NCBI GenBank assembly: GCA_000388065.2
Contig: KB932201.1
Reading direction: 5' to 3' (one strand)
Source of the DNA: Fonticula alba ATCC 38817
Lineage: Eukaryota > Protista > Nucleariida
DNA: 27,686 nucleotides
Position numbers and translations under genes: made by a program. The notes under the pieces were generated by a model. It had not been told where the DNA came from. It did no database searches and worked only from the letters and a program-made list of their open reading frames with translations. Shown here one piece after another: positions 1 through 27,686 of this stretch (position 1 is its first letter; every line of letters begins with the position of its first letter).

Positions 1-1603
1 CCCCCCCCCCCCCCCCCCGTGCCAGTGATGCAATCCGCAGCCTGACAAAATGGGCCGGCCCATCGAGCGCCGGGTCCGGGGCGGCCGGCAGCAGCGCCGG
101 GAGCGAGGCCCAAGTGCCGGACACCTCCGTGCGCGGCAAGGCCGCCGCAGGGCATTGCAGGCCTCCCCGCCCATACCTGTGCATCCCCCCCCCCCCCGCC
201 CGCCCCGGCGGCTGGTGGCAGTTAACCTTCGGGTGCACGGGGACAAGGAGCCTGGCGGTCGACTCGCGAGCACTCGGCCACCCGGCCCCTCTCGCGCCGT
301 GTGCGGCTGGGCGCCGGTTTGACTCGGTGAGACCGCGGACCTGGGGCAGCTCGGCGGGGGTGCGCACCAAAAAAAAGCCGCATATCCGCCTCTTCCGGCC
401 CATTTTTCTGTATGTCCCCCCCCCCCGGGGGGGGGGGGGGGGGGGCGGAGGCAGCGACAAGGCAGAGGCCGCCATTTCCCGCGGCCCTGAGAATTTGAAG
501 GAGATACTCCCCCCCCCCCCCCCCCCCCGGGTGGCCCTCAGGGGCGATGGCGAGGACTTCACCACGGACGCGTCCTGGCGTATGTCGCCCCCTCGGGCGG
601 CTGATATTCGGGGTTGCCCGGGCGGGGGCCGCGCCTCGAGAGCACGCGCGCGCATTGGGGGCTGGATTTCCGCGCGCGTGCGCGCCACGCGCACATGCGC
701 CGAGCCGGCCCCCTCGTCCGCCGTCCGTGTCCGGGGGCAAGGGCGGCCGGTTGTGTTCCTGCCTTGGCGCGGGCGGTGCACTCAACCGGATCCTGAGGTC
801 CAATCCCATCCCTCTTCCCCACGCCCCGCCCCCCGCGCCCCCCGCCGGTCGGGAGGCGAGGGGAGGGCCGCTTGGACCGAACACGGGCCCTGGTTCCCCC
901 TCCCCCCCCCCCCCATCCCCTGTGTACGCGCAACACGCGTGTTTCCGAAGGGAGAAACATGGCCGCCCGTGCGTGCGCCTGTGTCATATAATTATATTTT
1001 TTGTATCGCGCCCGCCCCCGTCCATATGCCCATCCTTTTTCACCGCCGCGGCCGGGGTAAAAATGCCGGGGAGGGGAAACGGCCTCCGCCGCCCGCTGGC
1101 CGCCGCCCGCGGTGTGCGCGAGTTTCGCGAGAGATGCCAACGCCCTCGGAATCACGCCGCCGCCAGCCTGAGACGGCAAGTCACACCATATGGTACCTGA
1201 TCACACAGTGGTGGCAGGCATTTCTCGCTGACCTGTGGGGAGAAGATCCCCTCAGAGGGACGCTAGCCAGATCTCTCCTTCTCTCTCTCTCCCCGCCCCT
1301 CATCTCCCCCCCCCCTAGCTCCGGCATCTGCCCGATCGCGCCTAGACTTCTTGCCCNNNNNNNNNNNNNNNNNNNNNNNNNNNNNNNNNNNNNNNNNNNN
1401 NNNNNNNNNNNNNNNNNNNNNNNNNNNNNNNNNNNNNNNNNNNNNNNNNNNNNNNNNNNNNNNNNNNNNNNNNNNNNNNNNNNNNNNNNNNNNNNNNNNN
1501 NNNNNNNNNNNNNNNNNNNNNNNNNNNNNNNNNNNNNNNNNNNNNNNNNCCCCCCCCCCCCCCACCAACTGACGTCCGTCATCTTGGTGGCCCCCCCTGG
1601 CAG

Positions 1604-3733
1604 ATTCTCCGGCTTTCGCGTGACACAGCCGCGGCCGCAAGTCCCCCCGCCTCGCCGCACATTGCTCGTCTCCTGGAGGATCTCGGTCCCAATGCGCCGC
1701 TGGATGTTCTTTGCTCCGGCCCGATGGCCGATCGGCACGTGGTGCGTGCCCCTGCCAGCCTTCACACTACTCCTGACTCCGTTTCTCTTTCTTTCTCCCT
1801 CTTCGCCTCTCCGCCCCGCTCGATCTCGGCTCATGCATTTCCCATACACCGACCTGGGCCATGGTAGATCATTCGTGTGCTGCATGCACGCGCCGGGGCG
1901 CCGGCCGATGCCGCCATCCTCCTTTCGCACCTCTTCCGTGCCCTCCGGCTGAACACCCCCGCGCCGGCGGGACTCCCCCCGCCGGACACCGCCCTGCCGC
2001 CGGATGCCGCCAACTTCCTCCAATTGCTGGGATCCTTTGTGGAACCCCGCGCGCGCGGCGTCCCCCTGGCCCCGGCGCCCCCGGCCCCCGGGTCCGATGC
2101 GGCCACCTCCGCCGCGCGGCTGGTTGAACTGCTGGCCCTGGCCTGCCGAGCTCCCCACCCGGTGGCCGATCCCGATCCGGACGCCTCAGCACACGGGAAT
2201 CCACCCCACGGCCTTGTTGGTAGCCACCAGTGGGTTCACTCGACGGCCCTGCCTCTGGCTCTCGGCATTGTGCGCGCCCTACGCTGCTGCCCTGCCGCCT
2301 CCATGCGCTCGTCAACACTCACCCCTCTGCTCGTCCTCCCCGTTTCCTCCCCCCCCCCCTATATACACGCAGCTCGCCACGCATACATGCCCCGAAGTTC
2401 TACAAACTGCAGCCGACCTGGTGCTCGGCGCGGACAGCCCCCCCGGCGGGGGCCCCGGGCTGCTGGAGTCCGCGGAGCCTGGCGGCGAGTCGGTTTTCGC
2501 CACGCTCGCCGGGCGCATCGACAATAGCGCGGCCCTGCTTCTGGCACATGCGGCCGCGCCGGCACGCGTGGCCGGGCTCCGGCTTTTCGGCGCATACATC
2601 CGCCTGGGCTCCGGGGCGCCGGCCAACTGGCGGACCCCCGGCAGCAGCCCCGGCGGTCGGCAGCTCCATACGGCCAAGGAAGTTGGCCGGCTGATCAGCA
2701 CGCTGGCCTCCTTCTTCCGGGATCGCGACCATCGAGTGCGCGAGGCGGCCCTGCAGCAGCTGACCGACTTGCTGGATTGGCTGGTGTGTTGCCCGACGGG
2801 CCCGGTGCCGGGGGTGTGCCGATTGCTCTTTGCTTCGAATGACTACGCCGGGGGCCCTTCATCTTCCTCTGCCCCGGAGGGGGCGGCCCCGGTCCCGCCA
2901 ATTTTGGCCCGGTGCTTCCTCCTGCCGGCCGACGCGTCACTCGATGACCGTCACCAGCCGGTTCGACTGGCCGCGCTGCGGCTGTTGGGGGCCGGCTTTG
3001 CCGCGGCCCGGCGCCTCCTCCTGCCGGTCACCTTCCAGGGGCTGCTGCAGAATGCCGATCGGGGGTCCCTCCCGGCGGCGCGCATTCCGCCGGTTTTTGT
3101 CCTGCTCTTCCGAACAGCCTGCCGCGTGGCCCAAAGCGACCCTTCGCGACATGTGCGCGCGGCCGCGCACCAGCTCGTCGGCCAATGCATGCGCATCCCG
3201 ATCGCCGCGACCCGCTACTCGCTCAGTGCCTTGACCAATACCGGGCGCCTGCGGTACAGCCACGCCGGGCTTGACGGGCCGTCCGGCGGAGCTGGCGGCG
3301 GGGGCGGCCGCGATGGCCGACGCCACCGGGGCGCCAGCCAGCACCATCCCATCCGCACATCCATCCCCGGGGTCAACACCGCCAGCGGCTTCGAGGGGAC
3401 CGGCTTCGGCATTCGCCCCACGGACCATGAGGCCACGGTGTCCATGTTTGCCCCGGAGTCGCCGGTTAATCTCAACGACCCGGCCGTGCTTGAGGACGAT
3501 GAGGACGCCGAAAACACCGAGGAGAGCCTGCGCTTTGTGCAGGCCGGCTCCTTCGGCGCCTTTGTCCACGGTCTCGAGGACGAATATGCCGATGTCCGAA
3601 TCGCGGCACTCGGTATGTTCCCCGGCTTACTTTGCTTCAGTTGTTGTCTCCCATCGCGCATGGCCTGTTGTCCATCCCTTTCGCCCGGTTGCGCTGTACT
3701 TCCCCTGCCTTCCTCCTGATCACCGCGCGCGCG

Positions 3734-3764
<31 letters not shown>

Positions 3765-6700
3765 ACCCGCCCGTCCCTTTCCCTCCCCGCACACGCCCAT
3801 ATGCAGATGCTCTCGAGCTCTTCTCCCTGGAGTCTGAGACCTTTGCCCTCCGGGCACTGGATCTGATCGTCGGGATGTTCAGCGATGAGATCGACGCCGT
3901 GCGCGTTCGGGCCATGCGCGCCCTGCGGTCCATCCTTCGCTATCACCATGCCCGGGCGGCCCACATGAACACCGTGCTGCCGCGCTTCACCGAGCCCCCG
4001 CAATTGGCCTCCACTTCCACGGCCATCGTCGCACCCAATGCCCTGGGCCGCCTGGATCGTTTGCAGGTGTCCAGCGCCAACCCCTCGCGCTTGGCCCTAT
4101 CACGAGAGCATTTGGCCTTCCTGCTGCCCGGGCTGTCGGACGCCAATCCGGCCGTGCGAGCGGCCTCGCACGCTCTCCTCCGGGCGCCGATCAATCTGCC
4201 GGATTTGCCGGCCCTGCGCATGTGCCTGACGGCGCTCGCGGGGAACCTGGCCTCGCCGATGCTCGGGCGGTGGGGCAGCGTCGGCCCGGAGGACCGGCAC
4301 TCGGCCCAAGCCGAGTACATCGCCGACTACCAGTGTGATTTGACGGATCTCCTGCGGCAGGCAACCAGCGAGGCGCATGTCCGGCGCCAAGGGGCCCCGC
4401 CGGGGCTGCACTGGCTCCCGGGGGCTGGCCGGCGGCTTTTGCGCTGGTCCGGGGCCCGGCCATTGGACCAGATGGATTCCCAAACCGAGGACCACCCGAT
4501 GATGGGGTTCTTCATGTCGCAGCATTTTGGCCGCACGGTCTTCGGCCTCGAGGAGGCCTTCGACGCGGCTCTGCCCCTGTTGAATCGCTCGGCCGAGGCC
4601 ACCGAGCTGGATGCCGTGGACCGCGAGCGCCATGCCATCTATGCGGCCTTCCGGGCGCTGGGGCGCTTCCATCCTCGCCTGGCGGCCCACATGCTGGATG
4701 GGCTCCTGGGCCTCAGTCGGACCCTGCTGCTGCCGGACCACCGGGCCGACGACCCGGATTATCGATCGCGCGTGGTCTTCGCCGTGAATGCGGCGGCGGC
4801 CGGGGCCCGGGCGGCCGAGCGTCTGACCGGTGTGCTGGTTTTCGGCTCGCCGGCCGAGACTCTGGCCATTGCCGGCGAGCCGTCGGCCGACGGCGGCGGC
4901 ATGGCCAGCCGACTGCCGCCACACATCTTGCGCCATGCTCGTCTGCTGGCCGCCGAATTGCCGGCACTCTTTCTCGGCTGCGAGCTGGTCACGGCCCGGA
5001 TGCCGGGCTTCACCGGCGGGCTTGGCCCGGCCTTCAGCCCCGCGGAGTTGTCAATTGCGCGGGATGTGGCGCGGGGGTTGGCCGGTGCCGGGCCGGCTTC
5101 CCGTCTGGCCGAGGCCCAGCTCCTGCAATTCGCCGCCACCGGGAACATGTCCCCTGGGGTAAGTGATCCGGCTTCGACGGGCGTCTCCTCGGCTGCCAGC
5201 CAGAGACATGTGGCCAGCGACGAGGAAATGGCAATCGATGAGCCAGACGGCCGAGAGGCCGGCTCCACACACCATGCGGATGCCTCGCGCCCGGCCACGC
5301 GTCACGACCGTCCGATGACGGTTAACGTACTGCGCGGCTCGACCGTCGCACTGCTGGATCTCTTGCGCGCGGTGCTCGCGGCATACGCGCGCGCAGCCAC
5401 CGATCCGGGCCCGGCCCTGGAGCACATGCTTCGTCAATTGGAGTGCGTGCCCGATATGTGGCATGTTTCCCGCATGCCCCCCATCGCCCTTTTCCCTTCC
5501 CCCCCCCCCCCCCCCACCCGCCATGCTCCCTCTTCCGGTATGGGCAGTTGCACTGACAAAAGCCGATAACCAGCATGCTTGACAGCGAACCCGGAGACAT
5601 GCCAGCCGACGACACGGCCGCGCGTGCCTCATCCGCCATCCTTGCCTCGCTGGCGGCGACCAATCGCGAAATTCTAGCCGGCTCGAATGCCATCGCGGCC
5701 GGGCCCCTCACCACCGGGCCACTCATGAGCGATATTCGCCAGGGGCGGCTGTTGAACTCCTTTGTCGGGGGGTTCTGGCCGATGTTCCTTCGACTGGCGG
5801 TGTTGGGCGCCCAGTGTCGGGGGCACTTTGCGCGAACCGTGGGTCCCCTCTTGCCCGAAGCCCCCGGCGGGCTGCTTTCTCGAGCGACAGCTCGCCGGCC
5901 GGCCGAGGAGACCCTCATGGCCCAGTGTGCGGCTCTCGGGCGTTTGGCCCGGGCGGCTTACAATGCTGCCGTGGCGCTTCTCGCTCGGAGCTCGGTACCA
6001 GGGCCGGTGGTGCCGGCGGCAACATCCGGGCACTACTCTCCGCGTGCTCGGCGCATGCATGCCTGGCTCCGTGCGAATTTGGAGCTGCTGCGCCTGCATG
6101 CGGTCCTATTCCATGTCATGGCTTGGCTCCCGGGGCCGTTGTCCGAGGTGGCTCACATGCATGGGCCCGATGCTGGCCGTCTGGCTCGGCAACTGGCCAC
6201 GCGCGTGGAGCACACCCTCGGCTTGGTGCAGCTGGTGGTGGAGGACATGCGGCCGTCGGATGGCCAGCAGGCTTTCGAGCCGGGCATGGCGGTTGGTGGC
6301 GCGGGCGCCGGCCTGCCGCCCCTGGCCCCTGCCCTGGCAGCGTTGCAGGCCTCCCTGGGGCTGGTCCATCAGGCTGCCACGGCGGCCGTGACGGCTGGCG
6401 ATCCTGCAGCCGGCCTACGAGCGTTGTATGTTGTGCTACGCCGGTTCCTCCGCCACCCTGCCTCTACGTGGACCCTGCCGGCGGACCTGCTCCTGGTGGC
6501 CGATGGCCCGGCCTGCGATGTGTCAGGCACCAGCGGCCTGGAGGCGGGCCTTGCGCGAGAGTTGGCCCTCGTGCCACCGCTGTCACGCGCGCGCCTCGAC
6601 ACCCCGCGCGACAATCGCGGCAATCCCCTGCGCTTCTCCTCGCTCCTGCCTCTGGCTGTGGACATCCGTGGCGTGGCATATAATCTGCCGGACTCGGCGC

Positions 6701-7532
6701 TACTCCCCCACGCCACAGTTGGCCAGGGGGCGACCGCGCCGCGCATCACCAGCCCCAGGCTGGCGGTGTTGGTTCGTCTGCCATGCGGCCGGTCGCGGAT
6801 TGTCTTCCCCCGCGTGCACCCGGCTGCGGGATCGACGGCGTCCATTGCCGCAACCGCGGCCGCCGGGTCTGATGCCTATGCTTCCTTCGATCGCAGCACT
6901 CACATACTGTCCAGCCCGGCTGGCATCGAGTCGCCGGAGGGGTTCTCGCCCCTGGCCGAGGCAGATGCCCTGCAGCCTAGCGAGGCTTCCTTCGACGCGA
7001 CCCTCGAGCTCTCGACCGTCACATGGACCGGTACGCGCGATTATTGCTTCCTTGATTCCGGCCGGCCCCCGTCTCGATGCTCGACCCCTGGGTCCCGAGT
7101 CCCTTTCCACTCACCTCTGCCCTCTTCGTCATGCTGAAAACCAAACACTTTGCAAACACACACGCACACACACACACACACACGCACACACGCACACACA
7201 CACACACACACACGCAAATGCGTCTAGGATCTTCCACCCTGGAGCTGGTTACCGGGCTGGCATTCAATCATGACGACCATCTCGATCATGGGCTCCTCGA
7301 AACCCTTCAGGTGAGCCACCTCTCCTCGGACGATGGTGCCTATGCCCTTGTTCACAGTGCCGCCTCCGCGGTCGAGGTCCTGCCCCTGGGCCGGAGTGGG
7401 TCCGGGAGCGATGTGACCAATGCCCTGGGAGAGTATGCCTTGCACTTTATTCCGCTCTCTGACCCGGTGCGGGTACATGTGCATCCTCTCTCGCCGCACC
7501 TGCCCAACCCGCAGCATGGGCCAAAGCGGTGA
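1604..7532 (+). CDS. INTS4: Integrator complex subunit 4-like HEAT-repeat protein, 5' partial, at least 1725 aa
   Basis: Exons 1604-1741, 1868-2269, 2373-3612, 3807-5442, 5574-7030, 7228-7532 (5178 nt, frame preserved, all GT-AG). The spliced motif GAFVHGLEDEYADVRIAALDAL...ALDLIVGMFSDEIDAVRVRAM matches the recalled INTS4 GAFVHGLEDE..EVRIAA...LVDMFNDEIEEVR. The C-terminal FIPLSDPVRVHVHP matches the recalled TIPFSKPVKVYIMP. The first exon or exons lie in or upstream of the gap at 1357-1549 and are unresolved. The first two listed exons are less certain. Confidence 0.8.
7156..7215 (+). repeat. Imperfect (CA)n/(CACG) microsatellite in the last INTS4 intron
   Basis: Directly visible. Confidence 0.95.
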
Positions 7533-7720
7533 TGGGCACGTGTGTGCATGCTCCCCTTGCCTTCCCTTGGCCCCCCCCCCCCCCCCTCGCGCCCTCGCGC
7601 CCTTCTCCTTGCCCTTCTCCCTGCCATAATAGATCTTCCGCCTTCAGGCTGCTCGAAGCATCGCGCCTGATAGCACCCCCACGCCGAGATGCACATGCCG
7701 TGATGGGAGATCGGGTGCAA

Positions 7721-7721
<1 letters not shown>

Positions 7722-7766
<45 letters not shown>
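7722..7766 (+). repeat. (GCA)15 trinucleotide repeat between convergent genes
   Basis: 15 perfect units, outside both inferred CDSs. Confidence 0.95.
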
Positions 7767-7767
<1 letters not shown>

Positions 7768-7898
7768 AGGGAAGGGGACAGCGGGCACAGCCAGCCCGGA
7801 CACTTGACAGGGCAGATGTATTGCGTGAGCGGGCCCGCCTGGCGTGGAGGAGGTGGGGGGGGGGGGGGCGCGCAGGGAAGGCAAGACAAAGGCCCAGT

Positions 7899-8348
7899 CT
7901 ACTCGAAGGTCATCCACATGCCACGGTCGACCAGCTGCCCGTTCGGAGCGAACTTGAGCCAGCCAAAGGCCGCACGACCGCGCCAAAAGTATACCCACAC
8001 CGGCAGATCGAGCGGGGTGCCAAGCAACGACACCTCCCCATCGCACGAGGTGATTGTCGGATTTGGCAGCGGAATCTCCTGCACCGCGGCCGCCGAGTGG
8101 GCGGTCAAATTCGGCGTACCCAACACCCGCTTGCAATCCTCGATGGTCCAAGTGTCGGGGGCCTGCTGGAGGAGGCTTTCCAGGGCCAGGTGCTTGGGAC
8201 TCCCAAGGTGGTCCTGGTCAGAGAAGCCACCGCCACACGGGATGTCAGGGCCGCACCAGAAGTGCGATGGGGCATGGCGATGCTGGGAAAAGGTCTGACA
8301 CGCCTCATCAAAGGGCATCAGAGCACTCGACTGCAGGAGGTAGGGCAT
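7899..8348 (-). CDS. Small uncharacterised protein, 149 aa (MPYLLQSS...VWVYFWRGRAAFGWLKFAPNGQLVDRGMWMTFE)
   Basis: Complex, protein-like composition unlike the shadow ORFs. The ATG is in cacaccATG context, directly after a pyrimidine tract and CAG acceptor (8356). TAG stop at 7899-7901. An upstream coding exon cannot be excluded. Confidence 0.6.
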   Translation of the reverse strand: MPYLLQSSALMPFDEACQTFSQHRHAPSHFWCGPDIPCGGGFSDQDHLGSPKHLALESLLQQAPDTWTIEDCKRVLGTPNLTAHSAAAVQEIPLPNPTITSCDGEVSLLGTPLDLPVWVYFWRGRAAFGWLKFAPNGQLVDRGMWMTFE

Positions 8349-9036
8349 GGTGTGGCTGCAAGAGAAGAGAAGAGAGAGGAGAGGGGAGGAGGAAGAAAAA
8401 GGGGAGGAGGAGGAGGAGGAGGAAGGGTCCTTGGGGCCGCCCTGAGAGACGCCCCCATCGGACCCGGAGCCAGAAGAAGCCCTGCCCCGGACCATCTTTC
8501 CGTGATCGGTACGCACAATCCCCCCCCCCCCCCCCGGATCCTGTCCGTAGCATCTACACTCGCTGTTGGGGGCCAGCCTTAGTGACAACAGACCAGCTGG
8601 CTGTTTTACAAGAGACGCGCGGGTCTCCAATATCAGAACCGATGCACGGAGAGTGATCGGCGGTGTTGATTGGCAGGAGCCTTGGGGTTTCGGTCGCCCC
8701 CCCCCCCCGCGCTGGAGGCACCTTTCACTCTTGCATCCTCCCTCTCATCCTGGCCCCCTGGATGTGGGCGTGGACTCGCAGGCCGGCGCACTCACACACC
8801 CACACACCACCCGCACGCCTGCCCACGCGCACATGCATGCCCCCCCCCCCCGTATGCAAGCAACAGGAACAAAAGCAACGACAATAATGTACATGATACG
8901 TAAATGCACCTGCGGAGAGGGGAGTTCCCGGGCAGTGATTGCCAATGGCCCACGCCATGGGTGCCGTGAGGAGTGGCGCGAGGGAACCACAAAACCCCGG
9001 CGGACGAGGCCCCCTCCCTGTTCTCGATCGCCGAAG

Positions 9037-10598
9037 CTACGCCAGTTTCTCGGCCAGGCTGGTTTTGGAGGAGCCGGCGGGGGGGCCTCCGCCGGGGGCA
9101 GCGGCCCCCAGCGGGCCTTGCGAGGCGCCGGTGATCAAACTCCGATTGGCTTCCTTCTCCTGGAGGATGGCCTGGTGGACCGATGGGCTGACCACCAGGA
9201 CGAAGTACACCGCGAACATGCCGCCCAAGGCCACAAACACCAGGACAAACACGACAATGGCATTGATGAAGACATTGAGTGCACTCTTGGGGATGCGCTC
9301 TGGCTCGAAGTTCTCGCCTTCAGACCAGCTGGCGGTCGAGAAGGGCAATTCAGGAGCACAGAGGCGCCGGGAATGGGCGGGGGGCGGCGGGTCGAGATGC
9401 CAGTCAGCGAGGGGAGGAGGAGAGAAAGGGAAAGGTGGCCGACAAGTGGGAGCCTGAGGAAGAAAAAGCAGCGGAGGAAAGAGGCCGGTTGGAACGCACA
9501 TGACCACCCCGTGCATGTCGACGAAGGCATTCTCCACAGCCACGCCCTTGTGGAAGACCGACCCGGTCATCACATCCACCAGGGACCCGGAGACCACGCG
9601 GCGGAATTGGTCGCGCACCGGGTAGGCCGTCGCCGCCACAATGTGTCGGCCGAGCAGATGCATCAAGGAGAAGCCCCCGGAGAAGGTTTCCCCATCATTG
9701 CCGCCCAGCATGTCCGGGTGAGACATGTGCATGATGAAGTTGATGTGATTCCCGACATAGGTGTCCACCGGGACCAGCCGCGGGGGGAGCGGCATGGACC
9801 GGACCGTCGCCTGCAGGGCGGGGCTCAGGCTGGTCGTGTCCACGAAGCCGTACACATCCAGGCGCAGGCCAAGGGCATGCACCGCGGCCGGAGTCATGCG
9901 CTGGTACACCGGCCAGAAGGGGATCGTCAGCGGGATGTACCGCCGACCGCGGTTGGTGGTGGCCACGCGGCAGCGGGCGAAGCCGTCTAGCAGCACGAGC
10001 GGTGCAGGCGAAAGGGGCGGGGGAGGGAAAGGGGGGCGAGGGGGAGAGGGCGGCGGAAAGACGGGTCAGCACACAATGGAGGAGCAGTGAAAGGGACAAA
10101 GCCCCGGGCAAAAAGGCACCGCCAGTTGTACTGGGCGAAATGCGGGTGGGGAGGAGAGGGGGGGGGGACGGCGCGGCGGGGCAGGCACGCGAAGGCCGAC
10201 CGCAGGGACGCACTCTCAAAGAAGGAGGCTGGCAGGGTGCACGTGTACTCCATGTTGGTGGCCATGAACGTGCGCAGGGGCATGTTGTTGTTCAGGCAGT
10301 TGGGGAAAGGAGCCCACGTCTCAACCTCGATGCCTTCCTGCTCAATGTCGGTGGCTGACTGGCCGCTGGACATGTTGTCTGCGGTGACCACCTTGCCATC
10401 GATCAGCCGGCCGCGAATCAAGCATTGGAGGGACACCCGTTCGCGCAAGCCGAACGGACTGTCTGACCCCTTCTCCGTCTTCTTGGGGAGTGTGCTGGGG
10501 ATCCGACTGGGGCTGGCGGTATCTGTACTGAAGACCGCCGAGGCAAAGGCCAGGCAGAGGAGGACCGCCGCCAGGAAGGGGGACAGCGCCCGTCTCAT
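9037..10598 (-). CDS. Uncharacterised type I single-pass membrane protein, 387 aa
   Basis: Exons 10598-10214, 9986-9500, 9328-9037 (1164 nt, in frame, both donors GTGCGT). Signal peptide MRRALSPFLAAVLLCLAFASAVFS, Cys-containing lumenal domain, transmembrane segment NVFINAIVVFVLVFVALGGMFAVYFVLVV, short cytosolic tail. Confidence 0.8.
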
Positions 10599-10998
10599 GG
10601 TGGTGAGAGGTGGTGACGAAAGGAGGGGAGGGGAAAAAAAAAAGAGGGGGCTCGACGGAGCTGGAGGGAGAGGGAGAGACAGAGAAGTGTGACTGCTGTG
10701 TCACAAAGGCCAGGCCCAGTCTGGAGGCAGCTGAAAAAGGGAGCCGCCTCCGCGTTGTCGCCGAGGAGGGGAGCCGAGCGCTGAGAGCACCCCCCCCTCC
10801 CCCCCCCCCTCGCCGAAGATGGGCAATGGGCCGCGCCCGAGTGGAGTTCTCCCCGCCCGAGGCAGGGGCAGATCCCCGTCTCCTCGGGCGGGCGCGGGGA
10901 AACATGAGAAAAGCCGAATAGGTGCCGATGCACCCCTGATGATGTGGAGGCCAATTTGTCGGGCGCCAAATGACTGGCGAAAATGCGGCAGCCGGGGA

Positions 10999-11028
10999 GG
11001 TTAAGCATCCGGTTAAGCGTGACACGTG
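10999..11028. promoter_or_regulatory. Candidate divergent-promoter core: GGTTAAGC x2 plus CACGTG E-box
   Basis: GGTTAAGC at 10999-11006 and 11011-11018, CACGTG at 11023-11028, midway between the divergent ATGs at 10598 and 11566. Confidence 0.3.
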
Positions 11029-11220
11029 CCTGGATCACGGATACTTCTCCATGCGGCTGCCCCGAATGCAATCTCCCGGGCCCGCCTCAACTGGCCTGTT
11101 GGTGTCCGCGCGGCGTCGGCAGCAACGCACCCACGCCCCGCCCCGCCCCCGTCCGGCCCCGGTGCGCCCGGGGCACAATCCCCCCTGGGGTGGTCGGCCC
11201 GCGCGGTGCGCCGCCACGCA

Positions 11221-11222
<2 letters not shown>

Positions 11223-11251
<29 letters not shown>

Positions 11252-11280
11252 CACGCACACACATGCACACGCACGCGCAT
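11223..11280 (+). repeat. (CA)n microsatellite upstream of RRP12 (probable 5'UTR intron)
   Basis: Directly visible. Confidence 0.9.
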
Positions 11281-11565
11281 CCGCCCCGGCTCCGAAGCCA
11301 AAGCCCTCGCGGCGTCCGCACACCCCTCCCGCGACGACCTGTGTGTCGGAGGTGCATCGAACTGCGGAGGAGATCCCAAGAGGCCGACCAGCAATGCGGC
11401 CGCCCCCCCCCTCGCTTCCCGTTTAAGGCTGCCCTATCCTCCCTCCGGATTCCCTTCCACTCTTCAAGCCCCTCTTTTTCCTTTTGCTCCCCCCTCGACT
11501 CCCGCCCCTATCCCCTCCTACCCCTTCCTCCCCTTCCCTCCCCACCGGCCTCTCCCAACAGCACC

Positions 11566-14500
11566 ATGCCGCCCAAGCCCCAGACGGTCCGCCGGCGCTC
11601 GGCCCCGGCCAAGCCGATGGCCCTGACCAAGGAGGCACTTGCCCTGCATGACCGCATCCAAAATGAGATGTTCGAGGAGCAGAAGGAGCAGCTGGCTCTG
11701 CGCAAGCGCCTGGAGGCGCGCCGGCGCCTGTCCGGCCAGCCGGACTCCGATGATGAGGACCTCCTGCCGCTGGGCGGCAATGCCATGACCACTGACGACG
11801 GCGCCGCCGCCCCCTCGACCGGCGCCGCCGCGCCGACCGACCCGGCCGACCCGTTCGATGTCATCCGGCGCCAGCTCCACTCGACCCTGCCGAGCCACCG
11901 GAACAATGTGGCCATCCTGGCGGCCGTCGAGGAGACCATCGCCGCTCAGGGCTTCGACCGGACCCCGACCGCCTACTTCGGTGCCCTTGTGAGCCTGCTG
12001 GCCGGGCAGGTGGCCGAGGCCGATGCGCTGCCCGTCCGGGCGACCGGCGGTCGCCAGCGCCGCGGCAAGGCCCCACTCAACTCCAATGACGATGAGTCGG
12101 CCATCTGGAATGCGATTGTCCTGCTTCTGTCGCTGATCATCAGCCGGGTTGAGGCGTCGGTCCTCTGCGCTCGGTACGCCGACCTGGCGCAGCTCTTCTC
12201 CAAGGCCCTGGGCCACTATGTGGAGTCATCGGCCACCACGCGTGCCCTGTTGGAGTGTCTGGCTCGTCTGCTCGGGGCCATCGAGGCCCCCATGTGGACG
12301 CTGTCCACGTCCACCGCTCTGGTGGGCCAGATGGTCAGCCTGTGCATGGACCAGCGGCCGAAGGTCCGCCGCAAGGCGGTCGACACGCTGACCGCCCTGT
12401 ATGCCGGGCTTGGTCCGAATGCGGTGGCCAGCGCGCGGCCCATCTTCCACAAGGAAGTCGCGGCCCTCTTTGCCACGCTGCACACCGAGTACACCGCCCT
12501 GGCCCAGCAGGCGTCCATCGCCTCGGCCGCTCAGCAGGACCCCCTGAACAACCTGACCGCGGGCGATGACAACATGGAGGACGTCGAGGCCGGCAGCAAC
12601 CCGGCCATGGCCCTGCTCTCCAGCAAGCTCATGCACCTGATGCGTCTGCTGCAGGACATCTTCAAGGTACCGGCCGATTGCCTTCTTTCGCGTTGCCCAT
12701 TGCATGGTTGTCTCTTTGACGGCCCCGTGCCCCCTCCCCCGGTCGAGCCCTTTTTTGACATTGTGTGTTTCTCTCTCTCTCTCTCTCTCGGTCCTTTGTT
12801 CAGCATCTTGGCCGTTCCGATGATGCCTTCCTCATGAAGCCGCTGCTGGTTCTGGACGAGGTGTACCGCGGCCTGGAGGAGGATGAGCAGCCCCACTTGC
12901 AGAAGGAGATCGAGCAGACTCTGCAGGCCGGCTGCCTGTCCTTCGGCCCGGAGATGCTGCTGGCGTCGCTGCCGCTGAACATTCGCCGTTCGGAGATCGA
13001 GTCCGGCAAGGTCAGCCGCCCGTGGCTTCTCTACGTCATTCGCAACCACATTCCTCAGGGATCCTCGATGGCCTACTTTGTGCAGAACATCGTTTCTCTG
13101 GCGAACGACATGAAGGCGTGCGTCACCTGGTGATTTTTCTCTCTCCCTTTCTCTCTCCCTCTCTCCCTCTCTCCCTCTCTCCCTCTCTCCCTCTCTCCCC
13201 CTCCCCCTTTCTCTCCCTCTCTCTCCCCCNNNNNNNNNNNNNNNNNNNNNNNNNNNNNNNNNNNNNNNNNNNNNNNNNNNNNNNNNNNNNNNNNNNNNNN
13301 NNNNNNNNNNNNNNNNNNNNCTCTCTCTCTCCCTCTCTCCCCCTCTCTCTCTCCCCCTCTCTCTCTCCCTCTCTCCCTCTCCCTCTCTTTCTCTCCCTCT
13401 CTTCATGAATTGCCCTGACCTTCTCCCAACTCACATCTGTGCGTTTTCCAACTCCAGTGAGCAGGAGGCCCTGATCGCCAATGGCCAGCCCATGGTGGCC
13501 GTGCAGTTCCGCAGTCTCTTTTTGCAGCTGTGGGCCCTGTTCCCCGGGTTCTCCAAGCTCCCAAGCGATTTGGAGCACTTCCGCAACATCGCCCGCGATG
13601 TGGGCACCTTGATCCAGACGGAGGATGACCTGCTGATTGATGCGTGCCACGGGCTGCAGGCCCTGGTGTCTTCTGGCCTGGGTGCGTCGGAGGAGCGGGC
13701 GGCTCATGTCCGCGCGGTGCTCGGCCCCTTCGCCAAGAACTACATGCCGCTGCTCTTCAACCGGATTATGGGCGCGGCGTCGCAGTTCCAGGACCCGCTG
13801 GTTGGGACCATTCGCGAGTACTCGCGCCTGACGGATCCCGAGGTACATGCAAGCACATGCGCACGCCGGCGCCGCGCACGCGCGTGTGCCCCCCCCCCCC
13901 TCCCCCCCTCCCCGGACTGGGCATTTTGCTTGTCCCCTCCCCTCTCCCCCGTCGGGCTTTTATCTTTTTATTTTTATTTTTTTTCACCAACCAGCCGTAT
14001 GCGCTGGAATGTCCCCCTCTCGTGTCTCTCACCTTCTTCCCCTCCCTCCTCCCCCTCCCCTCGGCGTTAGCTTCTTGACTCCTTCGTTAGCCGGTGCATT
14101 GCTCGCCTGACCAGCGCCGAGTCCGACGACAACACTCGGGACATGATGCTCACCCTGTCGATCGCCATGTCCCCTTCGATGAACCTCGAGTCTAAGGCTC
14201 GCATTTTCCAGGCACTGCCGACCTTCCTGGCGTGCGAGGATGCCATGCTTCAGAAGCGCGCCTACCGGTGCCTGCTCACCGTGTCCGATAATGTCGGGCA
14301 TATGGTCATCAGTTCGGCGCAGGCCTCGGCCGTGCTCGGGTCCCTTCTGACCCTGGAGTCGGTCAGTGCCGGTGCCAAGCGCGACCGTCTGCGCTGCATG
14401 CTGGCTCTGCTTACGCGCATGGATGATCCGGCCTTCCTGGCGGCCGTGCCGTCTGTCATGCCGGAGGCCATCCTCGGCTGCAAGGAGGTCAACGAGAAGA

Positions 14501-15956
14501 CCCGCCGCACGTCCTACGACCTGCTGACCGATGTCGGCAAGCGCATGGCTCAGCTCGGCTCGACCCCCCTGTGCCTGGAGAACCCGGATGCCAGCCTGAA
14601 TGGCTTCTTCAAGATGACGATTGCCGGCCTGGCGGCCAACAGCCCGCACATGATCAGTGCCACGGTTTATGCCCTGTCGACCCTGGTCTTCCAGTTCTGT
14701 GGTACGTGTGGCCGGCTGTTTGTCTGGGTTTCGTCTTCCCATTGATCTTTTCTCCCTCCTCCCCTTTCTTCTTCCTCCTCTTCTTCCTGTTGATGCCGCG
14801 ATCCCTTCTCCACTGCTCACATTGGCCCCCCCCCCCCCCGACGCCGTGTCGCATTTCCATGCACTCACCTTCTCCTCTTCCCGTCCCTTGCTCCATGGTG
14901 ACAGATCAAATGGAGCTCAGCACCTTGTCGGTTGTCATCGACACCATCCTGCTGATCCTCAAGTCCAAGACCAAGGAGAATGTCAAGGCCGCCATCGGCT
15001 TTGTCAAGGTGATGGCCGTGCGGGTGCCGGCCGAGCGCCTGGGTGCCCACCTGCCGGGCATCGTCGAGGGCCTGCTGGTGTGGGCCGATGAGCACTCGCA
15101 TCACTTTAAGATTCGCGTGCGGGAGATCATCGAGCGCCTGGTGCGGAAGTTTGGTTACCAGATTATCGGCAACCTCATCCCGGCCGAGCACCAGAAGCTG
15201 CTGGACTACATCCGGAAGTATCGTGTTCGGGAGTCGGTCTTCGGCGAGGGCAACACCGCCGAGGACAATGAGGAGACCATGGCCTTCGACTCGTCGCTGT
15301 CCATCGGCGGCCGGTCGGCCCGGCGCCTGGCCTCCACCTCGACCCTGGGTCGGAAGCGCGGCCGCGGCGAGGAGGAGGATACCCTCGAGGGGCTGGAGGA
15401 TCTGGCCATCGAGACCGACAGCGAGGATGAGGCGGTGTCCGTGCACACCACCCGCACGGCCCGGTCCATGGCCCGGTCGCTTAAGTCCACTCAGTCCGCC
15501 AAGACCACCAAGACCACGGCCACCAACAAGACCTCCAAGTCGGTGGCCATGTCGGTGTCCGGCAAGTCGGTGTCCGGCAAGTCGGTGTCCGGCAAGTCGG
15601 TGTCCGGCAAGTCGGTGTCCGGCAAGTCGATGGCTGCTACCACCCGGTCCTCGGGGGCCCTGTCCACCATGAGCAAGTCTGTGCGTGGCAAGCGCGCGCC
15701 GCAGCCCACCCCCCTGCAGCGGGCCATGGAGGATGCCTCCAAGTACAAGTCCAAGCGTGGCTTCGGTGATGTCAAGATTGCCGACCAGCCCGACCCGTAT
15801 GCCTACCTGCCGCTGAACCCCATGGCCCTGTCCAAGCGCCGTGGTACCAAGCACAATGTCGAGATGCAGGATGCCCTGAGCGTCGCGCTCAAGAGCAACC
15901 CCCGCGGTGCCAAGGCTCGTGCCCTGCAGCCGGAGCGCAAGCGTCGCCGCAAGTGA
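11566..15956 (+). CDS. RRP12: Ribosomal RNA-processing protein 12 (NUC173 domain), 1160 aa
   Basis: Exons 11566-12666, 12804-13117, 13458-13842, 14071-14701, 14905-15956 (3483 nt, in frame). Recognised motifs: ILAAVEETI..TPTAYFGAL, DQRPKVRRKA, GPEMLLASLPLN..RPWLL, QLWALFPGF, KENVKAAIGFVKV and GDVK..PDPYAYLPL. Basic C-terminus KRRRK. Confidence 0.92.
13133..13402 (+). repeat. CT-rich low-complexity tract spanning an assembly gap (RRP12 intron 2)
   Basis: (CT)n/(CCCTCT)n on both sides of the N run at 13230-13320. Confidence 0.95.
15551..15629 (+). repeat. Coding 15-bp tandem repeat x5 encoding (SVSGK)5 in RRP12
   Basis: Five identical GTCGGTGTCCGGCAA units plus GTCG. Confidence 0.97.
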
Positions 15957-15964
15957 GCTGCATG

Positions 15965-16006
<42 letters not shown>

Positions 16007-16015
16007 ATGCGTGCG
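15965..16015 (+). repeat. (GCGT)n tetranucleotide repeat just 3' of the RRP12 stop
   Basis: About 10 perfect units followed by degenerate copies. Confidence 0.95.
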
Positions 16016-16307
16016 TGTGTTTGCACCTGTGCTTGAGCGTGCCTGGCTACATTCGGAGGGAAGGAAAGAGGGGGGACATCCGTGGGAACATCCCCTCTCT
16101 CCCCCTGGGGAGCGGCGTGTTTGTCCTATTGTCGCTGGCTTCACTGCGTGCAAATGTGTCCTCGCTTTTTGCCCTTCCCATTTCCCTTTGTCGTCGGCGC
16201 GGGAGCCGGCCTCTCCCCTCTCCCTCCCTTTTCCTTCTCTCTTTCTCTCTCCCTCTCTCTCCTTCCACATACCCTCACCTGTGGGGGCTATGTGGCTCAA
16301 ATAGATT

Positions 16308-16313
16308 AATAAA
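16308..16313 (+). terminator. Candidate polyadenylation signal AATAAA for RRP12
   Basis: AATAAA in a short AT-rich patch about 350 nt after the RRP12 stop, between convergent genes. Confidence 0.35.
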
Positions 16314-16469
16314 AGCCGCGAGACCCCCCCCCCCCCCTGAAAGCACAACGAGGGAGAGGACAAGCCGCAGATCAACAGAGGCATCTATGGAAGAAGGGGG
16401 GCAGGACACTCTTACTTTCTCATGCGATCGAGAAAGCTGTTGGTGAGGACGACTGGGCTCCTCCTGGGG

Positions 16470-16615
16470 TCAAGCTCCGGTAGGGGGGAGCCGGATCCAA
16501 AGTCCATCGAAGCGGGCCACTTGTTCCTGATCCGCAAGGATTTCCTTGCGCTCACGCAGAGCCGGCTTGAGAGCCTTATCGGCGAAGAGCTGGAACTGGT
16601 CATTGACATGACCTT

Positions 16616-16667
<52 letters not shown>

Positions 16668-18378
16668 CCACACGCATGTAGCAAAGTATCTGTGTTAGTT
16701 TTGATGGGCAAATGACGCGACAAGCGGCCGAGAGGGGTGGGTCAGGAGGAAAGGCAAGTATTGCCAGCAGCCATCGTACCATAGACTCGTGCACCGCGAG
16801 AACCCGGCGTAGCATTGCCATACGGCATACAGGTAGCGGCGATCGGCCGGGACCGGATAAAGCCATCGGCGTCCACTTCCCGGTTGTCGGCCATATAAGC
16901 CAGGAGACCGGTGTACGAGTCACCACCATATGGCCCGATGTCGGCCTCCTTCCACCAGAGGCTTCGGAAAGTGTCGAAGGTGCCGTGCGCCGGAAGGACC
17001 AAGCGCTGATCCTCGTCCTCGGGCGGGGCCGTGTGCTGGTAGGCATAGAACTTGTGCATGTCACCCCAGGAGGCATCCAGGGGGTGCCCGGCGGCGGCCA
17101 CGGCATCGGCCGCGCGCAGGACCGATTCCACCGCTGCCGTCAGGTCGGAGAGAGTGTGCGGCGTGTTGAGCGGATCCTCCGCCAGCCAGGGCACCAAAAA
17201 GTACACCCCACGCTGCTTGCGCAGGTACATCTCAAACAGGAAGGACCCAGGCGATACGGCATCGTATGTCCGATCCCAGGAGGTCCAGATGGCATGGATC
17301 TCGGCCAGACGGGGATCGGCCTGCGAGCCGCGATTGGCCAGCTCCTGGCCAATGGCCTCCAGGAGCTCGTCCAAATAGTGCAATGCCGCCTCCTTCAACG
17401 TCGAGTGCTTGTGCCGGACCATGGTGTCAAAGTCAAAGCGGTCCTCCATGTGGAGCAGGCGAACCGACACTTGGGGGCTAAGCACACATGCCAGGTCAGA
17501 AAGGAAGCCCCGGAGCCGGAATGTACCTGCACACATGGGCGCAAGGGTCTTCTTGATGTGCCACGAGGGCGTTTGGTGTTGTGTGTTCGCGTCGGGCCCA
17601 TGCGTGTGTATGGATGCATGTATGTACGTGTGTGCGAGCAGGAAGCACGCACCGGAAACTCATGTAAGGCTTCATGCTCACGTAAGCCGGGAAGTTGGCA
17701 GGATCCAGGGTCGGGAGAAAGAGCGGGAAGGTCGCGGTCCAGGGAGACTCATTGGCGTTGTGGACCCAACCAGAGGCAGGGTCTTGGATGTGCGGCAGCT
17801 CGGAGAGCGGGTGAAGCTCGGTCCAGAAGGTGCGACTGGTGTTACCCGGCACGGCCATATTCCAGTAGTTGTAGTCACCAAAGGAACGGACGGGCACGAA
17901 GCCGTTGAATTGGTTGAGAATCGACCCATCGGCCGAAGCCGCCACAACTGTGAGGGAAGCCAGCTGGGTGGTGTACAAGCCAAGGGGAAGGAGGGAGGAG
18001 AAGACGGAGGAATGTCAGAGGGTATGCCACGGGTCAGGAGGTTCTCGAAGTGACAGGGCGAAGAAGGAGGCAAGAGGTAAAAGCGCACCTGGAGTTGGTC
18101 AATGGCCGCACGGAACTGAGCCATGCTGCGCGCTCGACCCATGTCCCACCATTGCTTGATATAGCCGGCACGATCGGCACCAGCACGGCGCTATGTTGCC
18201 AGAGGCAGGAAGGCATCCGGGAGTCGGTCAGGAGATGGCGGACAAAGCGAACGGCGGAAAAAAAAGAACACAGCAAGGGACCAGCGTACCAGGACGGCCA
18301 CCTTATTGTGCTTGCGATTGACCACATGGCCGTGGATGGTCTTCTCCACAACCACGGTGTGGGCCTCGTAAGATCTAA

Positions 18379-18451
<73 letters not shown>

Positions 18452-19877
18452 TGTGTGGGTATGGGTATGGGTGGATGAGAGCGAGAAAGAGAAAGCAGGA
18501 GAGGGAAAATGAGAGGGAGAAGGTCATGGTGACCAGGAAAAGGGCCCAGAGAGCTGGGAAAAAGGCCCGTAGAGGGGGCCAATGTCGCACCCGTCATCCA
18601 GCAAGACCTTGAAGGGAAACTCCTCCACTTGCATTTGCATTTCCACACCATCAAAGAGGTATGTGGAGTTGTCGTGCGACAGTTCCACCTCATATACGGT
18701 CCAGGGGGTGATGATGTTTACGGTGTGCGTCCTGAATGGGACAGGGCACGCGGGTTAGCTTGCGCATATGGCTGGGCGTGGCCCACATGGGCTGCCAAGT
18801 TTGACGGCGAGACGGGGGGCGCACCAGCCGACATAATCGTTGAAGGCAATCTGCAAGTTGGGCCAGGACAGGATGCCCGCGCCATAAAGCTGGGAACAGG
18901 GGAAAATGAGCGCGGCAGAAAGGATACAGAGTGAGCGAGACGCCTCAGCGGGCAAGGTAATCCATGGTGGCCTTTGGTCGACGCACATTGACATTTTCCG
19001 ACTCGATGACAAAGTGCGCCTCGTACCAGCGGAAAATGCTGACGAAGGGCAAATGCGGATTCTGGTTGAGTAGAGTGATGACGTCCGGGGCCACCTTCGG
19101 GCCATTCATGGCCCAGCTGCTGGGATGTCAATGAAAGCAACCTCGAGCCGGCCAGGTCTACAGGGAACACCGATTCAGGAACACCCGTCGGGGAAAGGCA
19201 AGGAGGCGTGGCGGTGGCGGAGGAGGAGAGGGAGGAGCGGGCACGTACGCATTCGAGCCGAAGTGCTCCCAGTGCTCCTCGGGGATTTGCCGGATGTCAT
19301 GCAGGTAGTCGACGTAGGCCGAGTAGTGGCGAGTGGGCGTCTCATTAGCCATGCTGGGCAGGGGGCGGAGGAGGAGGGGAAAGCATGTGAGAGAGGGCAT
19401 GGGAGGGGGCATGGGGGGAGGAAGGTGGTTTCCGGGGGCGGAAAATTGTGCGATAGCGGCACGGCGATCACACGGCAGCGCACCGGAAGTAGTCTGGCTC
19501 CTCAGAGGCCCCGTCAGCCGAGGGGGACCACCACTGGGCCTTCTCATTGCCGCTCCAGTAGGCATAGAAGTAGTGAATGCGCACGGTGCTCTTCATGATG
19601 TCGAGCGCCGAAACCGGCATGACCAATGTCGTGTTGAAGGGGGCCGTGAGCAGGTCGTCCGGGAACTGGCCAAAGTAGTGGTTGAAGCCAGCCGCAAAGT
19701 ACTCCAGCTGCTGCACTGTTTCCGGGTGCTGCTTGGCAAATAGATCCTCCGCCACGTTGGGGATGTCATTGGCCCACACAAGTGCGTCAGATTCCTGATC
19801 CGAGAGGAGAGAGCGAGTCAGAGCTTGAAGAGGACACAGGGCCGAAATGGATGTCCATATGTGCATGCATGCATGTA

Positions 19878-19974
<97 letters not shown>

Positions 19975-20144
19975 NNNNNNNNNNNNNNNNNNNNNNNNNN
20001 NNNNNNNNNNNNNNNNNNNNNNNNNNNNNNNNNNNNNNNNNNNNNNNNNNNNNNNNNNNNNNNNNNNNNNNNNNNNNNNNNNNNNNNNNNNNNNNNNNNN
20101 NNNNNNNNNNNNNNNNNNNNNNNNNNNNNNNNNNNNNNNNNNNN

Positions 20145-20207
<63 letters not shown>

Positions 20208-20645
20208 GGTGGGCGGGTGCATGTGTGACGCACAATCCACTCCGCGCCCCAATACTCAGACGCACGGCCGCGTGCGGTGGCGATGAAACGGATAACCTCC
20301 TGGCCATGATCCCGGGCCTGAGCATAGCCATAGGCGAAGCTCTGTGCGCCAGGAGGAAAAAGGGAAGATGAGATTGGTCAAGATCAGCATCAAGGCGGGG
20401 TGTGGGTTCGGGCGGCGAAAGGACGCGCCCACACGCACCAGGTCCTTGGTAGAATTAGCGAAGATATGAGGCACGCCCCAGGAATCCCAGATGATCTCCG
20501 CATCGATTTGGTCCAGAGGGCGTGTGCGGTTGGTCAGGCCGGCAGCCGGCCGGCAAAACACCCCGAGCAGAGCCAGCAGCAAGACCAGCAGCAGCGACAG
20601 GCCTGACGCCCGAGGGGCCGCACGGGGGGGGAGGGCCGGCGCCAT
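16470..20645 (-). CDS. Secreted peptidase S45 Ntn-hydrolase (glutaryl-7-ACA/penicillin/AHL acylase family), 796 aa precursor
   Basis: 12 exons: 20645-20439, 20341-20234, 19794-19484, 19353-19249, 19116-18987, 18889-18825, 18731-18591, 18374-18290, 18190-18089, 17963-17653, 17477-16795, 16612-16470 (2391 nt, in frame, all GT-AG). Motifs: IIWDSWGVPHIFA, YGYAQARDH, ARGRASEYWG, FG-SNAWA (nucleophile Ser242, codon 19256-19254), QNPHL, WYEAH, HTVN, IHGHV, FNG, HNANESPW, PYGNATPG, HVNDQ. Colinear with the recalled cephalosporin acylase sequence. Confidence 0.92.
16621..16666 (-). repeat. (CA)23 in acylase intron 11
   Basis: (TG)23 on the + strand. Confidence 0.95.
18380..18447 (-). repeat. (CA)34 in acylase intron 7
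   Basis: (TG)34 on the + strand. Confidence 0.95.
19882..20205 (-). repeat. Long (CA)n in acylase intron 2, spanning an assembly gap
   Basis: (GT)n on both sides of the N run at 19975-20143. Confidence 0.95.
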
Positions 20646-21383
20646 GGTCTCGTCCGCTTGGCTCGAGTGCCGGGGAGGAGGAATCGCCAAAAGGATGGGA
20701 GAAAGGGCCTGTCCAAGCACGAGAGGGATTGGGACAAGAGGAGAAGGGAAGAAAGACAAAAGAGGAGGAGGAGGAGGAGGAGGAAGAAAACCTCGACAGG
20801 AGCCAGGAATCATCCAAGGGAAAGGGGCGCATGTTCACCCCGCAGATGCAGGCCCATCCGGGCCGGCGCCCCACCCCGGTTTCAGGCAGCCCGTTGTGTT
20901 CCGATCGAATCCCCCCCCCCGGTCTGGCCACTCGGCCGCCCTGGGGGGGGGGGGGGGGGACGGGAATCTTGCCGGTGGGGACATACACGAGCGAGATGGT
21001 ACACGCACCTGGCCCTGCTCTGGCGGGCGAGCACGTGCGCCTGCGTGCGTTTATCTCCGGATCCGGAGGAGTGAGATCGCCCCCGGCCGTGGCCAATACC
21101 CCCACCGTCTGCCGCCCGAAAAATAATACCCTTGTCTGGGCCGGTCCGTGGGCAGCGGCCCGAGCCGCGCCCCCTTGGTTCCGAGACCCGATCACGCAAT
21201 GCCTCTCTCTGCCCAGATAGGCGCCAGCCGCGATCCTTCGGCCGCCGTGGGGCCAATGTCGCATGTGGCCCGAGGGCAGATACACACAGGAGGGCGCATG
21301 TTCATTTGCTTGGCCCTGCTCCCCCGGGGACGTCTCGTCTATTCTTGCGACACATGCCGGAGGGCCTCTCCCGAGCCCGGATC

Positions 21384-21679
21384 TCAAAGCTCCTGGCGCG
21401 AGGCGGGGTGGGCCGACTCGGGCGACTCATCTGGCGCGTCCTCCGATTCGGCACCCGACGGAGAGGGAGAGGGCGCTTGCGGCGAGGGCAGCATTCCTCG
21501 GTCACGATGCCCGCCCAGATCCCCGGGAAACAGGGTATCAATGATATTCTGGAGGGCGTCCAGCTCCTCGTCGGTGAGGTCTTCAGCCAGCAGAGTGCGG
21601 ATGGCATGGCGATCGAGGGCCGCCCCTCCCAGGGGATTGGGCCTGTGTGNNNNNNNNNNNNNNNNNNNNNNNNNNNNNN

Positions 21680-21768
<89 letters not shown>

Positions 21769-23733
21769 CGGAGGGGATGGACGAGGCACGCAGCCAAGCA
21801 GGTGAGCAAGCGAGCGGACGAGTGAGCCGGCTGGAGGGAGCAACAAAGGGGAAGATGGACTGTCGTACATGCTAGCCTGGCCATCGTCGCCGGGCGGGCG
21901 CATGTCGGCGGCCAGCTTCTCGAAAGTCCGCTCGAGCATGGAAAAGTCCTCCAACAGACGGTCCATCATGGCGGGCGAGCCATCGGCCATGGCGGCCGGG
22001 GGGACGGCCGAGTCGGCGGCCAAATTCTCGAGCGGGACCCAGCCGGGCGCATTGGTGGCCGCATTTGCCGGAGGGGCGCCCGGGGCCGGGTGTTCCTCCG
22101 GCAGATCCGGGCTATTGAAGGCCAGATCCGGGAAGAAGGCCGCATCATCGTAAAAGGGCGTGAAGGGCTGCCAGCCGGAGGACTGGGCCAGGGCCAGATA
22201 CAAGGGGTCCTCCTGGGTGGCGGGGTCCTCGGCGGGCTGGGCCCCGAGGGCGGCCTCGGCCCGGGTCACCGGGGTGATGTTGGGCGTGGGATCTGTCCAA
22301 TCGACGACGGCCGTGCAGTCGATGGCCCGGGTGCGGAAGGGGGCCGGTCCGGGCGGGAGGGCCCCATTGGCCAGCAGGCAGAGCCCGGGCGCGGTGATGG
22401 TGGCCACATACCGGCAAGCCATGGGCTCATGAACACTGACCAGGCGCGGCCCATCGGGCGAGGTCTGCACCGCCAGGGCCAGGGCATTTTGAAAGGTCAT
22501 ACCACTGGCCTCCAGGTCGGCCACCGTCTGGAGGATTGCATGGGGACAAGCCAATCGGAGGTAGGTCTCGCGTGGCTCATTGGTCAAGTCGCAAGAGTGC
22601 CCCCGACGGAAGCGGATGGCCAGATGCGCATCCGGAGAGAAGGGCCACCGGACCGGGACAAAGTGCGAGTCATCGCCCTGGCGAAAGGGATCCGGCGCGG
22701 AGCCGAGCACATACTCGTCCGTGCGGGAGATGGTATAGGTAACCGGCTGCGGGGGGGAGGACTGGGCCGGCGCCCCGGGTCCGGTCCCAGCCGCGGGACC
22801 CGCCGGCGGGTGGGCCCGAGCCGCCGGGTCGGCCAGCGAGGGATCGGCCCCGAAGAGTGATGCCACGCGGGCCAGCGCTCGCCGGAAAATGTGCCCCGTC
22901 ACTTGCCAAACGTCGGCCCCTGGAGTCCCGACCCCGGGCAGGGGAGTGCCATCGGCCGCCACCGGCACTCGAGTGTCATGGTATTGGGTAATGCGCCCGC
23001 GCAGGCACACCGAGAAGTACCACCAGCCGCCGGCCGGCGGGGCGCGCTGCAGGCAGTCCGTCACCAAGGCGCGGCGGATGTCACGAAAGCGCACGGCCGG
23101 CGTCCGTCCCTGGGCCATTTTCCCGGAGATCCGCGTGGACACCAACTGGTCGGGGCTCGGCCCGGCGGACCGACAGAAGTACCGCCCCCCATGGGGGCTG
23201 GTGAAGAGGGAGATCCCCGGGGCGGGGTCCTAATTTGGGTCCCGGCATGGGGAGGGGGGGAGGGGGGCATGTTGAAGCGTGGACAGGGCGAGCCGCAAGC
23301 AGTCGGGCGAGTGAGTCGGCGTGGACATGAGCAGGCACAGGCAGGGCCAAGCGCATGTGCAGATCCCCAAAGGCGCCGGAGTGGGAGGCAGGAGCAAAGA
23401 CATTGACCCATCCACCAGCACGCATGAGCAAGTGGGCAAAAGCGCATGCCATGGCAAGCCTGAGACAGGAAAAAGGGCCAGCCGGGCGACCGAGAGAAGA
23501 CGCACATCCAAAGAAAAGGGCAGCTGGTTGAGGTGGCTGTGAAAGGGGATGGCACCAATGATGCTGAGCTTGCCGAAGGCCAGCTCCACTGGACCATCAG
23601 ACAGGTCGGCCTGGAGGCCTGTGGAGGTCGGGAGCCCGGACGCAGCAGGCGGGACAGGTGGGCTCTCGGATCGGCCGCCCTCGGCGCTCAGCGACAGCAG
23701 CAGGCCGAGCAGCAATATCGACAGGAAGCGCAT
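21384..23733 (-). CDS. OS9: OS-9/Yos9/ERLEC1-like ER lectin with one MRH (PRKCSH) domain, 615 aa
   Basis: Exons 23733-23506, 23229-21869, 21642-21384 (1848 nt, in frame across the gap at 21650-21679). Signal peptide MRFLSILLLGLLLSLSAEG. Motifs GGRYFC, GWWYFSVC..ITQYH, GHSCDLTNEPRETYLRLAC and VHEPMACRYVATITAPGLC. The protein ends in RQEL. Confidence 0.8.
21680..21768 (-). repeat. 89-nt G homopolymer (poly-C on the sense strand of the OS9 intron), abutting a gap
   Basis: Directly visible. The true length is uncertain. Confidence 0.9.
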
Positions 23734-24092
23734 GCTGTGATGCCGTCCCAGGAAGAGTGGACTAGTTCCACCACAAGTGTCAGGAGGGGGGAGGGGGGGG
23801 GGGGAGAGGGGCGCTGAACGTCTCCGGATCTTACCTTGCAAGAGACGGAGCAGCGCGCGAGAGGGGGATCCACAGCGAGAGAGAGAGAGGTTCACAAAGA
23901 AAGGCACAGAGGAGGAGGAGGGAAGGTGAAAGAGGCAAGGAACCGGGGAGAGAGAGAGTGACGGAGGCAGTTGCAAGGTCCTGCTGGCAAGGGGCTTCCT
24001 TGTCGCGGTGCCGCAAGTGTTTCGCGGCTGCCGCCCCCCCCCCCCCGACGAGTATCACTCCTGAGCGTCTTCGACTGAACCAACACATCCAC

Positions 24093-24593
24093 CTAGACCA
24101 GCAGACCGAAGTACTCCGGCTTCGGGTGGATGTTGCTGTTCGGACCAGCCAGCTGGGCCCAATGAACAACAAAGCGGTCAGCCAGGCGCAGGGTGGAGAA
24201 GATGCGCCCGGTCAGGGAGAGGGTGTTGACGCGAGCCACGCTCTCGACGAAGACCACCCGGCAGTGGCCCAGGTGCAGGATGCGCAGGAGCTTGGCCACG
24301 AAAACCAGCGGCAGGCAGGTGCCAGGACCATTGCAAACAAGCTACGGGGTGGGGCGCCGAAGGGGAGGGGATGTCAGAAGAGTGCGTGGGCGTGGGGCAT
24401 GCACCCCGGTGACTGATGAGGAGGTGCACTGGCGCGGAATGCCGATCAGAGGTTGGAGACGAACCATGTCGGGCTGCTCGCTCCAAATGAGGAAAATGCT
24501 GAAGAGCAGAGCATTGAGGGTGGTGAAGATCGAGGAAATGTACGACTGGCCGACGTTGCGGCTGCGCGGGATCGTGTGGAAAGAGGCCTTGGT
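24093..24593 (-). CDS. ALG14: UDP-GlcNAc transferase subunit ALG14, last two exons only
   Basis: Exons 24593-24465 (TKASFHTIPRSRNVGQSYISSIFTTL...QPDM) and 24341-24093 (LVCNGPGTCLP...VFVESVARVNTLSLTGRI...YFGLLV*). The IPRSR.V.QS, NGPGTC and YVES..RV..LS.SG motifs are characteristic of ALG14. The first of these exons is not captured in the correct frame by the ORF track. Confidence 0.9.
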
Positions 24594-24637
24594 CTGTGCG
24601 GGAGNNNNNNNNNNCCCCCCCCCGTCCTCCGGAACAG

Positions 24638-26483
24638 GAAAAGGTGCAAATCACTGTGCGCAACCTGCTGCCGCCTTTCCTCGATGGGCAGACGGCCTAT
24701 ACTCGACAGCAGAAGCCGGTCATCCCGGTGCGCGATTCCACCAGCGACTTGGCCCGGCTGTCGCGGCAGGGGTCGGCCCTGATGCAGGAGCGTCGCCAGC
24801 AGAAGGAGCGCGTCGATGCGCAGGGCAAGTTCTGGCAAGTGTCCGGCAGTGCCATGGGCCGGGTGGTGGGCATCAGCGAAGCCGATGACGAGGAGCTCCA
24901 GCGCCGTCGGGCGCAGGATTCCGCCCTCTCCGGTCGCGTGCTGAATGTCCAAACGGCCCCCGGGAGCACCGGCCAGGGGGCTGATTCTGGCTCCGGCACC
25001 GGCGGGATTGGCGATGCCAAGGCGGCGGCCGTGTCGGAATTTGCCCAGCAAAAGACCATCAAGCAGCAGGTATGGGCCTGGTGTCCGGCATTTCCCGTCT
25101 TTGCGACTCTCCCGTCTTGGCTTTGCTCCTGGGCCTGGGTTTGGCTGTGGTGTTGTTTTTTTTCTCCCCCCTCCCCCCCCCCCTCCCTTCTCTCCCCGTC
25201 CTCTAACTCGGCGGCCATGCACATGCAGCGCGAATTCCTGCCGGTCTTCAGTGTGCGAAATGACTTGATGCAGGTGATCCGCGACCACCAGGTGGTCATC
25301 GTCGTCGGCGAAACCGGGTCCGGCAAGACCACACAGCTGACGCAGTATCTCTGCGAAGCCGGCTATGCCAATGGCGGGCGGATGATCGGGTGCACGCAGC
25401 CCCGACGCGTGGCGGCCACCAGTGTCGCCGCACGTGTGGCCACCGAAATGGGCGTCAAGCTCGGCCAGGAGGTGGGCTACTCCATCCGTTTCGAGGATCG
25501 CACCGATGCCTCGACCAAAATCAAGTACATGACTGATGGTGTGCTGCTGCGTGAGAGCCTGGTCGATCCGGATCTCTCGCAGTACGGGGCCATTGTCATG
25601 GACGAGGCGCACGAGCGCTCCCTCAACACGGATGTCCTTCTGGGTATTCTGAAGCGCGTGGTGGCCGGACGCCGGGATCTGAAGCTGATCATCACCTCGG
25701 CCACCATGAACGCGGACAAGGTACAGCCATGGCCTCTCCTGTCTTCTGATGTCGGCCCTTGCCTGGCCTCTTTGTTCCTCTCCTTGTGCCCTCTCCTTGT
25801 GCCCTCTCCTTGTGCCCTCTCCTTGTGCCCTCTTCTTCTTCTTCTTCTTCTTCTTCTTCTTCTTCTCCCCGTCTCTCCTTCTCCCCTTCCTGTCCCTGCC
25901 TTCCCCCGTCGGAGGCCTGTCAAGGTGACATGGAGGACTTGCCGGCCCCTCTGACCCTTTCGCGTGTCCAGTTTTCCGCCTTCTTCGGCGAGGTTCCCTG
26001 CTTTTTCATTCCCGGACGCACATTCCCCGTGGACATCATGTTCTCCAAGGGCCCGGTGGAGGACTATGTTGAAACGGCGGTTCGCCAGATTTTGGACATC
26101 CACCTGGGCAGTCCCCCGGGAGACATTTTGGTCTTCATGACGGGGCAGGACGATGTCGAGACAACCTGCGAGGTGGTCCTCGAGCGGCTGGCCCAATTGG
26201 AGGACCCAGCCCCGTTGAATGTGTTGCCCATCTACTCGCAGCTGCCGGAGGAGCGCCAGCGCCTGGTCTTCGAGGGCGACGGCTCGGTCCGGAAGTGCAT
26301 TGTAGCCACCAACATCGCCGAGACCTCCCTCACGGTGGACGGCATTGTCTATGTCATCGACTGTGGCTTCTACAAACTGAAGACCTATGACCCGCGTCAT
26401 GGGATGGACATGCTGCTCATGTATCCCATTTCCCAGGCAAACGCCAACCAGCGTGCCGGTCGCGCTGGGCGCACCCAGCCCGG
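24638..26483 (+). CDS. DHX38: Pre-mRNA splicing DEAH helicase PRP16/DHX38, central exons
   Basis: Exons 24638-25069, 25229-25720, 25972-26483. Contains the PRP16-specific [73 protein letters not shown] and QRAGRAGRT. The HA2/OB C-terminus is absent from the window. Confidence 0.92.
25778..25866 (+). repeat. 13-bp minisatellite (CTCTCCTTGTGCC)x4 followed by (CTT)n in a PRP16 intron
   Basis: Four perfect 13-bp units at 25778-25833, then about 11 CTT units. Confidence 0.9.
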
Positions 26484-26976
26484 GTATGCCGCATTTCCTT
26501 CGCCCCCCCCCCCCCCCCGCCCACCTCTGACCNNNNNNNNNNNNNNNNNNNNNNNNNNNNNNNNNNNNNNNNNNNNNNNNNNNNNNNNNNNNNNNNNNNN
26601 CCCCCCCCTCCCCCTGCCCATCACGGCTGGCTAATTCCCTCGCTGGGCACTTTCAGCGTCAGTTGTATCGGGGGGCCCGCGGACCGATCGATGTTGCTGC
26701 CCGGTGTAGATGCAGAGCTGACATGGAGGCGGGTCGATTATTCCAGTACATCCGGTCACGCCGGAGTGACATCACATGGGGACCGACGGTGCCAACGATT
26801 GGGGCTATATGTGTGCCACCAGCGGATTCCGCCGCGGTCTTGACCCACAGCACGGCTCTCTTTCTGTACTTCTTCCCTCTTGCTCCTCCCCCCCTCCCCC
26901 TTCTCCTCCTCCTCCTCGCCTCTTTCTTCGTCCCTCTGATCTGCCCGGAAGGAAGCACCCGTGTGGCCCCTCGCTG

Positions 26977-27610
26977 ATGAGCTCCTACCGCGGCGGCCGG
27001 GACGGCTCGTACTCCGACCGACGCCCCGAGCGGCGGCATTCATCGCGCGAACGGCGCGGCGACCGGTCCCCGAGTCCTTCCCGCGGGCGGTCATACTCCG
27101 ACCGATACCCACAGGACCGGCGCTCAGACGACCGGTACTCCGGCGAACGACCCCCAAGTGGCCGGTCCTCGAGTGATCGGTACTCCAATGACCGGTACCC
27201 TGATGACCGGTACTCGAGTGAGCGTCGATCAAGCAGCCGGCATCCGGCCGATCGCCACTCGAGCAGCCGGTATTCGACCGATCGCCGCCGGTCACGGTCA
27301 CGGTCGCGGTCGCGGTCGCCACCGCCCCGGCCTGCCTTTTCGCCCGCTGCACCGCAGGTGCCCGAGCACCTGGCCGGCGTGTTGCCCCCTTCGGTATGTG
27401 TACCTGGTCTGCCCGCTTCTTTGTCTGGTCGTGCGGCCCGAGACCAACGCCACTGACCCCTTCCCGCGCCCGTTCAACATGTAGAGACGCATCTCCGAGA
27501 GCCAGCGTCAGTTTGCTCGCGAGCAGGACGACTGGGAGACAGCCCAGCTGGTCCGATCTGGCGTGGCCCATCGTGACAAGGTCGACCTCGACCTGGACAT
27601 CGACGAGCGG
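26977..27610 (+). CDS. DHX38: PRP16/DHX38 N-terminal exons (RS-rich region plus the conserved WET motif)
   Basis: Exons 26977-27393 (MSSYRGGRDGS...RSRSRSRSPPPRP...) and 27485-27610 (RRISESQRQFAREQDDWETAQLVRSGVAHRDKVDLDLDIDER). The second matches the recalled PRP16 segment [22 protein letters not shown], which immediately precedes VHLMVHNLVPPFLDG. The start codon is uncertain. Confidence 0.75.
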
Positions 27611-27686
27611 GTGCGTGCCCGTGTTCCCCGCCCACCGCGCCGGGTCCCGCTATCTGACTTTCTTCCTCCCCCCCCCCCCCCCCCCC

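What the first reader, a model, noticed from the sequence alone, without database searches (positions are those of the whole stretch)
16470..20645. Bacterial-type beta-lactam/AHL acylase (peptidase S45) domesticated as a secreted eukaryotic enzyme
Seen: a complete 796-aa precursor with signal peptide, alpha chain, spacer and beta chain, and intact catalytic positions (Ser beta1, NPH His, HTVN oxyanion region, NANES Asn). Established: S45 acylases (glutaryl-7-ACA acylase, penicillin G acylase, PvdQ/AHL acylases, aculeacin acylase) are predominantly bacterial, self-cleave, and deacylate beta-lactams, acyl-homoserine lactones or lipopeptides. Inference: horizontally acquired and used by a bacterivorous protist to quench prey quorum signals, detoxify acylated antibiotics or lipopeptides, or digest prey in phagolysosomes. 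This is the best candidate in the window for an undescribed system.
Basis: partly seen in the sequence, partly recalled or inferred. Interest (0 to 1): 0.85.

Follow-up and report, generated by a model that had tools for sequence, protein, structure and literature searches.

The report
Self-cutting acylase shared by prey-eating protists
The amoeba Fonticula alba carries a real, expressed, 12-exon gene for a bacterial-style self-cutting acylase, but its closest relatives are in other prey-eating protists, so it is one member of an old eukaryotic branch rather than a private recent gift from bacteria.

Summary
Window 20645-16470 (minus strand) is a 12-exon gene with 11 GT..AG introns. It encodes an 801-aa peptidase S45 (penicillin-amidase family) precursor, not the 796 aa reported: RNA supports a last-intron donor 15 nt further on. 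The product is letter for letter the public protein H696_00733 of Fonticula alba.

RNA contigs from four runs join every exon. They splice 20234 to 19794 across the N gap, so the gap (19975-20144) lies inside a (TG)n repeat in intron 2 and no coding sequence is missing.

The Gly241-Ser242 cleavage site, His265, Val313 and Asn489 are intact. The predicted fold matches the cephalosporin acylase precursor 1KEH.

The nearest relatives (40-47% identity) are eukaryotic:
- Rhodelphis, Lentomonas, Diphylleia and Gromia transcripts;
- intron-bearing environmental genes flanked by eukaryotic genes.

All form one clade (100/100 support) with shared insertions. The clade is nested among bacterial acylases that are 32-37% identical.

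This points to one old bacterial origin followed by residence in phagotrophic eukaryotes, not a Fonticula-specific acquisition. Vertical descent and eukaryote-to-eukaryote transfer cannot be told apart.

The substrate is unknown. The arginine that binds glutaryl-7-ACA is a glutamine here.

S45 transfers into eukaryotes are already reported, so interest is modest.

The parts
16470..20645 (-). Whole coding region of the S45 acylase gene (12 exons, 801 codons plus stop)
   Evidence: Spliced translation is identical to P0001 / H696_00733. RNA contigs span it.
20646..20751 (-). 5' untranslated region seen in RNA contigs
   Evidence: Contig pieces reach 20751.
20439..20645 (-). Exon 1: start codon, signal peptide (about aa 1-36) and start of the alpha chain
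   Evidence: Joint 20439/20341. Pfam PF01804 profile positions 1-23. Helix 15-30 then disorder in the model.
20234..20341 (-). Exon 2 (aa 70-105)
   Evidence: Joints. Pfam profile positions 24-56.
19795..20233 (-). Intron 2, which holds the assembly gap (N 19975-20144) inside a (TG)n microsatellite
   Evidence: RNA joint 20233/4 to 19793/4 in all four runs. GT..AG ends. TG runs at 19882-19973 and 20145-20204.
19484..19794 (-). Exon 3 (alpha chain; aa 106-208)
   Evidence: Joints. Pfam profile positions 59-133.
19249..19353 (-). Exon 4: long linker and the Gly241|Ser242 self-cleavage site (Ser242 codon 19256-19254)
   Evidence: Joints. S242 is invariant and G241 nearly so and they align to the Gly169-Ser170 site of 1KEH.
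18987..19116 (-). Exon 5: start of the beta chain with the NPH motif (His265 codon 19055-19053)
18825..18889 (-). Exon 6 (Gln300, codon 18853-18851, in place of Arg-beta57 of glutaryl acylase)
18591..18731 (-). Exon 7: HTVN motif (Val313/Asn314, 18721-18716)
18290..18374 (-). Exon 8
   Evidence: Joint 18290/18190 and contig coordinates 1358-1444.
18089..18190 (-). Exon 9
17653..17963 (-). Exon 10: NANES motif with the oxyanion Asn489 (codon 17753-17751)
   Evidence: Pfam PF01804 scores 54.9 bits on this exon's reading frame. Mapping to Asn-beta244.
16780..17477 (-). Exon 11 (aa 522-754; Asp708 in place of Glu-beta455)
16613..16779 (-).
   Evidence: Contig coordinates 243 to 246 fit only the donor at 16780 and the acceptor at 16612.
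16470..16612 (-). Exon 12: C-terminal HVNDQ region and stop codon
16366..16469 (-). 3' untranslated region seen in RNA contigs
   Evidence: Contig pieces start at 16366-16380.

Best explanation
This is the single detectable Fonticula alba copy of a eukaryote-specific branch of peptidase family S45 (N-terminal-nucleophile acylases), closest to the class I cephalosporin/glutaryl acylase type.

Shown:
- The gene is transcribed and spliced from 12 exons.
- The product keeps every residue needed for self-cleavage and catalysis.
- It folds in silico like the solved precursor.
- Its nearest relatives are genes of other phagotrophic eukaryotes, which together form one clade nested among bacterial acylases.

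Inferred mechanism:
- A signal peptide takes the roughly 88-kDa precursor into the secretory or endolysosomal route.
- The chain cuts itself between Gly241 and Ser242, and probably trims part of the unusually long linker.
- The freed amino group of Ser242 then acts as base for its own hydroxyl.
- Asn489 and the backbone of Val313 form the oxyanion hole, and His265 assists.
- The enzyme hydrolyses an amide between an acyl chain and an amine.

Inferred history: one old transfer from a bacterium into a eukaryote. The gene was then retained, or passed between eukaryotes, in lineages that eat bacteria, and it gained introns in each lineage.

Inferred role: breakdown or disarming of N-acylated bacterial compounds (acyl-homoserine lactones, lipopeptides, acylated siderophore precursors or similar) in the phagosome or the surrounding medium. 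It is unlikely to be a glutaryl-7-ACA specialist, because the carboxylate-binding Arg-beta57 is Gln300.
For: Gene structure and expression: RNA contigs in 4 runs with 11 GT..AG joints and 0 mismatches. The spliced product equals P0001.

Family:
- PF01804.
- phmmer E = 1e-87 to the cephalosporin acylase precursor 1KEH, against 6e-34 to PvdQ.
- AlphaFold2 pLDDT 91.3 and pTM 0.90.
- Foldseek top hit 1KEH with target TM 0.90.

Catalytic residues are invariant (G241 in at least 90%) in 53 sequences.

Eukaryotic relatives:
- EukProt Rhodelphis, Lentomonas, Diphylleia and Gromia.
- L001 carries two tandem intron-bearing copies beside an intron-split Hsc70.
- L007-L010 carry an intron-bearing copy between Brix, Nop53, galactosyltransferase and Pin1-type genes.

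Tree: the eukaryote-type clade has 100/100 support. Its sister P0034 comes from a bacterial MAG with compact bacterial gene context.

Shared insertions:
- Linker between D170 and S242: median 68 residues in eukaryotes against 33.5 in bacteria.
- G660-P684: 14 or more against 12 or fewer.
- N743-H756: 9-12 against 7 in most.

The best bacterial genome hits are only 32-37% identical. Intron 1 is at the same codon and phase in Fonticula and in the environmental lineage A. All relatives start with a hydrophobic leader.
Against: - No biochemical data exist for any eukaryotic member, so self-cleavage, location and substrate are inferences from bacterial homologues.
- Four of the named eukaryotic relatives are transcriptome-only, so contamination cannot be formally excluded for each one, although they cluster with intron-bearing genomic copies.
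- Several environmental rows counted as eukaryotic (P0028, P0384, P0281, P0282, P0382) are assigned only by tree position.
- Relationships inside the eukaryotic clade are unresolved. An AU test does not reject Fonticula+Diphylleia (p = 0.59), so vertical and lateral spread cannot be separated.
- The tree is unrooted. A bacterial origin rests on the huge bacterial diversity around a single eukaryotic clade.
- The homologue searches were not exhaustive for eukaryotes. The word filter saturated with bacteria, and the one exhaustive search used only the last large exon.
Confidence: 0.75

Rival explanations
1. Recent, Fonticula-specific horizontal transfer from a bacterium, later domesticated.
For: The family is overwhelmingly bacterial. 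JGI labels the hits 'acyl-homoserine-lactone acylase', and hundreds of bacterial hits appear. Only one NCBI eukaryote, Fonticula, appears in the hit lists.
Against: - The best bacterial identity is 32-37%, while eukaryotic relatives reach 40-47%.
- There is a 100/100 eukaryotic clade with shared insertions.
- The gene has 11 spliceosomal introns, one shared with another eukaryotic lineage.
Confidence: 0.05
2. Ancient vertical inheritance: the gene was present in an early eukaryotic ancestor, perhaps the last common one, and was lost in most lineages, surviving in scattered phagotrophs.
For: One well-supported clade holds members of Opisthokonta, CRuMs, Archaeplastida, Discoba and Rhizaria. An AU test does not reject the species-tree-like pairing Fonticula+Diphylleia.
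Against: - The distribution is extremely patchy and requires very many losses.
- Internal branches are unresolved, and the free trees do not follow the species tree.
- Intron positions are mostly lineage-specific.
Confidence: 0.25
3. Contamination or assembly artefact: a bacterial gene mis-assembled into a eukaryotic scaffold.
For: The locus contains an assembly gap and several microsatellites.
Against: Eleven GT..AG introns are removed in RNA contigs. The gene has a eukaryotic neighbour, RRP12, in convergent orientation 514 bp away, and lies on a 4.77-Mb contig. The gap is intronic.
Confidence: 0.01
4. A true beta-lactam acylase (glutaryl-7-ACA or penicillin G acylase) that protects the amoeba from antibiotics.
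For: The closest solved structures are glutaryl-7-ACA acylases.
Against: - Arg-beta57, which holds the glutaryl carboxylate in those enzymes (knowledge of the family), is Gln300 in nearly all eukaryotic members. Bacterial sequences that resemble the solved enzyme (P0264, P0267) keep Arg.
- Similarity to penicillin G acylases is weak (E about 1e-12).
- Removing the side chain of a beta-lactam does not open the ring, so it is a poor detoxification route (general knowledge).
Confidence: 0.07

Closest known systems
Class I cephalosporin (glutaryl-7-ACA) acylase of Pseudomonas/Brevundimonas, precursor structure 1KEH and mature 1FM2
   Same: - Same family (PF01804, MEROPS S45) and same predicted fold (target TM 0.90).
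- Same order of signal peptide, alpha chain, spacer and beta chain.
- The same Gly|Ser self-cleavage site, and the same His-beta23, Val-beta70 and Asn-beta244 equivalents.
   Different: - Only 27-29% identical.
- The linker before the cleavage site is about 35-40 residues longer.
- There are extra insertions (a 6-11 residue one before LPxxG, a 3-5 residue one before HVNDQ, and a Fonticula-only insertion of about 12 residues near aa 718-735).
- Gln300 replaces Arg-beta57 and Asp708 replaces Glu-beta455.
- The gene is eukaryotic with 11 introns.
Bacterial 'acylase' homologues of Cyanobacteria, Verrucomicrobiota, Acidobacteriota, Latescibacterota and Gemmatimonadota (uncharacterised; e.g. L012, L016, P0159 Fischerella, P0034)
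   Same: They are the nearest bacterial sequences (32-37% identity over nearly full length). They have the same catalytic set, including Asp at the Glu-beta455 position, and most also lack Arg-beta57.
   Different: They have short linkers and lack the eukaryote-type insertions. They are intron-less genes in compact bacterial contexts.
AHL acylases PvdQ (2WYB) and MacQ (4YF9/5C9I)
   Same: Same family, fold and mechanism. MacQ acts on both AHLs and beta-lactams, according to the PDB titles.
   Different: Much more distant (E = 6e-34 and 2e-21; about 20% identity). No evidence here for the deep hydrophobic acyl pocket of PvdQ.
Published S45 'penicillin amidase' transfer candidates in other eukaryotes: Gonapodya prolifera (PMC5567314), Mnemiopsis leidyi ML02771a (PMC6005172), Rhynchopus euleeides (bioRxiv 10.64898/2026.01.29.702485), Willaertia magna (PMC7285305)
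   Same: The same Pfam family in a eukaryotic genome, read as being of bacterial origin. None has been characterised biochemically.
   Different: Their sequences could not be fetched with these tools, so it is unknown whether they belong to the clade described here or are separate transfers. None turned up in the hit lists.

Membership tests
Peptidase S45 / Pfam PF01804 (penicillin amidase family) | Significant match to the family profile | tested here: met
   The reading frame containing exon 10 alone scores 54.9 bits (cut-off 21.3). Exons 1-3 match profile positions 1-133 in order. PF01804 is precomputed for the whole protein.
Peptidase S45 / Pfam PF01804 (penicillin amidase family) | Nucleophile Ser (or Thr/Cys) that becomes the N-terminus of the beta chain, preceded by Gly | tested here: met
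   Across 53 sequences S242 is invariant and G241 is present in at least 90% (one bacterial row has Ala). The pair aligns to the Gly169-Ser170 site of 1KEH, whose nucleophile position reads Ala in the deposited chain, and S242 aligns to residue 1 of the mature beta chain 1FM2_B.
Peptidase S45 / Pfam PF01804 (penicillin amidase family) | Oxyanion-hole Asn and the conserved His near the nucleophile | tested here: met
   N489 corresponds to Asn-beta244, H265 to His-beta23 and V313 to Val-beta70 by the 1KEH alignment. N489 and H265 are invariant.
Peptidase S45 / Pfam PF01804 (penicillin amidase family) | Ntn-hydrolase alpha-beta-beta-alpha core fold | tested here: met
   Predicted only: AlphaFold2 pLDDT 91.3 and Foldseek to 1KEH with E = 4.6e-63 and target TM 0.90.
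Peptidase S45 / Pfam PF01804 (penicillin amidase family) | Autoproteolytic maturation into alpha and beta chains, and amidase activity | not testable with these tools
   Needs expressed protein.
Glutaryl-7-ACA (class I cephalosporin) acylase in the narrow sense | Arg-beta57 binding the glutaryl carboxylate, and Glu-beta455 | tested here: not met
   Gln300 and Asp708 stand at these positions. Control bacterial sequences P0264 and P0267 have Arg and Glu.
AHL acylases of the PvdQ/QuiP/MacQ type | Closer sequence kinship to PvdQ/MacQ than to other S45 subfamilies | tested here: not met
   PvdQ E = 6e-34 and MacQ E = 2e-21, against E = 1e-87 for cephalosporin acylase. AHL activity itself was not tested.
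Gene recently transferred from bacteria to this species | Nearest relatives are bacterial and the sequence nests within one bacterial group | tested here: not met
   The nearest relatives are eukaryotic, in a eukaryote-type clade with 100/100 support.
Gene of bacterial ancestry (old transfer) | The eukaryotic clade is nested within bacterial diversity | tested here: met
   A single eukaryotic clade has the bacterial sister P0034 and lies inside a large bacterial radiation. The tree is unrooted, so direction is inferred from distribution.

The most novel reading that the evidence does not exclude
These sequences define an undescribed, eukaryote-specific S45 subfamily: signal peptide, a roughly doubled alpha/beta linker, three fixed insertions, and Gln in place of the glutaryl-binding Arg. 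The subfamily would date back to early eukaryotes and be kept only by phagotrophs in at least five major groups (Opisthokonta, CRuMs, Archaeplastida, Discoba, Rhizaria). It would be a piece of an ancestral prey-processing toolkit that deacylates bacterial signals or lipopeptides.
Probability: 0.25. Interest if true: 0.6.

Novelty: new member of a known kind. Interest (0 to 1): 0.38.

Why it matters
The gene is ordinary as an enzyme family and is already in public databases, and bacterial-type S45 genes in eukaryotes have been reported before.

What is new is the company it keeps. There is a coherent eukaryotic clade with its own sequence signatures, found so far only in organisms that engulf prey. 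No eukaryotic S45 enzyme has a known substrate.

If the clade's enzyme acts on acyl-homoserine lactones, lipopeptides or siderophore precursors, it would be a concrete molecular link between phagotrophy and interference with bacterial chemistry. It would also be a useful marker for how bacterial genes settle and spread among protists.

For annotation, the work fixes the gene model at 801 aa and shows that the assembly gap is harmless.

Tried and rejected
- The first Pfam call failed on wrong frame coordinates and was corrected.
- Word-indexed protein searches with the full protein and with a profile of eukaryotic members were saturated by bacterial candidates. They did not even return some members of the query alignment, so they cannot be used to count eukaryotic holders.
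- A linker-restricted search added only two further environmental hits and no named eukaryote.
- The ESM Atlas look-up returned only bacterial clusters.
- Exact-sequence contig look-ups for the EukProt proteins found nothing, as expected for transcriptomes.
- Synteny between Fonticula and the environmental loci was looked for and not seen. The neighbours are RRP12 here, and Hsc70 or Brix/Nop53 there.
- Intron-position sharing turned out weak: only intron 1 is clearly shared with lineage A. A second intron in the linker lies within one codon but in poorly aligned sequence. None is shared with lineage C.
- An attempt to use the gene tree to choose between vertical and lateral spread failed: the AU test gave p = 0.59.
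- Contamination and pseudogene readings were considered and rejected.
- I could not fetch the Mnemiopsis, Gonapodya, Acanthamoeba, Naegleria/Willaertia or Rhynchopus S45 sequences to place them.
Full report
**What is in the sequence**

On the minus strand between 20645 and 16470 there is a chain of open segments that match the penicillin-amidase profile PF01804 in order. Contigs of four public RNA-derived runs (two samples, 2012) lie on the stretch without a mismatch. They skip eleven segments whose ends are CT..AC on the plus strand, that is GT..AG on the gene's strand.

Nine joints were listed outright. Two more, inside dinucleotide repeats, were dropped by the tool's repeat filter. I recovered them from the contig coordinates and from the requirement for GT..AG and an open frame.

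The resulting 12-exon CDS translates to 801 residues. It is identical to a database protein, 'hypothetical protein H696_00733 [Fonticula alba]', which UniRef calls 'Penicillin amidase'. Earlier notes of this scan also name the genome as Fonticula alba, and the exact protein match confirms it. The transcript carries about 106 nt of 5' and 104 nt of 3' untranslated sequence.

**The gap**

The N run 19975-20144 lies in intron 2 (20233-19795), between two (TG)n runs. All four RNA contigs join exon 2 to exon 3 across it. The Pfam profile runs from position 56 at the end of exon 2 to position 59 at the start of exon 3. No exon is missing and the frame is continuous. The only unknown is the true length of a microsatellite.

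The RNA contig fits only the donor at 16780 with the acceptor at 16612, which gives 801 aa.

**What the protein is**

The full protein matches the precursor of class I cephalosporin (glutaryl-7-ACA) acylase 1KEH at E = 1e-87. It matches PvdQ at 6e-34, MacQ at 2e-21 and penicillin G acylases at about 1e-12.

An AlphaFold2 model built on 53 homologues has mean pLDDT 91.3 and pTM 0.90. Confidence is lower only in the leader, in the linker (residues about 190-220, pLDDT 65-89), in one loop (about 670-680, pLDDT about 61) and at the extreme C-terminus. Foldseek puts 1KEH first, with target TM 0.90.

From the 1KEH alignment:

| Fonticula residue | Cephalosporin acylase equivalent |
|---|---|
| Gly241\|Ser242 | self-cleavage site; Ser-beta1 |
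| His265 | His-beta23 |
| Val313 | Val-beta70 |
| Asn489 | Asn-beta244 |

Ser242, His265 and Asn489 are invariant in the 53-sequence alignment. Gly241 is present in at least 90% of rows and Val313 in most.

Two positions differ from the solved enzyme. Gln300 stands where Arg-beta57 holds the glutaryl carboxylate, and Asp708 stands where Glu-beta455 is. Two bacterial sequences that resemble the solved enzyme (P0264 Sphingobium, P0267 Alteromonas) keep Arg and Glu, which validates the mapping. So the catalytic machinery is intact, but the acyl pocket is not that of a glutaryl acylase.

The N-terminus has basic residues, then a Leu-rich core at 15-30, then CRPAAG. It looks like a signal peptide, and all relatives, eukaryotic and bacterial, start the same way. 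There is no C-terminal hydrophobic anchor. The protein has eight N-x-S/T sequons.

**Who its relatives are**

An exhaustive HMMER search with the largest exon and word-indexed searches with the full protein gave a small set of sequences at 40-47% identity, followed by hundreds of bacterial proteins at 30-37%. The closer set is eukaryotic.

- Exact-sequence look-ups name Rhodelphis marinus (P0005), Lentomonas sp. LEN2 (P0003), Diphylleia rotans (P0014) and Gromia sphaerica (P0007, P0370), all from EukProt transcriptomes.
- Metagenome scaffold L001/L002 (GC 64%) carries two tandem copies. Each is interrupted by GT..AG introns, and they lie next to an intron-split cytosolic Hsc70-type gene. L006 repeats this arrangement.
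- Contigs L007-L010 (up to 56 kb) carry a copy with three introns between Brix, Nop53, galactosyltransferase, protein-kinase and Pin1-type genes.
- P0151 and P0009/P0273 sit alone on mRNA-sized contigs of 61% and 38% GC.

The best matches in 185,579 bacterial and archaeal species genomes are 32-37% identical. They are mostly Nostocales and other Cyanobacteria, with some Verrucomicrobiota, Acidobacteriota, Latescibacterota, Gemmatimonadota and Fraserbacteria.

**Tree and signatures**

The tree used 56 rows: 18 eukaryote-type and 38 bacterial representatives, thinned at 62% identity. I dropped two long-branch bacterial rows (P0039, P0035). Three eukaryotic rows were stitched from tblastn segments.

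- The careful IQ-TREE run (LG+C20+F+G4) recovers all eukaryote-type rows as one clade with 100/100 support.
- Diphylleia branches first.
- Fonticula groups with environmental lineages A (L001, P0151, P0154) and C (L007) at 99/92 (quick trees agree). The bootstrap had not fully settled, so these values are rough.
- The sister is P0034, encoded on a bacterial MAG contig with glycosyltransferases, M42 peptidases and a histidine kinase.

Independent of the tree, the eukaryotic sequences share length differences:

| Stretch | Eukaryotic | Bacterial |
|---|---|---|
| D170-S242 (includes the linker) | 51-76 residues, median 68 | 23-56 residues, median 33.5 |
| G660-P684 | 14-23 | 9-12 |
| N743-H756 | 9-12 in most | 7 in all but one (6) |
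| After His278 | +2 residues in most | none |

Diphylleia has the fewest of these features, which fits its early position.

**History**

A recent private transfer into Fonticula does not fit these data. One acquisition from bacteria by some eukaryote, followed by long residence, does fit.

The gene has 11 introns in 2.4 kb of coding sequence. Another first-stage note remarks that this is denser than in the neighbouring genes, which I did not measure.

Intron 1 is at the same codon boundary and phase in Fonticula and in both lineage-A copies. The other introns are lineage-specific.

Whether the clade spread vertically with many losses or by transfer among eukaryotes cannot be decided. Free trees do not follow the species tree, but the AU test does not reject Fonticula+Diphylleia (p = 0.59).

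No second Fonticula copy appeared in any hit list, and no other acylase note exists for this genome in the scan. This suggests a single copy but does not prove it.

**Function**

By homology, the precursor should enter the secretory route, cut itself at Gly241|Ser242 and act as a serine N-terminal-nucleophile amidohydrolase.

Every named holder is a phagotroph, so a role in handling N-acylated bacterial compounds is plausible. That is an inference and nothing here tests it. JGI's label 'acyl-homoserine-lactone acylase' on the environmental relatives comes from the source's annotation and has not been tested.

**Comparison with the literature**

- Gonapodya prolifera: S45 genes read as bacterial transfers, in a paper that calls it the only fungus with the family (PMC5567314).
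- Mnemiopsis leidyi ML02771a (PMC6005172).
- Willaertia magna (PMC7285305).

I found no paper that mentions the Fonticula gene as an acylase or that describes the clade reported here. The library is incomplete, however, and I could not place the published sequences.

**Verdict**

This is a new member of a known kind, with a modestly interesting twist in the shape of a eukaryote-wide, phagotroph-associated subfamily.

Noticed in passing
window 11026-15956 (+): The neighbouring gene is RRP12 (HEAT_RRP12_N, E = 1.5e-23). It is convergent with the acylase gene, with stop codons 514 bp apart. Its C-terminal region holds a perfect (KSVSG)n peptide repeat around 15550-15650.
   Followed up: partly
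window 16620-16665, 18380-18447, 19882-19973, 20145-20204: Three of the eleven introns (11, 7 and 2) carry long (TG)n/(GT)n microsatellites. One of them caused the assembly gap, and these repeats also made the read-laying tool drop two joints.
   Followed up: yes
L001 700-7300 (ENA GROS21 metagenome scaffold; also L002, L006): An unidentified GC-rich eukaryote has two tandem intron-bearing copies of this acylase directly upstream of a cytosolic Hsc70 gene. P0151 (72-77% identical) looks like the mRNA of a related organism.
   Followed up: partly
L007-L010 (ENA metagenome contigs up to 56 kb): A second unidentified eukaryote has one copy with three short introns between Brix, Nop53, galactosyltransferase and Pin1-type genes. 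The organism could probably be identified from these neighbours.
   Followed up: no
L005 1-116: The 5' end of the low-GC mRNA-like contig that encodes P0009 looks to me like a fragment of large-subunit rRNA. That would suggest a chimeric metatranscriptome contig.
   Followed up: no
window 16470-20645 compared with neighbours: Another first-stage note (s1-066270) says this gene is about four times more intron-dense than its neighbours. Eleven introns are confirmed here, and RRP12 next door has long uninterrupted ORFs, but the neighbours' introns were not measured.
   Followed up: partly
window 1357-1549, 13230-13320, 21650-21679, 24605-24614, 26533-26600: There are five further assembly gaps in the window. 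The one at 13230-13320 falls inside the RRP12 region.
   Followed up: no
L011 6001-8601: A bacterial relative (P0301, 866 aa, on a 7.25-Mb contig) sits beside a non-ribosomal peptide synthetase and ExbBD genes. That context would suit an acylase acting on a lipopeptide or siderophore precursor.
   Followed up: no
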